Origin: Candidatus Woesearchaeota archaeon | GTDB taxonomy: Archaea; Nanobdellota; Nanobdellia; Woesearchaeales; UBA583 | Reading direction: 5' to 3' | DNA length: 64,000 bases | NCBI GenBank assembly: GCA_965205335.1 | Contig: OZ242164.1 | Coordinates: forward strand, 256,001-320,000 | Part shown: positions 1 to 64,000 of the stretch, piece by piece | Position numbering within the stretch: position 1 is the first letter of the stretch | Layout of the letters: the number at the start of each line of letters is the position of its first letter | Made by a program: the position numbers and the translations under genes | Notes under the pieces: generated by a model | Told to the model about the DNA's origin: nothing | The model's database searches: none | What the model saw: only the letters and a program-made list of their open reading frames with translations

Positions 1-104
1 ACAACAATAATTAATCACTAAAACCAATTCTTCAAAAAATCCAAATCTAAATTATATTCAATATTCCAATGAGGAGGAAGAAATTTTTAACTAGAAATCA
101 AAAA

Positions 105-179
105 CGAGCCCAACGGGATTCGAACCCGCGACCTACGGATTAAGAGTCCGTCGCTCTAACCAGACTGAGCTATAGGCTC
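105..179 (-). tRNA. tRNA-Lys(CTT)
   Basis: Reverse complement GAGCCTATAGCTCAGTCTGGTTAGAGCG-ACGGA-CT-CTT-AA-TCCGT-AGGTCGCGGGTTCGAATCCCGTTGGGCTCG folds as a cloverleaf; no intron, no encoded CCA. Confidence 0.95.
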
Positions 180-267
180 ACATAAAATTAGAAAAGAACT
201 AATTCTAAACTTAACAATTAATAGAGATTAACAAAACTTTAAAAAGATTATCCATTAATCAATTATA

Positions 268-1218
268 ATGTCACTAGAATTACTATTACAAATAGTCCTT
301 CTAATAATAGGATTCTATGCAATATTAAAATCCGCAGATGTTTTTGTTGACAAAGCCGTCTCTATAGGAAACCAACTAAAACTCTCAAAACTAACAATTG
401 GGCTAACAATTGTTGCAATAGGAACATCCCTTCCCGAATTATTTACTACAATAGGAGCTGTCTTATTTATTCAGAACTACTCTGATTTCATCATTGGAAC
501 AGTAATGGGCTCAAATATTACAAACATACTATTAGTATTAGGAATATTTCTAATATACACCAAAACATTTACAATACAAAAATCCGAAAAATCCAATACT
601 ATAAGCCTAATCATACTAACACTTGCATTCTCACTATTCATATATCTTGGATTTTCAAACCAATTAACAATCCTTCTTCTCATATTCTATGGTATATACC
701 TAATATATATGGCAAAATACCATAAAGAAGAAATTTACAAGGAAGAAAAAGTAGAGACAAGTAACGACAAAAAAGAAGATATGAAAGAATCAATACCAAT
801 TCTAATTCTATGCATAATTGGGCTTTTCGTTGGTGCTAAAATAGTCACTTCATCAATTGAAGAAATAGGAACCCTACTAAGCATTCCTTCTGCATACTTA
901 ACACTAACAACTGTTGCTCTTGCTACATCGCTTCCTGAAATAGCAGTAACAATACTAACAGCAAAAAAGAAACAATTCCTAATAGGAATAGGGAATATAA
1001 TGGGCTCAAACATCGCAAACATTGCACTTGTATTTGGACTATTTGGATTCTTAGGATACTACACAATAGAAACCAGCTTATACATTGAATCTCTAAAATT
1101 CCTACTAATCTCAACACTAATCTTCTCTATTCTGCTCTTTAGAAAAAAATTCTACGGCTGGGCAGGATACATTTTTTTAGCACTATACACAATATACATA
1201 ATTATGTTTTTCATATAA
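268..1218 (+). CDS. Ca2+/Na+ (cation) antiporter, CaCA/YrbG family
   Basis: Two alpha-repeat motifs GTSLPE...GSNITN and ATSLPE...GSNIAN; about 10 hydrophobic segments. Confidence 0.9.
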   Translation: MSLELLLQIVLLIIGFYAILKSADVFVDKAVSIGNQLKLSKLTIGLTIVAIGTSLPELFTTIGAVLFIQNYSDFIIGTVMGSNITNILLVLGIFLIYTKTFTIQKSEKSNTISLIILTLAFSLFIYLGFSNQLTILLLIFYGIYLIYMAKYHKEEIYKEEKVETSNDKKEDMKESIPILILCIIGLFVGAKIVTSSIEEIGTLLSIPSAYLTLTTVALATSLPEIAVTILTAKKKQFLIGIGNIMGSNIANIALVFGLFGFLGYYTIETSLYIESLKFLLISTLIFSILLFRKKFYGWAGYIFLALYTIYIIMFFI

Positions 1219-1229
1219 AACTTTATATA
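1217..1229 (+). promoter_or_regulatory. BRE/TATA box of a probably leaderless transcript
   Basis: AAAACTTTATATA, with the TATA starting 30 nt before ATG 1252; the same spacing recurs at 39322 (ATG 39352) and 60542 (ATG 60573). Confidence 0.6.
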
Positions 1230-1251
1230 ATACAACCTCTTCCTAAAATAT

Positions 1252-1953
1252 ATGGTAAAAGTCAATGAAGCATTTGAAGTTAAATACAAACATTCAGAAG
1301 GACAATTTCAGATTCTTGTAGATTTTAACAAACTAAAAGAATTCAAAGAAAAACCAAATCAGATATCTGTATATGACGTATTAGCGGATACAAAAATATT
1401 TCGCGACCAGAAAAAAGGAGAATTAGCCTCTGATAACTTACTAAAACAAGTTTTTCCAGACAAATCAAACGAAGAAACCTTAAAAGAAATACTCCTAAAA
1501 GGAGAATGCCAAATTCCAACTGCATACATAAATGAACTGCGTGAAGAAAAGAAAAAACAAGCAATCAATTACATAAGTGAAAACGCTATAAACCCATCAA
1601 CAAAAACAAAATACACGCAAACAATGATTGAATCTCAGGTAAACAAAATAAAATACAATTTTAGCCCTGAGAGAGATTACATAACCCAAGCAAACGAAAT
1701 ATTAGCACACCTGAAAAAAACCATGCCAATTGCAATAACTAAAATAATCATTAAAATAAAAGTTTCAGGAATGCACTATGGAAATTTCTACGGACCATTT
1801 AGAAAATACGGAAACATAACAAAAGAATTCTTTGACGACAAAGGCAATATGCACATTCACATTGAAATCAACGAGAGCATAGCAGACGAAGTAATTAATT
1901 ACATAAAAAACAAATCAAACAATGAAGCAGAATACTTTGTTGAACAACTCTAA
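1252..1953 (+). CDS. sdo1: Ribosome maturation factor Sdo1/SBDS
   Basis: N-terminal FQILVD...IFRDQKKGE...ILLKGECQIP and AINPSTK motifs; 233 aa is typical of archaeal SBDS. Confidence 0.88.
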   Translation: MVKVNEAFEVKYKHSEGQFQILVDFNKLKEFKEKPNQISVYDVLADTKIFRDQKKGELASDNLLKQVFPDKSNEETLKEILLKGECQIPTAYINELREEKKKQAINYISENAINPSTKTKYTQTMIESQVNKIKYNFSPERDYITQANEILAHLKKTMPIAITKIIIKIKVSGMHYGNFYGPFRKYGNITKEFFDDKGNMHIHIEINESIADEVINYIKNKSNNEAEYFVEQL

Positions 1954-2032
1954 AATTATAATACTGTTTTTAGTTTAGAATCATAAGAAGTAAATTCATA
2001 TATTATTAAGGAAACATCTCCGATATAAGAAA

Positions 2033-2350
2033 TCACTTCTTAAGTTTCTTTAATTCTCTCTTAAAGATCCTCTCAAACTCCTTAAATTCCTTATCTCTAT
2101 CAAACATTCCAAAAATAAAAATTTCATTTCTATGAGGATAAAAAACTGCATAAATCAATCTGGAATACTGATTATCAATATCCATCTTAACCTCAAACAT
2201 ATGTTTATAACCACCAAGATTTTTATACCTTGTTGGATTTACTCTAACTAAATTAAGTTTATTTGAAATTCTCCTCTTTACATCTTTAGAGTAATCTCTT
2301 ACCTATTCTATAAAATACTTAGAAAGAATTAACTTAAATTGTGATACCAA
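2033..2350 (-). pseudogene. RelE/ParE-like type II toxin interrupted by an in-frame TAG
   Basis: Manual translation from TTG 2350: (M)VSQFKLILSKYFIE*VRDYSKDVKRRISNKLNLVRVNPTRYKNLGGYKHMFEVKMDIDNQYSRLIYAVFYPHRNEIFIFGMFDRDKEFKEFERIFKRELKKLKK*; TAG at 2303-2305; overlaps the end of the upstream small gene. Confidence 0.75.
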
Positions 2351-2543
2351 CTTTCTTCAAATCTTCTTCTGTTCCCCACATCCTTGCTTCTTGCATTTCA
2401 TTAATTAATCTCAAAACTTCTAAATCCTTCTTAGTAAGTTTTAAAGTTCCAAATTTAGTAATTTTCTCAAGATTCTCAACTCTTTTATTTAATTCTTTAA
2501 GTTGCTTGAAAACCTCACTTAGAGTAACTTGATTCTGTTCCAT
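2334..2543 (-). CDS. Probable antitoxin of the adjacent RelE-like toxin
   Basis: 69-aa coiled-coil/charged protein (ATG 2543) directly upstream of and overlapping the toxin frame. Confidence 0.65.
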   Translation of the reverse strand: MEQNQVTLSEVFKQLKELNKRVENLEKITKFGTLKLTKKDLEVLRLINEMQEARMWGTEEDLKKVGITI

Positions 2544-2583
2544 ATCTAATATAGGAAGTTCCAATTTAAAAAATTATCTCTTC

Positions 2584-3093
2584 TTATTTCCACTTAATAG
2601 AACATCCAATTGAAGGTTTAAAAGAATCATCAATCTTCTCATCACTTAATAGTCTGTTAATAATATCTTCTGTTGAATCATCTAACATTCCATGAAAAAC
2701 TAATTTGTGCTTAGCATCAAAAAGGAATGGATCTGGAGTACATACAGCACCATACTCTTTTGCAATTTCTTGCGTCTCATCAATCAAGTAAGGAAAATCT
2801 ATTTTATTCTTCTTGGCAAATCTCTTCATATTTTCAAAACCTTCGCCTTCATAATTTGGATCATTGCTATTTATTCCGACAACATTGATTTTCCCTTTAA
2901 ATTTCTCATGCAAATTAACCATTATGTCTATCTTTTCTATCACATAAGGACAATGGTTGCACATAAATATTACAAGTAATGGTTTATCTTTAAAGACAAG
3001 TAAAGAATAATTCTTATTACTTACATCCCGAAGTGAAAAATTGGGAGCACTACCGCCTATTTCAAGTTTCTGATTTGATTTTGTTAATACCAT
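2584..3093 (-). CDS. Thioredoxin-fold AhpC/TSA redoxin family protein
   Basis: APNFSL, FMCNHCPYV, AVCTPDPFLFD and C-terminal GCSIKWK motifs. Confidence 0.9.
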   Translation of the reverse strand: MVLTKSNQKLEIGGSAPNFSLRDVSNKNYSLLVFKDKPLLVIFMCNHCPYVIEKIDIMVNLHEKFKGKINVVGINSNDPNYEGEGFENMKRFAKKNKIDFPYLIDETQEIAKEYGAVCTPDPFLFDAKHKLVFHGMLDDSTEDIINRLLSDEKIDDSFKPSIGCSIKWK

Positions 3094-3230
3094 AAAAATA
3101 AGAAGTTATACTTATTTAAAAACCCTTAGTTTGATTATTAAGTTAAAAAGTAATACATATAAATATTTAGAATAATTACATTACATAGAAAAATGAAAGA
3201 AATAACAGAAGAAAAGAAAGAAAAATCTAA

Positions 3231-4358
3231 TCACCTAACATAAATTTCAATAATATCTTTATCTTCTACTATATGAGAAAGACCAACTCTCTGCCAGTCA
3301 AACTTAACACTCTTTCCCTTAACCTTAGCATACTTAAACCTGCCTAACATTTCCTTATGAATTTTCAGACATACCTTCTCAACAGTATCCCCATAACGTG
3401 CAACAAGAGGCTTTTGCATATCAGGTTCACTCTTTCGCTCCTTCAAATAAACCCATATGAAACCTAATTTCTCCCAAATAAAATTCTTGAACTCATCTAA
3501 ATTAATTCCTTTTTCAGCAGAAATCCCAAACACATCAAACTGAGGAAATCTCTTCCTAACCAGACTAACCTTCTTCCCTATCTCATCATCAGAAAACAAA
3601 TCAATCTTATTCAGACACACAACTGCTTTTCTATATTCCAAATTATCATAACAAGCATCAACAAAATCAGAAGGACTTAAATTCTTCTCATAAATAACAA
3701 CCTCTACATTTACTTGCTTCATATCACTTAAAACCTGCTTAATAAAATCATAAGGAATTAACTCACTTGAATTATTTAATGCAACACTAATTCCACCATA
3801 AGACATCCTCTTAATCTCAACATTTGGTCTCTGAGAATTAAAGCGAATCTTTGCCTTTTCACTCTCACAAAGAAGCATTTCAAGTTCCTCAATCGGACTT
3901 TTCGCATCAACAACTAAAACCACCAAATCACATGCTCTGACAACTGATAGAACCTTTTTCCCAAATCCCCTATTATCAGCCGCCTGATTAATAATTCCAG
4001 GAAGATCCAAAATCTGCAGATTTGTATGTTTAAAATGCAAAAGCCCCGGAACCACATCAAGTGTTGTAAACTCGTATGCCCCTATCTTTGATTCCTTATT
4101 TGTAATCTTTCCTAAAAGAGTTGATTTTCCAACAGAAGGTTTTCCCAAAAGTCCAACAGTTGCATCTCCTTCCTTTCTAACTGCAAAACCCTCACCCTTC
4201 CCACTTCCTTTTGAAAGTTTTGCTTCAAGTTCTTCCTTTAACTTAGAAATCTTAGACTTTAACAAACCAACTGCCATCTCGGTTCTCTTATTAACCTTAG
4301 TATTTCTCAACTCAGTCTCAAGTTCCTCAATCCTATCTTTAATATCCTCATGAACCAT
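3231..4358 (-). CDS. DRG/Rbg1-family OBG GTPase with TGS domain
   Basis: GKPSVGKST, YEFTT, DLPG and NKID motifs; C-terminal TGS domain. Confidence 0.93.
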   Translation of the reverse strand: MVHEDIKDRIEELETELRNTKVNKRTEMAVGLLKSKISKLKEELEAKLSKGSGKGEGFAVRKEGDATVGLLGKPSVGKSTLLGKITNKESKIGAYEFTTLDVVPGLLHFKHTNLQILDLPGIINQAADNRGFGKKVLSVVRACDLVVLVVDAKSPIEELEMLLCESEKAKIRFNSQRPNVEIKRMSYGGISVALNNSSELIPYDFIKQVLSDMKQVNVEVVIYEKNLSPSDFVDACYDNLEYRKAVVCLNKIDLFSDDEIGKKVSLVRKRFPQFDVFGISAEKGINLDEFKNFIWEKLGFIWVYLKERKSEPDMQKPLVARYGDTVEKVCLKIHKEMLGRFKYAKVKGKSVKFDWQRVGLSHIVEDKDIIEIYVR

Positions 4359-4444
4359 TCTATAAAATATCCCTCTAACCTAATTAGAAAAAGTATATTT
4401 TATTTTTAAATTATTCCCTAATAAATCCCTTGAAGTAAAAAAAA

Positions 4445-4970
4445 TCACTCTTCCACTCGTATAATCAAAGGAGTTTTATCAACAAACATATATGAGTCAT
4501 TCAAATTAACCACTGTTGTAAAACTGCACTCCTTCAAAACCTGTTTTGTATTTACAAGAATTGGCATACTTGCACTAAATCCACTCTGAACATTAACTTC
4601 AACATCTGGATAACCCACCCAAACCTTCCCACAACCTGCCTTCACCAAATATGGCTTCCCACGGGGGGCTAGGAAACTCAACTTCTATTTTAAATTTTTT
4701 ATTTTCCTCTCCTCTATTTGCTATAAATACCTCAAAAGTATCACTTCTTCCAAGTTTTGTTTTAATGCTCGGAGCACAGACCCAATCCTCCCCATCACAC
4801 TCAAGAGAACTGATGTGTGATTTAATTTTGTCCTGCAAACCTTCACTTGTATTTTCGGCCTCTTCCGAAATTTGAGCAAATAATGCAAGACCCATTGCAA
4901 AAATAACAAGTCCTATAATTGTCATAACAACCACATTTATAGGCAACTCCATTCCCTTCTTTGATTTCAT
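4445..4970 (-). pseudogene. Class III signal peptide (archaeal pilin-like) protein, frameshifted at a C6 run
   Basis: MKSKKG|MELPINVVVMTIIGL prepilin-type N-terminus; ORFs 4599-4970 and 4445-4681 join into one protein if one base is removed from the G6/C6 run at 4663-4668. Confidence 0.65.
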
Positions 4971-5098
4971 AATTAACTTTCAAAAAATCATATTTATAAA
5001 ACTATTGCTTTACTTATGCGAAAACCCAATTCTAACCTTCAAACAATCATAAAACCAAAACCTTTAAAACAAAACAAAAAACAACTAAAATAAAGAAA

Positions 5099-5263
5099 AT
5101 GAAACAAGAAATACTCTTCAACAAAAAAACAAACAACTACACCCTAAAAAAAGAAATAGATGGAGAAAAATCCCAAAAAAGAATTCCTATGAAATACAAA
5201 GAAAAAGACAAAACATCCAAATACCGAAAAGAAGAACTAAAAAAAGAACTCCTAATATCTTAA
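5099..5263 (+). CDS. nop10: Nop10-like H/ACA RNP protein (54 aa, below the ORF-track cutoff)
   Basis: MKQEILFNKKTNNYTLKKEIDGEKSQKRIPMKYKEKDKTSKYRKEELKKELLIS keeps the Nop10 YTLK and PxKY/FxxxDxxxxYR pattern but has no Zn-ribbon cysteines. Confidence 0.7.
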   Translation: MKQEILFNKKTNNYTLKKEIDGEKSQKRIPMKYKEKDKTSKYRKEELKKELLIS

Positions 5264-5278
5264 ACACCAAAAGAACAA

Positions 5279-6379
5279 CTAATTCAAATACTTTCTTTTC
5301 TTCATTAAATGAATCAAATCCTTTGACTTAGCATCAGTTTTAATACCTAATCTATTATTTGAAACCCTGCTAACCTCAAACCCCTTACCTTTCAACTCAT
5401 CTATCAACTCATCAAACTTAATCCTCGTTGAAAAACCAAACTCCTTCTCAAGCTTATGCGTATTATAATAACCAAAAACATCAACCTCACTAACCAATTT
5501 CTCAAGCAAAACCAAAACTTCCTTACTCTCCTTAATAAGATGAGAACTATCAATCATTTTCCCAAGCAACCTCTTATCATTTAACTTCCCAGCATAAATC
5601 TTTCCAAAATACCCATCTAACTCAAACTTGCTAAAATCAAACTCTTGAGTCTTCCTGTCCCAAAAATAATACATATGATTCCTAACAATAACATACGACA
5701 AAGAACGAGACTCGCGAACTAAAAAAAATACTTTATAAAAATGCTTGGAAGAAAAACTAACAACAGGAATCAAAGCCTTATCAAACTTAGCACCCTCTCT
5801 CTGACAGAACGCAATTAAATTGCGAAGTCCTATCTCCTCATGACACAAAGTCTTAACAACACTAATTCCATACCGCCTCAAAGTTTTCTTTGGATAAGTC
5901 CCGCACAAAGCCGCAGTATCAGTTGCAGTAACCGAAAAGATTCCCTTGTGCTTTACCCTTTGAATTGCAACATCCAAAAAAGGAACTGGAGTTCCAAAAG
6001 GATCAATCTCAACAAAATCAAAATACTCAGAAGCAATCGTATTAACAGCACTATCACATCTAATATCCACCTTATCAAAAGAAACATCATTTCGCTTAAA
6101 ATTCATCTTAATATTTTTAACTGCAACCTTAGAAATATCCCCCACAACAATCTTTGAAAAACATTCCCCAATACTTTTCAAAAAACGAATCTCGCGAATA
6201 CCTGACGCCGCCATAGGATCACAGAACTTAATACACTTATCAAAATAAGACTTAATCAAAAGAAGTGAAACATCACGATTAACCTTCATATTAGAATTAT
6301 AAAAAACATCAAGCTTCTTTGAAATATCCTCTCCATAAGACTTAATTACTACTCCCTCCTCTATAACTGACTTAGACAT
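5279..6379 (-). CDS. trm1: tRNA (guanine26-N2)-dimethyltransferase Trm1
   Basis: VFYNSNM..NRD, AASGIR, IDPFGTP and VTATDTAALCG motifs. Confidence 0.93.
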   Translation of the reverse strand: MSKSVIEEGVVIKSYGEDISKKLDVFYNSNMKVNRDVSLLLIKSYFDKCIKFCDPMAASGIREIRFLKSIGECFSKIVVGDISKVAVKNIKMNFKRNDVSFDKVDIRCDSAVNTIASEYFDFVEIDPFGTPVPFLDVAIQRVKHKGIFSVTATDTAALCGTYPKKTLRRYGISVVKTLCHEEIGLRNLIAFCQREGAKFDKALIPVVSFSSKHFYKVFFLVRESRSLSYVIVRNHMYYFWDRKTQEFDFSKFELDGYFGKIYAGKLNDKRLLGKMIDSSHLIKESKEVLVLLEKLVSEVDVFGYYNTHKLEKEFGFSTRIKFDELIDELKGKGFEVSRVSNNRLGIKTDAKSKDLIHLMKKRKYLN

Positions 6380-6489
6380 AAAAAAAATACTTTCATACTA
6401 TTTATAAAACTTAATCCTAAACTATTCAAAAATCCAATTCTAACATTTTGAAACATTTAGCAAACAGATTACAAAAATTACAAAAAATC

Positions 6490-9400
6490 TTATGACAAAC
6501 CATCAACACTACTTAAATTAATACTCAAAGGATTAGGATTATCTACATACCTAACTTCATATTTCTTCACTGCATCCTTATTATCATAACTACACCTAAT
6601 ACTTAAATCATGTTCACTCTCAAAAACAATATTATTTTGCGATGTAATCAAATATCTCTGCGTGGAACTTAAATCCTCCCATCCCAAAAAGAAGATTCTT
6701 CTGAAAAATGAAATAATAATATCAATAAAACTTTTACTATCATCAAGCTTATATTCACAACTAACATTCTTCCTATTTAGGCTAAGTTCTAAAAGTGCAC
6801 TACTATCTGCAACATAATTTATACCATCTTCCTGTAGAATTTGTTCTCCACTACCTCCAATTAACTTTGCCCAATTAATAACCAAAGGTTCATCCTTTGC
6901 AACCACAAAAGAATACTCTTTCAAAGGTCCATCAATGCCAAAAGCATTATTACACAAGAGTTTCATCGTATAATCCCCATCACTAAAAGAACTGAAATTA
7001 AAACTCTGCATAAACTTAAAATTAATAGCAAAATCCTGTAGGTTCAAAGACTCATTAAATTTAGTACTTGGAGCAGAACCATCAAATGAATACATACATC
7101 TAATTGGTCTAAAAGGACCAACACTTGTTATTGTTATATCACTTAAATAAGGATACTCATTAATCCTGAATCCATTTGAGGACTCTAAAACATAATCAGG
7201 AATAGAGAACTTATCAACCCACCTCAAATCTATCGTCTGATTAACCCATATCCCCTCATTTTGACAACTTAGTTTAACTTTAACAGACCTACCATTTTCA
7301 TCTTCTAATACATTATCAAAACTAAAACTTGGAACTGATGATAAATCAATGGAATACCTATCTGCCTCATTTGAATCTTTAACTGCATCAAAATATTTAG
7401 TATCATTTCTTACCAATCTTCCCCATTTTTGATCAATTAAAGGATAAACTCTACATTTTAAATCCTCCGTTGAAATCCTAAAAGATATAATTGGGGCACT
7501 CAGATTTGTAATCAAATGAAGAGGACTTAAAACATATGACTGACCTGGTGTACTCACCATATCATAATTTATCATAGGATTTGTAGTAACAGTTATACTA
7601 TCAGAACCGACATTCCCTACATAATCATATAAATCAACTCTAAAAGTATATGTCTGATTAAACTCTCCTGCTTTAAACACTAAATCACGATTGGAATAAT
7701 TCATATCTCCCAAATAAAAACCCCCTGAATATCTACTACTTACGATAAGAAGTGAATCATTAATAAACACAAAACCTTCTTTATTTTCTTCATAAATCAA
7801 AGCATTATCCAAATACAACTTAATAACCTTTAACTTACCTGAAGGAGGAGAATCACTACCATTTAAGTTTATTCTAAATTTAGACGTAAACACTTCTCCT
7901 CCTTCTCCATCTGGAATACTTATGCTAACATTAGGATTAATAGTATCAATTCTTAACTCATTACGTATTCCATCAGAAGGACTTACTGCATTATAACGAT
8001 AACCATCAAAACGGATATCATAAATTCCATCAGAATAACCACTAACATCCAAATCTTTTCCATATGTATAAACTCCACCCTCAAGACCTTGTTGAGGTAA
8101 ATTATCAACCAAAATCTCATCATCTGAATTAGCAACATCTACTATATCTTCCTCAGTAACCACTTTCACATTAGAAAAAGGAAACACAGAATAAGCTGAC
8201 AAATGAGCAATACCACTTGAATAGTTAACATTAGAATCTATAAATCCACCTGAATAATAACCAACAGAAAAAGCATAACTTTGTTGTGAACTTTCTAAAC
8301 CAGCAGAATCTTCACAATGAGCAGTAATTATGAAATTAGTCATAACATCCTCATCTAGACTTGCACTCAACAAACTGTCAAAGTTCTCCTTTCTTGCACA
8401 TATGCCATCCTCTGCTGAATTTTCTGCCCTTCCTATCAATAAAACCAAAGGACTAGAATTCAAATTAGGTGAATATAATATAACATTAGTTGATTCACCA
8501 CAAGTATAATAATTACTGCCATCACTATCTGGGGCTATTTTCAAAGTACAGTTATAGGCTTCCTCATTTTCAGAATTACTTAAATTAAACCTGACACTAT
8601 CATTAAGATCACCAAAAGGAAAATTATCTATTTCATGTTCAAATGCCTTAATAGGACCACCAACCAACTCTATTCCATTTAGATCCGGTGGAACATTATC
8701 ATAAACAATTACATAAGATTTAGAAAAACTAACATTATAAATATCAACACACTCCAAACTTAAATTAAAATGTCCATCTGTAGATAAATTTATACCTGAA
8801 TGAAAATCCTTCACTCCAAACTTCATAGATGAATCAACTGAACTAAAATTCTTTGTATCATAAATAATCGGATCAGTCTCCCTTATTTGTCTAAGACTTA
8901 CATCACAACTAAAATTCCTATATGATAGATAATTCAACGTAACACTTATATTAGGCTGTTCTTTTACAGTATAAACCTTATTAGAGTCGCTAATTAAACT
9001 TTTTCCTACTTCCCCTCCTATCTCTAAATTAGGTGTTGAATTATCCTGATAAATCTTAAACCCTCCAGAACCAACATTTCCTGCCTTATCTCTGAACTCA
9101 ACAGTATAATTAAAAAGATTCAAACCATTATCTTCTCCAGATAATGGCAATGGAGTATACTCACTTGGAACATACGAAAAATAAATCCACCCTATAGTAG
9201 AATTATCTGAAAAATTAATAGATTCATTATATCCAATAATGGAGTGAGCAAGTTGCAAACTTTCATTTCCGAATGTAACATTTAGAGATTTATCTATCCA
9301 CGTCACAGTTCCATTCAAACTTAAATTAATATTAAACCCATGATTCTTCCTTAATCTTGTATAAAACCTTCCATCCTCTTGGGAATAATAAACAAATTTC

Positions 9401-12400
9401 TCAGAACCAGTACTCACATCAACTAATTCAAAATCAACTAACTCAGGAGGAACGGTATCATAATAATAAGTTAAATTCTGTATTATCTCATTATCATTTT
9501 GATCAATACATTTAACATAACCTTCATGTCTGCCATCATTATTAAAACCCATCTTTCCTGTTATATTCTTATGAAAATCACCTCTCAGTCCGGAAGGAGT
9601 GAAACTATTCTCAATGTGACTAACATTAAGTCTTTGTGTCGCATTAGTACTTAAATTATCAAATTCAAGAGAACAATTGAATCCCTCAGGAGAGATGTCA
9701 CTCGATACACCATGAAAGAATTTTGTCTCATTTAGATATCCAAATTTCTCACTAATAGTCTTAAAATCTAAAGGCTCAATTAAAACAAAATTTGTATGAA
9801 AATCAGCTATAATTGTATAAGATACTTCACCTTTCTGACCAAAGATATCAATGCACGAAATAGTTATATCATATACCTCACTCCCCTCAGGAGTTGAATT
9901 TATAATAGTGTCATTAAAATAAAATTGATTATCAGAATCTGGAATAGTATATCCACTTGAATTTGGAACATAATTATTATTTAACTCACTCTTATCAGAT
10001 TTACTTATAGAATAAGAACAATTCTCAACACCATTATCACCAGTCACATTAAACTTAAAATCATTTGAAGAACTTGTCATTAAAATTGTATCATGCTTCG
10101 TTAGACTTGGCTCCACTAACGTTATATTAGGTCCATACAAATCCATATTCAGTCCAGAAAAATCCCAAGACTTGCCTATGTTCCCACTCTGATCTAAAAT
10201 TCTTATAGAAATGTTATACATTGCATTAGGTACTTGCCCAAAAATTTCACTAACTGGCAGTAAAGCACTATTGCTCCCTCTTTGATTTAATTTTAGATTA
10301 TGAGTAAACTGATCGCTATAAGTAATGCTACTAATATTAACATCCAAATAAATTTGATTATGAGAAGAAACATTCAGGTAAGGTTCACACGAAGGAGGAA
10401 TAAAATCACTATATTCCAAATAAATCTTTACATCTCCAACCATATTACCATAATCTCCTTTTGTTATTGTTACATCCTCTCCTGATAAATTCTTTGCAGT
10501 GAAATAAACATATGAATTAGGAGGAATAGTATCACATGAAAATGCAAAATCTGATAGATTATCATCATTGCTCTGCCAATTATAATCTGCTTCCCAATCA
10601 CTTAATGATGCTCCTCTATAACTTGAAGGTTTAGCTTTTATAACATCAGGGATATCATCATTATTTGAATCCTTGAAACAACCATAATCATTATGCCATT
10701 TACACAACTTTGAAGTCATATTATGATAAACACTATAATGAGAATTAACATAATTATTAGGATCCTCGCAAGAAGTCTCATTTAAATACATTTCACAAAA
10801 AAGCTCTGAATTAGAGACAGACTGTGACTGCCAAGGACGATCTCCTCTCATATGAACATTATCATACTTTCCAAAATATTCAGAAAGAGAAGAATTATAA
10901 GGCTCACTTGGATTTGAAACCATATAAGTACAATCACCAAGAAGATCAGACTTACTTTTTGTGCACAGATTTAAATTGTTAGCCGAATAACAAAGATGAC
11001 AAAAAGAAGCCTCTTTGGGATATATTTGAACTGGCTTAAAAACTTCAGAATAAGAATTAGGATTACCTGAACTACTATGTAAAACCTCAAAAGACACAGA
11101 ATCAATTTCAATATCTCCTCCACTTTCTAACTTAAACTCAATCCTTGATATATTCCTACCAACAGGAACATCACCAAAATCTATTTTTTGAAAAAAAGCA
11201 TAAGAAGCTAACTCCTTCTTATCACGTTTAGATTCAACCTCCTTTCCAGTATTATCAAATTGAGTCACATTAAGGGTCAAATTAAAAGGACCGCTCTCTG
11301 TGCGAGCATATAAATAAGGATCATAAGTTTTACCATTTCCAGGGAAATAAAACGTATGAGAAAGAGAATTTTCTTCTGATAAATAATACACATAAGAACC
11401 ATGATAAGCATCTGAAATCTCTTTAAGACTATTTCCATTATTATATTCCCAACCAAAAGGATCACCACTATTCATATCATACTCAAAACTTGGATTTTTT
11501 ATTAAATTCAACCTATCTGGATAATACTTTTTATTCATACGAATTATTAATTCTGGATTCAATTTTTCCTTCACAACACAAATTCCAGAAATATCACTAA
11601 AATAACCTTCAGAAAAATTACTTGACTCAACCCATTCACAATTAAGTTTTATATCCCTCCTATGTTCCCCGTATCCTCTATCATTATTACAATTCTCTTT
11701 TGTTTTATAATCATCACATGAATCTATCAATAATTTTGGAATGCAGGAATTCTCAGCAGGAGCAAGACCTAAATCTCTCATATTATCTGGAGAACCATAA
11801 TTATCTTTAAAAAACCCCCCTAAATAAGGATTATAAATACAAAACTGCTTTCCAGTCTCACAACTTGAATTTGTCGCAAAAATACTAATAATAAAATTTT
11901 CCGAAGGAGTACATAACTCCTTAAGTATATCAATTTGTGCCGAACTTGGTTCATTTCCTGACTGATTTAGATCAGGATCATCATTACTATCAAAAGTATT
12001 TCTTGTATTAATACCTCCTTGATCCACTCCACCACCAATACTACTACCTTCTGTCGATTGGGAATCATCACAACTCGAATTATAATTTGGTAATGTTACA
12101 CAATACTCACTTAAATTTACATCTTCAGGAAAAAATCTATTACCAATTACAAATATATACTTTCCACCATCAACCGTTTTGGAGCATTTTTCAGTTCCAC
12201 CACTATCAACATACTCGCAAACACGTCTATTATCATCCCTATTATACTCATAACAAAGATCACTAGTGGTTTGATCATCATATGGACCAACTTCTTCACC
12301 TCCTTCACTACAGGGAACTATCATACTTTTCTCATTATAACAGCACTGATCATGATTTGAAGAATAAACAAAACTTAATGAGAATAACATAACTAAAAAC

Positions 12401-12438
12401 ATCAAAAATATGAAACGTCTAAAAAAACCCAATATCAT
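6490..12438 (-). CDS. Giant secreted Cys-rich protein with a CBM-like module and many Ig-like repeats (1982 aa)
   Basis: N-terminal signal peptide; Cys-rich N-terminal third; NLIKNPSFE...GW CBM4/9-like start; recurring DTxPP and CxDxxG Ig-like motifs; no C-terminal TM. Confidence 0.7.
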   Translation of the reverse strand: MILGFFRRFIFLMFLVMLFSLSFVYSSNHDQCCYNEKSMIVPCSEGGEEVGPYDDQTTSDLCYEYNRDDNRRVCEYVDSGGTEKCSKTVDGGKYIFVIGNRFFPEDVNLSEYCVTLPNYNSSCDDSQSTEGSSIGGGVDQGGINTRNTFDSNDDPDLNQSGNEPSSAQIDILKELCTPSENFIISIFATNSSCETGKQFCIYNPYLGGFFKDNYGSPDNMRDLGLAPAENSCIPKLLIDSCDDYKTKENCNNDRGYGEHRRDIKLNCEWVESSNFSEGYFSDISGICVVKEKLNPELIIRMNKKYYPDRLNLIKNPSFEYDMNSGDPFGWEYNNGNSLKEISDAYHGSYVYYLSEENSLSHTFYFPGNGKTYDPYLYARTESGPFNLTLNVTQFDNTGKEVESKRDKKELASYAFFQKIDFGDVPVGRNISRIEFKLESGGDIEIDSVSFEVLHSSSGNPNSYSEVFKPVQIYPKEASFCHLCYSANNLNLCTKSKSDLLGDCTYMVSNPSEPYNSSLSEYFGKYDNVHMRGDRPWQSQSVSNSELFCEMYLNETSCEDPNNYVNSHYSVYHNMTSKLCKWHNDYGCFKDSNNDDIPDVIKAKPSSYRGASLSDWEADYNWQSNDDNLSDFAFSCDTIPPNSYVYFTAKNLSGEDVTITKGDYGNMVGDVKIYLEYSDFIPPSCEPYLNVSSHNQIYLDVNISSITYSDQFTHNLKLNQRGSNSALLPVSEIFGQVPNAMYNISIRILDQSGNIGKSWDFSGLNMDLYGPNITLVEPSLTKHDTILMTSSSNDFKFNVTGDNGVENCSYSISKSDKSELNNNYVPNSSGYTIPDSDNQFYFNDTIINSTPEGSEVYDITISCIDIFGQKGEVSYTIIADFHTNFVLIEPLDFKTISEKFGYLNETKFFHGVSSDISPEGFNCSLEFDNLSTNATQRLNVSHIENSFTPSGLRGDFHKNITGKMGFNNDGRHEGYVKCIDQNDNEIIQNLTYYYDTVPPELVDFELVDVSTGSEKFVYYSQEDGRFYTRLRKNHGFNINLSLNGTVTWIDKSLNVTFGNESLQLAHSIIGYNESINFSDNSTIGWIYFSYVPSEYTPLPLSGEDNGLNLFNYTVEFRDKAGNVGSGGFKIYQDNSTPNLEIGGEVGKSLISDSNKVYTVKEQPNISVTLNYLSYRNFSCDVSLRQIRETDPIIYDTKNFSSVDSSMKFGVKDFHSGINLSTDGHFNLSLECVDIYNVSFSKSYVIVYDNVPPDLNGIELVGGPIKAFEHEIDNFPFGDLNDSVRFNLSNSENEEAYNCTLKIAPDSDGSNYYTCGESTNVILYSPNLNSSPLVLLIGRAENSAEDGICARKENFDSLLSASLDEDVMTNFIITAHCEDSAGLESSQQSYAFSVGYYSGGFIDSNVNYSSGIAHLSAYSVFPFSNVKVVTEEDIVDVANSDDEILVDNLPQQGLEGGVYTYGKDLDVSGYSDGIYDIRFDGYRYNAVSPSDGIRNELRIDTINPNVSISIPDGEGGEVFTSKFRINLNGSDSPPSGKLKVIKLYLDNALIYEENKEGFVFINDSLLIVSSRYSGGFYLGDMNYSNRDLVFKAGEFNQTYTFRVDLYDYVGNVGSDSITVTTNPMINYDMVSTPGQSYVLSPLHLITNLSAPIISFRISTEDLKCRVYPLIDQKWGRLVRNDTKYFDAVKDSNEADRYSIDLSSVPSFSFDNVLEDENGRSVKVKLSCQNEGIWVNQTIDLRWVDKFSIPDYVLESSNGFRINEYPYLSDITITSVGPFRPIRCMYSFDGSAPSTKFNESLNLQDFAINFKFMQSFNFSSFSDGDYTMKLLCNNAFGIDGPLKEYSFVVAKDEPLVINWAKLIGGSGEQILQEDGINYVADSSALLELSLNRKNVSCEYKLDDSKSFIDIIISFFRRIFFLGWEDLSSTQRYLITSQNNIVFESEHDLSIRCSYDNKDAVKKYEVRYVDNPNPLSINLSSVDGLS

Positions 12439-12503
12439 AAATTAAAAGTTCATAAAATTAATATTTAAATATTACATAAAACTAAAAAGTAAGAACACAA
12501 AAA

Positions 12504-12677
12504 CTATACAACTTCTTCAGAACCGGATTCACCTAAACTCTTAGAATCAGCAGAACCCATTATTTTATGATATATCTCCTGAATATGCCTAGCCTTAGGG
12601 CTACTTAATTTTGAGTGCAATTGCTTTAACCTCTTCTTTCTCTCAAGATAATCTCTTTCGTAATCAGCATCTCCCAT
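12504..12677 (-). CDS. Small hypothetical protein (57 aa)
   Basis: Manual translation MGDADYERDYLERKKRLKQLHSKLSSPKARHIQEIYHKIMGSADSKSLGESGSEEVV*; TTTATA-like box upstream; fills an otherwise empty gap. Confidence 0.5.
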   Translation of the reverse strand: MGDADYERDYLERKKRLKQLHSKLSSPKARHIQEIYHKIMGSADSKSLGESGSEEVV

Positions 12678-12917
12678 TTTTAAATTAAATCTCGTTTTTT
12701 AATATAAATTAGTAATTATTCAAACCAAAGTAACACTCTGTACTTACTTAGAGTAATAATTCATTATTTATAAAGGTTACGTTACTTCTCTTAGAAACAA
12801 AACAAATGAAAAAACGACTGAAAACCCAATTAAACATTACTCTTCCACAAAAAATCCATAAAAAGAACACACATAAAACTACAAATCAGAATATTAAAAA
12901 TCTTAGAACTTGTTAAA

Positions 12918-12990
12918 TGGGATCTCTGGGACTTGAACCCAGGACACCTAGATCTTCAGTCTAGTGCTCTACCAGCTGAGCTAAGACCCC
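12918..12990 (-). tRNA. tRNA-Phe(GAA)
   Basis: Reverse complement GGGGTCTTAGCTCAGCTGGTAGAGCA-CTAGA-CT-GAA-GA-TCTAG-GTGTCCTGGGTTCAAGTCCCAGAGATCCCA. Confidence 0.95.
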
Positions 12991-13135
12991 AAGTAATACC
13001 AAAAGTAAAACTGCTCATTTTATAAATGTTTTTCTTTACAGTCTCTAATTTAAAGTTATTCAATACAAAAGTTGAATAATCAAAACTCACAAATTAAAAA
13101 CTTAGAAATCCCAATCACTAAAACATATACACATC

Positions 13136-14935
13136 TCAAACCACCCTCTTGAACTTTCTCTCTAAATCCTTGTAACTATACCTTAAAAAAGTTGGTCTTC
13201 CATGAGGACAATTAAACGGTTGCTTTAAAGTCCTTAAATTCTCAATCATTCTTCTCATCTGAGGCATTGTCAATTCATCCCCTGCCATAATAGACATCCT
13301 ACATGACATTGAAGCAATCTTTGAGTATTTCTCTTCCTCAACACACTTAATCTTCTTATTAACCAAAACATTATACAAAACATCTCTTAGATTCTGAGCA
13401 TGAACTATTTCCTGCCTTACATTTATTGGAACTTCCCTAACCAAAATCTCATTCTCTCCAAACCTCTCGGTTCTAAACCCAATTTTCTCCATAACATCCC
13501 TATTCTCCTCATACAAAAGCATATCCGAATTTGTCAAATGAACTATCTCTGATTTTAAAAGAACCTGAGTCTTTGCACTTCCCTTCTCAATCTGCTTCTT
13601 AAACCTCTCAAAATAATACTTCTCCTCACACACATGCTGATCCACTAAAAGAAGTTCCTTTGGCGTCTCAATTACAATATAAGTCTTATTTAACTGCCCT
13701 AAAATCTTATACTCCTTTAACTCATCATACAAAACACCCTTTTCCTCAACTTGAACATCCACATCCGTATAAGACACCTTATCAGATTTCTCAACCATCA
13801 CCTCATCCTCACTAAGAACAAAACTTGTTTGTTTCTCACCAGAATAATACTTAGAACGTTCTTTCCCTTCCTCTCTTTCTAATCCCTTTGATGTTACAAC
13901 CTCAACATCATAAGCCTCCAAATCCCTATCAGACTCAAACTCCTTAAACATTTCTTTCGTCTCAAACTGCTTCTCAACTGCCCTTCTAACCATTTCATAA
14001 ATCTCTTCCTCATTCTCAAACTTAACCTCAATCTTAGTAGGATGAATATTCACATCAATTATCTCTGGGTCAATATCAATAAAAAGCACAAAAAAAGGAT
14101 GCCTTTTAACCATAAGATTTGAGCCAAACCCATCATAAACAGCATCCCTTATCAACTTAGACTTAACAAATCTCCCATTCACATAAACATACTGATTCTT
14201 CCTAAAAGAATAAGTCAGACTTGATGGTTTCCCTATAAACCCACAAACTCTAATTCCTTCTATCCTCTCATCCAACTCCAACAAATTCCCATTAAGCTCA
14301 CGCCCTAAAACATAAAACAAATTCTCTTCTTTTCCCTTAAAACTTGGTTTATTCACAAGAATCTTTCCATTATGCTTCAATGTAATCTTAACATCATTAT
14401 AAAACACCTCAAATCTGTTCACAACATCAACTATTGCTTTTAACTCCAATGCCTTTGACTTAAGATACTTCCTTCTTGCAGGAGTATTATAAAACAAATC
14501 ATCTACAATCACTGTTGTTGACTTGCTGCAAGAAGCCTCTTTCACCTCATCTACATTCTCACATGATATCTCATAAGCAACATCCTGCTTTTGGGGTTTT
14601 GAAATTATCCTTGCTTTCGCAACCGAAAAAATTGAAGCCAAAGCCTCTCCGCGAAAACCCATCGTACTAATACTATACAAATCATCAAAAGACTGAATCT
14701 TAGAAGTTGCATGCCTTAAAGGAGCTTTTAACAAATCATCCTTTGAAATTCCTCTCCCATTATCAATTACCTGAATTCTCTTCAAACCAGACTCTTCAAT
14801 CAAAATCTCTATCTCATCAGCACCTGAATCTATTGAATTCTCAACTAACTCCTTAACAACAGCCCCAGGATTCTCTATAACCTCTCCTGCTGCAATCTGA
14901 GATACAATATCATCACGAAGAAGTTTAATAACCAT
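13136..14935 (-). CDS. mutL: DNA mismatch repair endonuclease MutL
   Basis: IAAGEVIE, KELVENSID, HATSKI and GFRGEAL GHKL motifs; C-terminal DQH..EE, SCR and CPHGRP. Confidence 0.96.
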   Translation of the reverse strand: MVIKLLRDDIVSQIAAGEVIENPGAVVKELVENSIDSGADEIEILIEESGLKRIQVIDNGRGISKDDLLKAPLRHATSKIQSFDDLYSISTMGFRGEALASIFSVAKARIISKPQKQDVAYEISCENVDEVKEASCSKSTTVIVDDLFYNTPARRKYLKSKALELKAIVDVVNRFEVFYNDVKITLKHNGKILVNKPSFKGKEENLFYVLGRELNGNLLELDERIEGIRVCGFIGKPSSLTYSFRKNQYVYVNGRFVKSKLIRDAVYDGFGSNLMVKRHPFFVLFIDIDPEIIDVNIHPTKIEVKFENEEEIYEMVRRAVEKQFETKEMFKEFESDRDLEAYDVEVVTSKGLEREEGKERSKYYSGEKQTSFVLSEDEVMVEKSDKVSYTDVDVQVEEKGVLYDELKEYKILGQLNKTYIVIETPKELLLVDQHVCEEKYYFERFKKQIEKGSAKTQVLLKSEIVHLTNSDMLLYEENRDVMEKIGFRTERFGENEILVREVPINVRQEIVHAQNLRDVLYNVLVNKKIKCVEEEKYSKIASMSCRMSIMAGDELTMPQMRRMIENLRTLKQPFNCPHGRPTFLRYSYKDLERKFKRVV

Positions 14936-14969
14936 AAAAAGAAAAAAACAAAAAACTATATAAAATTAA

Positions 14970-15860
14970 TTATTTATAAAAAAACCTTCTTACAAGTCTA
15001 TATACTCCATAAACAACACCAAAAGGAATAACAAACCCTACAATTACAACCACAACCAATATACTATACTTAAGCGATGACAAGAAAAGCCCTGCTAAAT
15101 CCTTAAAACTGAAAAAATCAACCTCATCTACAATAGATGGTTCTTTCGTCTTTTCTCTCATATACAAACTCACAGAAGAATAATCAACATCCTCCTGCAA
15201 TGAACCAATTCTGCCCCTCAGACGAAAAACCTTATCCTCTAATTCATCGATTCTTGACTGGAGTTTAATCTCTTCCTCAATTGAAACATCCTCTCTTAAC
15301 AACATCGCATTATACCTATCCATTTGTGAAGTATACCTCTTCAGCCTATTTGTATAATCAACATACACTCCCGTCACATCATCCGAACTTATATCCAAAC
15401 TTATAACCTCACCATAACCTTCAATCTCATTAACAAAAATATCTAATTTATCAGAATCTACCTTAATACTATATCTAACATACCTCTTATCATCATAATC
15501 CCTTGACTCCCTCTCATACAAAACAATAGCCCCATGAGCTCTAACAGAATTACCCACACCAAGCTTTGAAGCATTATAGTCATTAGTTTCAATCTCTAAA
15601 TTGGCATTCTTTCTTACCTTTCTTTCATCAACCTCTAAGGCGTCACTTCTTACACTCTCACGATAATAAGGCGAACCATCATAATAAGCCTCTGCATATC
15701 CATAATCTGCTGATGACAAACTCTTACTACTCAAATAATCCAAAGAACCACTATCAATCATTACACCCACAAAACCTACAAGACTTAATAGTACCAATAC
15801 AATTAAAAATATAATAATATAATTCTTCTTTATATTTTTCACCAAACCCATAAAATCCAA
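14970..15860 (-). CDS. DUF4349-like membrane-anchored coiled-coil protein
   Basis: N- and C-terminal TM segments; ERKVRKNANLEIE, DVTGVYVD and VDYSSV pattern. Confidence 0.75.
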   Translation of the reverse strand: MDFMGLVKNIKKNYIIIFLIVLVLLSLVGFVGVMIDSGSLDYLSSKSLSSADYGYAEAYYDGSPYYRESVRSDALEVDERKVRKNANLEIETNDYNASKLGVGNSVRAHGAIVLYERESRDYDDKRYVRYSIKVDSDKLDIFVNEIEGYGEVISLDISSDDVTGVYVDYTNRLKRYTSQMDRYNAMLLREDVSIEEEIKLQSRIDELEDKVFRLRGRIGSLQEDVDYSSVSLYMREKTKEPSIVDEVDFFSFKDLAGLFLSSLKYSILVVVVIVGFVIPFGVVYGVYRLVRRFFYK

Positions 15861-15937
15861 AGAGATTACCTACTTATAAAAATTTGCATTCCCATCAAAC
15901 AACAAACTCACGTTATTATAAAATTATTTATTACTTC

Positions 15938-16579
15938 CTACTTCCATACACTCATAGGTTGGATTTCTCTCCTACATTTCTCAGCCCTAAGAGAAGGTTT
16001 AGCCCCACAGCCAGAAATTATGAATTCAAGTGTCTCCTTCAATCTTCCCAAAACTTTCTTTATTGGTTCTTCTCCATCTGAAATGTGAAACTGATTAGGC
16101 CAGAGGAAAATATAGCCTCTCTCTTCCCTAAAACTATCTAACTTTTCCTCTGTATCATCAACTAAAATACTATTCTCACCTGCAAGCATATATTTCCCTG
16201 AAGTAAATATAGGAGGAAGTGAAAGTCCACCAAAATACTTATATACTAACCTTACTCTCTCAGCATACGCATTTGAAATCTCATTGGGATCTTCGCTATG
16301 AATACCAACAGAAGTAAGAATTCCAACTCTCCCATACTCACTGCAAGTACTTACTAAACGATCTGCCCAAGGAAAAACTTTCAAATTATCCCAAAACTCC
16401 CTAGGATTTAAAGATACTCTGTTCCAACAACCCGAAAGAACATCTCTATATTTCTCTCCATCTTTTAGTCTTCGGATATAACCATCATGTTCTCCCCCAG
16501 GATACAATCTAAGCAAACCTCCAGCCAAATCAACCAGAACCCCATTCAAGTCAAGAAATATCTTTAGCCCATCCTCCAC
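15938..16579 (-). CDS. HAD-superfamily 5'(3')-deoxyribonucleotidase (NT5C)-like protein
   Basis: IFLDLNGVLVD motif I, FWDNLKVFP, ILTS, K...ILVDD motif IV; GTG start. Confidence 0.7.
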   Translation of the reverse strand: MEDGLKIFLDLNGVLVDLAGGLLRLYPGGEHDGYIRRLKDGEKYRDVLSGCWNRVSLNPREFWDNLKVFPWADRLVSTCSEYGRVGILTSVGIHSEDPNEISNAYAERVRLVYKYFGGLSLPPIFTSGKYMLAGENSILVDDTEEKLDSFREERGYIFLWPNQFHISDGEEPIKKVLGRLKETLEFIISGCGAKPSLRAEKCRREIQPMSVWK

Positions 16580-16609
16580 TATAAAGTAATATTTTCATAA
16601 TATATAAAA

Positions 16610-17524
16610 TTAACGAAACTCCTTGCTTATATACTCAAACGCTGAATACGCCGCAACACTACCTTCCGCTGCACCTATTATTCCCTGCTTCCATTCTGAA
16701 TCTGTTACATCGCCTGCAGCATAAACCCCCTTAACATTTGTTCTTGAAAGCCTGTCAATCACAACCTCTCCCTTTTCATTTAATTCAACTCCCAAACTCT
16801 TTGCAAACTCATTTTGCGGAAGCATTCCAACTGCAATAAACAACCCTTCAAGTTCAAACTTATCTCCATTATCCAACTCAACTCCCTTTAACTTTTCACT
16901 CTCTCCGAAAATTTCTTTCACCACAACTCCCTGTATTATCTCAACATTCTCAATCTTTCTTATCCTGTCTGCATTAATTGGCTCTGCTTTCAAATACGTT
17001 CTAATAAACATATAAACCTTAGACGAATTCTGTGACAAAACCATCGCCTCCTTTGCAGCAGAATCTGAGCCACCAACTATCCCAACTACCTTATTCTTAT
17101 AAAACGGACCATCACAAGTAGCGCAATACGAAACCCCATTATTCATATACTCCTTTTCACCTGGAGCATTCAGATGCTTGTGCTTTGTTCCTGTTGCAAG
17201 TATTACTGTCTTTGACTTCAACTCCAACTCTTGAATATCTGTTTTTATCTCAAAATAATCTCTCTTCCTCTCAACCGAAACCACAATATCATTTAAAATC
17301 GGAACATTATTTGCCTCAACATGTCTCTCCAACTTATCCGCAAGTTCCTGTCCTGTCAGAGAAACAAACCCAGGATAATTCTCAACAAGATGCGTTGTTG
17401 TAATAAGTCCTCCCTTCTCCTTTGCAATAACTAAAGTCTTCAAATTAAACCTTGAGGCATAAACTGCTGCAGGATACCCCGCACATCCTCCACCAATAAT
17501 AATTAAATCATATTCAGTATCCAT
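16610..17524 (-). CDS. trxB: Thioredoxin reductase
   Basis: GGGCAG FAD motif, VENYPG, GVSYCATCDG, GGSDSA and AAGDVT. Confidence 0.95.
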   Translation of the reverse strand: MDTEYDLIIIGGGCAGYPAAVYASRFNLKTLVIAKEKGGLITTTHLVENYPGFVSLTGQELADKLERHVEANNVPILNDIVVSVERKRDYFEIKTDIQELELKSKTVILATGTKHKHLNAPGEKEYMNNGVSYCATCDGPFYKNKVVGIVGGSDSAAKEAMVLSQNSSKVYMFIRTYLKAEPINADRIRKIENVEIIQGVVVKEIFGESEKLKGVELDNGDKFELEGLFIAVGMLPQNEFAKSLGVELNEKGEVVIDRLSRTNVKGVYAAGDVTDSEWKQGIIGAAEGSVAAYSAFEYISKEFR

Positions 17525-17596
17525 ACAATTCTAAAAACAACAACTCTTTATTAAAATTTCGTTACACAACACATTAATAAAAAAATAAAAAATACA

Positions 17597-18142
17597 TTAA
17601 CTCTTATAACTATGATGCCTCTTAGAATCAACTCTTTTCTTTGCGGCAAGAATCTCTCTAATATAAACTCTGCCAACATCCTCTTCTCTAATATCAAGTT
17701 TCTTTATATACATTTGCACCTTTTCATACGAATAAGACTCAATCTCAAGAATTGGATCAAGACCCACATACTCATCCAAATCAAAAGTTACATCATCCAA
17801 CCTATACTCAGTTCTATACTTAGTCAGCTCAAAAATTTTAATATAGCCTAGCTCATTTAAAATCCTACGCATAACCTTAAAATTTGAAATCTTTACACCA
17901 ATCTCATCACGCCCCGTTATATTCTGAACTGAGTTTTTCTTCCCTTTCAAACTCAAATAAATATACCTTCCTTTCTGTCTTATCCTAAGCGCCTTTCCAC
18001 CTCTTGACAAATCCCTATCAGGAGTATCAAACCTATAATCCACAACTTTTCCTGTAAATACTTTTAAAGCACCCAAATTCTCAATCTTTTTCACGATAAC
18101 ATTCTTATCAATATTTCTAATCTTAACTTCAACCTCTTTCAT
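17597..18142 (-). CDS. CYTH-domain protein (class IV adenylate cyclase CyaB-like)
   Basis: EVEVK N-terminal motif, ALRIR, KYRTEY and LEIE. Confidence 0.85.
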   Translation of the reverse strand: MKEVEVKIRNIDKNVIVKKIENLGALKVFTGKVVDYRFDTPDRDLSRGGKALRIRQKGRYIYLSLKGKKNSVQNITGRDEIGVKISNFKVMRRILNELGYIKIFELTKYRTEYRLDDVTFDLDEYVGLDPILEIESYSYEKVQMYIKKLDIREEDVGRVYIREILAAKKRVDSKRHHSYKS

Positions 18143-18242
18143 TTCTCATTTCCCCAAAACTACTATACAAAACGCGAGTAACTTTCTTTAACACTAACAA
18201 CACAAATTCATGCAAGATCTCAAATCTTAAATATCTCACATA

Positions 18243-19174
18243 CTATAACATTGTAATAATCGATTTCTTATTATTAACAAAAACAACGCAATCCTCATAC
18301 TGTGATACCACCGAACCATCAACAGTAGACAATGTGTCATACTCGTAAATTATTCCATTACCCTTTAGTACTTTCAGTGCATACTTAACCTTTCTTATAT
18401 CAAACCCCTTCGGAGCACTTGAATTCAAAGTTCTAATTATATCCTCTACTAACCACCTCTTTGAAAAAGGCAGATAAGGATAGTTTTCCTTAATATAACC
18501 AAGAACCTTTTTTGCAATAGGATCTCGAATAGGCTTATTACCTTTTAGATGAATTACATTTGAGGGTCCACACGACTTCACTTCTGGATTTCCAGTTGTA
18601 AAAAATGGTTCTATCGCAAGTTGCATATCATCCTCAATCTTCTGAAGGTTCTTATTTACAAAATTTGGAACAGACAACCCAGAATGCAAATTATTTTGAC
18701 CAATCTGATGCCCACACAAATTATGTATAGTCTCATATCCATACTTTCTTGCAACACTATGAACAGTTTCTCCTAAATCATTCATCGTAACTCCTATCTG
18801 TGCTTTATCCATTACAGCATTAAGTCCCTCTAAATTTGCTTTCATCAAACTCTCATACTCATTAGTTTCAATCTCAACTGTAAAAGCATTATCTGTTATA
18901 AAACCATCTTGGGATATTCCGAAATCAATCTTAACTAAATCTCCCCTCTTAAGCAAATATCCCTCATCAAATACAGTATAATGAGCGGCAACATCATTAA
19001 CACTAACTGTCGCTGGGAATGCAGGCATATAACCCTCTCCAAAATCCTCTTCTCAATATAATCTATGATTTGGGTTATATCCATTCCTACTTTGGGTAAA
19101 ACTGACACTTCCTTTCTAATAACTCTTGTCAGCCTACCCAATTTTTCCAAAACATTAATATCTAGTTCACTCAT
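18243..19174 (-). CDS. map: Methionine aminopeptidase type II, frameshifted near 19041-19044 in this assembly
   Basis: PAFP..SVNDVAAHYT, KIDFG, DNAFT, NLCGH, AIEPF and QYED motifs; the N-terminal ~45 aa lie in another frame and join if one base is added (e.g. T4 to T5). Confidence 0.88.
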
Positions 19175-19254
19175 TAATAATTCAAACACTCATTATTATA
19201 TAAAACTTAGGTTTATCAAATCCTTATTCAACACATGCAATAAAATAAAAACAA

Positions 19255-20163
19255 TTAAAAATATCTATCCAGATACTCATTAACCTTCTTCTTAGTTATT
19301 CCATAATTAACCAAACCTTTACTTATGGAATCTCTTGAATGCTCAGACTTATACTTTAAAATATACTCCTTGCACATCAACTCTTCCTCACTCATCTTAC
19401 TACTTTCAGAAGGATTGGAAATTTCTCTAATTCTACTCTTACGTCTGGAAACAACAATAATTAAAATAATCACAATTAAAAGAACTACTCCTGCTGATGC
19501 TCCAATATAATAAGTTAGAGGATTAACCTTTGATGCAACAATAACTGCACTATCTCTTTCTCTCAAATCAAAAATATCCATCGTCACCCTATTCTCATTC
19601 ACAACTCCAACCTCAGAAGATTCTACTTTTGCAGGCAGTGTAACTGCATATGTGGTTTTTGCACCTAAGGCCCTAAGTTGTGGCAGGGTATCAACAAAAT
19701 CCTCACTATTATCATCAGATGAAGAAAAATCTCCAGAATCAAAATTGGAATTCAGTTTATTTATCAACTCAAAAACTCCCAAAGCATTATACGTGTATGT
19801 AATTTTTGGCAATCCTTTTTTAACTTCAAAAAACTCAGAAGTCACCTGCCATTTTCCCTTAAGAACTACTAAACCATCCTCTGTTACACTGCAATCAAAA
19901 CCAAATTCCTTAACACTCCCCAAACCTCCCTCATCATCACATGCTCCATCCATTATTTCATCAACTCCACTTGTTTCCTCAGACTGCAGACCCTCTTCGA
20001 GTTTGCCAAAAGAACTAATAATATTTGAAAAATCATATTTAATCACAACATCAGAACTGCCATCCTCTCTCAATTCCTGTTCAATCCCCATATTCACACA
20101 TCCACTAAAAAATAAAACAGCAAAAGCCAAAAACAAATAACTAATAAATTCCTTCACATCCAT
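19255..20163 (-). CDS. Membrane-anchored lipoprotein-like (LppM-like) surface protein
   Basis: FFSGC lipobox-like signal, ELREDGS, YAVTLPAKV; C-terminal TM followed by a small helical cytoplasmic domain. Confidence 0.55.
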   Translation of the reverse strand: MDVKEFISYLFLAFAVLFFSGCVNMGIEQELREDGSSDVVIKYDFSNIISSFGKLEEGLQSEETSGVDEIMDGACDDEGGLGSVKEFGFDCSVTEDGLVVLKGKWQVTSEFFEVKKGLPKITYTYNALGVFELINKLNSNFDSGDFSSSDDNSEDFVDTLPQLRALGAKTTYAVTLPAKVESSEVGVVNENRVTMDIFDLRERDSAVIVASKVNPLTYYIGASAGVVLLIVIILIIVVSRRKSRIREISNPSESSKMSEEELMCKEYILKYKSEHSRDSISKGLVNYGITKKKVNEYLDRYF

Positions 20164-20290
20164 TATGTCCTATAAGAATTAAAATCTATAAGAATATTAC
20201 TAACTATCAATAAAAGACAACAACTAATCATAATAAAACACTACATAACTTCTTATTCAAAGACGATAAATATCCCTTACATATCAATCC

Positions 20291-21265
20291 CTATCTCAAA
20301 CCCTTTCTCTTCATAACCTTCTTTACCGCCTTTATTATCTTCTCTGTTGAAATCCCATACTTATCCATTAATTCATATCCTCGTCCACTCTCTCCAAAAG
20401 AATCCTTCATACCAACAAACTCAACAGGCACAGGATAAACTCCTGAAAGATACTCACAAACCGCTCCTCCAAGTCCTCCTATTATCTGATGCTCTTCACA
20501 CGTTACAACTGCATTAGTCTTCTTCGCATACTTCAAAACAGTCTTCTCATCAAGCGGTTTAATTGTATGCATATTAACCAAAGTTGCCTTAATCCCTTCC
20601 TCTCTAAGTTCTGATACAGCCCTAAGAGCAAACTGAACAGTTAAACCGCACGCAATTATCATAACATCATCTCCCTCATCTAAAACATTGGCAACGCCTA
20701 TCTTAAACTTATCTGATTTCTTAGTGATATTCAAAGACTTCTCTCTAGAAATCCTAAGATAACAAGGACCCTTATACTTTGCAATTTCAATAGTTGCCTT
20801 TCTCGTCTCCTCTTCATCACAGGGAACTACAACAACCAAATTAGGTAGAACACGAGTAATTGCAATATCCTCTAAAACCTGATGAGTTGCTCCATCTTCT
20901 CCTGTCGTAAGCCCTGCATGGCCCCCCAAAACTTTAACGTTGCGGTTAGAATAACAAACTGAAACCCTGAGCTGATCCCAATTTCTCCCGGGATTAAATG
21001 CCGCAAAAGAAGTAACAAAAGGAATCTTCCCATTCAGACACATACCCGATGCAGCGCCCATCATATTCTGCTCGCAAACTCCCATCTGAAAATATCTCAG
21101 GGGAAACTTCTTTGCAAAAGCACTCACCCTAACAGAATCTGTTAAATCAGCACACAACGCAACAACATTCTTATTCTCCTTTCCTACATCCAAAAGTCCC
21201 TGCCCAAAACCATCCCTTGTAGAGCCCTTTGAATTACAATCAATATTATCATAATACACCATCAT
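20291..21265 (-). CDS. Transketolase, C-terminal (pyrimidine-binding) subunit
   Basis: ADL, GVCEQNM, GEDGATHQ and EEH..IGGLG motifs; ATGA overlap with the N-terminal subunit gene. Confidence 0.94.
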   Translation of the reverse strand: MMVYYDNIDCNSKGSTRDGFGQGLLDVGKENKNVVALCADLTDSVRVSAFAKKFPLRYFQMGVCEQNMMGAASGMCLNGKIPFVTSFAAFNPGRNWDQLRVSVCYSNRNVKVLGGHAGLTTGEDGATHQVLEDIAITRVLPNLVVVVPCDEEETRKATIEIAKYKGPCYLRISREKSLNITKKSDKFKIGVANVLDEGDDVMIIACGLTVQFALRAVSELREEGIKATLVNMHTIKPLDEKTVLKYAKKTNAVVTCEEHQIIGGLGGAVCEYLSGVYPVPVEFVGMKDSFGESGRGYELMDKYGISTEKIIKAVKKVMKRKGLR

Positions 21266-22104
21266 AAATCACCTCTTTTAATTTTCTCTCTAATCCTAAG
21301 CAACTCATTAAGAGCAACCTTAGTTTCATCATCATTTGGAGCTTTCCCATGCCATCTATAATCACTCTCCATAAACGAAACTCCTTTTCCAGAAACCGTA
21401 TTTGCAATCAAACAAACAAGACTTCCCTTAATTTTCATACCTTCTCTTAAAGCATGCCTAATAGCCATTATATTATTCCCATCAAATTCAATCGTCTTAA
21501 ACCCAAAAGCAGAAATCTTTCTGGAAACATCACCAATAGAACTAATATCTCCTGTTCTCCCCTCAATCTGAACATGATTCCTATCAACTATCACAATTAA
21601 ATTATCAAGCCCCTCATAACTCGCAAACAAAAAAGCCTCCCAGCACTGACCCTCCTCAAGTTCACCATCTCCCATAAAACAAAACACTTTATTTTTCTTC
21701 TTATCCCTTTTCAAAGATGCCCCAAGCCCTACCGCCTGAGAAATCCCCTGCCCCAAAGGACCTCCTGAATTCTCAACTCCTACAACTGCCCCATTATGAG
21801 GATGTCCCTGCAATCTTGAATTAATCTTTCTAAATGTCATTAACTCATCAACACTAAAATATCCAAGCCTTGCAAGAACTGAATACAAAACAGGACAAAT
21901 ATGCCCATTAGACAAAAAAACAAAATCTCTTTTACTCCATTCAGGTTTCTTAGGATTATGATTTAAAACCTCATTATACAAAACAGAAAAAACATCCGCC
22001 ATTCCCAAAGAACCCCCGCAATGCCCCGACTTAGAATTATTAACCATCCTTACAATATCACACCTGACATCATTTGCAAATAACTTCAACTCACAATCAT
22101 CCAT
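21262..22104 (-). CDS. Transketolase, N-terminal (TPP-binding) subunit
   Basis: SGHCGGSL, LSNGH, LQGHP, GDGELEEG and WHGKAP motifs. Confidence 0.94.
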   Translation of the reverse strand: MDDCELKLFANDVRCDIVRMVNNSKSGHCGGSLGMADVFSVLYNEVLNHNPKKPEWSKRDFVFLSNGHICPVLYSVLARLGYFSVDELMTFRKINSRLQGHPHNGAVVGVENSGGPLGQGISQAVGLGASLKRDKKKNKVFCFMGDGELEEGQCWEAFLFASYEGLDNLIVIVDRNHVQIEGRTGDISSIGDVSRKISAFGFKTIEFDGNNIMAIRHALREGMKIKGSLVCLIANTVSGKGVSFMESDYRWHGKAPNDDETKVALNELLRIREKIKRGDL

Positions 22105-22240
22105 AAAAAAACTAAAAACCTAACAATTTAAATAAACGTGTTTTAATCTCAAAGTTTAACCACCCCAAACACTAAAAAAATTATCATGAAATAACCATAC
22201 AAATTTATAAACAAATCACTATCAATTTATATAATATACA

Positions 22241-23509
22241 ATGGAAAAATCAAACATGCAAAAACAAGATGACGAATTCATAGTATGCGAGAATTGTAAA
22301 AAACAATTAGGAAAAGTAAAACACATAGCACACCTTAGTTCAAAGGATTTATCTATTTTGGAAAATCCAAGAAGAGTAATGAATGTAAACTTCCCACTTA
22401 GAATGGACAATGGAACAATAAGAATAGTTAATGCATTTAGAGTTCAGTACAATGATGCTCTCGGTCCAACTAAAGGAGGTATAAGATTTCATCAAAGCGT
22501 TAATGAAGAAGAAGTTGCAGGGCTGGCGTTTTTAATGTCTCTTAAAACTGCATTAGTGGGACTGCCCTACGGAGGAGCAAAAGGGGGCATAAGAATTAAT
22601 CCAAAAGAATTATCCGAGGGGGAATTAGAGCGAGTATCAAGAGGATACATTAAAGAAATGGCTAAAATCATTGGACCTAAATTAGACATTCCCGCGCCCG
22701 ATGTTAACACAAATCCAAAAATAATGGGATGGATGATGGATGAATATGAACACATAGCAGGTGTTAAAACAAGAGGAGTTATTACTGGAAAACCAATTCT
22801 TCTTGGTGGAAGTTTAGGCAGAAATGAATCAACCGCAAGAGGAGCATTTTTTATAATATCCAGAAAATTTGAAAAAGAAAAAAACAAATCCAAAATTAAA
22901 ATTGCAATCTCAGGATTTGGAAATGCAGGCTCTAACCTTGCCAAAATGCTTGATAAAGAAGGATTTAAAGTTGTCGCAGTATCTGACTCATCAAGTGGCT
23001 TATATGAACCAAAAGGACTTGACATAGAAAAAATAATTGAACACAAAAAAGATAAGAAGCATCTTGCAACATATGAAAACTATAAGAAAATATCAAACGA
23101 AGAATTACTTGAATTAAACGTAGACATACTAATACCTGCCGCTCTTGGAGAGGTTATAAATTCAAATAATGTCCAAAATATTAAAGCGAAAACAATTGTT
23201 GAAGTTGCAAACGCTCCTACTTCAGTATCATCTGATGATGTACTAGAAAAGAAAGGAATAGAAATTATCCCTGACATTTTAGCAAATTCAGGAGGTGTTA
23301 TTGTCTCATACTTTGAATGGGTTCAGAATCTATCAAATTATTATTGGAGTGAAGACGAAGTAAACGAGAAACTAAAAACTAAAATTATTAATGCTTACGA
23401 AGATGTCTTGGAAGAAGCAAAAGTTCATAATATAAATTTAAGAACTGCATCATACACATTATCAATTGCAAGAATTCTTGAAGCAGAAACATTAAGAGGA
23501 CATATTTAA
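22241..23509 (+). CDS. gdhA: NAD(P)-dependent glutamate dehydrogenase
   Basis: GPTKGGIRF, GGAKGG, DIPAPDV, GFGNAG and NSGGVIVSYFEW motifs. Confidence 0.95.
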   Translation: MEKSNMQKQDDEFIVCENCKKQLGKVKHIAHLSSKDLSILENPRRVMNVNFPLRMDNGTIRIVNAFRVQYNDALGPTKGGIRFHQSVNEEEVAGLAFLMSLKTALVGLPYGGAKGGIRINPKELSEGELERVSRGYIKEMAKIIGPKLDIPAPDVNTNPKIMGWMMDEYEHIAGVKTRGVITGKPILLGGSLGRNESTARGAFFIISRKFEKEKNKSKIKIAISGFGNAGSNLAKMLDKEGFKVVAVSDSSSGLYEPKGLDIEKIIEHKKDKKHLATYENYKKISNEELLELNVDILIPAALGEVINSNNVQNIKAKTIVEVANAPTSVSSDDVLEKKGIEIIPDILANSGGVIVSYFEWVQNLSNYYWSEDEVNEKLKTKIINAYEDVLEEAKVHNINLRTASYTLSIARILEAETLRGHI

Positions 23510-23511
23510 TT

Positions 23512-23949
23512 TTAATTTTCTCTTAAATAATCTCCTATGTTCATCTGATTTAATAATTTTTTATTTACAAATTTAATATATCCAATGGGATCTTCATTAT
23601 GCACAACAAGATAAAATTTCTTTTCATCAAGTCTTAAAGAACATCTAATATGGCTCAAAGACAAATCTTTTCCATACGTAAAATCAAGTGCTTTCTTTGA
23701 TGATTTAACACTAACTATATTTTTAGAATTTTTACTAATAAAATCAAACAAATACTTAGAAGGCAGTAACCTCTTTAATTTAATAAATATAAGACTATCA
23801 TTAAAAACCTCATCTTCCTCAAACTCTCTTTCACAAAGAAACACATTCTCATTTTTCACATATAACTTTTTGCCAAGAAAAAACTTAGAAATCTTTGAAT
23901 TGGAAACATCAAATCCTTTTAGAAAACTACGTAGTTCATCTGCTTTCAT
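23512..23949 (-). CDS. Nip7/UPF0113-like PUA-domain protein
   Basis: FTYGKDL, IGY and C-terminal NIGDYLRE resemble the Nip7 F.YG.D and D.G.YLR motifs. Confidence 0.6.
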   Translation of the reverse strand: MKADELRSFLKGFDVSNSKISKFFLGKKLYVKNENVFLCEREFEEDEVFNDSLIFIKLKRLLPSKYLFDFISKNSKNIVSVKSSKKALDFTYGKDLSLSHIRCSLRLDEKKFYLVVHNEDPIGYIKFVNKKLLNQMNIGDYLREN

Positions 23950-24117
23950 AAAATAAGCAATTAAAACAAATTTAAAAGTATATTGTTGTTTAAGTTAGTT
24001 AAATATACACAAAAATAACAAAATAGTGGGGGAAAAACATTTTGATGAAATAATCACTAACCAATAGAGGACATCACTTAAATTCTGTATCATTAATGAT
24101 ATAATAATAAAAGAAAT

Positions 24118-27100
24118 ATGATACAGAAAACTTCTATACAACAGAAAGTCTTAAAGACAACTTTAACATCATTACTAATCATTGCATTAATTGGACTAAC
24201 AAGTAGTTTAGCATGGGGAACTCAACCCCAATTCAATCAAAGTTTTTACAATTTTAGTTTTTATGAGGAAAATGATGGAACGGCAAACTATGCATATGTT
24301 GGAACAGTAAGTGCAAATGGTTCTGTTGGTGATACTCTAACATACTCTCTTGAAGGTCATAACCAATCTATGTTTAGAATTAATTCAGAAACAGGAGTTA
24401 TTACATACATTGGACCCGGGGAAGATTATGAAAGTGCAAATAAACTTGATCATACATTCAAAGCCAAAGTAACCAATGACAACAATGAGAATGAAGTATA
24501 TGTTTATGTATATGTTAAAGACCTAAACGACAACTATCCTATTTTCAGCCAGGATATTTTCTATCTTTATCTTGATGAAAACGCCAACGGAAGTTCAAAC
24601 CCTGTACCTATTGGAAATATAATCGCAACTGATCTTGATGAAGGGAGTTTAAAATACTCTATAACACAAGGAGACATTAATAAATTTGCTATTAACTCAA
24701 CAACAGGAGAAGTTACATACATTGGAAATGGAGAAGATTACGAAAGTGGAATATACCAATACAATTTAAAAGTTCAGGCAAGTGATGGAACATATCATCC
24801 CAAAAAAGATCTAATAGTTATCATTAATGACTTAGAAAACGAAAGCAGAAATTATCCCAACTGTAGTGGAACTGCAGCACTTAGAGGCTCTACAAGTAAA
24901 ACTGATTTAATTGCAGATTGTAATACTTTATTATCGTTTAAAAAACATATCAGAGCAGTGAATTTAAACTGGGATATCTACACCAGAATAGGAAAATGGG
25001 AAGGTGTTACAATAAAAAATAACAGAGTAACAAAATTATACTTGAGAAATAAAAATTTAACAGGGAGTATCCCCAAAGAATTAGGAAATCTCTCAGGATT
25101 GGTGTACTTAAATATGATATTTAACAATTTAACTGGGGAAATTCCTAAAGAACTGGGAAAGTTATCAAATTCATTTGAATTGGATTTGAGTTATAATAAT
25201 TTAAATGGAGAAATCCCCAAAGAATTAGGGAATATGGCAAGTTTGATTCAATTGTATCTAAACCACAATAATTTAACAGGAAGCATCCCTAAGGAGTTAG
25301 GGAATCTACATATATATGACTTGTATCTAGACCACAATAATTTAACTGGAGAAATCCCTAGAGAATTTGAGAATCTATCTCTAAGAAGTTTAAGATTGAG
25401 TAATAATAATTTAACAGGAAGCATCCCCTCGCAAATAGGAGACCAAAATTTGAAAGAATTATTTTTGAATAATAATAAATTAACCGGAAATATCCCCACA
25501 CAAATTGGAAGTTTAACAAATTTAGAGGACTTGTATTTAAATGATAATGAACTAACTGGGAGTATTCCATCACAGTTTGGAAGTTTAACAAAATTAGAGA
25601 ACTTATACTTAAACAATAACAAACTAACAAGAAATATCCCTACACAAATTGGAAGTTTAACTAAATTAGAGAATTTATATATGAACAATAACGAACTAAC
25701 TGGGAGCATACCTTCACAAATTGGAAGTTTAACAAATTTAGAAAATCTGTATATGAACAATAATAACTTAACTGGAAATATCCCTGAGGAATTAGGAAGT
25801 CTAATAAAATTAATTAATTTGGATTTGAGTTATAATAATTTAACAGGAAGCATACCCACGCAAATAGGAGACTTAACAAATTTAATTAATTTGTTTCTGA
25901 ATAATAATAACTTAACTGGAAATATCCCTGAGGAATTAGGAAGTCTAACAAAATTAATTAATTTGGATTTTAGTAATAATGATTTAACAGGAAGCATACC
26001 CACGCAAATAGGAGACTTAACAAATTTAATTAACTTGTTTCTGAATAATAATAACTTAAACGGAAGCATACCCACACAAATAGGGAATCTGATAGATTTA
26101 GTTAACTTAACTATAAACAACAATAATCTAACTGGGAGAATTCCTAGACAAATGGTAAGTTTATGGGATTTGGAAAAACTATTCTTGAACAATAACAATT
26201 TAAATGGAAGAATTCCATCGCAATTAGGAAATTTAAGGCGTTTAAAATACCTTCATTTGAACAATAACAATCTAAATGAAGGAATTCCTATAGGATTTGG
26301 ATACTTGGAAGATTTAGAGGAGTTCTTTTTGAATAACAATAACTTAACGGGAGATATTCCATATGAATTAGCAAGATTAGGTGAGTTATCACTCTTTTTT
26401 TTAAACAATAACAATCTAACAGGAGAAATTCCTGAAGAATTTGGAGATTTAGCAAACCTGAGAATCTTGCTTATGAATAATAATAATTTAAACGGAAGCA
26501 TTCCAAGAGAATTAGGAAATCTATCAAAATTAGAAGTACTGGATTTGAGTTACAATAATTTAAACGGAAGTATTCCTGAAGAATTAGAAAATTTACCTAA
26601 TTTGAGGAGTTTGAATCTAAGCAATAATAACTTAAGGAGTAACCCAGATAATATAGAAATTTTACCACCTCAACCTAATAATAATCCTGTTTTCAATCAA
26701 AATCATTACAATTTTAATCTTGATGAAAATGCAAATGGCAATCCAAACCCAATATCAATTGGAACTGTAAATGCAACAGATGAAGATGATGATAATTTAA
26801 CATACACTATTACACAAGGAAATACTAACAAATTTAACATTCATTCAGGAACAGGAAAAATTACATACACAGGAAATGGGGAAGATTACGATAGTGGAAC
26901 AACACAATACACCCTGACAATTCAGGCAGATGATGGACAAAATAACATAAATGCACAAGTTACAATTAGCATCAACAACTTAAACGACAACTCCCCACAA
27001 TTCTCCCGAAACTCATACACTTTCAGTCTTGATGAGAATGCAGACGGGAATCCAAACCCAGTAACAATTGGAACTGTGACCGCAACAGATGAAGACAGCA

Positions 27101-30100
27101 ATACTTTAACTTACACAATCACACAAGGAAATACTAACAAATTTGACATTAATTCTCAGACTGGGAAAATCACATACACTGGAAACGGGGAAAACTATGA
27201 AAGTGGGATAACACAACACACTCTGACAATCAGGGCAAATGATGGACAAAACAATGCAAATGCACAAGTTACAATTAACATCAACAACTTAAACGATAAC
27301 TCCCCTCAATTCGGACAAAGTTCTTACACATTTAACCTCAACGAGAACACAGACAGGAATCCAAACCCAGTAACAATTGGAACTGTGACCGCAACAGATG
27401 AGGACAGCAATACTTTAACATACACAATCATACAAGGAAATACCAATAAATTTGACATTAACTCTCAAACAGGAAAAATTACATACATCGGAACAGGAGA
27501 AGATTATGAAAGCGGGATAACACAACACACTCTGACAATCAGGGCAAATGATGGACAAAACAATGCAAATGCACAAGTTACAATTAACATCAACAACTTA
27601 AACGACAACTCTCCACAATTCGGACAAAGTTCTTACACATTTAACCTCAACGAGAACGCAGACGGGAATCCAAACCCAGTAACAATTGGAACAGTAACTG
27701 CAACAGATGAGGACAGCAATACTTTAACATACACAATAACATCAGGGAATATTAACAAATTTGACATTAACTCTCAAACAGGAAAAATTACATACATCGG
27801 AACAGGAGAAGATTATGAAAGCGGGACAACACAACACACTCTGACAATCAGGGCAAATGATGGACAAAACAATGCAAATGCACAAGTTACAATTAACATC
27901 AACAACTTAAACGATAACTTCCCCGCCTTCACTCAAAATTCATACAATTTTGATATTGATGAAAATGAAGATGGTAATCCAAATTCTGTTTCTCTTGGAA
28001 CAGTAAATGCAACAGATGAAGACAGCAATACTTTAACATACACAATAACATCAGGGAATATTAACAAATTTAGAATTAACTCAGAAACAAGTGAAATGTC
28101 ATACATCGGAACAGGAGAAGATTATGAGAGCGGGACAACACAATACACCCTGACAGTTCAGGCAAATGATGGACAAAACAACGCAAACGCCCAAGTTACA
28201 ATTAACATCAACAACCTAAACGACAACTCTCCTCAATTCAGTCAAAGCTTTTACACATTTAGTCTCAATGAAAATGCTGACGGAAACTCAAACCCAGTAA
28301 CCATTGGAACAGTAACTGCCACTGATGAAGATGTTGGCGACACTTTAAGATATTCCATCACATCTGGTAATGCAGATAACAAGTATGACATTAATTCAAC
28401 AACAGGTGAAATCACATATATTGGAAGTGGAGAAGATGGAAGCACACCAATGTATTCCTTAAATGTTAGCGTAACTGATACTGAATTTTCTGACCAGACC
28501 ACTGTTCAGATTATCATTAATGCAACAAGCAATAATAACAATCATCCTCAATTCCCTACCGACGTAGCCTATTTTGACCTTGATGAGAATTTGAATGGTC
28601 CTATATATGTTCATGAGCTCACTGCAACTGATGATGATGTTAATGATACTATAACCTACTCAATTGCTTCTTGTGATAGAAGTAAGTTTAGTATTAATTC
28701 CTCAACCGGTAGAGCACATTACATTGGTAGCGGGGAAGATTTTGAGAGCTTAGTGGAGTCTGGTTCAACCCAGTTTAATTGTATAATTGAAGCCAGTGAT
28801 GGGTCACTTAATGATACTATTAGGTTAGAGATTAACGTTGTTGATGTGAATGAGGCTCCTGAATTTCCGGGTAGTGGTTATGCTTCTAATGATCTTGATG
28901 AGAATATAGATGGGAGTTCAAGTAATAAGTTCCTTCACTTTACCTTTGCAACTGATCCTGATGACGATAATTTAACATACTCTATTACAGAAGGTGATAC
29001 AAGTAAATTTAGAGTTGATGAATCAAATGGTAACTTATATTACATTGGCAGTGGAGAGGATTATGAGGATTTAATAGATCTTGGAGATAACTCTTATAGT
29101 GTTACAATTACAGTTAGTGATGGAGAACATAATGATTCTTATATTTTTACTTTAGAGATTCTTGATGTGAACGATGCTCCTATGTTCACCGGGTTTGAGA
29201 CACGCGGACCTATGAAGGCTTATTTTTTCAATTTTGATGAGAATCTGAATGGCAGTTCTACTCCAGTTTTTGTAGGGAATGTAACCGCGACTGATGACGA
29301 TGAGGATAATTTAACATATAGTTTTACTACTGCTCAAACCAAGTTTGAGATTAATTCATCAACTGGTGAGATAACGTATATTGGTAGCGGGGAAAATCAA
29401 GAAGATGAAGATAGTTTTAGGAAAGCGGTGCAGGTAAGTGATGGTAATCTTAATGTTTCTGTCAATGTTTTAATTAGTGTTAATGATGTAAACGAGGCTC
29501 CTGAATTTAATCAGGATTCATACAATTTCATTCTTAACGAAAATACAAATGGCAGTTCAACGCCTTTTCCTATTGGAACGGTAACTGCGACTGATCCTGA
29601 GGAGGATACTTTAACATACTCAATCTTACCAGGAGAAATAGACAAATTTCAAATTAATTCAACAACTGGTGAAATCACATATATTGGAAGTGGAGAAGAT
29701 GGAAGCACTTCAGTATATTCCTTAAACGTTAGCGTAACTGATACTGAATTTTCTGCCCAGACCACTGTTCAGATTACCATTAATGCAACAGTCAATACTA
29801 ACAATCCACCTGTATTCACTGAGCTCTCTCATCTCTCTCTTGCAGAAAACCGAGACGGGAGAACAACTGCTGTTTATGTTGGAAATGCAACTGCAACCGA
29901 CCAGGATAATGACACTTTAACATATTCCATTACTGAAGGCGACACAAATAAATTTAATATTGATTCATCAGTCGGGGAAATTACATACATTGGAAGCGGG
30001 GAAAATTACGAAAGCGGAAATACTCAACATAATTTAACAGTTCAGGCAAGTGATAGAACAAATGATATAACTGCTAAGGTTATAATTAATATAAAAAATA

Positions 30101-31320
30101 TAAATGAATCTATTGCTTTCAATCAGAGTTTCTATACTTTTTATCTTAATGAGAATGCAGATGGAAGTACAAATCCTATAACTATTGGCAAAGTGAACGC
30201 TATTAGTGGAAGTGGAATACCTGCATACTCTTTTCTTGATAATACATACAGCAGGAAATTTAATAACATAACTAACGATGGTGATATTAATTATATAGGA
30301 AATGGTGAAGATTATAATAATGAAGAAAATCAATTTAATTTAACAGTTGGGGCAAGGATTGATGGAAACTCTACTTCTGTTAATATTACCGTTAATATTG
30401 TTAATTCTAATGATACAGAGATTATACCTCTCCAATATAATGTAAAGACAGATGAAAAAGAGACTAACTCTAATGAAACAGGGAATTTACTTCCATCCCC
30501 TAATGTAAACACAGATGAAAACGAAAGTATCTCACCACCATCATCTACATCCGACAAACCAAAAAGTGGAAGTGGGAGCGGAGACAGTGGAAGAAGTAAA
30601 AAGAGTAAGCCTACACCAGAAGAAGAAGAAGAAGAAGAATATGAATATGAATTTAAAACAACAAGTTCAAGTGCAGATACAATTAAAATAACTTCAAATA
30701 AAATTGCAAAAAATATAAAAGTAAGTGCTAACAGAATCAGAAACACATCATCTACAATACAAAATATTCCAACTCCACAGGGAAAAGTATATGAATATAT
30801 TGAAATAACCACAAGCGGATTAGAAGATGATGAAATTGTTGGTGCAACAATTGAATTCTCTGTAAGTATAGAATGGTTGTCAGAAAATGGATTTGAAAAA
30901 GAAGATGTAGTGCTATTAAGATATAATGAAGACAAAAATGAATGGGAAGAATTTAACACTATTATAATCAGTGAAAATTCAACAGAAGTTAGGTACTCAG
31001 CAGATACATCTATGTTTTCAATTTTTTCTATAACAGCAAAAAATGAAGAAACTCCAACCACAACATCAATCCCTCAGACAGATTCTTCTATTGAGAAAGA
31101 GAATAAACTAAAACCACTAGCACACGAAGAAGAAACACATCAACAAGAAACAAACACAGTTCCTAACGACATAGAAACAAACATTCCACAAACACCAGCA
31201 CAAACGCAACCAATACAAGAAGAAAGTTCATCAACTACATTAATCTTCATCATACTTGGAATCATAATAATAATCACAGGAATAATAATATACATATCAA
31301 CCAGAAAAACTGAAGAATAG
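24118..31320 (+). CDS. Giant surface protein (2400 aa): signal peptide, 2 cadherin-like, capped 23 LRR, 12 cadherin-like, PGF-pre-PGF, TM
   Basis: Repeats counted by eye: LxxLxLxxNxLTGxIPxxLGxL LRRs; PxF..Y.F.LDEN / ATDxD / YIGxGEDYE cadherin-like units; VYEYIEI...IEFSV...W...LLRY...W...FSIFSI; C-terminal TM and basic tail. Confidence 0.9.
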   Translation: MIQKTSIQQKVLKTTLTSLLIIALIGLTSSLAWGTQPQFNQSFYNFSFYEENDGTANYAYVGTVSANGSVGDTLTYSLEGHNQSMFRINSETGVITYIGPGEDYESANKLDHTFKAKVTNDNNENEVYVYVYVKDLNDNYPIFSQDIFYLYLDENANGSSNPVPIGNIIATDLDEGSLKYSITQGDINKFAINSTTGEVTYIGNGEDYESGIYQYNLKVQASDGTYHPKKDLIVIINDLENESRNYPNCSGTAALRGSTSKTDLIADCNTLLSFKKHIRAVNLNWDIYTRIGKWEGVTIKNNRVTKLYLRNKNLTGSIPKELGNLSGLVYLNMIFNNLTGEIPKELGKLSNSFELDLSYNNLNGEIPKELGNMASLIQLYLNHNNLTGSIPKELGNLHIYDLYLDHNNLTGEIPREFENLSLRSLRLSNNNLTGSIPSQIGDQNLKELFLNNNKLTGNIPTQIGSLTNLEDLYLNDNELTGSIPSQFGSLTKLENLYLNNNKLTRNIPTQIGSLTKLENLYMNNNELTGSIPSQIGSLTNLENLYMNNNNLTGNIPEELGSLIKLINLDLSYNNLTGSIPTQIGDLTNLINLFLNNNNLTGNIPEELGSLTKLINLDFSNNDLTGSIPTQIGDLTNLINLFLNNNNLNGSIPTQIGNLIDLVNLTINNNNLTGRIPRQMVSLWDLEKLFLNNNNLNGRIPSQLGNLRRLKYLHLNNNNLNEGIPIGFGYLEDLEEFFLNNNNLTGDIPYELARLGELSLFFLNNNNLTGEIPEEFGDLANLRILLMNNNNLNGSIPRELGNLSKLEVLDLSYNNLNGSIPEELENLPNLRSLNLSNNNLRSNPDNIEILPPQPNNNPVFNQNHYNFNLDENANGNPNPISIGTVNATDEDDDNLTYTITQGNTNKFNIHSGTGKITYTGNGEDYDSGTTQYTLTIQADDGQNNINAQVTISINNLNDNSPQFSRNSYTFSLDENADGNPNPVTIGTVTATDEDSNTLTYTITQGNTNKFDINSQTGKITYTGNGENYESGITQHTLTIRANDGQNNANAQVTININNLNDNSPQFGQSSYTFNLNENTDRNPNPVTIGTVTATDEDSNTLTYTIIQGNTNKFDINSQTGKITYIGTGEDYESGITQHTLTIRANDGQNNANAQVTININNLNDNSPQFGQSSYTFNLNENADGNPNPVTIGTVTATDEDSNTLTYTITSGNINKFDINSQTGKITYIGTGEDYESGTTQHTLTIRANDGQNNANAQVTININNLNDNFPAFTQNSYNFDIDENEDGNPNSVSLGTVNATDEDSNTLTYTITSGNINKFRINSETSEMSYIGTGEDYESGTTQYTLTVQANDGQNNANAQVTININNLNDNSPQFSQSFYTFSLNENADGNSNPVTIGTVTATDEDVGDTLRYSITSGNADNKYDINSTTGEITYIGSGEDGSTPMYSLNVSVTDTEFSDQTTVQIIINATSNNNNHPQFPTDVAYFDLDENLNGPIYVHELTATDDDVNDTITYSIASCDRSKFSINSSTGRAHYIGSGEDFESLVESGSTQFNCIIEASDGSLNDTIRLEINVVDVNEAPEFPGSGYASNDLDENIDGSSSNKFLHFTFATDPDDDNLTYSITEGDTSKFRVDESNGNLYYIGSGEDYEDLIDLGDNSYSVTITVSDGEHNDSYIFTLEILDVNDAPMFTGFETRGPMKAYFFNFDENLNGSSTPVFVGNVTATDDDEDNLTYSFTTAQTKFEINSSTGEITYIGSGENQEDEDSFRKAVQVSDGNLNVSVNVLISVNDVNEAPEFNQDSYNFILNENTNGSSTPFPIGTVTATDPEEDTLTYSILPGEIDKFQINSTTGEITYIGSGEDGSTSVYSLNVSVTDTEFSAQTTVQITINATVNTNNPPVFTELSHLSLAENRDGRTTAVYVGNATATDQDNDTLTYSITEGDTNKFNIDSSVGEITYIGSGENYESGNTQHNLTVQASDRTNDITAKVIINIKNINESIAFNQSFYTFYLNENADGSTNPITIGKVNAISGSGIPAYSFLDNTYSRKFNNITNDGDINYIGNGEDYNNEENQFNLTVGARIDGNSTSVNITVNIVNSNDTEIIPLQYNVKTDEKETNSNETGNLLPSPNVNTDENESISPPSSTSDKPKSGSGSGDSGRSKKSKPTPEEEEEEEYEYEFKTTSSSADTIKITSNKIAKNIKVSANRIRNTSSTIQNIPTPQGKVYEYIEITTSGLEDDEIVGATIEFSVSIEWLSENGFEKEDVVLLRYNEDKNEWEEFNTIIISENSTEVRYSADTSMFSIFSITAKNEETPTTTSIPQTDSSIEKENKLKPLAHEEETHQQETNTVPNDIETNIPQTPAQTQPIQEESSSTTLIFIILGIIIIITGIIIYISTRKTEE
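26983..28230 (+). repeat. Near-identical 309-bp tandem repeats encoding cadherin-like domains
   Basis: AACGA(C/T)AAC unit starts at 26983, 27292, 27601, 27910 and 28219 (period 309 bp, 103 aa). Confidence 0.9.
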
Positions 31321-31505
31321 AAAAAATAAATTTAAAAGTATATGGTTACCAAAACTAGTTGAATATGTATAAATAATAACAAAATTTCTTTTTTTATGAT
31401 AAAATTTCTAAACAATAAATTTGTTATTAAAAAGAAGAAAATCTTATCATAATTACTAACTAGTGAGTAAAATATATTATAATATGATTTTATCTCCTCA
31501 TAAAT

Positions 31506-33851
31506 GTGAGAGAAGAAAAAGTATTAAAACAGAAAATTCTGAAAACGGTTTGGATACTTTTAATGTTCATTGTATTAATCTGCTTATCTGCAAACTCTGT
31601 ATTAGGGGAATGTGACGGCACTATAGCAGTTGGAAGTTCTACAAATGATACAGATTTAATCGCAGACTGTAAAACTCTGTTATCAATTAAAAAGCATTTT
31701 AATGCAAGTTTAGATTGGAGTGTTGACAAAAATATTAGTAATTGGGAAGGTGTTACGGTAAAAGATAACAGAGTAACTAAATTGGTATTGTTCCAAGCTA
31801 GTTTAGTTGGAGAAATTCCAAAAGAATTAGGCAATCTATCAAATCTGACTGAACTTGACTTGAGTAATGATAAATTCTTTGGAACAAAATCTAACAAGCA
31901 TAATAGCGAAAATAAAAATAGATTAAGTGGAAAGATACCAGCAGAATTAGGAAATTTAAAAAATCTGCAAAGACTCTTTCTTGGTAGTAATAATTTAACA
32001 GGGGGGATTCCAAAAGAGATTGGTAATATGACAAACCTAAAAGAATTAGATTTATTTAGAAATAATATAGGAGGAAATATTCCTAAAGAGTTAGGAAGCC
32101 TACCACAATTAAAAATGATTCTTCTTGACAGTTGTAATTTAACAGGAGAAATTCCAAAAGAATTAGCAAATTTAGGAAACTTAGAAGGACTTTATCTGGG
32201 TGAAAACTATTTAAACGGAACTATTCCAAAATGGTTAGAAAACCTCACTAAACTGAGGAATCTTGATTTAGGTGGTAATAGATTAACAGGTAATATTCCA
32301 AAGGAATTGGGAAATTTACAAAACTTGCGACTACTAGAATTATGGGGAAATATGTTAACAGGAGAAATTCCTAAAGAATTAGCAAATTTAGAACATTTAG
32401 AAGAACTTATATTATCTCTTAATTATTTAACTGGGGAAATTCCTAAAGAATTGGGGAATTTAACAAATTTGAGAACACTTCGTTTGAATACTAATAATCT
32501 AATAGGGGAAATCCCAAAAGAGTTAGGAAATCTATCCAAGATAACATGGCTCTTTTTACATAATAACAATTTAAACGGAAGCATTCCAGAAGAACTGGGA
32601 AATTTACAAAACTTGCGAATACTAGAATTATGGGGAAATATGTTAACAGGAGAAATTCCTACAGAATTAGGAAATCTATCAAAATTAAAAGATCTTCATT
32701 TGTATAACAATAATTTAAATGGAAGTATTCCTAAAGAGTTAGGAAATCTGACAAATTTGGTAGAACTTCGTCTGAACAATAATAATTTAACTGGGAGTAT
32801 CCCAAAAGAGTTAGGAAATTCATCAGAAATGCTATACTTCCATTTGTATAATAATAATTTAAATGGAAGTATTCCAAAAGAATTAGGTAATTTCCCGAAT
32901 TTGTTAGAACTTCGTCTGAACAATAATAGTTTAACTGGGGAAATTCCTAAAGAATTGGGAAAATTACCAAAGAATCTGTTAGTTAATATTATACACAACA
33001 ACCTAACAGGTTGCGCCCCATTTGTTAGACGTGTTAGACTAATAGCAGATTATTGGAATCCCAGATGCCCTCCACCAGCACCAGATCCTCCCAGAAGTGG
33101 AGGAGGTTCAGGAAGTGGAAGAAGCGGAGTTACATTGTACCCATGGGAACCACATGAATTTAAAATAAAAAATACTAAAACCAGTTCAACATGTGTAAAT
33201 GCAATAAACATAACATCAAATGAAAAAGTAAAGTTTGTAAAAGTAAGCGCTAAAAAGTCTAGAAAGAAACCATCCTCTATTGAAAATTCACCTGATGGAG
33301 ATATATTTGAATACTTTGAAATTGATGCAAAAAACATTCATAACCATCAAATATATGCCGCATTTATAATGTGTGTTTTAAGCAAAGAAGAAATTCCTCA
33401 AGAAAAAGATATAATAATATCAGGATATAATGAAGACAGTGGTGAATGGACAGACTTAGAAACAAAAGCAGTCAGTGAAACTGAAATTGATGTAACATAC
33501 TCTGCAAAGACATCAAATCTTTCATACTTACCATTTGTTGTAGCGGCAAGAGAGAAAGAAATCCCTCCTCCACTTCCTCTACTAATAATTGCTCCTGTTG
33601 AGGAGGAAGAGGAAGAAGAACCAATAGTTCACCAAGAAGAAATCAAAATAGAAACTAAAGAGGAAACAGACGAACAGGAAAACAAAGCAGAAGAAGATGA
33701 ACAAGAAGAAACAAATACAATTCCTCCACCTCCACTAGTATTTCCAGAGGAGAATGAATCAAGTTCATTCTTTCCTATATTAATCATCATCATAATACTT
33801 ATCTTAGTTTCAATATACATATTCATAAGAAGAAACAGAGAAATGTATTAA
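31506..33851 (+). CDS. LRR surface protein (781 aa): signal peptide, cap, about 17 plant-type LRRs, PGF-pre-PGF-like domain, acidic stalk, TM
   Basis: Same C...DLIADC..LL...L.W...WEGVT cap as the 24118 protein; 24-aa LRRs; C-terminal TM; GTG start. Confidence 0.9.
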   Translation: MREEKVLKQKILKTVWILLMFIVLICLSANSVLGECDGTIAVGSSTNDTDLIADCKTLLSIKKHFNASLDWSVDKNISNWEGVTVKDNRVTKLVLFQASLVGEIPKELGNLSNLTELDLSNDKFFGTKSNKHNSENKNRLSGKIPAELGNLKNLQRLFLGSNNLTGGIPKEIGNMTNLKELDLFRNNIGGNIPKELGSLPQLKMILLDSCNLTGEIPKELANLGNLEGLYLGENYLNGTIPKWLENLTKLRNLDLGGNRLTGNIPKELGNLQNLRLLELWGNMLTGEIPKELANLEHLEELILSLNYLTGEIPKELGNLTNLRTLRLNTNNLIGEIPKELGNLSKITWLFLHNNNLNGSIPEELGNLQNLRILELWGNMLTGEIPTELGNLSKLKDLHLYNNNLNGSIPKELGNLTNLVELRLNNNNLTGSIPKELGNSSEMLYFHLYNNNLNGSIPKELGNFPNLLELRLNNNSLTGEIPKELGKLPKNLLVNIIHNNLTGCAPFVRRVRLIADYWNPRCPPPAPDPPRSGGGSGSGRSGVTLYPWEPHEFKIKNTKTSSTCVNAINITSNEKVKFVKVSAKKSRKKPSSIENSPDGDIFEYFEIDAKNIHNHQIYAAFIMCVLSKEEIPQEKDIIISGYNEDSGEWTDLETKAVSETEIDVTYSAKTSNLSYLPFVVAAREKEIPPPLPLLIIAPVEEEEEEEPIVHQEEIKIETKEETDEQENKAEEDEQEETNTIPPPPLVFPEENESSSFFPILIIIIILILVSIYIFIRRNREMY

Positions 33852-33923
33852 AATTCTATTTTTACCATTATTTTAATGAATAAAAAATTTTGAAAAAAGT
33901 AAACAAAACACAAAATGTCAGAA

Positions 33924-36032
33924 CTACTTCTTAGAAATCTCTGTTATAGCATCTTCAAACATCTTAGAACTAACGCTAATCTTAGAATTAGAACCCTTCT
34001 TTCTTCCCCTTATTGCACTAAGACCTGCCTTTTGACAAATTCCCTCTATCTGTGCTCCTGAAATCTTATCCGTACTTTTAGCCAACTTCTTCAAATCAAC
34101 ATTTTTATCAAGAGGCATATTCTTTGTATGAATCTTAAAAATCTCAAACCTTGTATTCTCATCCGGAAGTCCAATCTCAACAATTGAATCCAGACGCCCA
34201 GATCTCTTTAAAGCATCATCCACCAAATCAGCCCTGTTAGTTGCGGCAATAATGCTAACTCCAGTTAACTCCTCAACACCATCAAGCTCTGTCAATAACT
34301 GATTAACTATTTTATCATTAACATTATTTGAATGTCCTCCTCGAACTGTTGCAATTGAATCAAACTCATCAAAAAAAATAACAGTTGGAGCAACCTGTTT
34401 TGCCTTCTTAAAAATCTCACGAACTGCCTTTTCTGACTCCCCAACCCATTTACTGACCAACTCAGGACCCTTAACAGAAATAAAATTTGCCTCACATTCA
34501 GTAGCAACTGCCTTTGCAAGAAGAGTCTTACCAGTTCCCGAAGGACCCGTCAATAAAACTCCCTTTGGAGCACTAATCCCAACCTCCTTAAAAACCAGGG
34601 GTTCTTTCAAAGGCATCTCAACCATCTCTTTTAACGAACGCTTAGCATCACTCAAACCCCCAATATCATCCCACCTGACATTAGGCCTTCTAATTAAAAC
34701 CTCACGCATAGCCGATGGCTCAACCTTATTTAATGCTTCCATAAAATGAGTATTATTAATCCTAATATGCTCAAGAGATTCTGTTGGAATCCTATCATCA
34801 AACTTAACCAAATCAGGAATCCACTTCTTTAACGCCTTCATAGCAGCTTCCTTAGATAAAACCTCTAAATCTGCTCCTGTAAAACCATGTGAAATATCAG
34901 CAATTCTCTTCAAACTCACATCCTTATCAAGCGGCATACCACGGGTATGAACATCAAGAATCTCAAGCCTTCCATCCCTTGAAGGAGGATTAATTGCAAT
35001 CTCTCTATCAAACCTTCCCGGACGTCTCAATGCAGAGTCAATTGAATTAGGTCTGTTAGTTGCAGCAATAACAACAACATTCCCACGCCCCTTAAGTCCA
35101 TCCATAAGAGTTAGAAGTTGAGCAACAATTCTTCTCTCAGCCTCACCTGAAACCTCATCACGACTTGGAGCAATAGAATCAATCTCATCAATAAAAACAA
35201 TTGCCGGACTGTTCTTCTCAGCCTCCTCAAAAATCTCACGAAGTTGCTTCTCTGATTCCCCATAATACTTACTCATAATCTCTGGACCATTAATAACCTT
35301 AAAATGAGCATCAAGTTCATTCGCCAAAGCCTTTGCAAGAAGAGTCTTACCTGTCCCAGGAGGTCCATACAGCAAAACACCCTTAGGCGGACTAATGCCT
35401 ATTCTCTCAAACACCTCAGGATGCTTCATAGGAATCTCAATCATCTCACGAATATCCTCAACTTCCTCCTTCAAACCCCCAATATCATCATATGTAATAC
35501 TTGGAACTTTCAAATCCTTAGGCTCTGTAACCTTAGATGAAACTCTAAGATTAGTATTTGATGTAACCCGAACAAAACCCTTTGGACTTGTTTTTGACAC
35601 AATATAATGCAAAGTTGTTCCCATAATATTAAAACTCACAACATTACCCTTAGTCAAAGCCTTTCCAACTAATTTATTCAGAAAAATAGGAGTTGGATCC
35701 CCTGTAAACTTCCAGTCATTTGTTGGAGCAATCTCAATAGACTTTGCAACACTAACTAAAGCCTTAGAAACACTAACCTTATCACCAAGAGAAACACCAC
35801 AATTTGAACGAATAGAAGAATCCATCCTAACAATATCCAATCCTTCATCCTCAGGCTTTGATTTTAAAACCTTAGCTAAAGTCTCAGACTTAGCACTCAA
35901 AACAACATAATCCCCCTCACTAATACTAAGATTATCCAAAGCTTTCAAATCAAGCCTGACAACCCCCTGTCCAATATCCTCATGATACGTTTCAGCTACA
36001 CTCAAAGACATCTCCTTTTTATCTTCACCCAT
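33924..36032 (-). CDS. cdc48: AAA ATPase Cdc48/VCP (VAT)
   Basis: N domain plus two AAA modules ([15 protein letters not shown] and [14 protein letters not shown]). Confidence 0.96.
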
Positions 36033-36164
36033 TTGCCATAAACCTCTTCTAAATATAAAAATAGATAATACTCTTTTATTTATAAATTTTTTCTCAAAAC
36101 CGAAAGAAACCTAAAAGAATTAGGATTTGTGAAAAAACAATTACGAAAAACAAAAATAACAACC

Positions 36165-36512
36165 TTATACTTCTATGTTTTTTAGAAGAACATTGTTTAT
36201 ATAGTCTAAAATTTCTTTTGTTGATTCAGATTGTTTTTCAATTAATTGCCATTTTTCATCACGACTTAGTTTTATGATTTCTTTTTCTCTTCTTTTTCCT
36301 TCAGATTGGTCCTGTACCTCTTCTTGATATATCATTTCTTTAAATCCTTGTATTTTGATGTATCTTGCTGCGCTTCTTCCTCTATTGTAATGTTGCATCA
36401 TTCTTCTGAATGAGTTATTTGTTTCTCCAACATATATAGTATTATTTTTGCATAGTACCATATATACGTAGTGTTTGCGGCGTCCTCTTTTTCTTCTTAT
36501 ATTTTGATTCAT
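36165..36512 (-). CDS. GIY-YIG nuclease family protein (UPF0213-like)
   Basis: HYVYMVLC..NTIYVGET...RRMMQH and RE.EI.KL motifs. Confidence 0.85.
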   Translation of the reverse strand: MNQNIRRKRGRRKHYVYMVLCKNNTIYVGETNNSFRRMMQHYNRGRSAARYIKIQGFKEMIYQEEVQDQSEGKRREKEIIKLSRDEKWQLIEKQSESTKEILDYINNVLLKNIEV

Positions 36513-36649
36513 AACTTATCAGTAATAACTCCATATTTATAAATTTATTTTTTCACAGGGTCTCTAAAAGTTAACAGAACCAAATAACAATAAAATTTAA
36601 AAAGACAACTTAGATTATTATTTTAGAGGCAGATTCTATATATTCAAAT

Positions 36650-36731
36650 GCTGAGGTCGCATAGTCTGGTATTGCGCGGGCCTGCTAAGTCCGTTCCTTT
36701 GGAATCGCGGGTTCAAATCCCGTCCTCAGCG
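36650..36731 (+). tRNA. tRNA-Ser(GCT)
   Basis: GCTGAGG...CGGGC-CT-GCT-AA-GTCCG, variable arm TTCCTTTGGAA, GGGTTCAAATCCCG, CCTCAGCG. Confidence 0.95.
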
Positions 36732-36893
36732 TATTAGAACTATTAAAATTAATAATTTTTTCACTTCATTAAACCTACATCCTAAAAAATTCTTTCCTGT
36801 GACAACCTGACAAGAACTATCTAAATCTAAACCTCATAATCAAAAACGAACCTAAAGTACATAAAAAGAGAGAAAAAAAGATTAGAAACATTC

Positions 36894-39071
36894 CTATATG
36901 AAAAACAAAGTAATTACAATTAAAACGAGTATAAGCAAAATTCCACAAACTAAGTAGAATGTGACTATATCAAAAGTAACACCAAAAATCGTAATCAAAT
37001 CTCCTGTATCTTGGGTTATCTTAATATCTTCAACTGAAATGGAAACCTCATCTACAACAAAAGCCTCGCCTTCCGACAACGTTATATTTTCTCCATTTAC
37101 TTCAAGTGACACATTATTCTCCTCAACTAAAACTGCCTTAATACTCTGAGATTTTCCATTAACTTCAATAACTAAAGACTCTCCCTGAGCCAACTCAAGC
37201 AATTCATCCTCAATCATAATCTCTACAACTCTATTAGAATCTATTTCATCACCCTCTCCGAAAATAGTTGGGGGCTGCGTATCTACTACAGCTTTATTAC
37301 ATCCAGTAACCCTTAAATTACTTGTTCTTGTTTCAACCAGTCCATTAAACCTAACTCTTTGCTCAACAACATATGAACCATCATCAAGACCTTCCAGACG
37401 AAGTGCAGAATTATCCTGAGTTGAATCATCTACATACAAATCTACAAGCCCACTTTTAACTTGTATCTTTTCTCCAACAACTTCTGTCTCAAACTGCACC
37501 TTCTCATCAAATCTTCCAAGATTTTTAACCTTCATAAAAGAAAACACAGTACCCCCACACTTAACAACACCAGGAGTAACACCATAACTCTCTATCTTAA
37601 TATTATGATTAGCCCTTCTAATCTCCACATCTTCAAGCTCAACTAAATCTCCATCATCATACCTTACCCTAACCTCTAAAGTATGAGTACCATCTCTTGC
37701 CCCCTCTGGAATATGAAACCTCAAAAACTCACTATGTTCTGAATTTGAATCCAAATCAAAAGGTGAATTTGACTCAATAATATCTGAATTATCAATATCT
37801 ACATTTCTCAACTTACCTGTAACTCTAATATTATCCTCAAACCTTGAACCACTATTTACAATTACAACCTCAACATTTAGATTCTGTCCAGGAACAACTG
37901 TCTCAGGAACCACAACAGGTGTTTTTATATATAAATCACTTGTAACTCTTAACTCTAAAGTCAAATCATCATATCTTTTGTTTCCTATCTCTGAAACTGC
38001 TCTAATCTTAGCACTATAAGTTCCACTAGGAGTATCAGTTGGAATATCAATAATAACTTCAACATCATCCTCTTCATCAACATCTAAATCAACACTTGAA
38101 GGATGAAATGACACAATAGACTTAGGCAGAGTTCTATCTGAAAACCTCTCCTCAAAATCTCCATCTAATTCAAATTCAATATTATCAACTCTTATATTCC
38201 CATTATTAATAACTTCAAACTCAACATTAGAAACAGAATCTCCAGTTTCCCCTCTAACTTTAATAATTGTCTCATCTATATCAATCTCCTCATTTCCTCC
38301 TCCCACATCAAGTTCTATATCAAACTCAACATCTGCTAACTGATCTGATGAAACTGTCATAGTTCCCTCATAAATATCCCCTCTAATATCACGTGGAACA
38401 TCAATATCAATTCTAATACTTCTTGACCTCCCTGCACGTAAATCAAATTTCTTATCATTACTATCATCAATAGAAATTTCATCCCTATCAATATTATCTC
38501 CACTATCAAGCCCTTCAAGATCGCTAAACTCTACTCTAACATTTTCTAAATCAATCTGACCTTTATTCTTGATTCTAAAAGTATGAGAATCTTCCTCATC
38601 AATTTCCCCTTCCATCTCTAAAATATCATTCTCATTATCATCCTCTAAAGTCAAAACAGAAGAACCTGATTCCCTAACAGAAAGATTCACTAAAGTTGTA
38701 GCATTAAGAGAAGAATTCGTTCTTGATCTGAATGTAATACTTCCTATATAAACTCCCTCTGTTGAAGGAGCAGTGTATACAAAGACAACATTACTTGTAT
38801 CTCCTGCTTCTAGATCATTTACTGAAGAAGGAGTAGGTGTTAGTTTAATAGTCTTTGAACCATTTTTCGGATTTGCTATCTTAAATCTTATATCCAATTC
38901 CTCATCCCCTATATTTGATACAGTCACACTAAATGCCTCTGAATTACTAAAATCTACACTCTTGCTAATAGATAGAGTCACAGTGAAATTCGCAGCAGCA
39001 CTCACTAATGCCAAAGATAATAAAATACCAAGCAAAGCGCCCATAAATGTTGAAATTGCAATTTTTTTCAT
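36894..39071 (-). CDS. S-layer-like / multi-Ig-domain acidic membrane-anchored surface protein
   Basis: Signal peptide; repeated Ig/CARDB-like units (xNxG, IDIPxD.PxGxY); C-terminal TM. Confidence 0.7.
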   Translation of the reverse strand: MKKIAISTFMGALLGILLSLALVSAAANFTVTLSISKSVDFSNSEAFSVTVSNIGDEELDIRFKIANPKNGSKTIKLTPTPSSVNDLEAGDTSNVVFVYTAPSTEGVYIGSITFRSRTNSSLNATTLVNLSVRESGSSVLTLEDDNENDILEMEGEIDEEDSHTFRIKNKGQIDLENVRVEFSDLEGLDSGDNIDRDEISIDDSNDKKFDLRAGRSRSIRIDIDVPRDIRGDIYEGTMTVSSDQLADVEFDIELDVGGGNEEIDIDETIIKVRGETGDSVSNVEFEVINNGNIRVDNIEFELDGDFEERFSDRTLPKSIVSFHPSSVDLDVDEEDDVEVIIDIPTDTPSGTYSAKIRAVSEIGNKRYDDLTLELRVTSDLYIKTPVVVPETVVPGQNLNVEVVIVNSGSRFEDNIRVTGKLRNVDIDNSDIIESNSPFDLDSNSEHSEFLRFHIPEGARDGTHTLEVRVRYDDGDLVELEDVEIRRANHNIKIESYGVTPGVVKCGGTVFSFMKVKNLGRFDEKVQFETEVVGEKIQVKSGLVDLYVDDSTQDNSALRLEGLDDGSYVVEQRVRFNGLVETRTSNLRVTGCNKAVVDTQPPTIFGEGDEIDSNRVVEIMIEDELLELAQGESLVIEVNGKSQSIKAVLVEENNVSLEVNGENITLSEGEAFVVDEVSISVEDIKITQDTGDLITIFGVTFDIVTFYLVCGILLILVLIVITLFFI

Positions 39072-39351
39072 TTTCCCATAACTATAATATATTATAATTT
39101 GTTAATTGTTATTACTACTTAATAATTACTAATTTATAAAGCTTTTGATTTAGTTCATCCCTTCTAAAAACTCCAAAAACCTAAGATTCTCCTAAAAAAT
39201 CATGCAAACCCCTACTATAAAGACTTCAAAACAAACATAAAAACTGCACAATCCACACCCTAAACAGAAAGCCTACTCTTATACAAAAATTCAAAATATC
39301 CACAAATAATCAGTACTAAAATTTATAAACTACAAAATTAAAGAAAATAAT

Positions 39352-39897
39352 ATGAGAAAAAAAGATGATAAATTAATCAACTACTTTCTCTACATAGGAT
39401 ACATCTTAATTCTTGTGATAGTTATCTCAATGTTCGTTTTAACAAGCAAAATTGTCTTCTCGAACTCTACCACACTAGGTCATGTTATAGAAACCAAAAA
39501 CTTGCTTGAGGATATTGAAGAAACTCAGAAAGTCGCTGAAAAAAACATTGAAAAAAACAATAACCTAACTGTGGATTTATATGAGAGAAAATATAATTTT
39601 AATGACTTCCCATCTCAGATTGTTGACTTCTCATATTTAAACATCAATGAAAACAAAACATTTATAACGCTCCACATTACAGATAACATCAAAGAAAGAG
39701 AAGGAGTTTATTACTTCAGTAACAAAAGCCTGATTGAAAGAAGAGATAAGATAGCATACCTCAAAGAATTTCAGATATACATAGGAGAATTTATCTCCCA
39801 GAAAGATAACACATATAATATAAAAAGCAAAGATGCAATAGAGAAAGTTCCACAAATAAATGTCCTGGGAAAGATACTCTATATCAAAAATGATTGA
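39352..39897 (+). CDS. Hypothetical single-pass membrane protein
   Basis: N-terminal TM; TATA box 30 nt upstream; overlaps endA. Confidence 0.6.
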   Translation: MRKKDDKLINYFLYIGYILILVIVISMFVLTSKIVFSNSTTLGHVIETKNLLEDIEETQKVAEKNIEKNNNLTVDLYERKYNFNDFPSQIVDFSYLNINENKTFITLHITDNIKEREGVYYFSNKSLIERRDKIAYLKEFQIYIGEFISQKDNTYNIKSKDAIEKVPQINVLGKILYIKND

Positions 39898-40390
39898 AAC
39901 TAAACTGATTAGAGGACAAATCATATTAAAAGAAAGAGACTTTCAGAGATTGTACTCTAAAGGATTTGGCGAAAAAACCGGAAAACTGTTTATTCTTAAT
40001 TCAAACGAAACATTATACCTCTTAGAAAAAGGAAAAATCAATGTATTAGACTTTAGGCAAAAATCTATTGGATTTGAAGAATTACTAAAAAAACTAAAAG
40101 TTGACTATAACAAATACTTAGTATTCTCTGATTTAGTTCGTAAAGGAAATAAAGTAAAATCAGCTCTCAAATACGGCTTTGATTTTAGAGTTTATGAAAA
40201 AGGAACTAACATAAAAAACGGACACTCTAAGTGGTTAGTTATAATTAAGAAGAGTACTGATAACATTAACCTAACAGACTTTGCTGCAAAAATCAGAGTT
40301 GCCCATTCAAGCAAAAAAAATGTTCTTATTGCATGTGTTGATTCTCAAAAAGATATCACATATTTTGAATCCAACTGGAAAAAGATTTAA
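39890..40390 (+). CDS. endA: tRNA-intron endonuclease, catalytic subunit
   Basis: YLVFSDL..KG..VKSALKYGFDFRVY, HSKWLV and R.AHSSKK contain the Tyr/His/Lys triad; likely start ATG 39890. Confidence 0.92.
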   Translation: MIETKLIRGQIILKERDFQRLYSKGFGEKTGKLFILNSNETLYLLEKGKINVLDFRQKSIGFEELLKKLKVDYNKYLVFSDLVRKGNKVKSALKYGFDFRVYEKGTNIKNGHSKWLVIIKKSTDNINLTDFAAKIRVAHSSKKNVLIACVDSQKDITYFESNWKKI

Positions 40391-40637
40391 TTCAATCACT
40401 TCCTAATTAAAACAATATATTTTAAATTGTATAAATTCTTTTATAAATAAAAAAACTCATTAAAGAAAATATAATTTTGAAAGAGAATTAAAATTAACCT
40501 CAAACAACAATAACCTAACGAGATTAAATTCGCAATGCTTAGTATTTATAAATTAATACAAATATTTAAAACACTACTTTACATCCTTAATTATTATGTT
40601 TACAAGGAATATTTCTATTTCCTTGGAGGAGGGATAT

Positions 40638-43600
40638 ATGAAGTTATATGTACTCTTCTCACTCTTATTTGTAATCAGTTTTATGAGTAGTAGTTTTGTA
40701 TATGCTACTAACGTAGAAATTATTCCACTAGGGAATATTGAAGATAATTTAGAATTGGATGCTGCTGCTGATATTTTTATTAAAGATGGATTGGCGTATG
40801 TTACAGGAAATATTGATGACGGGGTTCAGATTTTGAATGTCTCAAACCCAAATAAAATTATTCCTCTGGGGCACATCAAAGATAGTAACATTCTGGAATT
40901 GAATGGGGCTGCGGGTATTTTTGTTGAAGATGGATTGGCGTATGTTGCAGGAAATGATGATAACGGGGTTCAGATTTTGAATGTCTCAAACCCAAATAAT
41001 ATTATACCATTGGGGTATATTAGAGCTAATAGCAATCTGGCATTGTATGGGGCTGCTGATATCTATGTTGAAGACGGATTAGCATATGTTACAGGTAATG
41101 ATGATAACGGAGTTCAGATTTTGAATGTGTCAAACCCAAATAATATTGTACCATTAGGAAATATCAAAGATAGTAACATTCTGGAATTGCATGGGGCTGC
41201 TGATATATATGTTGAAGACGGATTAGCGTATGTTACAGGGAATACTGATAACGGGGTTCAGATTTTGAATGTGTCAAACCCAAATAATATTGTCCCATTA
41301 GAGTATATCAGAGATAATAGCAGTCTGGAATTGAATGGTAGTGCTGGTATCTATGTTGAAAATGGATTGGCATACATTACTGGTGCTAATGACAATGGAG
41401 TTCAGATTTTGAATGTATCAAACCCAAATAATATTGTACCATTAGGAAATATCAAAGATAGTAACAGTTTGGAACTGAATGGTAGTGCTGGTATCTATAT
41501 TGAAAGTGGATTGGCGTATGTTACTGGTTACAATGATGATGGGGTTCAAATTTTGAATATATCAAACCCAAATAACATTGTCCCATTAGGAAATATCAAA
41601 GATAATAACAGTTTGGAACTGAATGGGGCTGCTGATATATATGTTGAAAATGGGTTGGCGTATGTCACAGGGAATATTGATGATGGTGTTCAGATTTTAG
41701 ATGTTAGCGATCCCAATAACATTGTCCCATTAGATAATTTTGATGACTACAGTTTATCACTGGATACTCCCAGAAATATTCTTGTTGAAGATGAATTAGC
41801 TTATGTTACCAGTTATTACGGATTTGGAATCCAGATTTTAAACGTCAGTAACCCAAATAATATTATCCCATTAGATAATATTAATGATAATATACACAAT
41901 GATGTATTGTTAAGGGGTGCTGTTAGTATTCATGTTGAAGATGGATTAGCTTATGTCTCAAGTAATCTTGATAAGGCAGTTCAGATTTTAAATGTCAGTA
42001 ATCCAAATAATATTATCCCATTAGATAATATTAAAGATGATGATAATTTGAGATTGGATTTTTCTCATGGTATGGATGTTAAAGATGGATTGGCGTATGT
42101 TACCAATTATATTGGTGCTGGTGGAATTCAGATTTTAAATGTCAGTAATCCAAATAATATTACTCCTTTAGGTAGTATCGGAGATAATGGTAGTTTAGAA
42201 TTGAGCGGTGCTTATGATATTTGGGTTGAAGATGAATTGGCATATGTTGCTAGTATTTATGATAATGGAGTTCAGATTTTAAATGTCAGTAATCCAAATA
42301 ATATTACTCCCTTAGACAATATCAAAGACAGTAATGATCTGGAATTGAATGGTGTCAGAAGTATTTATGTTAAAGACAAATTGGCTTATGTTGCTAGTAC
42401 TTTTTATAATGGAATTCATATATTTAATGTCAGCAATCCCAACAATATTACTCATTTAGATAGTATTAAAGATGATGTGAAATTAAGTAGTCCTTGGGAT
42501 ATTTATGTTGAAGACAACTTGGCTTATGTCACTGTTTATGATGATGGTGATTTTATGGATAATGGAGTTGTGATTTTAGATGTCAGTGATCCCAATAACA
42601 TTACTTACTTAACAAGAATTACTGATAATGAGAATTTAAAATTGAAAGGAGCTTATGGTATTTATGTCAAAGATGGATTGGCGTATGTTACTGGTAACCT
42701 TGATGATGGTGTTCAGATTCTTAAGATATCTATAAGTGGGGTTTGCGGGGCAAACAATAATGTCTGTACTATGGGAAATATGCAAGATACAGTAGATAAT
42801 TCCACTCACTATCTATGGAATTGTAATGGGATAAATGGAGGAGATAATGTTATGTGTAGCAAACCAACTCATGTTAATGGAGTATGTGGAACAAACAATA
42901 ATATCTGCACAACTGGAATTCTAGAAGATACAGTAGATAATTCCACTCACTATCTATGGAACTGTAATGGAATAAGTGGGGGGACAGATGATTCGTGTAG
43001 TCTGGGGATTCCTCCTATTGTAAATGGAGTATGTGAAGTAAATAATAATGCATGTACAACTGGAAATCCAAATGATAAAACAGATAATTCAACTCACTAT
43101 CTATGGGATTGTAACGGAATAAATGGAGGAACTAACGCTTCTTGTAACAAACTAATCCCTATAAATGGAGTATGTGGAGGAAATAATAATTCTTGTACAA
43201 TGGGAAATCTAAATGATACACCTGACAATTCAACTCATTATCTGTGGGACTGTAATGGGTTAAATGAAGGAAATAATGCTTCATGTAATGAAGTGATTCC
43301 TCCTATAATAAACGGAGTCTGTGGAGGAAATAATAATTCTTGTACAATGGGAAATCTAAATGATACAAATGATAATTCAACTCACTACCTATGGGATTGT
43401 AACGGAATAAATGGTGGAACAGATGATACATGTAGTCTGGTTATTCCTCCTATAATAAACGGAGTCTGTGGAACAAGTAACAATGCTTGTACAACGGGAA
43501 ATCTAAATGATACAAATGATAATTCAACTCACTACCTATGGGATTGTAACGGAATAAATGGTGGAACAGATGATACATGTAGTCTGGTTATTCCTCCTAT

Positions 43601-45518
43601 AATAAACGGAGTCTGTGGAACAAGTAACAATGCTTGCACAATGGGAAATCTAAATGATACAAATGATAATTCAACTCATTATTTATGGATATGTAATGGA
43701 ATAAATGGGGGAACAGATGACACATGTAGTCAAACTATCCCACTTACTCCTGTAAACGGGGTGTGTGGGTCAACACTAAATACATGTACAAATGGAAACT
43801 TACAAGATACAAATGATAATTCTACTCACTATCTATGGGATTGTAATGGAATAAACGGAGGGAATAATGCTTCTTGTAATGAAGTTATACCTCCTATTGT
43901 AAATGGTGTATGTGGTTCAACTCTCAATACATGTAATAATGGAACAATGCAAGATACTGCTGATAATTCCACTCATTATCTGTGGAAGTGTGACGGAATA
44001 AATGGAGGAAATAATGATTCGTGTAGTCAAATGATACCTCCTACTATAAATGGGATGTGTGGAACAAATATTAATTCCTGCACATTAGGGAATCTGCAAG
44101 ACAAAGCAGATAATTCCACTCACTACTTATGGAAATGTAATGGGATAAATGGAGGGACTGATGCTTCTTGTAACAAACCAATACCTATGAATGAAGAGCC
44201 TACAAATGGAGTGTGTGGAACAAATAACAATGTTTGCACAAATGGAAATCTAAATGACACACCAAATAATTCTACTCACTACTTATGGAAATGTAATGGA
44301 ATAAATGGTGGAACTAACTCTACTTGTAACAAACCAATACCCATAAATGGAGTATGTGGAACAAACAATAACATTTGCACAAATGGAAATTTACAAGATA
44401 CAAATGATAATTCCACACATTATTTGTGGAAGTGTAATGGAATAAACGGAGGGAATAATGATTCATGTAATGAACTCATTCCACCTATTGTGAATGGTGT
44501 ATGTGGAACAAACAATAATACCTGTACAACGGGAAATCTAAATGATAAAACAGATAATTCAACTCACTATCTATGGGATTGTAACGGAATAAATGGAGGA
44601 ACTGATGCTTCTTGTAACAAACCAATACCCATAAATGGTGTATGTGATAACTTTGTAAGAAACGGTTGTACCAGTGGAACACCTAACGATGAAGTTGTCC
44701 CAGATATAGGTAATTATTATAGATGGCGTTGTGACGGTCTGAACAATGGTAATAATTCTCCTACGTGTGGCAGAACTAAAGGTGGAAGTAGTGGAGGTGG
44801 AAGTAGTGGAACTACTTTATATCCACAAGAGCCAGAAGAATTTAAAATAAAAGATGATGAATTAAGTATAAACATAATTAACGTGACCTCAAACGAAAAA
44901 GTAAGAAATGTAAAAATAAGTGCTAATAAACTTAGAAAAGAACCATCCTTAATTGAGGATCTCCCAGAAGAAAATGTATTTGAATATTTTGAAATTAATG
45001 CAAGAAACTTAAATGATGAACAAATTGATACCGCATTTATAATATTTATTTTAAGTAAAGAAGAACTCCCTGAGAATAAAGAAATAATATTGTCGGGATA
45101 TAATAAATATACTAACCAATGGAAGGACTTAGAAACCAGAATTATCAGAGAAACCTCAACTGATATAACATTTTCAGCCCAAACTGATAGCTTTTCATAT
45201 TCACCTTTTGTTATTTCAATAAGAGAAATAGAAGTTATTACCCCACCTACATCAATAACTCCTCCTATTCAGGAAGAAACTAAACCAGAACCACAAATAA
45301 TACCTCCAGAGGAAATCATAATAGAAGAAATCAAACCTGAAGATAAAGAGGAAATTAAAGTAGAAGAAAAGAAAGAAACTTATGAAGAAGATGAAGAAAA
45401 TGCTACAACACCTCAAGTTAAAACTTTATCTCTTGTCGATATTTTTATTGCTGTAATATTAGGGCTTGTCCTTGGAACTATAGTCTTTATCATTAGGGAA
45501 AATAAGGAAAAAAACTAA
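40638..45518 (+). CDS. Giant surface protein: 14 LVIVD-type blades, 14 four-Cys repeats, PGF-pre-PGF-like domain, Pro/Glu stalk, TM
   Basis: GGAGG upstream of ATG 40638; 14 LAYV...GVQILNVSNP repeats; 13 NGVCG...C..G....DNSTHYLW.C.G.NGG...C repeats plus one divergent copy. Confidence 0.88.
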   Translation: MKLYVLFSLLFVISFMSSSFVYATNVEIIPLGNIEDNLELDAAADIFIKDGLAYVTGNIDDGVQILNVSNPNKIIPLGHIKDSNILELNGAAGIFVEDGLAYVAGNDDNGVQILNVSNPNNIIPLGYIRANSNLALYGAADIYVEDGLAYVTGNDDNGVQILNVSNPNNIVPLGNIKDSNILELHGAADIYVEDGLAYVTGNTDNGVQILNVSNPNNIVPLEYIRDNSSLELNGSAGIYVENGLAYITGANDNGVQILNVSNPNNIVPLGNIKDSNSLELNGSAGIYIESGLAYVTGYNDDGVQILNISNPNNIVPLGNIKDNNSLELNGAADIYVENGLAYVTGNIDDGVQILDVSDPNNIVPLDNFDDYSLSLDTPRNILVEDELAYVTSYYGFGIQILNVSNPNNIIPLDNINDNIHNDVLLRGAVSIHVEDGLAYVSSNLDKAVQILNVSNPNNIIPLDNIKDDDNLRLDFSHGMDVKDGLAYVTNYIGAGGIQILNVSNPNNITPLGSIGDNGSLELSGAYDIWVEDELAYVASIYDNGVQILNVSNPNNITPLDNIKDSNDLELNGVRSIYVKDKLAYVASTFYNGIHIFNVSNPNNITHLDSIKDDVKLSSPWDIYVEDNLAYVTVYDDGDFMDNGVVILDVSDPNNITYLTRITDNENLKLKGAYGIYVKDGLAYVTGNLDDGVQILKISISGVCGANNNVCTMGNMQDTVDNSTHYLWNCNGINGGDNVMCSKPTHVNGVCGTNNNICTTGILEDTVDNSTHYLWNCNGISGGTDDSCSLGIPPIVNGVCEVNNNACTTGNPNDKTDNSTHYLWDCNGINGGTNASCNKLIPINGVCGGNNNSCTMGNLNDTPDNSTHYLWDCNGLNEGNNASCNEVIPPIINGVCGGNNNSCTMGNLNDTNDNSTHYLWDCNGINGGTDDTCSLVIPPIINGVCGTSNNACTTGNLNDTNDNSTHYLWDCNGINGGTDDTCSLVIPPIINGVCGTSNNACTMGNLNDTNDNSTHYLWICNGINGGTDDTCSQTIPLTPVNGVCGSTLNTCTNGNLQDTNDNSTHYLWDCNGINGGNNASCNEVIPPIVNGVCGSTLNTCNNGTMQDTADNSTHYLWKCDGINGGNNDSCSQMIPPTINGMCGTNINSCTLGNLQDKADNSTHYLWKCNGINGGTDASCNKPIPMNEEPTNGVCGTNNNVCTNGNLNDTPNNSTHYLWKCNGINGGTNSTCNKPIPINGVCGTNNNICTNGNLQDTNDNSTHYLWKCNGINGGNNDSCNELIPPIVNGVCGTNNNTCTTGNLNDKTDNSTHYLWDCNGINGGTDASCNKPIPINGVCDNFVRNGCTSGTPNDEVVPDIGNYYRWRCDGLNNGNNSPTCGRTKGGSSGGGSSGTTLYPQEPEEFKIKDDELSINIINVTSNEKVRNVKISANKLRKEPSLIEDLPEENVFEYFEINARNLNDEQIDTAFIIFILSKEELPENKEIILSGYNKYTNQWKDLETRIIRETSTDITFSAQTDSFSYSPFVISIREIEVITPPTSITPPIQEETKPEPQIIPPEEIIIEEIKPEDKEEIKVEEKKETYEEDEENATTPQVKTLSLVDIFIAVILGLVLGTIVFIIRENKEKN

Positions 45519-45912
45519 AAGAATTTGAAATAATCATTAAAAAAATTGTTCTTAGTTCTTGCAATCAGTTCTTTAAAAGTAACCATTGAATTTCCTACAA
45601 AATAATTAATCATTATAAAAACCGATAGAGAATTTCTTTGATTACAACTAAAACTCCAAAGAATTTTAACTTTATACTACTATTTAATTTGTATAAAATA
45701 TTTAAAATAGAATTTCCAGATAACACTTATGAATTCTTTTTTTATTGAACTTGGAATTGTTATGGTTCTAACCTTCGTTGTTTCCTACATAATGAACAGA
45801 ATCAAACAACCTCTGCTTGTTGGATACATCCTGACAGGAATCTTAGCAGGTCCATTGTTCTTTGACATCCTCGGTTCAACAGAAGGATATGAAACATTTT
45901 CCCATATAGGTG
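44782..45912 (+). repeat. Direct repeat copy 1 (~1.1 kb): surface-gene 3' end, intergenic region and antiporter 5' end
   Basis: Aligns by eye with 54091-55212 (offset 9309 to 9300) with scattered mismatches; identity ends at CATATAGGTG. Confidence 0.92.
45729..45912 (+). pseudogene. 5' fragment duplicate of the CPA2 antiporter gene
   Basis: First 61 codons nearly identical to the gene at 55029, then an abrupt switch to unrelated sequence. Confidence 0.9.
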
Positions 45913-45982
45913 ATAATCCATCATCTCTTAGAATGTCGCAGTAATTCCATAGTTTCTGGACTAATTGTTTTGAGTCTGTCAT
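45911..45982 (-). pseudogene. hsdM: 5' remnant (24 codons) of type I restriction-modification methyltransferase HsdM
   Basis: MTDSKQLVQKLWNYCDILRDDGLS matches the conserved HsdM N-terminus (LV.KLWN.C..LRDDG.SY..Y); truncated at the junction; ATGA overlap with rhuM. Confidence 0.8.
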
Positions 45983-46974
45983 TTTTTATTCTTGTTTAAA
46001 ACCTTCTTAGTCAATTTATCAAAGTCACTTTCATAATTCTTTAATCTTTCTTTATTGAATATTTCATATTCTTTTTGCGCCTTTTCGTCTGCTAATCTTT
46101 TTGAGATTTTTCCTTTATGGTTTAAAATTTCTTTTTCGTTTAATCTTAGAAAATCATCTAATTTTAAAATCCATCTTTCCTGTGTCATCTCTTTTTGATT
46201 CTTTGCCTGAAGCTCGGCAAAAGAGAGATATTGTTCTACAATTAAATTTAATTCTTCTAATTCGTTTTTTATCAAATAGTTTTTAGCAACAAAGACATCT
46301 CGTTTTTTGATTTCGTTTCTTTTGATTGTTGTAATTCCCAAATTTTTCTTTTTTGAACTTACTCTATTGTAGATTGTTTCTTGTGCTGTCATTCCATGAA
46401 CACCATAATGCATTTTATTTTGAACAATAGCAAAGAAATCTTTTGTCTGTTTGGAGTTTTTATCGTAATCAATTGAGGTTGAGTAAATGTCGGTTATTTT
46501 CTGATAGAAGTTTCTCTCACTTGTTCTTATGTTTCTTATTCGCTCAATTAGTTCGTCAAAGTAGTTTTTGTCTAAGTCTCTGCCCTGTTTTAATCGTTTG
46601 TCGTCTAAGACAAAACCTTTTATAATGAATTCTTTTAAGTGTTTTGTTGCCCAAATTCTAAATGCAGTTGCTTTTTTTGAGTTTACTCTGTAACCTACTG
46701 AAATAATTGCGTCAAGATTGTAGTATTTGACCTGATAGGTTTTGCCATCATTGGCAGTTATCCGATAATGTTGGATAACTGAATTCTCTTTTAGTTCTCC
46801 ACTTTCAAAGATATTTTTCAAATGATGATTGATAGTTCTAATATCTACTTCAAAGAGTTGTGCCATTAATCTTTGGGAAAGCCAGATATTTTCATCTTTA
46901 AAGAAAACTTCAACTCTAATTTCTTCATTATCTTTATTAAATAAAACAAAATTTTTCTTAATTAAATCATTCAT
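45979..46974 (-). CDS. rhuM: RhuM-family (virulence RhuM / DNA-binding) protein
   Basis: WLSQ..MAQLF, YNLDAIISVGYRVNS..AT.FR.WAT, IR.IRTSE..FYQK and AKNYL motifs. Confidence 0.92.
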   Translation of the reverse strand: MNDLIKKNFVLFNKDNEEIRVEVFFKDENIWLSQRLMAQLFEVDIRTINHHLKNIFESGELKENSVIQHYRITANDGKTYQVKYYNLDAIISVGYRVNSKKATAFRIWATKHLKEFIIKGFVLDDKRLKQGRDLDKNYFDELIERIRNIRTSERNFYQKITDIYSTSIDYDKNSKQTKDFFAIVQNKMHYGVHGMTAQETIYNRVSSKKKNLGITTIKRNEIKKRDVFVAKNYLIKNELEELNLIVEQYLSFAELQAKNQKEMTQERWILKLDDFLRLNEKEILNHKGKISKRLADEKAQKEYEIFNKERLKNYESDFDKLTKKVLNKNKK

Positions 46975-47230
46975 TTTCTAAAAACCTCTCTTTATATTAA
47001 ATCATCCCACCTAATTTATAAACTTATTTTACTCTATTGTTTTGTACTTAAATTTTCAGGTTAAATAAATTACCCACACTATTTATTGCTTCCTTGTTTA
47101 ATTCATGTAAACCCTCTAAACTCTCAACTATTTCTTTTTCTTTCTTTTTGTCCATCTTAGTCATTTTAATAATAATTAAATGTGTATGTTTATAAATAAA
47201 GATATTTTGTCTATTATATAATATAAAAAT

Positions 47231-47362
47231 ATGGATTCGGAACTAAAAACTTCTCCGCAAAAGAAAATATTGAAGACAACCTTAGTGTTATTTCTATTCA
47301 TTGCTATGGTTGGATTGACAAACTCCTTGGCATCTTGGGGGGGGGGGGGGTCTCCTTCCTGA
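47231..47362 (+). CDS. Orphan signal-peptide ORF (43 aa) of the surface-protein family, containing a G14 tract
   Basis: MDSELKTSPQKKILKTTLVLFLFIAMVGLTNSLASWGGGGSPS* resembles the signal peptide of the 24118 protein (KTSIQQKVLKTTLTSLLIIALIGLTSSLAWG). Confidence 0.7.
   Translation: MDSELKTSPQKKILKTTLVLFLFIAMVGLTNSLASWGGGGSPS
47337..47350 (+). repeat. G14 homopolymer
   Basis: 14 consecutive G; the longest G run noticed on this G-poor strand. Confidence 0.9.
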
Positions 47363-47498
47363 TTGGAATTATTATCTGAGTTTTTCCTGCTTTTTTATTC
47401 TGTTCTCTGCTTTGGCCGGAGTCGTGGTTCATTCTCGGTTAGTTAGAGATTTTTCGCGTGCTTTTGGTTCGGTTCGCATTCTTTGCTCCAGACCTCTG

Positions 47499-47506
47499 GG
47501 AGGTGA
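47499..47506 (+). promoter_or_regulatory. Strong Shine-Dalgarno (GGAGGTGA) for the 47514 gene
   Basis: GGAGGTGA ends 7 nt before ATG 47514. Confidence 0.7.
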
Positions 47507-47513
47507 GTCCTGA

Positions 47514-50500
47514 ATGATGGAGGTGCCAAAAAGAGGTGTGAGGCGCAGAGCGTTCTCAGTTTTTTGTCTGATTTTTTTATTTGCCTTTATGGGCGTTGTT
47601 CTTGCTGATAATGTCAGTGCTGTTAAGTTGGTGGGTAATCTGGATTCTGAGAGTTCCGGAGATTTAACAATAGGTGAGTATCAAACATCGACCGGAGTTG
47701 GTGCGCAGGCGTTTACCACAGGTAATAATCCTGAGGGTTACGTTATTACTGGCGTTGAGATAAATGTAAGCGTAGCGTCCAGCAACCGTACTGCTTTGGT
47801 GAGCATTCAGAGTAGTAATAATAGTAAGTTGTATGATCTTACCGGTAGCGTTACTTCAGCCGGAGTTCAGTCTTTCACTGCTCCTGAGAATGCCACACTT
47901 AATGCGAGCACGACTTATTTTCTGCACATTGCTCCCGGAACAGGAACCCTTAATTTTAAGGTTGGCGTTACTGACTCAGATAGTGAGGATTCTGATTCTG
48001 CTTCCGGGTGGTCTGTAGAAAATGTATCTTTGCATTCTACTAATAATGGGAGCAGTTTCACTATTAATGATGACTCGCTTCAGCTTGCAGTTTATGGTGA
48101 TGCTGTTAGTATTAATCCTGAAATTCCGACAAACAGTTTTGATTTAACTGGTCTTAATTCTTCCGTTAGGGGTTTGTGGTCTGATGGTGAGACTATGTGG
48201 GTGCTTGATACAAGAAATGACAAGGCAGTTGCCTATGAGTTTAGTGGTAGTTCGTTGGTTCGTGATTCAAGCAAGGATTTTACTACAGAGACTAGTCCTG
48301 ATGGTTCTGGTGTGGATGCTGCTAATGAGATAGTTTATATTATGGAAGTAGACCCTATTTCACCTACTGCTTATGCATATAGTTTGTCAGGCACACGACA
48401 AACTAATAAGGATATTAGCGGCTTTAACCATTCAGAGTCCGGTTTTTCCACAGGGCTTTGGTTTAATGGTAATACTTTATTGTTTTCTGGAACTGGTAGG
48501 TTCGGTAATATGGCTACTTATCATTCGGACTCAGGCCTTAATATAAGTAACTTGGGCAGTGACTTAAGTGAGGGCATTAATACTTCTTGCTCAACTTGGG
48601 GAGTGTGGTCTGATGGAACAACTATGTGGACATCCTGTGTTAAATCACATGGAATCAGGGCGTTTAAGTTGTCGGATGGTAGTCGGGATTCGGATAGAGA
48701 TATTCCTTATGCTCAGGAGCATAGTGCTCCTAGAGGTTTATGGTCTGATGGAGAGACTATGTGGGTGTTACAGGATGAATCAGGAGGCACTACAGATAAG
48801 GTGTTTTCTTATAAGTATCGCAATAATGCTGAAGGTCTGAGAATTCATGGTTCTCCTATAACTGGTCACACCCTGAGTGCTGACACTTCATCTATAACAG
48901 ACCCTAACGGTCTGCCGGATTCTCCTGACTTTTCCTATCAGTGGCAGTATGATGATGGAACTGACATTGAAGGTGCTACAGACAAAACTTATCAAATAAG
49001 AACATCAGATGTAGGAAAAAAACTAAGAGTAAGAGTAAGTTTCACTGACAATGCACGTTATAAAGATGAAATCTTCAGTGAACCAACAGAAAAAGTTACT
49101 AAAAGCAAATTATCATCAAACAGTTATGATTTAACTGGTCTTAATTCTTCCGTTAGGGGTTTGTGGTCTGATGGTGAGACTATGTGGGTGCTTGATACAA
49201 GAAATGACAAGGCGGTTGCCTATGAGTTTAGTGGTAGTTCGTTGGTTCGTGATTCAAGCAAGGATTTTACTACAGAGACTAGTCCTGATGGTTCTGGTGT
49301 GGATGCTGCTAATGAGATAGTTTATATTATGGAAGTAGACCCTATTTCACCTACTGCTTATGCATATAGTTTGTCAGGCACACGACAAACTAATAAGGAT
49401 ATTAGCGGCTTTAACCATTCAGAGTCCGGTTTTTCCACAGGGCTTTGGTTTAATGGTAATACTTTATTGTTTTCTGGAACTGGTAGGTTCGGTAATATGG
49501 CTACTTATCATTCGGACTCAGGCCTTAATATAAGTAACTTGGGCAGTGACTTAAGTGAGGGCATTAATACTTCTTGCTCAACTTGGGGAGTGTGGTCTGA
49601 TGGAACAACTATGTGGACATCCTGTGTTAAATCACATGGAATCAGGGCGTTTAAGTTGTCGGATGGTAGTCGGGATTCGGATAGAGATATTCCTTATGCT
49701 CAGGAGCATAGTGCTCCTAGAGGTTTATGGTCTGATGGAGAGACTATGTGGGTGTTACAGGATGAATCAGGAGGCACTACAGATAAGGTGTTTTCTTATA
49801 AGTATCGCAATAATGCTGAAGGTCTGAGAATTCATGGTTCTCCTATAACTGGTCACACCCTGAGTGCTGATATTGCATCTATAACTGAACCTGACGGTCT
49901 GCCGGATTCTCCTGAGTTTTCTTATCAGTGGCAGTATGCTGACGGGACTGATATTGCTGGTGCTATCAGCAAAACTTATTACTTGAAAGTAGCAGATGCA
50001 GGTAAAAAGGTACGGGTAAGAGTGAGTTTCACTGACAATGCACGTTACGAAGAGGAAATCTTCAGTGAACCAACAGGAACAATTCAAACTAATGAACTAG
50101 CTGTTTTCGGTCAGAGCGAATATATTTTCTATCTTGATGAAAATAGAAATGGAAGTGGAGTAAATGCTATCACTCTGGGAAGAATAACTGTAACTGATAA
50201 AAATAAACCTAGTGGTGTAGGACTATTCTTTACTGAATCCAGTTCCATCAACTCTAATGATGGGAAATTCCGTATAACAGGAGAAACGACAGACACATTC
50301 AGATTTCAATATAGAGGAACAGGAGAAGAATACAATGAAACAAAAAACAAATATGTGTATACAATTACGACATTCAACAATAACAATTTTACTAATTCTA
50401 CATCTGTAAATGTTACTATTTATATTAATGATCCAAATGAAGCACCTGTTTTCGAACATCTCAGATATTTCTTCTACCTTGATAAAAATAAAAGTGGTAA

Positions 50501-53500
50501 GCCAACACCTGTCGAGCTGGGAACAATAACTGTAACTGATAACAAGGACCCTGATGGTGTAACATTATTCTTTCCTGAAACCAATTCCCCCAGTTCTAAT
50601 GATGGGAAATTCCGTATAATAGGTGAAACGACAGATACATTCAGATTTCAATATAGAGGAACAGGAGAAGAATATAATGAAACAAAAGACAGATATGTGT
50701 ATACAATTGCGGCACTTGACAATAACAATAATATTGCATATATGAATGTTACTGTCCTTATTAGAAACTCAACTGAACCACCTGTTTTCGATCAGAGAGA
50801 ATATGTTTTCTACCTTGATGTAAATATAAGTGGACCTGTCGAGATGGGAACAATAACTTTAACTGATAATGATGATTCTAATGGCATAACACTCTTCTTT
50901 ACTGAAATCAATTCCGTCAATTCTAATGATGGGAAGTTCCGTATATCAGGGGGAGCGAGAGATACATTCAGATTTCAGTATAAAGGAACTGGAGAAACTG
51001 ATGAAACAAACAAATATGTATATACAATTGAGGCAATTGACGATAGAGATAACTCTGCATATGCAAATGTTACTATCTATATTATAAACCCTAATGCACC
51101 TGTTTTCAGTCAGAAAGAATATGTCTTCTATCTTGATGAAAATCAAATAGGAAATGATACACCTATAGACCTGGGAACAATAAGTGCAACTGATAACGAT
51201 GACCCTGATGGTTTTGCATTCTCCTTCGCTAATGACTCTAATGACACTTTTACCCCATATTCTAAAGATAATAAGTTTCGTATTAAAGCTAATACTACCA
51301 CTTCTTCTACATTTAGATATGTGGGAGACGGAGAAGAATACAATGAAACTGATGAAACAAAAAACAAATATGTATATACTATTATTACGTCTGATAATAA
51401 CTTGAATTATGCATATGCAACTGTTATTGTCTATATTAGAGATGTAGATGAAGGTGGAAATGTAACATCCGTTTTCGATCAAAGCGAATTGGTCTTCTAC
51501 CTTGATGAAAATAGAAATGGAAGTGGTGATAATCCTATCACTCTGGGAACAATAACTCTAAATACTAATGATGATGCAGGAATAGCTTTCACTGACTCTG
51601 AAATGAATAAGAACGCATATTCTCCTGATAATAAGTTCTCTATTCAATATACCAGTGGTAATTCTTTTGAATTTAGATACATAGGAACAGGAGAAGAATA
51701 CAATGAAACAAAAAACAAATATGTATATTCAATCTATGCAGCTTACGGCATGAGTAATGAAATTACAAATGTTATTGTCTATATTAACGACCCAAATGAA
51801 CCTATAAGAGAAACAAATGAAGCACCTGTTTTCTCCAGTAGTTCAACCTTCTCAGTAAATGAAAACAACATAAGCGTGGGAACTATCACAGCTACCGACT
51901 CTGATACAGAAGACATTGTTACAGGTTATAGTATTTCTGGAGGGGCAGATAGCACAAATTTCTCAATCACAAATGGTGGTGTTTTGACTTTTGTTTCTGC
52001 ACCGGATTTTGAAAACCCTGATGATGCTAACAGTAATAATGATTATGAAGTACAAGTTACTGCTACAAGTGGTGTGGAAAGTAGAGTGATGACCGCAACG
52101 CAGGACATTACAGTTACAATAACTAACGCAAATGAACATCCTGAATTCACCAGCAGTTCAACTTTTATAGTAAATGAACACAAAAAGCGTGTTGGCACTG
52201 TTATGGCTTCTGATGAGGATGTTGAGGACAGCATTACTGGCTACAGCATTTCAGGAGGTGAAGACGCAGGTTCATTCCGTATTAATAATAATGGCGTGTT
52301 ACATTTTATTCCCACTCCTAATTTTGAGAGTCCTTCCGATGTTGGAGGTGACAACGAGTACAAGGTTTCAGTTCAGGTTACCAGTGGTACTGGCAGTCGC
52401 CACCTAACTGCAAACAAAGAGTTTACAGTTAGTGTTAATGATTTGAATGAACCTCCTTCTGCTCCTGCAAAACCCACATTAAATTCCCTTACTAGCACAA
52501 GTCTTTTAGTAAACTGGGTTGCACCAAGTAATAAAGGTCCTGCAATTACTGACTACAATGTACAGTACCGTGTGGGTTCAAGCGGTTCTTGGAGTAATTG
52601 GACTCATAATGAAGCATCTACAACCACTACAATTACAAATTTAAGTACTAATACTACTTATCAGGTGCGGGTTCGTGCTCATAATGCAGAGGGAACTAGT
52701 GGCTGGTCCTCAGTTACCGAAGGTATTACTGGAACTCAATTGACGCCAATGATTTCGAACGTTGAAGCATCTGATATTACAGATGATGGTGCTAATATTA
52801 CAGTGACTATAAGCAATCCTGATGGAAATGCCAGAAACATTCATTACCGTGTTTGGGCTCTTGCTGTTGCTCGTATTGTTGATAGTGGTGTAGTGAGTAC
52901 ATCTACAAGTAGTGCGACGTTTAGGCTGACTGGTCTGAATGAAGGGTTTCTCCATAGAGTAGATGTGTCCTTTAACGAGAGTTATCCTATAGGAGAGACT
53001 CAGAATGTGCGATTCACGCCTGAGGAGCCTAATGATCCTCCTATCCTCACTAAAAGTCTAATAGAGTTTAATCTTAGTGAGACTGCAGACGGAAGCAGTA
53101 CACCCTTTCATATTGGAAGAGTTGAAGCAACTGACCCTGACGGTGACCCTTTAAACTACACCCTCGTAAGAACTCATACTGATGATATAGATAAATTCAC
53201 TATCAATCCAACATCCGGTGATGTTTATTATACAGGAAGTGGAGAAGATTACGAAACAAAAATACAGTACTTCTTATTAGGTAATTTATATGATGGAGTT
53301 AATCAAGCTGTAATCTTCAGTTTTTATGTTTATGTTAGAATCACTAACAACACAGAAGAAACAAATAACCTTCCTGCATTTACAAGCAGTTCAACCTTCT
53401 CAGTAAATGAAAACAACATAAACGTAGGAACAGTAATAGCCTCTGACTCTGATACAGAAGACAATGTTACAGGTTATAGTATTTCTGGAGGGACTGACAA

Positions 53501-54833
53501 CACAAGATTCTCAATCACAAAAGGTGGTGTTTTGACTTTTGTTTCTGCACCGGATTTTGAAAACCCAAATGATGCTGGCAGGAATAATGAGTACGAAATA
53601 CAAGTTACTGCTACAAGTGGGACAGGAGGCAGGGAAATGAGTGCAACACAAAACATTACTATTACAGTAAATAATGTGAGCGAGAGTATGGTCATCAATC
53701 CACGTATAAACGTAACTCAGAACAATACAATTACAAGAAGTATTGATGACTTGGTTCAAAGTGGGGTTTGCGGGGCAAACAATAACATTTGCACAACTGG
53801 AATTCCAGAAGATACAGTAGATAATTCCACACATTATTTGTGGAAGTGTAATGGAATAAACGGAGGGAATAATGATTTATGTAATGAACTCATTCCTCCT
53901 ATTGTTGGAGTCTGTGGAACAAACAATAATGCCTGTACAATAGGAAATATGCAAGATACAAATGATAATTCAACTCACTATCTATGGGAATGTAATGGGA
54001 TAAATGGAGGGACTAACTCTACTTGTAACAAACCAATAACTAAAGGTGGAAGTGGCAGAGGAAGTAGTGGAAGTAATGGAGGAGGAAGTAGTGGAAGTAG
54101 TGGAGGTGGAAGTAGTGGAACTACTTTATATCCACAAAATCCGGAAGAATTTAAAATAAAAGACGATAAATTAAGTATAAACATAATTAATATAACCTCA
54201 AACGAAAAAGTAAGAAATGTGAAAATAAATGCTAATAAACTTAGAAAAGAACCATCCTTAATTGAGAATTTCCCAGAAGAAAATGTATTTGAATATTTTG
54301 AAATTAATGCAAGAAACTTAAATGATGAACAAATTGATACTGCATTTATAATATTTGTTTTAAGTAAAGAAGAAATCCTTGAGAATAAAGATATAATATT
54401 ATCGGGATATAATAAATATACTAACCAATGGAAGGACTTAGAAACCAGAATTATCAGAGAAACCTCAACTAAGATAACATTTTCAGCCCAAACTGATAGC
54501 TTTTCATATTCACCTTTTGTTATTTCAATAAGAGAAATAGAAGTTATTACCCCTCCTACATCAATAACTCCTCCTATTCAGGAAGAAACTAAACCAAAAC
54601 CACAAATAATACCTCCAGAGGAAATCATAATAGAAGAAACTAGACCCGAAGATAAAGAGGAAATTAAAGTAGAAGAAAAGAAAGAAACTTATGAAGAGGC
54701 AGTAAATTTTCCTTCCCGAGTTAAAACTTTATCTCTTGTCAATATTTTTATTGCTATAATATTAGGGCTTGTCCTTGGACTCATAGTTCTTATCATTAGG
54801 AAAAATAAGAAGAGAAATCAAAAGAATTTCTAA
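47514..54833 (+). CDS. Giant mosaic surface protein (2439 aa): choice-of-anchor-R-like, 2 x (GLWSDG propeller-like + Ig), about 9 cadherin-like, FN3, 2 Cys repeats, PGF-pre-PGF-like, TM
   Basis: AQAFTTG...GY....VEI; RGLWSDGETMWVL repeats; APDFENP cadherins; W.AP...ITDYNVQYR...YQVRVRA.N FN3; C-terminus nearly identical to the 40638 protein. Confidence 0.88.
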   Translation: MMEVPKRGVRRRAFSVFCLIFLFAFMGVVLADNVSAVKLVGNLDSESSGDLTIGEYQTSTGVGAQAFTTGNNPEGYVITGVEINVSVASSNRTALVSIQSSNNSKLYDLTGSVTSAGVQSFTAPENATLNASTTYFLHIAPGTGTLNFKVGVTDSDSEDSDSASGWSVENVSLHSTNNGSSFTINDDSLQLAVYGDAVSINPEIPTNSFDLTGLNSSVRGLWSDGETMWVLDTRNDKAVAYEFSGSSLVRDSSKDFTTETSPDGSGVDAANEIVYIMEVDPISPTAYAYSLSGTRQTNKDISGFNHSESGFSTGLWFNGNTLLFSGTGRFGNMATYHSDSGLNISNLGSDLSEGINTSCSTWGVWSDGTTMWTSCVKSHGIRAFKLSDGSRDSDRDIPYAQEHSAPRGLWSDGETMWVLQDESGGTTDKVFSYKYRNNAEGLRIHGSPITGHTLSADTSSITDPNGLPDSPDFSYQWQYDDGTDIEGATDKTYQIRTSDVGKKLRVRVSFTDNARYKDEIFSEPTEKVTKSKLSSNSYDLTGLNSSVRGLWSDGETMWVLDTRNDKAVAYEFSGSSLVRDSSKDFTTETSPDGSGVDAANEIVYIMEVDPISPTAYAYSLSGTRQTNKDISGFNHSESGFSTGLWFNGNTLLFSGTGRFGNMATYHSDSGLNISNLGSDLSEGINTSCSTWGVWSDGTTMWTSCVKSHGIRAFKLSDGSRDSDRDIPYAQEHSAPRGLWSDGETMWVLQDESGGTTDKVFSYKYRNNAEGLRIHGSPITGHTLSADIASITEPDGLPDSPEFSYQWQYADGTDIAGAISKTYYLKVADAGKKVRVRVSFTDNARYEEEIFSEPTGTIQTNELAVFGQSEYIFYLDENRNGSGVNAITLGRITVTDKNKPSGVGLFFTESSSINSNDGKFRITGETTDTFRFQYRGTGEEYNETKNKYVYTITTFNNNNFTNSTSVNVTIYINDPNEAPVFEHLRYFFYLDKNKSGKPTPVELGTITVTDNKDPDGVTLFFPETNSPSSNDGKFRIIGETTDTFRFQYRGTGEEYNETKDRYVYTIAALDNNNNIAYMNVTVLIRNSTEPPVFDQREYVFYLDVNISGPVEMGTITLTDNDDSNGITLFFTEINSVNSNDGKFRISGGARDTFRFQYKGTGETDETNKYVYTIEAIDDRDNSAYANVTIYIINPNAPVFSQKEYVFYLDENQIGNDTPIDLGTISATDNDDPDGFAFSFANDSNDTFTPYSKDNKFRIKANTTTSSTFRYVGDGEEYNETDETKNKYVYTIITSDNNLNYAYATVIVYIRDVDEGGNVTSVFDQSELVFYLDENRNGSGDNPITLGTITLNTNDDAGIAFTDSEMNKNAYSPDNKFSIQYTSGNSFEFRYIGTGEEYNETKNKYVYSIYAAYGMSNEITNVIVYINDPNEPIRETNEAPVFSSSSTFSVNENNISVGTITATDSDTEDIVTGYSISGGADSTNFSITNGGVLTFVSAPDFENPDDANSNNDYEVQVTATSGVESRVMTATQDITVTITNANEHPEFTSSSTFIVNEHKKRVGTVMASDEDVEDSITGYSISGGEDAGSFRINNNGVLHFIPTPNFESPSDVGGDNEYKVSVQVTSGTGSRHLTANKEFTVSVNDLNEPPSAPAKPTLNSLTSTSLLVNWVAPSNKGPAITDYNVQYRVGSSGSWSNWTHNEASTTTTITNLSTNTTYQVRVRAHNAEGTSGWSSVTEGITGTQLTPMISNVEASDITDDGANITVTISNPDGNARNIHYRVWALAVARIVDSGVVSTSTSSATFRLTGLNEGFLHRVDVSFNESYPIGETQNVRFTPEEPNDPPILTKSLIEFNLSETADGSSTPFHIGRVEATDPDGDPLNYTLVRTHTDDIDKFTINPTSGDVYYTGSGEDYETKIQYFLLGNLYDGVNQAVIFSFYVYVRITNNTEETNNLPAFTSSSTFSVNENNINVGTVIASDSDTEDNVTGYSISGGTDNTRFSITKGGVLTFVSAPDFENPNDAGRNNEYEIQVTATSGTGGREMSATQNITITVNNVSESMVINPRINVTQNNTITRSIDDLVQSGVCGANNNICTTGIPEDTVDNSTHYLWKCNGINGGNNDLCNELIPPIVGVCGTNNNACTIGNMQDTNDNSTHYLWECNGINGGTNSTCNKPITKGGSGRGSSGSNGGGSSGSSGGGSSGTTLYPQNPEEFKIKDDKLSINIINITSNEKVRNVKINANKLRKEPSLIENFPEENVFEYFEINARNLNDEQIDTAFIIFVLSKEEILENKDIILSGYNKYTNQWKDLETRIIRETSTKITFSAQTDSFSYSPFVISIREIEVITPPTSITPPIQEETKPKPQIIPPEEIIIEETRPEDKEEIKVEEKKETYEEAVNFPSRVKTLSLVNIFIAIILGLVLGLIVLIIRKNKKRNQKNF
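48131..50100 (+). repeat. 987-bp tandem duplication within the 47514 gene
   Basis: About 48140-48880 recurs almost base-for-base at +987 (identical shadow ORFs at 48568 and 49555); the last ~230 bp (Ig domain) is more diverged. Confidence 0.93.
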
Positions 54834-55212
54834 TAGCCATAAAAATTGTTCTTGGTTCTTGTAATCAGTTCTTCAAAAGTAATTATAGAATTTCTTATAA
54901 AATAATTAATCGCCACAAAAATTAAAAAAAATCTTCTTTACTTACAACTAAAACTCCACAGGAATTTAACTTTATACTACTATTTAATTTGTATAAAATA
55001 TTTAAAATAGAATTTCCAAATAATACTTATGAATTCTTTTTTTATTGAACTTGGAATTGTTATGGTTCTAACATTTGTTGTTTCGTATATAATGAATAGA
55101 ATCAAACAACCTCTACTTGTTGGATACATCCTGACAGGAATCTTAGCAGGTCCATTGTTCTTTGACATCCTCAGCTCAACAGAAGGATATGAAACATTCT
55201 CTCATATAGGTG
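54091..55212 (+). repeat. Direct repeat copy 2 (~1.1 kb)
   Basis: Matches 44782-45912; this copy continues into the intact antiporter. Confidence 0.92.
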
Positions 55213-56807
55213 TCGCGTTACTTCTATTCATCGTTGGATTGCATCTAAATGTCAGACTAATAAAAGAAGTTGGACTTATCTCAGCAATTACAGGCATAGG
55301 CCAAGTATTATTCACATCATTAGTTGGATTTATTATAGGCATATCTTTGGGTTTCTCGCTCATACCTGCATTTCTAATTGCAATCTGTCTGACTTTCAGC
55401 TCAACCATTATTATCGTCAAACTACTATCAGATAAAAAAGACTTACACAAATTATATGGAAAAATTTCTATGGGATTCTTACTTGTTCAGGATCTTATAG
55501 CAGTTGTTTTACTTATGATAGTTGGATCTCTTCTAACAGTAGAAGTAGTAAGCATCAAAAATATTCTATTTCAGACATTAAGCTTTGCATTTTTCTCCTT
55601 CATTGTTGCATACTTTCTGGCAAAATACATTGTTCCTGCTTTTCTGCCTTTTATTGTTAAATCACAAGAACTACTCTTTATTTTCGTTATAACTTGGTGT
55701 TTTAGTTTAGCCGCCCTATTTGATTTCTATGGCTTCTCATTAGAAATCGGAGCTCTAATTGCAGGATTAACTTTGGCATCAACTCCTTATCAATTTGAAA
55801 TCTCAGCTAAGGTTAAACCCCTAAGAGACTTTTTCATTGTAATGTTTTTCATACTATTAGGTTCTCAAATGCTCCCTGATTTAATAAGCCATGAAGCTTT
55901 GGGAGAGAAAATAGATTACCTGCAGGATAACGCATTAGAACTCTTATTGCCAGCAGTTGTACTCTCAATTTTCGTGCTCATTGGAAACCCATTAATAGTT
56001 TTAATTCTAATGACAAGATTAGGTTACTCTCTTAAAACAAGTTTTCTTTGCGGATTAACGGTTGCTCAAATAGGGGAGTTTTCTCTCATCTTAGCCATTT
56101 TAGGGCAAGAAGCAGGACTTTTAGGCACTAATGATGTAGCTATGATAACCTTTGTGGTAATTTTAACAATTGCAGGTTCAACATATATGCTAATGCATGG
56201 TGATTATCTCTTCAAATTAGCAAAACCATTCTTAAAAATTTTTGAAAGAAAAGAAGTACACGATAAAAAAGTTCCTGCAAAAGATTTAACTTATGACGTA
56301 CTAGTCATTGGTTATGACAGAGTTGGATATCCTCTTATAAAATCAATTGATAAATCCGGCAAAAAATATACTATTGTTGACTATAATCCGTCCATTGTTT
56401 CAGAACTTGAAGAGAAAGGAATTAGTTACATTTATGGAGATGCAAACGACTTAGAACTAATAGAAGAATTTGATTTAGAAAACATTGAACTATTAATTTC
56501 TACAATCTCTGATTTTAGTACAAATTCCTTATTACTTAGAGAACTTAAAAAAAGAAATAAACAAGCACATGTAATTTTAACATCTGAGGATGTAGAATAT
56601 GCTTTAAAGTTATACGAAAAAGGAGCAGACTATGTTATTATTCCACATCACTTAGGAGGAAATTACGCATCAGATTTAATAAACAAATACAAAAATAACC
56701 TTGACGGTTTAATTAATGAAAAAATTACATCAGTAAATGAACTAAAAGAAAGACTTGAACACGAGAGAAAAAAAGTCAGTGGACACCACAAAAAACAACA
56801 TACGTAA
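55029..56807 (+). CDS. CPA2 cation:proton antiporter with C-terminal TrkA-N/KTN domain (Kef-like)
   Basis: LLLFIVGL, FSST, LLVQD, PLRDFF and QIGEFS motifs; GYDRVG...YGDA Rossmann KTN domain. Confidence 0.92.
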   Translation: MNSFFIELGIVMVLTFVVSYIMNRIKQPLLVGYILTGILAGPLFFDILSSTEGYETFSHIGVALLLFIVGLHLNVRLIKEVGLISAITGIGQVLFTSLVGFIIGISLGFSLIPAFLIAICLTFSSTIIIVKLLSDKKDLHKLYGKISMGFLLVQDLIAVVLLMIVGSLLTVEVVSIKNILFQTLSFAFFSFIVAYFLAKYIVPAFLPFIVKSQELLFIFVITWCFSLAALFDFYGFSLEIGALIAGLTLASTPYQFEISAKVKPLRDFFIVMFFILLGSQMLPDLISHEALGEKIDYLQDNALELLLPAVVLSIFVLIGNPLIVLILMTRLGYSLKTSFLCGLTVAQIGEFSLILAILGQEAGLLGTNDVAMITFVVILTIAGSTYMLMHGDYLFKLAKPFLKIFERKEVHDKKVPAKDLTYDVLVIGYDRVGYPLIKSIDKSGKKYTIVDYNPSIVSELEEKGISYIYGDANDLELIEEFDLENIELLISTISDFSTNSLLLRELKKRNKQAHVILTSEDVEYALKLYEKGADYVIIPHHLGGNYASDLINKYKNNLDGLINEKITSVNELKERLEHERKKVSGHHKKQHT

Positions 56808-56887
56808 AAAAACATATTTAAATTTGAATGTGTTGTAACTTGAAGTAAAAACACAAATATAATAATAAATGTGAATTTCGTTACTCA

Positions 56888-57892
56888 ATGGTAAATAATA
56901 ATTCAGGTCATGAACTTGTGGAATTTAAATTTGATGACTTTGTACGTAAACTTGAACCTTCTGATATTGAGCCATATGTGAGACGCCAATATATAAGAAG
57001 ATTACTCAATTTAATCAAAGGAAAAAAAGGAAAAAATTTAGAGGCTTTAATAAAAGATTCTGAAGAACAATTAAATTATTGTTTAGAATACGTCCAATCA
57101 TTCTTTAGATTAATAGACAAGCAAGGTTATTGCAAAGTTTGGCACACTAAAAAAGATGGACAAGTCACAAATGAGGTTATAATAGGGTTAGAAGAGCCTT
57201 GGAAAATAGAAACCTTTGAATTAACGAGAACCTTTGAGAGTAAGGAAAGTAACGGTAAGAAATTAATTTATCTTCCTGTGAGTAAAGATGGAGTTGATTT
57301 TAATTTGATAATTTACAGACACCATCCGGTTAATTATAATGACTATCCAAGCATTGATGCCTATCCGAACACCCAAATTGAAGTACTATATAATTTTGAA
57401 ACAAGCTTTAGTATAGGGAGAAGAGAGGAGAATCATATATTAAATCAGCTTGCAAGTAATCCTCTAATAAATAAACTTGCAAGTAACCCTCTAATAAATA
57501 AACTTGCAAGTAACCCTCTAATAAATAAACTTGCAAGTAACCCTCTATTAACTAAACTTGCAAGTGACCCTCTATTAACTAAACTTGCAAATAACCCTTT
57601 ATCAACTAATTATAAATTCTTTAATTTGGACAGTTTCTACGGTGAGGAAGGAGAACATATATATTATAGAAATTCAGATACATTTTGTCGTGACCTTTGT
57701 GAGGCTATGCCTAAAACTACTGGAATACTGGAATCATTTCGAGAGGAACTCACCAAATATGGAAATATTAATTCATCAAATATCTCATCAAGATTCAGAA
57801 TGACGGGGGCGATATGTTTTACAGGAACAGAAGAGCCTGTATACTGCGGAAGAATAGGAACAGACGGAACTTTTCCCTTCTTTATCATATAA
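56888..57892 (+). CDS. Hypothetical protein with an internal 9-aa tandem repeat
   Basis: 334-aa ORF; (LASNPLINK)-like unit present 6 times; family not recognised. Confidence 0.6.
   Translation: MVNNNSGHELVEFKFDDFVRKLEPSDIEPYVRRQYIRRLLNLIKGKKGKNLEALIKDSEEQLNYCLEYVQSFFRLIDKQGYCKVWHTKKDGQVTNEVIIGLEEPWKIETFELTRTFESKESNGKKLIYLPVSKDGVDFNLIIYRHHPVNYNDYPSIDAYPNTQIEVLYNFETSFSIGRREENHILNQLASNPLINKLASNPLINKLASNPLINKLASNPLLTKLASDPLLTKLANNPLSTNYKFFNLDSFYGEEGEHIYYRNSDTFCRDLCEAMPKTTGILESFREELTKYGNINSSNISSRFRMTGAICFTGTEEPVYCGRIGTDGTFPFFII
57449..57610 (+). repeat. 27-bp in-frame tandem repeat x6 (VNTR)
   Basis: CTTGCAAGTAACCCTCTAATAAATAAA units, diverging toward the 3' end; no spacers. Confidence 0.9.
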
Positions 57893-57916
57893 CTGAGAAA
57901 CTAATTACTTAAATTT

Positions 57917-60115
57917 TTATTTCGTAAAAAAATTATCCAGACTCTTCTGCTTTTCAATTTCCTTTCCAAAAACTCCTTCTATTCTTAAATTCGCAAGTTC
58001 CAATGTCTCAACAATATACGGATCTACCTCATAATTTTTCACAATATCAAAACTTGGATTTAAATACTTTTTAATTGAACCTTCATGTATTGTAAAATTA
58101 ATTGATGTAGCCTTACATTCTGGACATCTCCCATTCAAAGGAGGTCTTCTGCAGATAAAATTACAATTAGTGCACCTAAAAGACTGCATTGAGAACTTTC
58201 TTAAATTACCTTTAATATCTCTCATAAAATGCTTATCAATAATCAAAGAACCTAATTTATTCTCATTAACCGCACGGATTTTAGTTCCTATTTCCAATTG
58301 CATATTCATTTTATCCACCATAAGAGGAACTAACTTATATGATGAACATAGAACAGTATTATTCAAATCATCTGTTGAATGAGTGAAATTATAACCTAAA
58401 TACTTATCATCTATAACTTCTTCATTTATTCTTTTCTCAATTCTTTCAATATCAAAATCTCTTGGATTTCTATACCCCTTAGCGCCCTGATAAAGTTCTA
58501 ATGGATAAAAACCAACAATATCCATTCCATGAACCTCATCATCAATCTGATCTAAATGCAAATGAGATGTCAGAACCAAAGAAATATCCATAGTCCTTGC
58601 CCCCAACCTGTCAGGCAAATACTCCACTGAAAAATTTATTAATCCATCCATTAAAAGCATTATCCCATTCTCGTCCCCATCAAGATTTCTTCTCTGGGCG
58701 GCATGCCATACTGGATGAGAAAAACACCCCTGAGTCTTTGAAAAACCAATTATTCTCCCAATAATCCCTGCAGAAGTATGAGGAGCAAGCCCTATTACCA
58801 AATGCCCAATAGTATCCTCTCTCGTTTTGAAATTATAAAATCTGGGAAGTTTGTATAGACTTTCAAGCAACTCATCTATGAAATTAGCCGTATTCATTAT
58901 AAACTCCGATGCTAACTCATCCCCACTCTCAGCACAGTCAGGAAGAATCACATCCTGTGGGAGAATTTCAATTAACTGATTCTCATCTTTTAATGGATTG
59001 CCAAGATAATCTTTCTCATAACCAAGTTCCTTTAATTTTTCAATAGACGTTCCGATTTCCTTTGGTTTAAAATGAGTTATTCCCATTTCAATCATATCAA
59101 ACCTGACAGTTCCATCCTTATTAACATATACATTATTTTTAGCCCTTAGAAAAACTTTTGCAATATGCTCAGTAATATGATTTCTGTTAGAAGTTCCCTT
59201 AATCCCTTTCACTAACTTTGGCAACTGAACAGAATTAATTATCTCTCTTGCTTTATCCACATACCTAGAAACCTCAAGTTCAATCTTCTTATATCTAACA
59301 GCTTTCTTATTATCAGAATTCACCTGCTTATTTGTCCATTTCTCAAAATATCTCTCCTCAGTTTTATTAGAACATTCTTCACATTTAGGATAAATAGTCT
59401 CCCTGTCACACTCTGAGCAATAATATATCACAAACAGAGATGAAACCTTTCCTTTCTTTGAATACGCTTCCATTAAATTCCTTAACCTTCCTCCTTCCTC
59501 TCCTACTGGAAACAAGCCATGCGGTCTTCCTGTAAGTTTACGTATCTTAGCCTTCTCAGGTCTTCCCATCCTTGCTCCAATATAAGTTCCTCCCTTATCT
59601 CTTATCTCTATTTCATTTGAAAGTGTTAATATCTCACAGGATTTTTTCTCTAAATTCTTCTTTGCAGTCTCAAGCAAATTATCTAACCGATTTTTCAAAT
59701 CAAACTTCTTAAAATCATAAATTCCTAAATTAGATAAAATAATCTTTGTATTCAGTTCATCAAATTCAAGTACATTCACTTCATCCTCTGATTTCACTTT
59801 ATCTAATGGAAGAGACTTAACGCTATGTTCAATTCCCAAAATCTCACAATATCTCTTTATCTTATCAATTACAGGAAGAGTTGATTTTTGTGCATTCTCT
59901 TCAACATTTAACTTCTTTAAATACTCCAAAAACAAAACCAATTGATTAGCTGTTAATTCATTCCAGTACAAAGTATATCTGGGATGTAGAGCAATTTTAT
60001 ATTCTTTTGACAATGAAATAGCCTCTTCAATTTCAGGAATATTCATAAAGGGATTTTCAAGTATATTTTTTATCTCAGGACTTGGGCTCTTTACTAAATT
60101 TAAATATGTATTCAC
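57917..60115 (-). CDS. polC: DNA polymerase D large subunit DP2, C-terminal part only (732 aa)
   Basis: LHPRYT, IGARMGRPEKAK, KDGTVRFD, LAPHTSAG, RRNLDGDE catalytic motif, DIKGNLRKFSMQSFRC and C-terminal PIP box QKSLDNFF; the N-terminal portion is absent. Confidence 0.92.
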   Translation of the reverse strand: MNTYLNLVKSPSPEIKNILENPFMNIPEIEEAISLSKEYKIALHPRYTLYWNELTANQLVLFLEYLKKLNVEENAQKSTLPVIDKIKRYCEILGIEHSVKSLPLDKVKSEDEVNVLEFDELNTKIILSNLGIYDFKKFDLKNRLDNLLETAKKNLEKKSCEILTLSNEIEIRDKGGTYIGARMGRPEKAKIRKLTGRPHGLFPVGEEGGRLRNLMEAYSKKGKVSSLFVIYYCSECDRETIYPKCEECSNKTEERYFEKWTNKQVNSDNKKAVRYKKIELEVSRYVDKAREIINSVQLPKLVKGIKGTSNRNHITEHIAKVFLRAKNNVYVNKDGTVRFDMIEMGITHFKPKEIGTSIEKLKELGYEKDYLGNPLKDENQLIEILPQDVILPDCAESGDELASEFIMNTANFIDELLESLYKLPRFYNFKTREDTIGHLVIGLAPHTSAGIIGRIIGFSKTQGCFSHPVWHAAQRRNLDGDENGIMLLMDGLINFSVEYLPDRLGARTMDISLVLTSHLHLDQIDDEVHGMDIVGFYPLELYQGAKGYRNPRDFDIERIEKRINEEVIDDKYLGYNFTHSTDDLNNTVLCSSYKLVPLMVDKMNMQLEIGTKIRAVNENKLGSLIIDKHFMRDIKGNLRKFSMQSFRCTNCNFICRRPPLNGRCPECKATSINFTIHEGSIKKYLNPSFDIVKNYEVDPYIVETLELANLRIEGVFGKEIEKQKSLDNFFTK

Positions 60116-60117
60116 TT

Positions 60118-60357
60118 TTAACTCACTCCATACTCCTTTGATAAAAGCAAATTCAGATATTCCTTTACCAGAACTTCTAAAGAATAATCATCATTTATCT
60201 TCTCAATCTTTAACACAACATATTTGCCAACATCTGTAATTGATGCCTTAAAAAAATCCTTGTAATCCTTAATTGTATCTAAAATAAATTCCTTTGTATA
60301 AAATAACTTATTTAAATATACAAACGCAAAATCATCTTTGAGAACAATTTTCTTCAT
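60118..60357 (-). CDS. HxsD-like small protein
   Basis: 79 aa; LNKLFY.KE.I...IKDY...C-terminal EYLNLLL pattern resembles His-Xaa-Ser system HxsD. Confidence 0.55.
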   Translation of the reverse strand: MKKIVLKDDFAFVYLNKLFYTKEFILDTIKDYKDFFKASITDVGKYVVLKIEKINDDYSLEVLVKEYLNLLLSKEYGVS

Positions 60358-60572
60358 AAATAATTCAGGTAACCCTATGTTTAAATAATTTGTTATGTAC
60401 TAAGAATTGTAGAATAAAGGAAAAATAAATAGGGTTTTGGAAAATTATATGTAGTATATTTGTATAAATTCAAGAGTTTGTGCTATTCCCATTATGATCC
60501 TTCTCTAAATTACATATTTTTAGAAAATTGTATAAGAAAAGTTTATAAATTATCTTCTACAGAGTTTAATTT

Positions 60573-61733
60573 ATGGAAAATAAGGTGGGAATAGAAATTG
60601 TTCCCAAAATTTTTAACTTTATTTTAGATTCATCAGGATACAAAAAAGAGGATATTATAGAATCAAAAACACTTAAAAAAGAGGATTTGAATGGAATTCT
60701 TAATGGAACATATAAAATCTCATTTCCTAAACTCAAAGAATTAGACAACAAGTTCTTTAAAAGAGGAATTCCTTTTTATTTCTTGGATGAAGTCCCTAAA
60801 GAAACTGCTTCTCTAAGTTTTAGAAAAAACAAAGAAATTGCTCCGAACGAAAAAATAACGTTAAGAAAATATGAAATACTAAGAGATGATGTAAAAGAAT
60901 TAAGTGAGGATTTAAGTGTCAATTATGAGAGAATAGATGAATTTTATAGTATCATAGATAAGACAGAAGAAGTTGCTGAAAAATATAGAAATATCTTCAA
61001 TTATGATAATTTAAATTTGGAAGAAAAAAATGAATCTGAAATATTTGAATTTTTAAGAACTAAAATTGAAAAAAGGAATGTTTTTGTTTTCAGATTAGAT
61101 TTTTACAAATATAAAAAAGTAAATTTTAGTGGTTGTGTTTTTCTAAGCGATAATATGCCAAAATTAATTTTAGTAAATTCAGAAGAGGACAAAAATAGAA
61201 TAATTTTTACCCTACTTCATGAGTTTGCACACTATCTACTAAATAAAGAAGAAGAAACCAAAAAATTAAATTTTAACGATAACAATAAAATAGAAAGATG
61301 GTGTAACAATTTTGCCTCTTATTTTCTTTTTCTAAAAGAGAAAAGAGAGGACATAATAAAGAATTTTAATAAAGATACTTATTTAGAAATTAATTCTAAA
61401 GAATTAAAAAATATATCTAAAAAATACAAGATTAGTAAATTTCACTTTGTTCATATTTTAAGGAATTTAAATTTAATAAGCAATAATGATTTAGATGAGT
61501 TTGAAGCAAGATATGATGATGAAATTGAAAAGTTAAGAGGAAGAAAAGGAGGAAGAGGTGATGAAAATACATATTCTAGAAATAGATTAATAATCGATAG
61601 TAGGATGTACTTAGGCTTAGTTTATCACAATTACAAAAATAAGAATATCTCTTATGGAGAGACTTTAAATTATTTATCTGTTAAAGAAAAAGATGATATG
61701 GTGAAAATATTCGAGGCAATTGAAAATGAATAA
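60573..61733 (+). CDS. ImmA/IrrE-family metallopeptidase with a probable N-terminal HTH
   Basis: RIIFTLLHEFAH (HExxH) and E.WCNNFA..FL motifs. Confidence 0.88.
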   Translation: MENKVGIEIVPKIFNFILDSSGYKKEDIIESKTLKKEDLNGILNGTYKISFPKLKELDNKFFKRGIPFYFLDEVPKETASLSFRKNKEIAPNEKITLRKYEILRDDVKELSEDLSVNYERIDEFYSIIDKTEEVAEKYRNIFNYDNLNLEEKNESEIFEFLRTKIEKRNVFVFRLDFYKYKKVNFSGCVFLSDNMPKLILVNSEEDKNRIIFTLLHEFAHYLLNKEEETKKLNFNDNNKIERWCNNFASYFLFLKEKREDIIKNFNKDTYLEINSKELKNISKKYKISKFHFVHILRNLNLISNNDLDEFEARYDDEIEKLRGRKGGRGDENTYSRNRLIIDSRMYLGLVYHNYKNKNISYGETLNYLSVKEKDDMVKIFEAIENE

Positions 61734-62235
61734 GTATTTAATGGACATGAGCACTTTAAAAGATATTAAAGATAATCTTTCTCTCATTGAAGGAATCTGG
61801 GAGTTTATCAATAAACTATATGAAGAAGGAAAAATTATTTTAATAAAAGAATTAGAAGAAGAAATTAAAAAAGGCGATGATAAGGATTTTCTTAAAAAAG
61901 AATTTATTAAAGATAAAAAAATTATTGATGAAAAGAAAACCCAAGATTTTATAGATAGTTATAAGGAAGTAGTTAGTAATTTGCCAGAAGATATTACTGA
62001 GAATTCTATTAAGATAGAGAAACTTGAAAAGGGATGCGATTTTTACTTAGTAGTTTATGCTTACTTCTACAGATTTAAAAGAAATGAGAGAAATGTTTTT
62101 ATCTTAACAAACGAAAGAAAAAAGGGAAACCAACTTAAAATTCCTTATATTGCAGAATTTAGTGGTTGTGAGTGTGTGGACTTCACCCAATTTTTAGAAA
62201 AAGAAGAAAAAAAGGTTAAACTGGTTGATTTATAA
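61726..62235 (+). CDS. DUF4411-like PIN-fold protein
   Basis: KYLMD, EE.KK, D..LV..A, LTNE and KIP..A...GCEC motifs; overlaps the IrrE-like gene, its usual partner. Confidence 0.75.
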   Translation: MNKYLMDMSTLKDIKDNLSLIEGIWEFINKLYEEGKIILIKELEEEIKKGDDKDFLKKEFIKDKKIIDEKKTQDFIDSYKEVVSNLPEDITENSIKIEKLEKGCDFYLVVYAYFYRFKRNERNVFILTNERKKGNQLKIPYIAEFSGCECVDFTQFLEKEEKKVKLVDL

Positions 62236-62343
62236 GAGAATAGAAAAAATATTCCTAAGTGTAATGAACTTAAAAAAATACCCAGTTATCTCCATTTTCA
62301 AACATACTACCTTTGATAGAGAGAATACATACTCACTAAATTA

Positions 62344-63732
62344 TCACTTATCAAACTGAACCTTTGCTTTTCTGCATGCATTCCTGACTATCTCTGGAAG
62401 CGCAGGGTGAACATAAATCATATAAAGCATATCATCTAACTTTGCATTAAAAGTCATTGCATAAATCATCTGATGAATCATTGTTGACGCCTGAGGTCCT
62501 ATAATATGTGCACCAATTAACTTTTGAGTCTTCTTATGAAATAATAACTTAACAAAACCATAATCTGATAAAAACGCCTGCCCCATAGCACTATCCTCAT
62601 ATTTATTCAGCCCAACCACATAAGGAATCTTCTTCTCAATCAAATCCTGCTCTGTATATCCAACCCCTGCAACCTGAGGACTTGAAAAAATCGCATGAGG
62701 CATAGGAGGGTACTTAATAGGTTTCTTCTCACTCTTATCAATCAGAACCGAAACCAAATAATCCGTTTCAAAATTAACACTGTGCCTAAACAAATAATTC
62801 CCAACGCAATCACCAATTGCATAAACTCCCTTAACACCAGTTTCCATATATTCATTCACGCAAATAAACCCAAACCTATTTGTCTTAATCTTTGTATTTT
62901 CAAGTTTGAGCAAATCACCATTTGGCTTAACCCCTGTTGCAACAAGCAAATTATCTCCCTTAACTGTTCTTGTTTTCCCATCCTCATCAGTATGCTTTAT
63001 TATAAATTCCTTATTTTTATACTCAACAGAAACAATTGTTCGCAACTTGGAAATCTTATACTTCTTCTCAAAAACTCTTGTAAACTCATCAATCACATCC
63101 TTATCCTCTCTTGAAACAAAAGGACCTCTTGACAGAAAATGAACATCAGTTCCAAGATTTGAATAAGCGCATCCAAGTTCCACTGCAATATACCCTCCGC
63201 CAATCACAACTAACTTCTTCGGCTGTCTCTCTGCCCTCAGAGCATCCGTTGAAGTCCAGTACGGAGTATCTTTAAGACCTGGAATCGGAGGAATATTAGG
63301 TCTTGCCCCAACAGCAATTACAATCTTTTTCGCTGTAATCTTCTTAGAACCAACCTTAATAACCTTATCTGATACAAACTCTGCCTTAGACTTATACCAA
63401 TCAAGATTCTCAAAACTATTCCTGTATATCTTTGCGAGATGATCTGACTCACCAAAAACAGTATCTGTAATTCTCCCTGTTAATTTCCCAAATCTTACCT
63501 CAAACTTCCTATCAACAATCAAATCAAACTTCTTTGCATTATGTATCTCCTCTGCAACATCAGCAGCATGAATTAACATCTTAGACGGAATACATCCCCT
63601 ATTCAGACAAGTTCCTCCAATCCTCTCTCTCTCAACTACTGCAACACTCAAACCCTTTCTTCTCGCAGACTTCACAATATTCGCCCCTCCGCCTGCACCA
63701 ATCACAATCAAATCATACTCAATAACACTCAT
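62344..63732 (-). CDS. Class I pyridine nucleotide-disulfide oxidoreductase (dihydrolipoamide dehydrogenase / mycothione reductase-like)
   Basis: GGTCLNRGCIPSK, GGGYIAVE, AIGD and C-terminal HPALPE motifs. Confidence 0.88.
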   Translation of the reverse strand: MSVIEYDLIVIGAGGGANIVKSARRKGLSVAVVERERIGGTCLNRGCIPSKMLIHAADVAEEIHNAKKFDLIVDRKFEVRFGKLTGRITDTVFGESDHLAKIYRNSFENLDWYKSKAEFVSDKVIKVGSKKITAKKIVIAVGARPNIPPIPGLKDTPYWTSTDALRAERQPKKLVVIGGGYIAVELGCAYSNLGTDVHFLSRGPFVSREDKDVIDEFTRVFEKKYKISKLRTIVSVEYKNKEFIIKHTDEDGKTRTVKGDNLLVATGVKPNGDLLKLENTKIKTNRFGFICVNEYMETGVKGVYAIGDCVGNYLFRHSVNFETDYLVSVLIDKSEKKPIKYPPMPHAIFSSPQVAGVGYTEQDLIEKKIPYVVGLNKYEDSAMGQAFLSDYGFVKLLFHKKTQKLIGAHIIGPQASTMIHQMIYAMTFNAKLDDMLYMIYVHPALPEIVRNACRKAKVQFDK

Positions 63733-63841
63733 AATAAAAAACAAAAAAACCCATTTATAAAAAATAAGTTTAACTCCCTAATAAAAAAAGATAAAAAATA
63801 CAATCCATTTTATTTTTAAACCCTTACATATTTCCTATAAT

Positions 63842-64000
63842 ATGACAACAGATGCAAAAGAAAATATGTTTAACGAACTCATTTCTGACATCCTAAACAA
63901 AGAATCCATTGACTTCAAAAAACTAAACAACCTCAAAATATCATACGCTAAAAAATACAAATACAAAGAAATCATAAAAAACCCTCAGATTATTGCATTC
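63842..64000 (+). CDS. 5' end of a probable Elp3 tRNA U34 acetyltransferase (cut by the window edge)
   Basis: MTTDAKENMFNELISDILNKESIDFKKLNNLKISYAKKYKYKEIIKNPQIIAF resembles the archaeal Elp3 N-terminal helix pattern (LK...AKKY....P.N..I); only 53 codons visible. Confidence 0.5.
   Translation, partial: MTTDAKENMFNELISDILNKESIDFKKLNNLKISYAKKYKYKEIIKNPQIIAF

Follow-up and report, generated by a model that had tools for sequence, protein, structure and literature searches.

In a Candidatus Woesearchaeota archaeon (contig OZ242164.1), DP2, which is the catalytic subunit of the replicase in most archaea, is encoded by two distant genes, and very probably this reflects a real, fixed gene fission that gave rise to a two-chain DP2 in a whole Woesearchaeales-type DPANN family, the halves being translated separately and assembling non-covalently into a three-chain DNA polymerase D (PolD). 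To our knowledge, no other DNA polymerase shares the two-barrel core of the RNA polymerases with DP2. The gene for the C-terminal half lies in the window, by which we mean the whole 64,000-nt stretch of that contig that was analysed and to which positions refer unless stated otherwise, and the gene for the N-terminal half was located elsewhere in the same genome.

DP2 is encoded by two distant open reading frames

The DP2 C-half gene occupies positions 57917..60115 on the reverse strand of the window and encodes 732 aa from a GTG start. It matched model NF003103 with 738.6 bits over positions 449-1125 of 1125, that is, the C-terminal 60% of DP2, while Pfam identified PolC_DP2_central from position 156 to 368 of 372 and a complete PolC_DP2_cat (6-299 of 299). 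The encoded protein comprises the remainder of the central domain, the catalytic domain with its DGD, the Zn modules, the DP1-binding C-terminal domain and a PIP box; its C-terminus is QKSLDNFF, which we take to fit the PIP pattern Qxx[LIM]xx[FY][FY]. The four cysteines C648/C651/C664/C667 are invariant across 63 C-halves, as is the catalytic D479-G480-D481, which aligns with the D956/D958 region of Pyrococcus abyssi DP2 (PMC4996933; here and below, statements from the literature rest on those parts of the cited papers that were available).

Upstream, two consecutive in-frame TGA stops (60188..60193, reverse strand) close the DP2 frame at a distance of 24 codons from the GTG. The intervening 24 codons overlap an HxsD-like gene in another frame and have no DP2 likeness, and for this reason a reading of TGA as a sense codon was rejected. 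A Shine-Dalgarno-like GGAGTGAG at 60122..60129 (reverse strand), 6 nt before the GTG and inside the 3' end of the upstream gene, would serve as the ribosome-binding site of the C-half. The start is GTG in this genome as opposed to ATG in all 17 relatives, in whose loci the ATG stands at the aligned place and the frame is likewise closed upstream (17/17). A preliminary description, made from the sequence of the window, had reported the 732-aa frame with its GTG at 60115, 2 nt past the stop of the HxsD-like gene, a TGA closing the frame about 24 codons upstream, an intact DGD, C-terminal Zn finger and PIP box, and no DP2 N-terminal sequence in the window, and each of these readings was borne out.

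The missing part was found as a stand-alone ORF of 465 aa at G000:C1:426073-427470 on the forward strand (L002:1501-2898), outside the window, approximately 110 kb from the C-half gene and on the opposite strand. It matched NF003103 over positions 4-447 at 547.3 bits, with Pfam matches to PolC_DP2_N (2-269 of 271) and to the central domain (1-155 of 372), and it carries the KH-like motif in its N-terminal domain, followed by the beginning of the central domain and, with it, most strands of the double-psi barrel DPBB-1. The protein ends in ...GYCEEEWALELIDKLNKKQ*, 13 residues past the EEEW motif, in agreement with the expectation of an N-half encoded elsewhere and ending shortly past EEWW. The two halves gave the only DP2 matches in the whole genome, the C-half being the only one in the window, and a full-length polC, which had been named as a finding that would speak against a split, was not found in this one-contig, 95%-complete genome.

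All three DP2 domains are thus present in order, but only across the two ORFs taken together. Neither half alone reaches the NF003103 equivalog cut-off of 1269 bits, which the sum from the whole-genome search (547.3 + 738.2 = 1285.5 bits) would pass. The two ORFs, each with its own start and stop and each conserved among relatives, jointly align end to end with a single-chain homologue. Since neither half is at the annotation cut-off and all NCBI-named copies seen (8/8 N-halves, 6/6 C-halves) are called 'hypothetical protein', automated surveys may score the lineage as being without PolD. The genome also encodes DP1 (PF04042 match at G000:C1:1032210-1032863, in a 607-aa open frame), and a PolB gene is present and open.

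Conservation and selection of the split

The same split was found in all 19 sister species surveyed, a survey that the preliminary description had proposed, and these represent the whole GTDB family, so that with the present genome the count is 20/20 species. Both pieces were seen in 18 of the 19, and the C-half alone in G003, which is 71% complete; no NF003103 match over the cut-off occurred in the 20 family genomes. In complete or long contigs the pieces lie from 13 kb to 518 kb apart. In a public protein collection, stand-alone N-halves made up 84 clusters and stand-alone C-halves 67. No other clean DP2 split was found among 251 genomes of the order and 301 of a phylum sample, a survey whose one-by-one inspection covered all but 11 high-scoring two-match genomes. 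In a phylogenetic tree, 14 N-halves formed one clan (SH-aLRT 100), and one change of state therefore suffices.

Sequence comparison also indicates that both halves are under purifying selection. Among the closest pairs, dN/dS was 0.10-0.14 for the N-half and 0.15-0.19 for the C-half, and pN was lower than pS in 91/91 and 120/120 pairs. Across 74 N-halves, the motifs GPxRAAGxT (G150 P151 R153 A154 A155 G156 T158) and GGxRLRYGRxR (G338 G339 R341 L342 R343 Y344 G345 R346 R348) were invariant, the N-halves keeping both the KH-like motif, named as PIRxxGGT in PMC6355029, and the DPBB-1 basic motif, while GxRMGRPEKxK, QRRNLDGDE and the four Cys were invariant in the 63 C-halves. PolB being present, PolD need not be the sole replicase, and the selection seen on both halves argues for its use.

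These observations bear on whether the split could be an artefact or a sign of decay, that is, a misassembly or a gene broken on its way to loss after a takeover by PolB. The presence of a PolB gene and the low depth at the locus (2-5) would fit such an explanation, as would the broken DP2 genes that do exist in metagenome-assembled genomes, with a frameshift inside a conserved motif in G225 and many breaks at contig ends. Nevertheless, the identical break point recurs in 20/20 species from independent assemblies and in the 84 and 67 protein clusters, both frames are open with dN/dS of 0.10-0.19, and the catalytic motifs are all invariant, in line with the absence of decay noted earlier. In addition, Logan contigs from three runs cross position 60115 without any joint, as had been suggested for a check with reads, although they derive from one sample that is probably the source of the assembly and do not count as independent support. 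Among the listed data sets that contain the stretch, none is recorded as RNA. We consider an artefact or decay extremely improbable.

Other genomes showed apparent DP2 splits, all of which were rejected on inspection. Those in G021, G032, G084, G115, G120, G123, G128, G129, G139, G161, G183, G188, G227, G313, G324, G330, G356 and G386 were contig ends, the N pieces of G356 and G330 staying open across the junction, with no stop codon before the contig ends. The apparent split was a run of N in G141 and a frameshift inside the GARMGRPEKAK motif in G225; in-frame inserts or inteins accounted for those in G051, G095, G103, G136, G137, G184, G186, G271, G275, G280, G300, G322 and G423, and second copies for those in G070 and G243. 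Insertion of a mobile element as the origin of the family's split was unsupported: in G002, where the halves lie 13 kb apart on one strand, the interval contains housekeeping genes (for an oxidoreductase, MCM, aEF-2, an HD protein and an OB+DHH protein) and no integrase or transposase domain.

The cut lies in a linker inside the central domain

The split divides the Pfam central domain between positions 155 and 156. In an alignment to 22 full-length relatives, the N-half stops at the '...EKAxVxxFG' stretch and the first residues of the C-half (MDFNKL in relatives, MNTYLNL here) align with the 'xLDFxKL' that follows just after the N-half end, no residues being missing or duplicated with respect to these 22 sequences. 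The break corresponds to a linker of variable length between the terminal helix of the N-half and the short helices that open the C-half, which upholds the earlier placement of the break in a variable linker. The cut is inside the central domain, which carries DPBB-1, and not between the barrels; it corresponds approximately to residues 476-503 of P. abyssi DP2, within a central domain spanning residues 308-667 (PMC4996933). Judging from the topology given in the same paper and from the co-fold contacts described below, the cut would lie in an insertion within DPBB-1, with the last DPBB-1 strand, just before the GARMGRPEKAK loop, contributed by the C-half, and DPBB-1 together with the adjoining sheet would be built from both chains.

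The two halves might be joined after translation by a split intein through protein trans-splicing, as in the split PolB of N. equitans (PMC4104785). Inteins do occur in DP2, with P0127 being a C-half that carries an intein and LAGLIDADG domains, and several relatives have an intein-sized insert at model position 875/876; the present cut is not at this known DP2 intein site, which lies in the catalytic loop. The N-half extends only about 10 residues beyond the stretch alignable to full-length DP2 and the alignment of the C-half with full-length relatives begins at about its first residues, leaving no room for intein halves. Such halves measure roughly 100 and 35 aa, and intein ends have conserved Cys/Ser/Thr or His-Asn residues, from which the junction residues differ. 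Pfam found only DP2 domains and no intein domain in either half, consistent with the preliminary description, which had seen no intein-like motif, and we give protein splicing virtually no credence.

Joining at the level of RNA, so that the messages are trans-spliced and one chain is translated, would have a parallel in Nanoarchaeum, where tRNA genes are split; in Nanoarchaeota, the halves of split tRNAs are known to be joined as RNA (PMC3491384). Against this, the N-half has its own stop in 15/15 loci, located 9-17 residues past CEEEW, and the C-half has its own start in 18/18 loci, in many of which this start overlaps the stop codon of the gene before it. Between the 3' region of the N-half and the 5' region of the C-half, the longest complementary stretch was 9 nt, which was reached by 104 of 300 shuffles and is not above chance, making RNA joining a very improbable route to a single chain.

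Predicted association of the two halves

Co-folding of the halves had been proposed as a further check, and a prediction with N-half residues 1-465 and C-half residues 1-530 gave ipSAE values of 0.81, 0.85 and 0.88 (median 0.85), while the best of three controls reached 0.00. The median lies above the mark for ipSAE, which in the calibration of the tool was reached by 58 of 80 solved complexes and by 2 of 110 mismatched pairs; this calibration applies only roughly here because custom alignments were used. At least 84% of the contacts agreed between runs, with a partner pLDDT of at least 83 and 392-410 contacts. One set of contacts joined N-half residues 4-55 to C-half residues 417-524, and a second joined N-half residues 327-342, 373-379, 401-406 and 444-464 to C-half residues 4-53, 90-99 and 172-186, matching both known intramolecular interfaces of DP2. 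The prediction supports binding of the two halves to each other, although the predictor may have reproduced solved single-chain DP2 structures (5IJL, 6HMS, 6T8H, 6KNB), in which case the score would reflect likeness and not binding.

It could be argued that the halves are functionally independent, for example with DP2-C, DP1 and PCNA acting alone and DP2-N having another role. Their genes are separated by 13-518 kb and have different neighbours, so that co-regulation is not enforced by position, and DP2-C by itself has the DGD, the Zn modules, the DP1 dock and the PIP box. However, the KH-like and DPBB-1 basic motifs, which in solved PolD structures line the active site (PMC6355029, PMC4996933), are invariant in DP2-N, and every reasonably complete genome with one half also has the other (18/19). 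Furthermore, the residues that were poorly ordered when each half was folded alone (304-336 and 436-453 in the N-half; 180-193, 434-484 and 507-529 in the C-half) are those predicted to touch. Independent roles for the halves seem to us unlikely.

In the fission model that we favour, the DP2 gene broke once, anciently, in a surface linker of the central domain. DP2-N (465 aa) and DP2-C (732 aa) are now independent genes, each of which would be translated alone, with DP2-N using its own stop and DP2-C its own start; in most members DP2-C stands just behind the HxsD-like gene, with which it probably shares promoter and ribosomes. The chains would assemble without covalent joining into a normally shaped, active DP2 and, together with DP1, form a three-chain PolD. 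A more elaborate version, which we regard as doubtful, is that the three-chain PolD is obligate and gated: DPBB-1 and the adjoining sheet would be completed only on docking of DP2-N to DP2-C, because the genes are unlinked, the cell could gate activity by how much of one half it makes, with DP2-C, DP1 and PCNA forming an inactive scaffold in the meantime, and in most members the HxsD-like protein, translated together with DP2-C, would aid assembly. If true, such a polymerase would model, in living cells, the scission that the ancestor of the multisubunit RNA polymerases is proposed to have undergone.

Comparison with known systems

With respect to single-chain DP2 (P. abyssi, Thermococcus kodakarensis; 5IJL, 6HMS, 6T8H, 6KNB), the domain order and motifs are the same. 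N-half residues 3-461 align to 5-471 of P. abyssi DP2 and C-half residues 15-717 to 504-1191, and the KH-like motif, the DPBB-1 basic motif, the connecting loop, the DGD, the Zn cysteines and the PIP-like end are all kept, whereas canonical DP2 is encoded by one gene of 1150-1270 codons instead of two approximately 110 kb apart.

Distant halves of an essential information-processing enzyme in a genome-reduced DPANN host, for DP2 probably translated separately, are a feature shared with genes of this class that are split in Nanoarchaeum equitans and other DPANN (reverse gyrase, alanyl-tRNA synthetase, topoisomerase I, Dph1/2), and such splits are described as a derived, lineage-specific state (PMC6349945). 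Unlike those splits, which occur in one or few genomes, the DP2 fission is fixed across a family of at least 20 species. DP2 was absent from the lists of split DPANN genes in the available portions of the literature surveyed. Likewise, no description of a split DP2 was found, including in the available text of PMC3914693, PMC4104785, PMC7544198, PMC6349945, PMC8407392 and PMC12680538, and supplementary distribution tables (e.g. Raymann 2014, Kazlauskas 2020) might flag one. Replicative polymerase D would thereby join the DPANN split informational genes, and the split would be a clean marker for one family.

A replicative catalytic subunit in two pieces is also found in the split family-B polymerases of Methanobacteriales and N. 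equitans (PMC4104785). The N. equitans PolB is rejoined by an intein and the Methanobacteriales split is explained by the excision of an intein at an intein site (PMC4104785), while DP2 has the two-barrel family D fold, not that of family B, and no intein. A structural parallel is multisubunit RNA polymerase, where a two-DPBB core is likewise built from two chains, beta/Rpb2 and beta'/Rpb1, and where, as here, the chain that contributes the larger part of the first barrel (DPBB-1 ~ DPBB-B) precedes the DGD-barrel chain (DPBB-2 ~ DPBB-A). Raia et al. proposed a scission of this kind for the ancestor of RNA polymerase (PMC6355029). In contrast to RNA polymerase, DP2 is cut within the first barrel and not between the barrels, in an independent and recent event in a DNA polymerase. 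A fixed and selected split would mean that the two-barrel core tolerates a cut inside its first barrel, and split DP2 offers a ready two-piece system for work on assembly and structure and for a test of the idea that the RNA polymerase core arose by scission (PMC6355029).

The HxsD-like gene upstream of the C-half

The HxsD-like gene (60118..60357, reverse strand) encodes 79 aa and lies directly upstream of the C-half on the same strand; its TAA at 60120-60118 leaves 2 nt before the GTG. The protein matched the NCBIfam family HxsD_rel with 43.9 bits against a cut-off of 41. Among 17 loci of relatives, 13 have an HxsD-like gene next to the C-half, at -14 to +45 nt from its start, and the family occurs in 5 of 21 genomes of other families, where it is not beside DP2. 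The gene probably supplies a promoter and translational coupling for the C-half. As a required partner the HxsD-like protein was rejected, since G005, G014 and G019 (90-92% complete) have the split and no HxsD_rel match; in these three genomes, a 301-aa gene stands upstream of the C-half in its place.

Two separate genes for the large subunit of PolD

The ORF listing of the window placed a 732-aa ORF for DP2, the large, catalytic subunit of PolD, at 57917..60115 on the reverse strand, starting at a GTG codon. Directly upstream lies a 79-aa HxsD-like ORF (60118..60357, reverse strand), barely over the HxsD_rel cut-off (43.9 bits versus 41), whose TAA stop (60120-60118) precedes the GTG by two bases; a Shine-Dalgarno-like GGAGTGAG (60129-60122, same strand), a putative ribosome-binding site by its sequence, stands 6 nt before the GTG. 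Two consecutive TGA codons close the DP2 frame 24 codons ahead of the GTG, and the residues in between have no DP2 character. Every element of this locus given in the preliminary description (ORF, GTG, 2-nt gap, GGAGTGAG and upstream TGA) was found in the sequence. Against the NCBIfam equivalog NF003103 (DNA polymerase II large subunit), the product, here called the C-half, covered only positions 449-1125 of 1125 with a score of 738.6 bits, the cut-off being 1269, and its Pfam domains comprised positions 156-368 of the 372 of the central domain and the entire catalytic domain.

The source genome, with a completeness rating of 95%, consists of a single contig of 1,199,749 bases, and a six-frame search of the whole contig with NF003103 returned exactly two matches, the window ORF (reverse strand, positions 449-1125, 738.2 bits) and C1:426073-427476 (forward strand, positions 4-447, 547.3 bits). 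The second is the N-half that had been predicted to be encoded elsewhere, a clean, stand-alone ORF of 465 aa (L002:1501-2898) ending in ...NGYCEEEWALELIDKLNKKQ and a stop codon. The same search of this single, 95% complete contig detected no full-length polC (DP2) copy, which the preliminary description had named as a refuting result. The summed scores of the halves (1285.5 bits) exceed the 1269 cut-off missed by each alone. The N-half contains PolC_DP2_N (2-269 of 271) and, of the 372 central-domain positions, 1-155; since the C-half holds 156-368, the cut in the Pfam central domain falls exactly at 155|156. About 110 kb separates the two genes, which are on opposite strands. Upstream neighbours of the N-half (entry coordinates L002:1047-1346 (-) and L002:2-1060 (+)) are an ATP-dependent DNA ligase-like ORF and a DUF357 protein; downstream, on the other strand, is a class I aminoacyl-tRNA synthetase-like ORF, a neighbour found again in 3 of the 15 split-clade loci. 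Ligase and synthetase are labels judged from the appearance of the translations.

The junction and its place in the fold

An alignment of 22 full-length relatives was extended by 14 N-halves and 16 C-halves, each entered as a fragment of its own. At the junction, full-length DP2 reads ...GYCEEWWxLExEKAxVxxFG-xLDFxKLxxL...KNPxxxK...IPLHPxYTYHW; the N-half ends fall inside the EKAxVxxFG stretch, and the C-halves start M-D-F-N-K-L (M-N-T-Y-L-N-L in the source genome), aligned on xLDFxKL. Compared with the full-length relatives, no residues are lost at the cut. The length of the junction stretch varies among full-length proteins, with deletions at five loci (L035, L036, L039, L042 and L043), and AlphaFold2 models of each half alone showed a helix at N-half 450-463 and short helices at C-half 13-20 and 29-39, placing the cut in a loop between helices; both observations bear out the earlier suggestion of a break in a variable linker.

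Split-intein trans-splicing, which would join the halves, is excluded because the alignment to full-length relatives leaves no extra sequence at the junction, and so no room for intein halves. Pfam detected no intein domain in either half, and no intein-like motif had been noted earlier at the N-terminus of the C-half. Joining of the two RNAs is also unlikely. The N-half ends in a stop and the C-half begins with a start of its own, and the longest complementarity between the 3' region of the former and the 5' region of the latter, 9 nt, was reached in 104 of 300 shuffles and is not above chance.

By sequence alignment, N-half residues 3-461 correspond to P. abyssi DP2 5-471 and C-half residues 15-717 to 504-1191. 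Passages of Sauguet et al. (2016, PMC4996933) assign the catalytic domain of that protein to residues 668-996 and distribute DPBB-1 across the central domain (beta7-9, a missing strand within 376-392, beta13, and beta18, which directly precedes residue 654), where they also place a sheet of seven strands (beta10-12 and beta14-17). At about P. abyssi 476-503, the cut therefore falls within the central domain instead of separating the two barrels. From this topology and the predicted contacts described below, the N-half would carry the conserved basic motif along with the early strands of DPBB-1, and the C-half the last DPBB-1 strand, preceding the GARMGRPEKAK connecting loop.

Conservation, selection and predicted assembly

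Related loci came from records labelled Woesearchaeota or Nanoarchaeota MAGs. The survey of sister genomes proposed in the preliminary description found the pieces apart, at the same model position, in each of the other 19 species assigned to the GTDB genus of the source genome, a genus that is the entire family in the genome collection used. Both pieces were present in 18 of the 19, G003 (71% complete) showing the C-half only, and none of the 20 family genomes gave a match above the NF003103 cut-off. On single contigs the halves were separated by 13 kb (G002), 164 kb (G019) and 518 kb (G007). A search of species-representative genomes with the N-half yielded 42 loci: 15 (65-76% identity) stop 9-17 residues past CEEEW, 22 (51-59% identity) continue as a single frame to 1124-1194 aa, four have longer frames running off the locus and one is cut by the contig. 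In a collection of 5.8 billion proteins there were 84 clusters of stand-alone N-halves (58-93% identity) and 67 of C-halves without the N domain (53-94%), the remaining matches being full-length at no more than 50% identity; three deeper N-halves (58-60%) terminate at the same place. On a tree of the N-part, computed without the four run-off loci and the truncated L006, L014 and L040, the 14 split sequences formed one clan (SH-aLRT 100), so that one change of state suffices; with midpoint rooting, this clan was nested among full-length sequences.

Several features of individual split records were also observed. One stand-alone C-half (cluster P0127, 1198 aa) carries intein and LAGLIDADG domains, and the C-halves of one subclade (G004, G015, G006, G008; L059, L061) exceed the others by about 70-90 aa, giving frames of 809-817 aa, and have an insert around residue 270, in the variable Zn module region. 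Several MAG records with a split DP2 (L004, L008, L009, L013 and others) are titled 'uncultured Methanosarcinales archaeon' or 'Bdellovibrionales bacterium', which do not fit their gene content.

Both halves are open in every species. By Nei-Gojobori counts, dN/dS in the closest pairs was 0.10-0.14 for the N-half and 0.15-0.19 for the C-half, most pairs being near silent-site saturation, and pN was lower than pS in 91/91 N-half and 120/120 C-half pairs. Conservation of the split in 20 species, together with this selection test on both halves, excludes an artefact or decay. Invariant in 74 N-halves were a KH-like motif (G150 P151 R153 A154 A155 G156 T158) and the DPBB-1 basic motif (G338 G339 R341 L342 R343 Y344 G345 R346 R348); invariant in 63 C-halves were the connecting-loop motif (G180 R182 M183 G184 R185 P186 E187 K188 K190), Q474-R-R-N-L-D-G-D-E482 and the four cysteines 648, 651, 664 and 667. 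The invariant residues include the catalytic DGD and the Zn cysteines, described earlier as intact and free of decay. Only one rival explanation has some weight, in which the halves act apart and not as a two-chain DP2; it is opposed by the active-site motifs kept invariant in the N-half and by the joint occurrence of the two halves. The genome also encodes the partner subunit DP1 (607-aa frame) and PolB (769-aa frame).

Co-folding of the halves, likewise suggested beforehand, was performed with the entire N-half and C-half 1-530 and gave ipSAE values of 0.81, 0.85 and 0.88 (median 0.85), the best of three controls reaching 0.00; in the tool's calibration, 58 of 80 solved complexes pass this mark, as do 2 of 110 mismatched pairs. 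Between runs, at least 84% of contacts agree, and the partner pLDDT is at least 83. The pass may stem from likeness to the solved single-chain DP2 structures; it shows that the two chains can be arranged as a normal DP2 but does not demonstrate binding. The 392-410 contacts form two blocks. The first (N 4-55 versus C 417-524) is the interface of the N-terminal extension and catalytic domain in P. abyssi, and the second (N 327-342, 373-379, 401-406 and 444-464 versus C 4-53, 90-99 and 172-186) would be the completion of the central domain. Segments poorly ordered when each half was folded alone (N 304-336, 346-352, 436-453; C 180-193, 434-484, 507-529) largely overlap the predicted interface; some of them are also disordered in the single-chain DP2 crystal, according to parts of PMC4996933.

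DP2 genes outside the family

An order sample of 251 genomes, at least 80% complete, contained the central domain in 241. Two matches occurred in 20 genomes outside the family, and inspection of all twenty revealed contig ends (11), in-frame insertions (5), a second copy (2), a run of N at the junction (G141) and a frameshift inside the GARMGRPEKAK motif (G225). The phylum sample comprised 301 genomes, at least 90% complete, of which 296 had a match and 260 one frame above the cut-off. Every low scorer checked was explained by a contig end, an in-frame insert or an insert of intein size at model position 875/876. Eleven further genomes with two matches (G331, G365, G088, G197, G430, G286, G336, G339, G352, G395 and G432; best E-values 1e-286 to 1e-303) were judged by their scores, which fit the intein pattern. 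Two genomes considered as the same split, G356 and G330, were rejected, their N pieces reading past the junction to the contig end with no stop. A clean split was therefore not found outside the family in the order (n=251) or phylum (n=301) sample, the 11 two-match phylum genomes aside. The tallies include unpublished genomes (G124, G187, G207, G209 and G211 in the order sample; G211 and G398 in the phylum sample), each with one full-length frame, and are unaffected by omitting them.

The frameshift in G225, a genome of another family, lies at G225:C37:5327-5328 (L073) and is either a sequencing error or a young lesion. G199, also of another family and 100% complete, has a DP2 frame of 949 aa (G199:C4:102846-105665) without model positions 690-953, about 264 positions being replaced by about 35 residues; this deletion would remove the catalytic barrel. 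Its congener G126 has a full-length gene. In G275, G300, G271 and G423, of other orders in the same class, intein-sized inserts at position 875/876 give frames of 1407-1693 aa; portions of PMC4996933 describe this site as the catalytic-loop intein site known from Thermococcales.

Relation to known split genes

That informational genes can be split is known for Nanoarchaeota and other DPANN, and those listed in sections of PMC6349945 are reverse gyrase, tRNA synthetases, topoisomerase I, PolB and Dph1/2; split PolB genes are also discussed in parts of PMC4104785. Full-text searching of the literature found no split DP2, and the main texts, supplementary tables apart, of Raymann 2014, Makarova 2014, Kazlauskas 2020, Dombrowski 2019, the 2021 DPANN comparison and the 2025 Asgard replisome paper contain no 'split' DP2. 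We therefore class the case as a known enzyme and a known sort of event, with the gene and cut site new to the literature searched and taken as not described before. Passages of Raia et al. (2019, PMC6355029) propose that the two-barrel core of multisubunit RNA polymerase arose by scission of a single-chain ancestor. The split-DP2 lineage shows a two-barrel core that survived a scission, although here it is the first barrel itself that is cut, not the stretch between the two. In practice, all halves carrying NCBI names (8/8 N-halves and 6/6 C-halves) go as 'hypothetical protein'.

Upstream gene and origin of the split

An HxsD-like ORF of about 78-90 aa precedes the C-half in 13 of 17 relatives' loci, a count that omits one locus whose contig ends inside the gene; its end lies anywhere from 14 nt inside the C-half to 45 nt ahead of the start codon. 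In three loci from one subclade the place is taken by a 301-aa gene, 44-121 nt upstream, and one locus has no recognisable gene there. The start codon is ATG in all 17, as against the GTG of the source genome. Co-transcription and translational coupling of the C-half with the upstream gene would be a reasonable reading of this arrangement. We also considered a functional tie between DP2 and the HxsD-like protein, which is unlikely in view of its uneven occurrence: HxsD_rel is absent from G005, G014 and G019 (90-92% complete), all nonetheless split, is found, not next to DP2, in 5 of 21 genomes from other families, and is not a neighbour of full-length DP2 genes in the 3-kb flanks.

The two halves of G002 share a strand, with the N-half 13 kb upstream of the C-half, and the interval encodes an oxidoreductase, MCM, aEF-2, an HD protein and an OB+DHH protein. 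Since no mobile-element genes were found in these 13 kb, the fission looks like a rearrangement, probably one that broke within the linker.

Convergent with the C-half in the window is a 334-aa ORF (56888-57892, forward strand) with about six tandem copies of a 9-residue unit (NKLASNPLI / TKLASDPLL) and no Pfam match. The HxsD-like/C-half pair is adjoined by two genes overlapping by 14 nt (60573-62235, forward strand), for an M78/ImmA-IrrE-type peptidase (386 aa, PF06114) and a DUF4411 protein (171 aa, PF14367), which look like a toxin-antitoxin-like or defence-type module.
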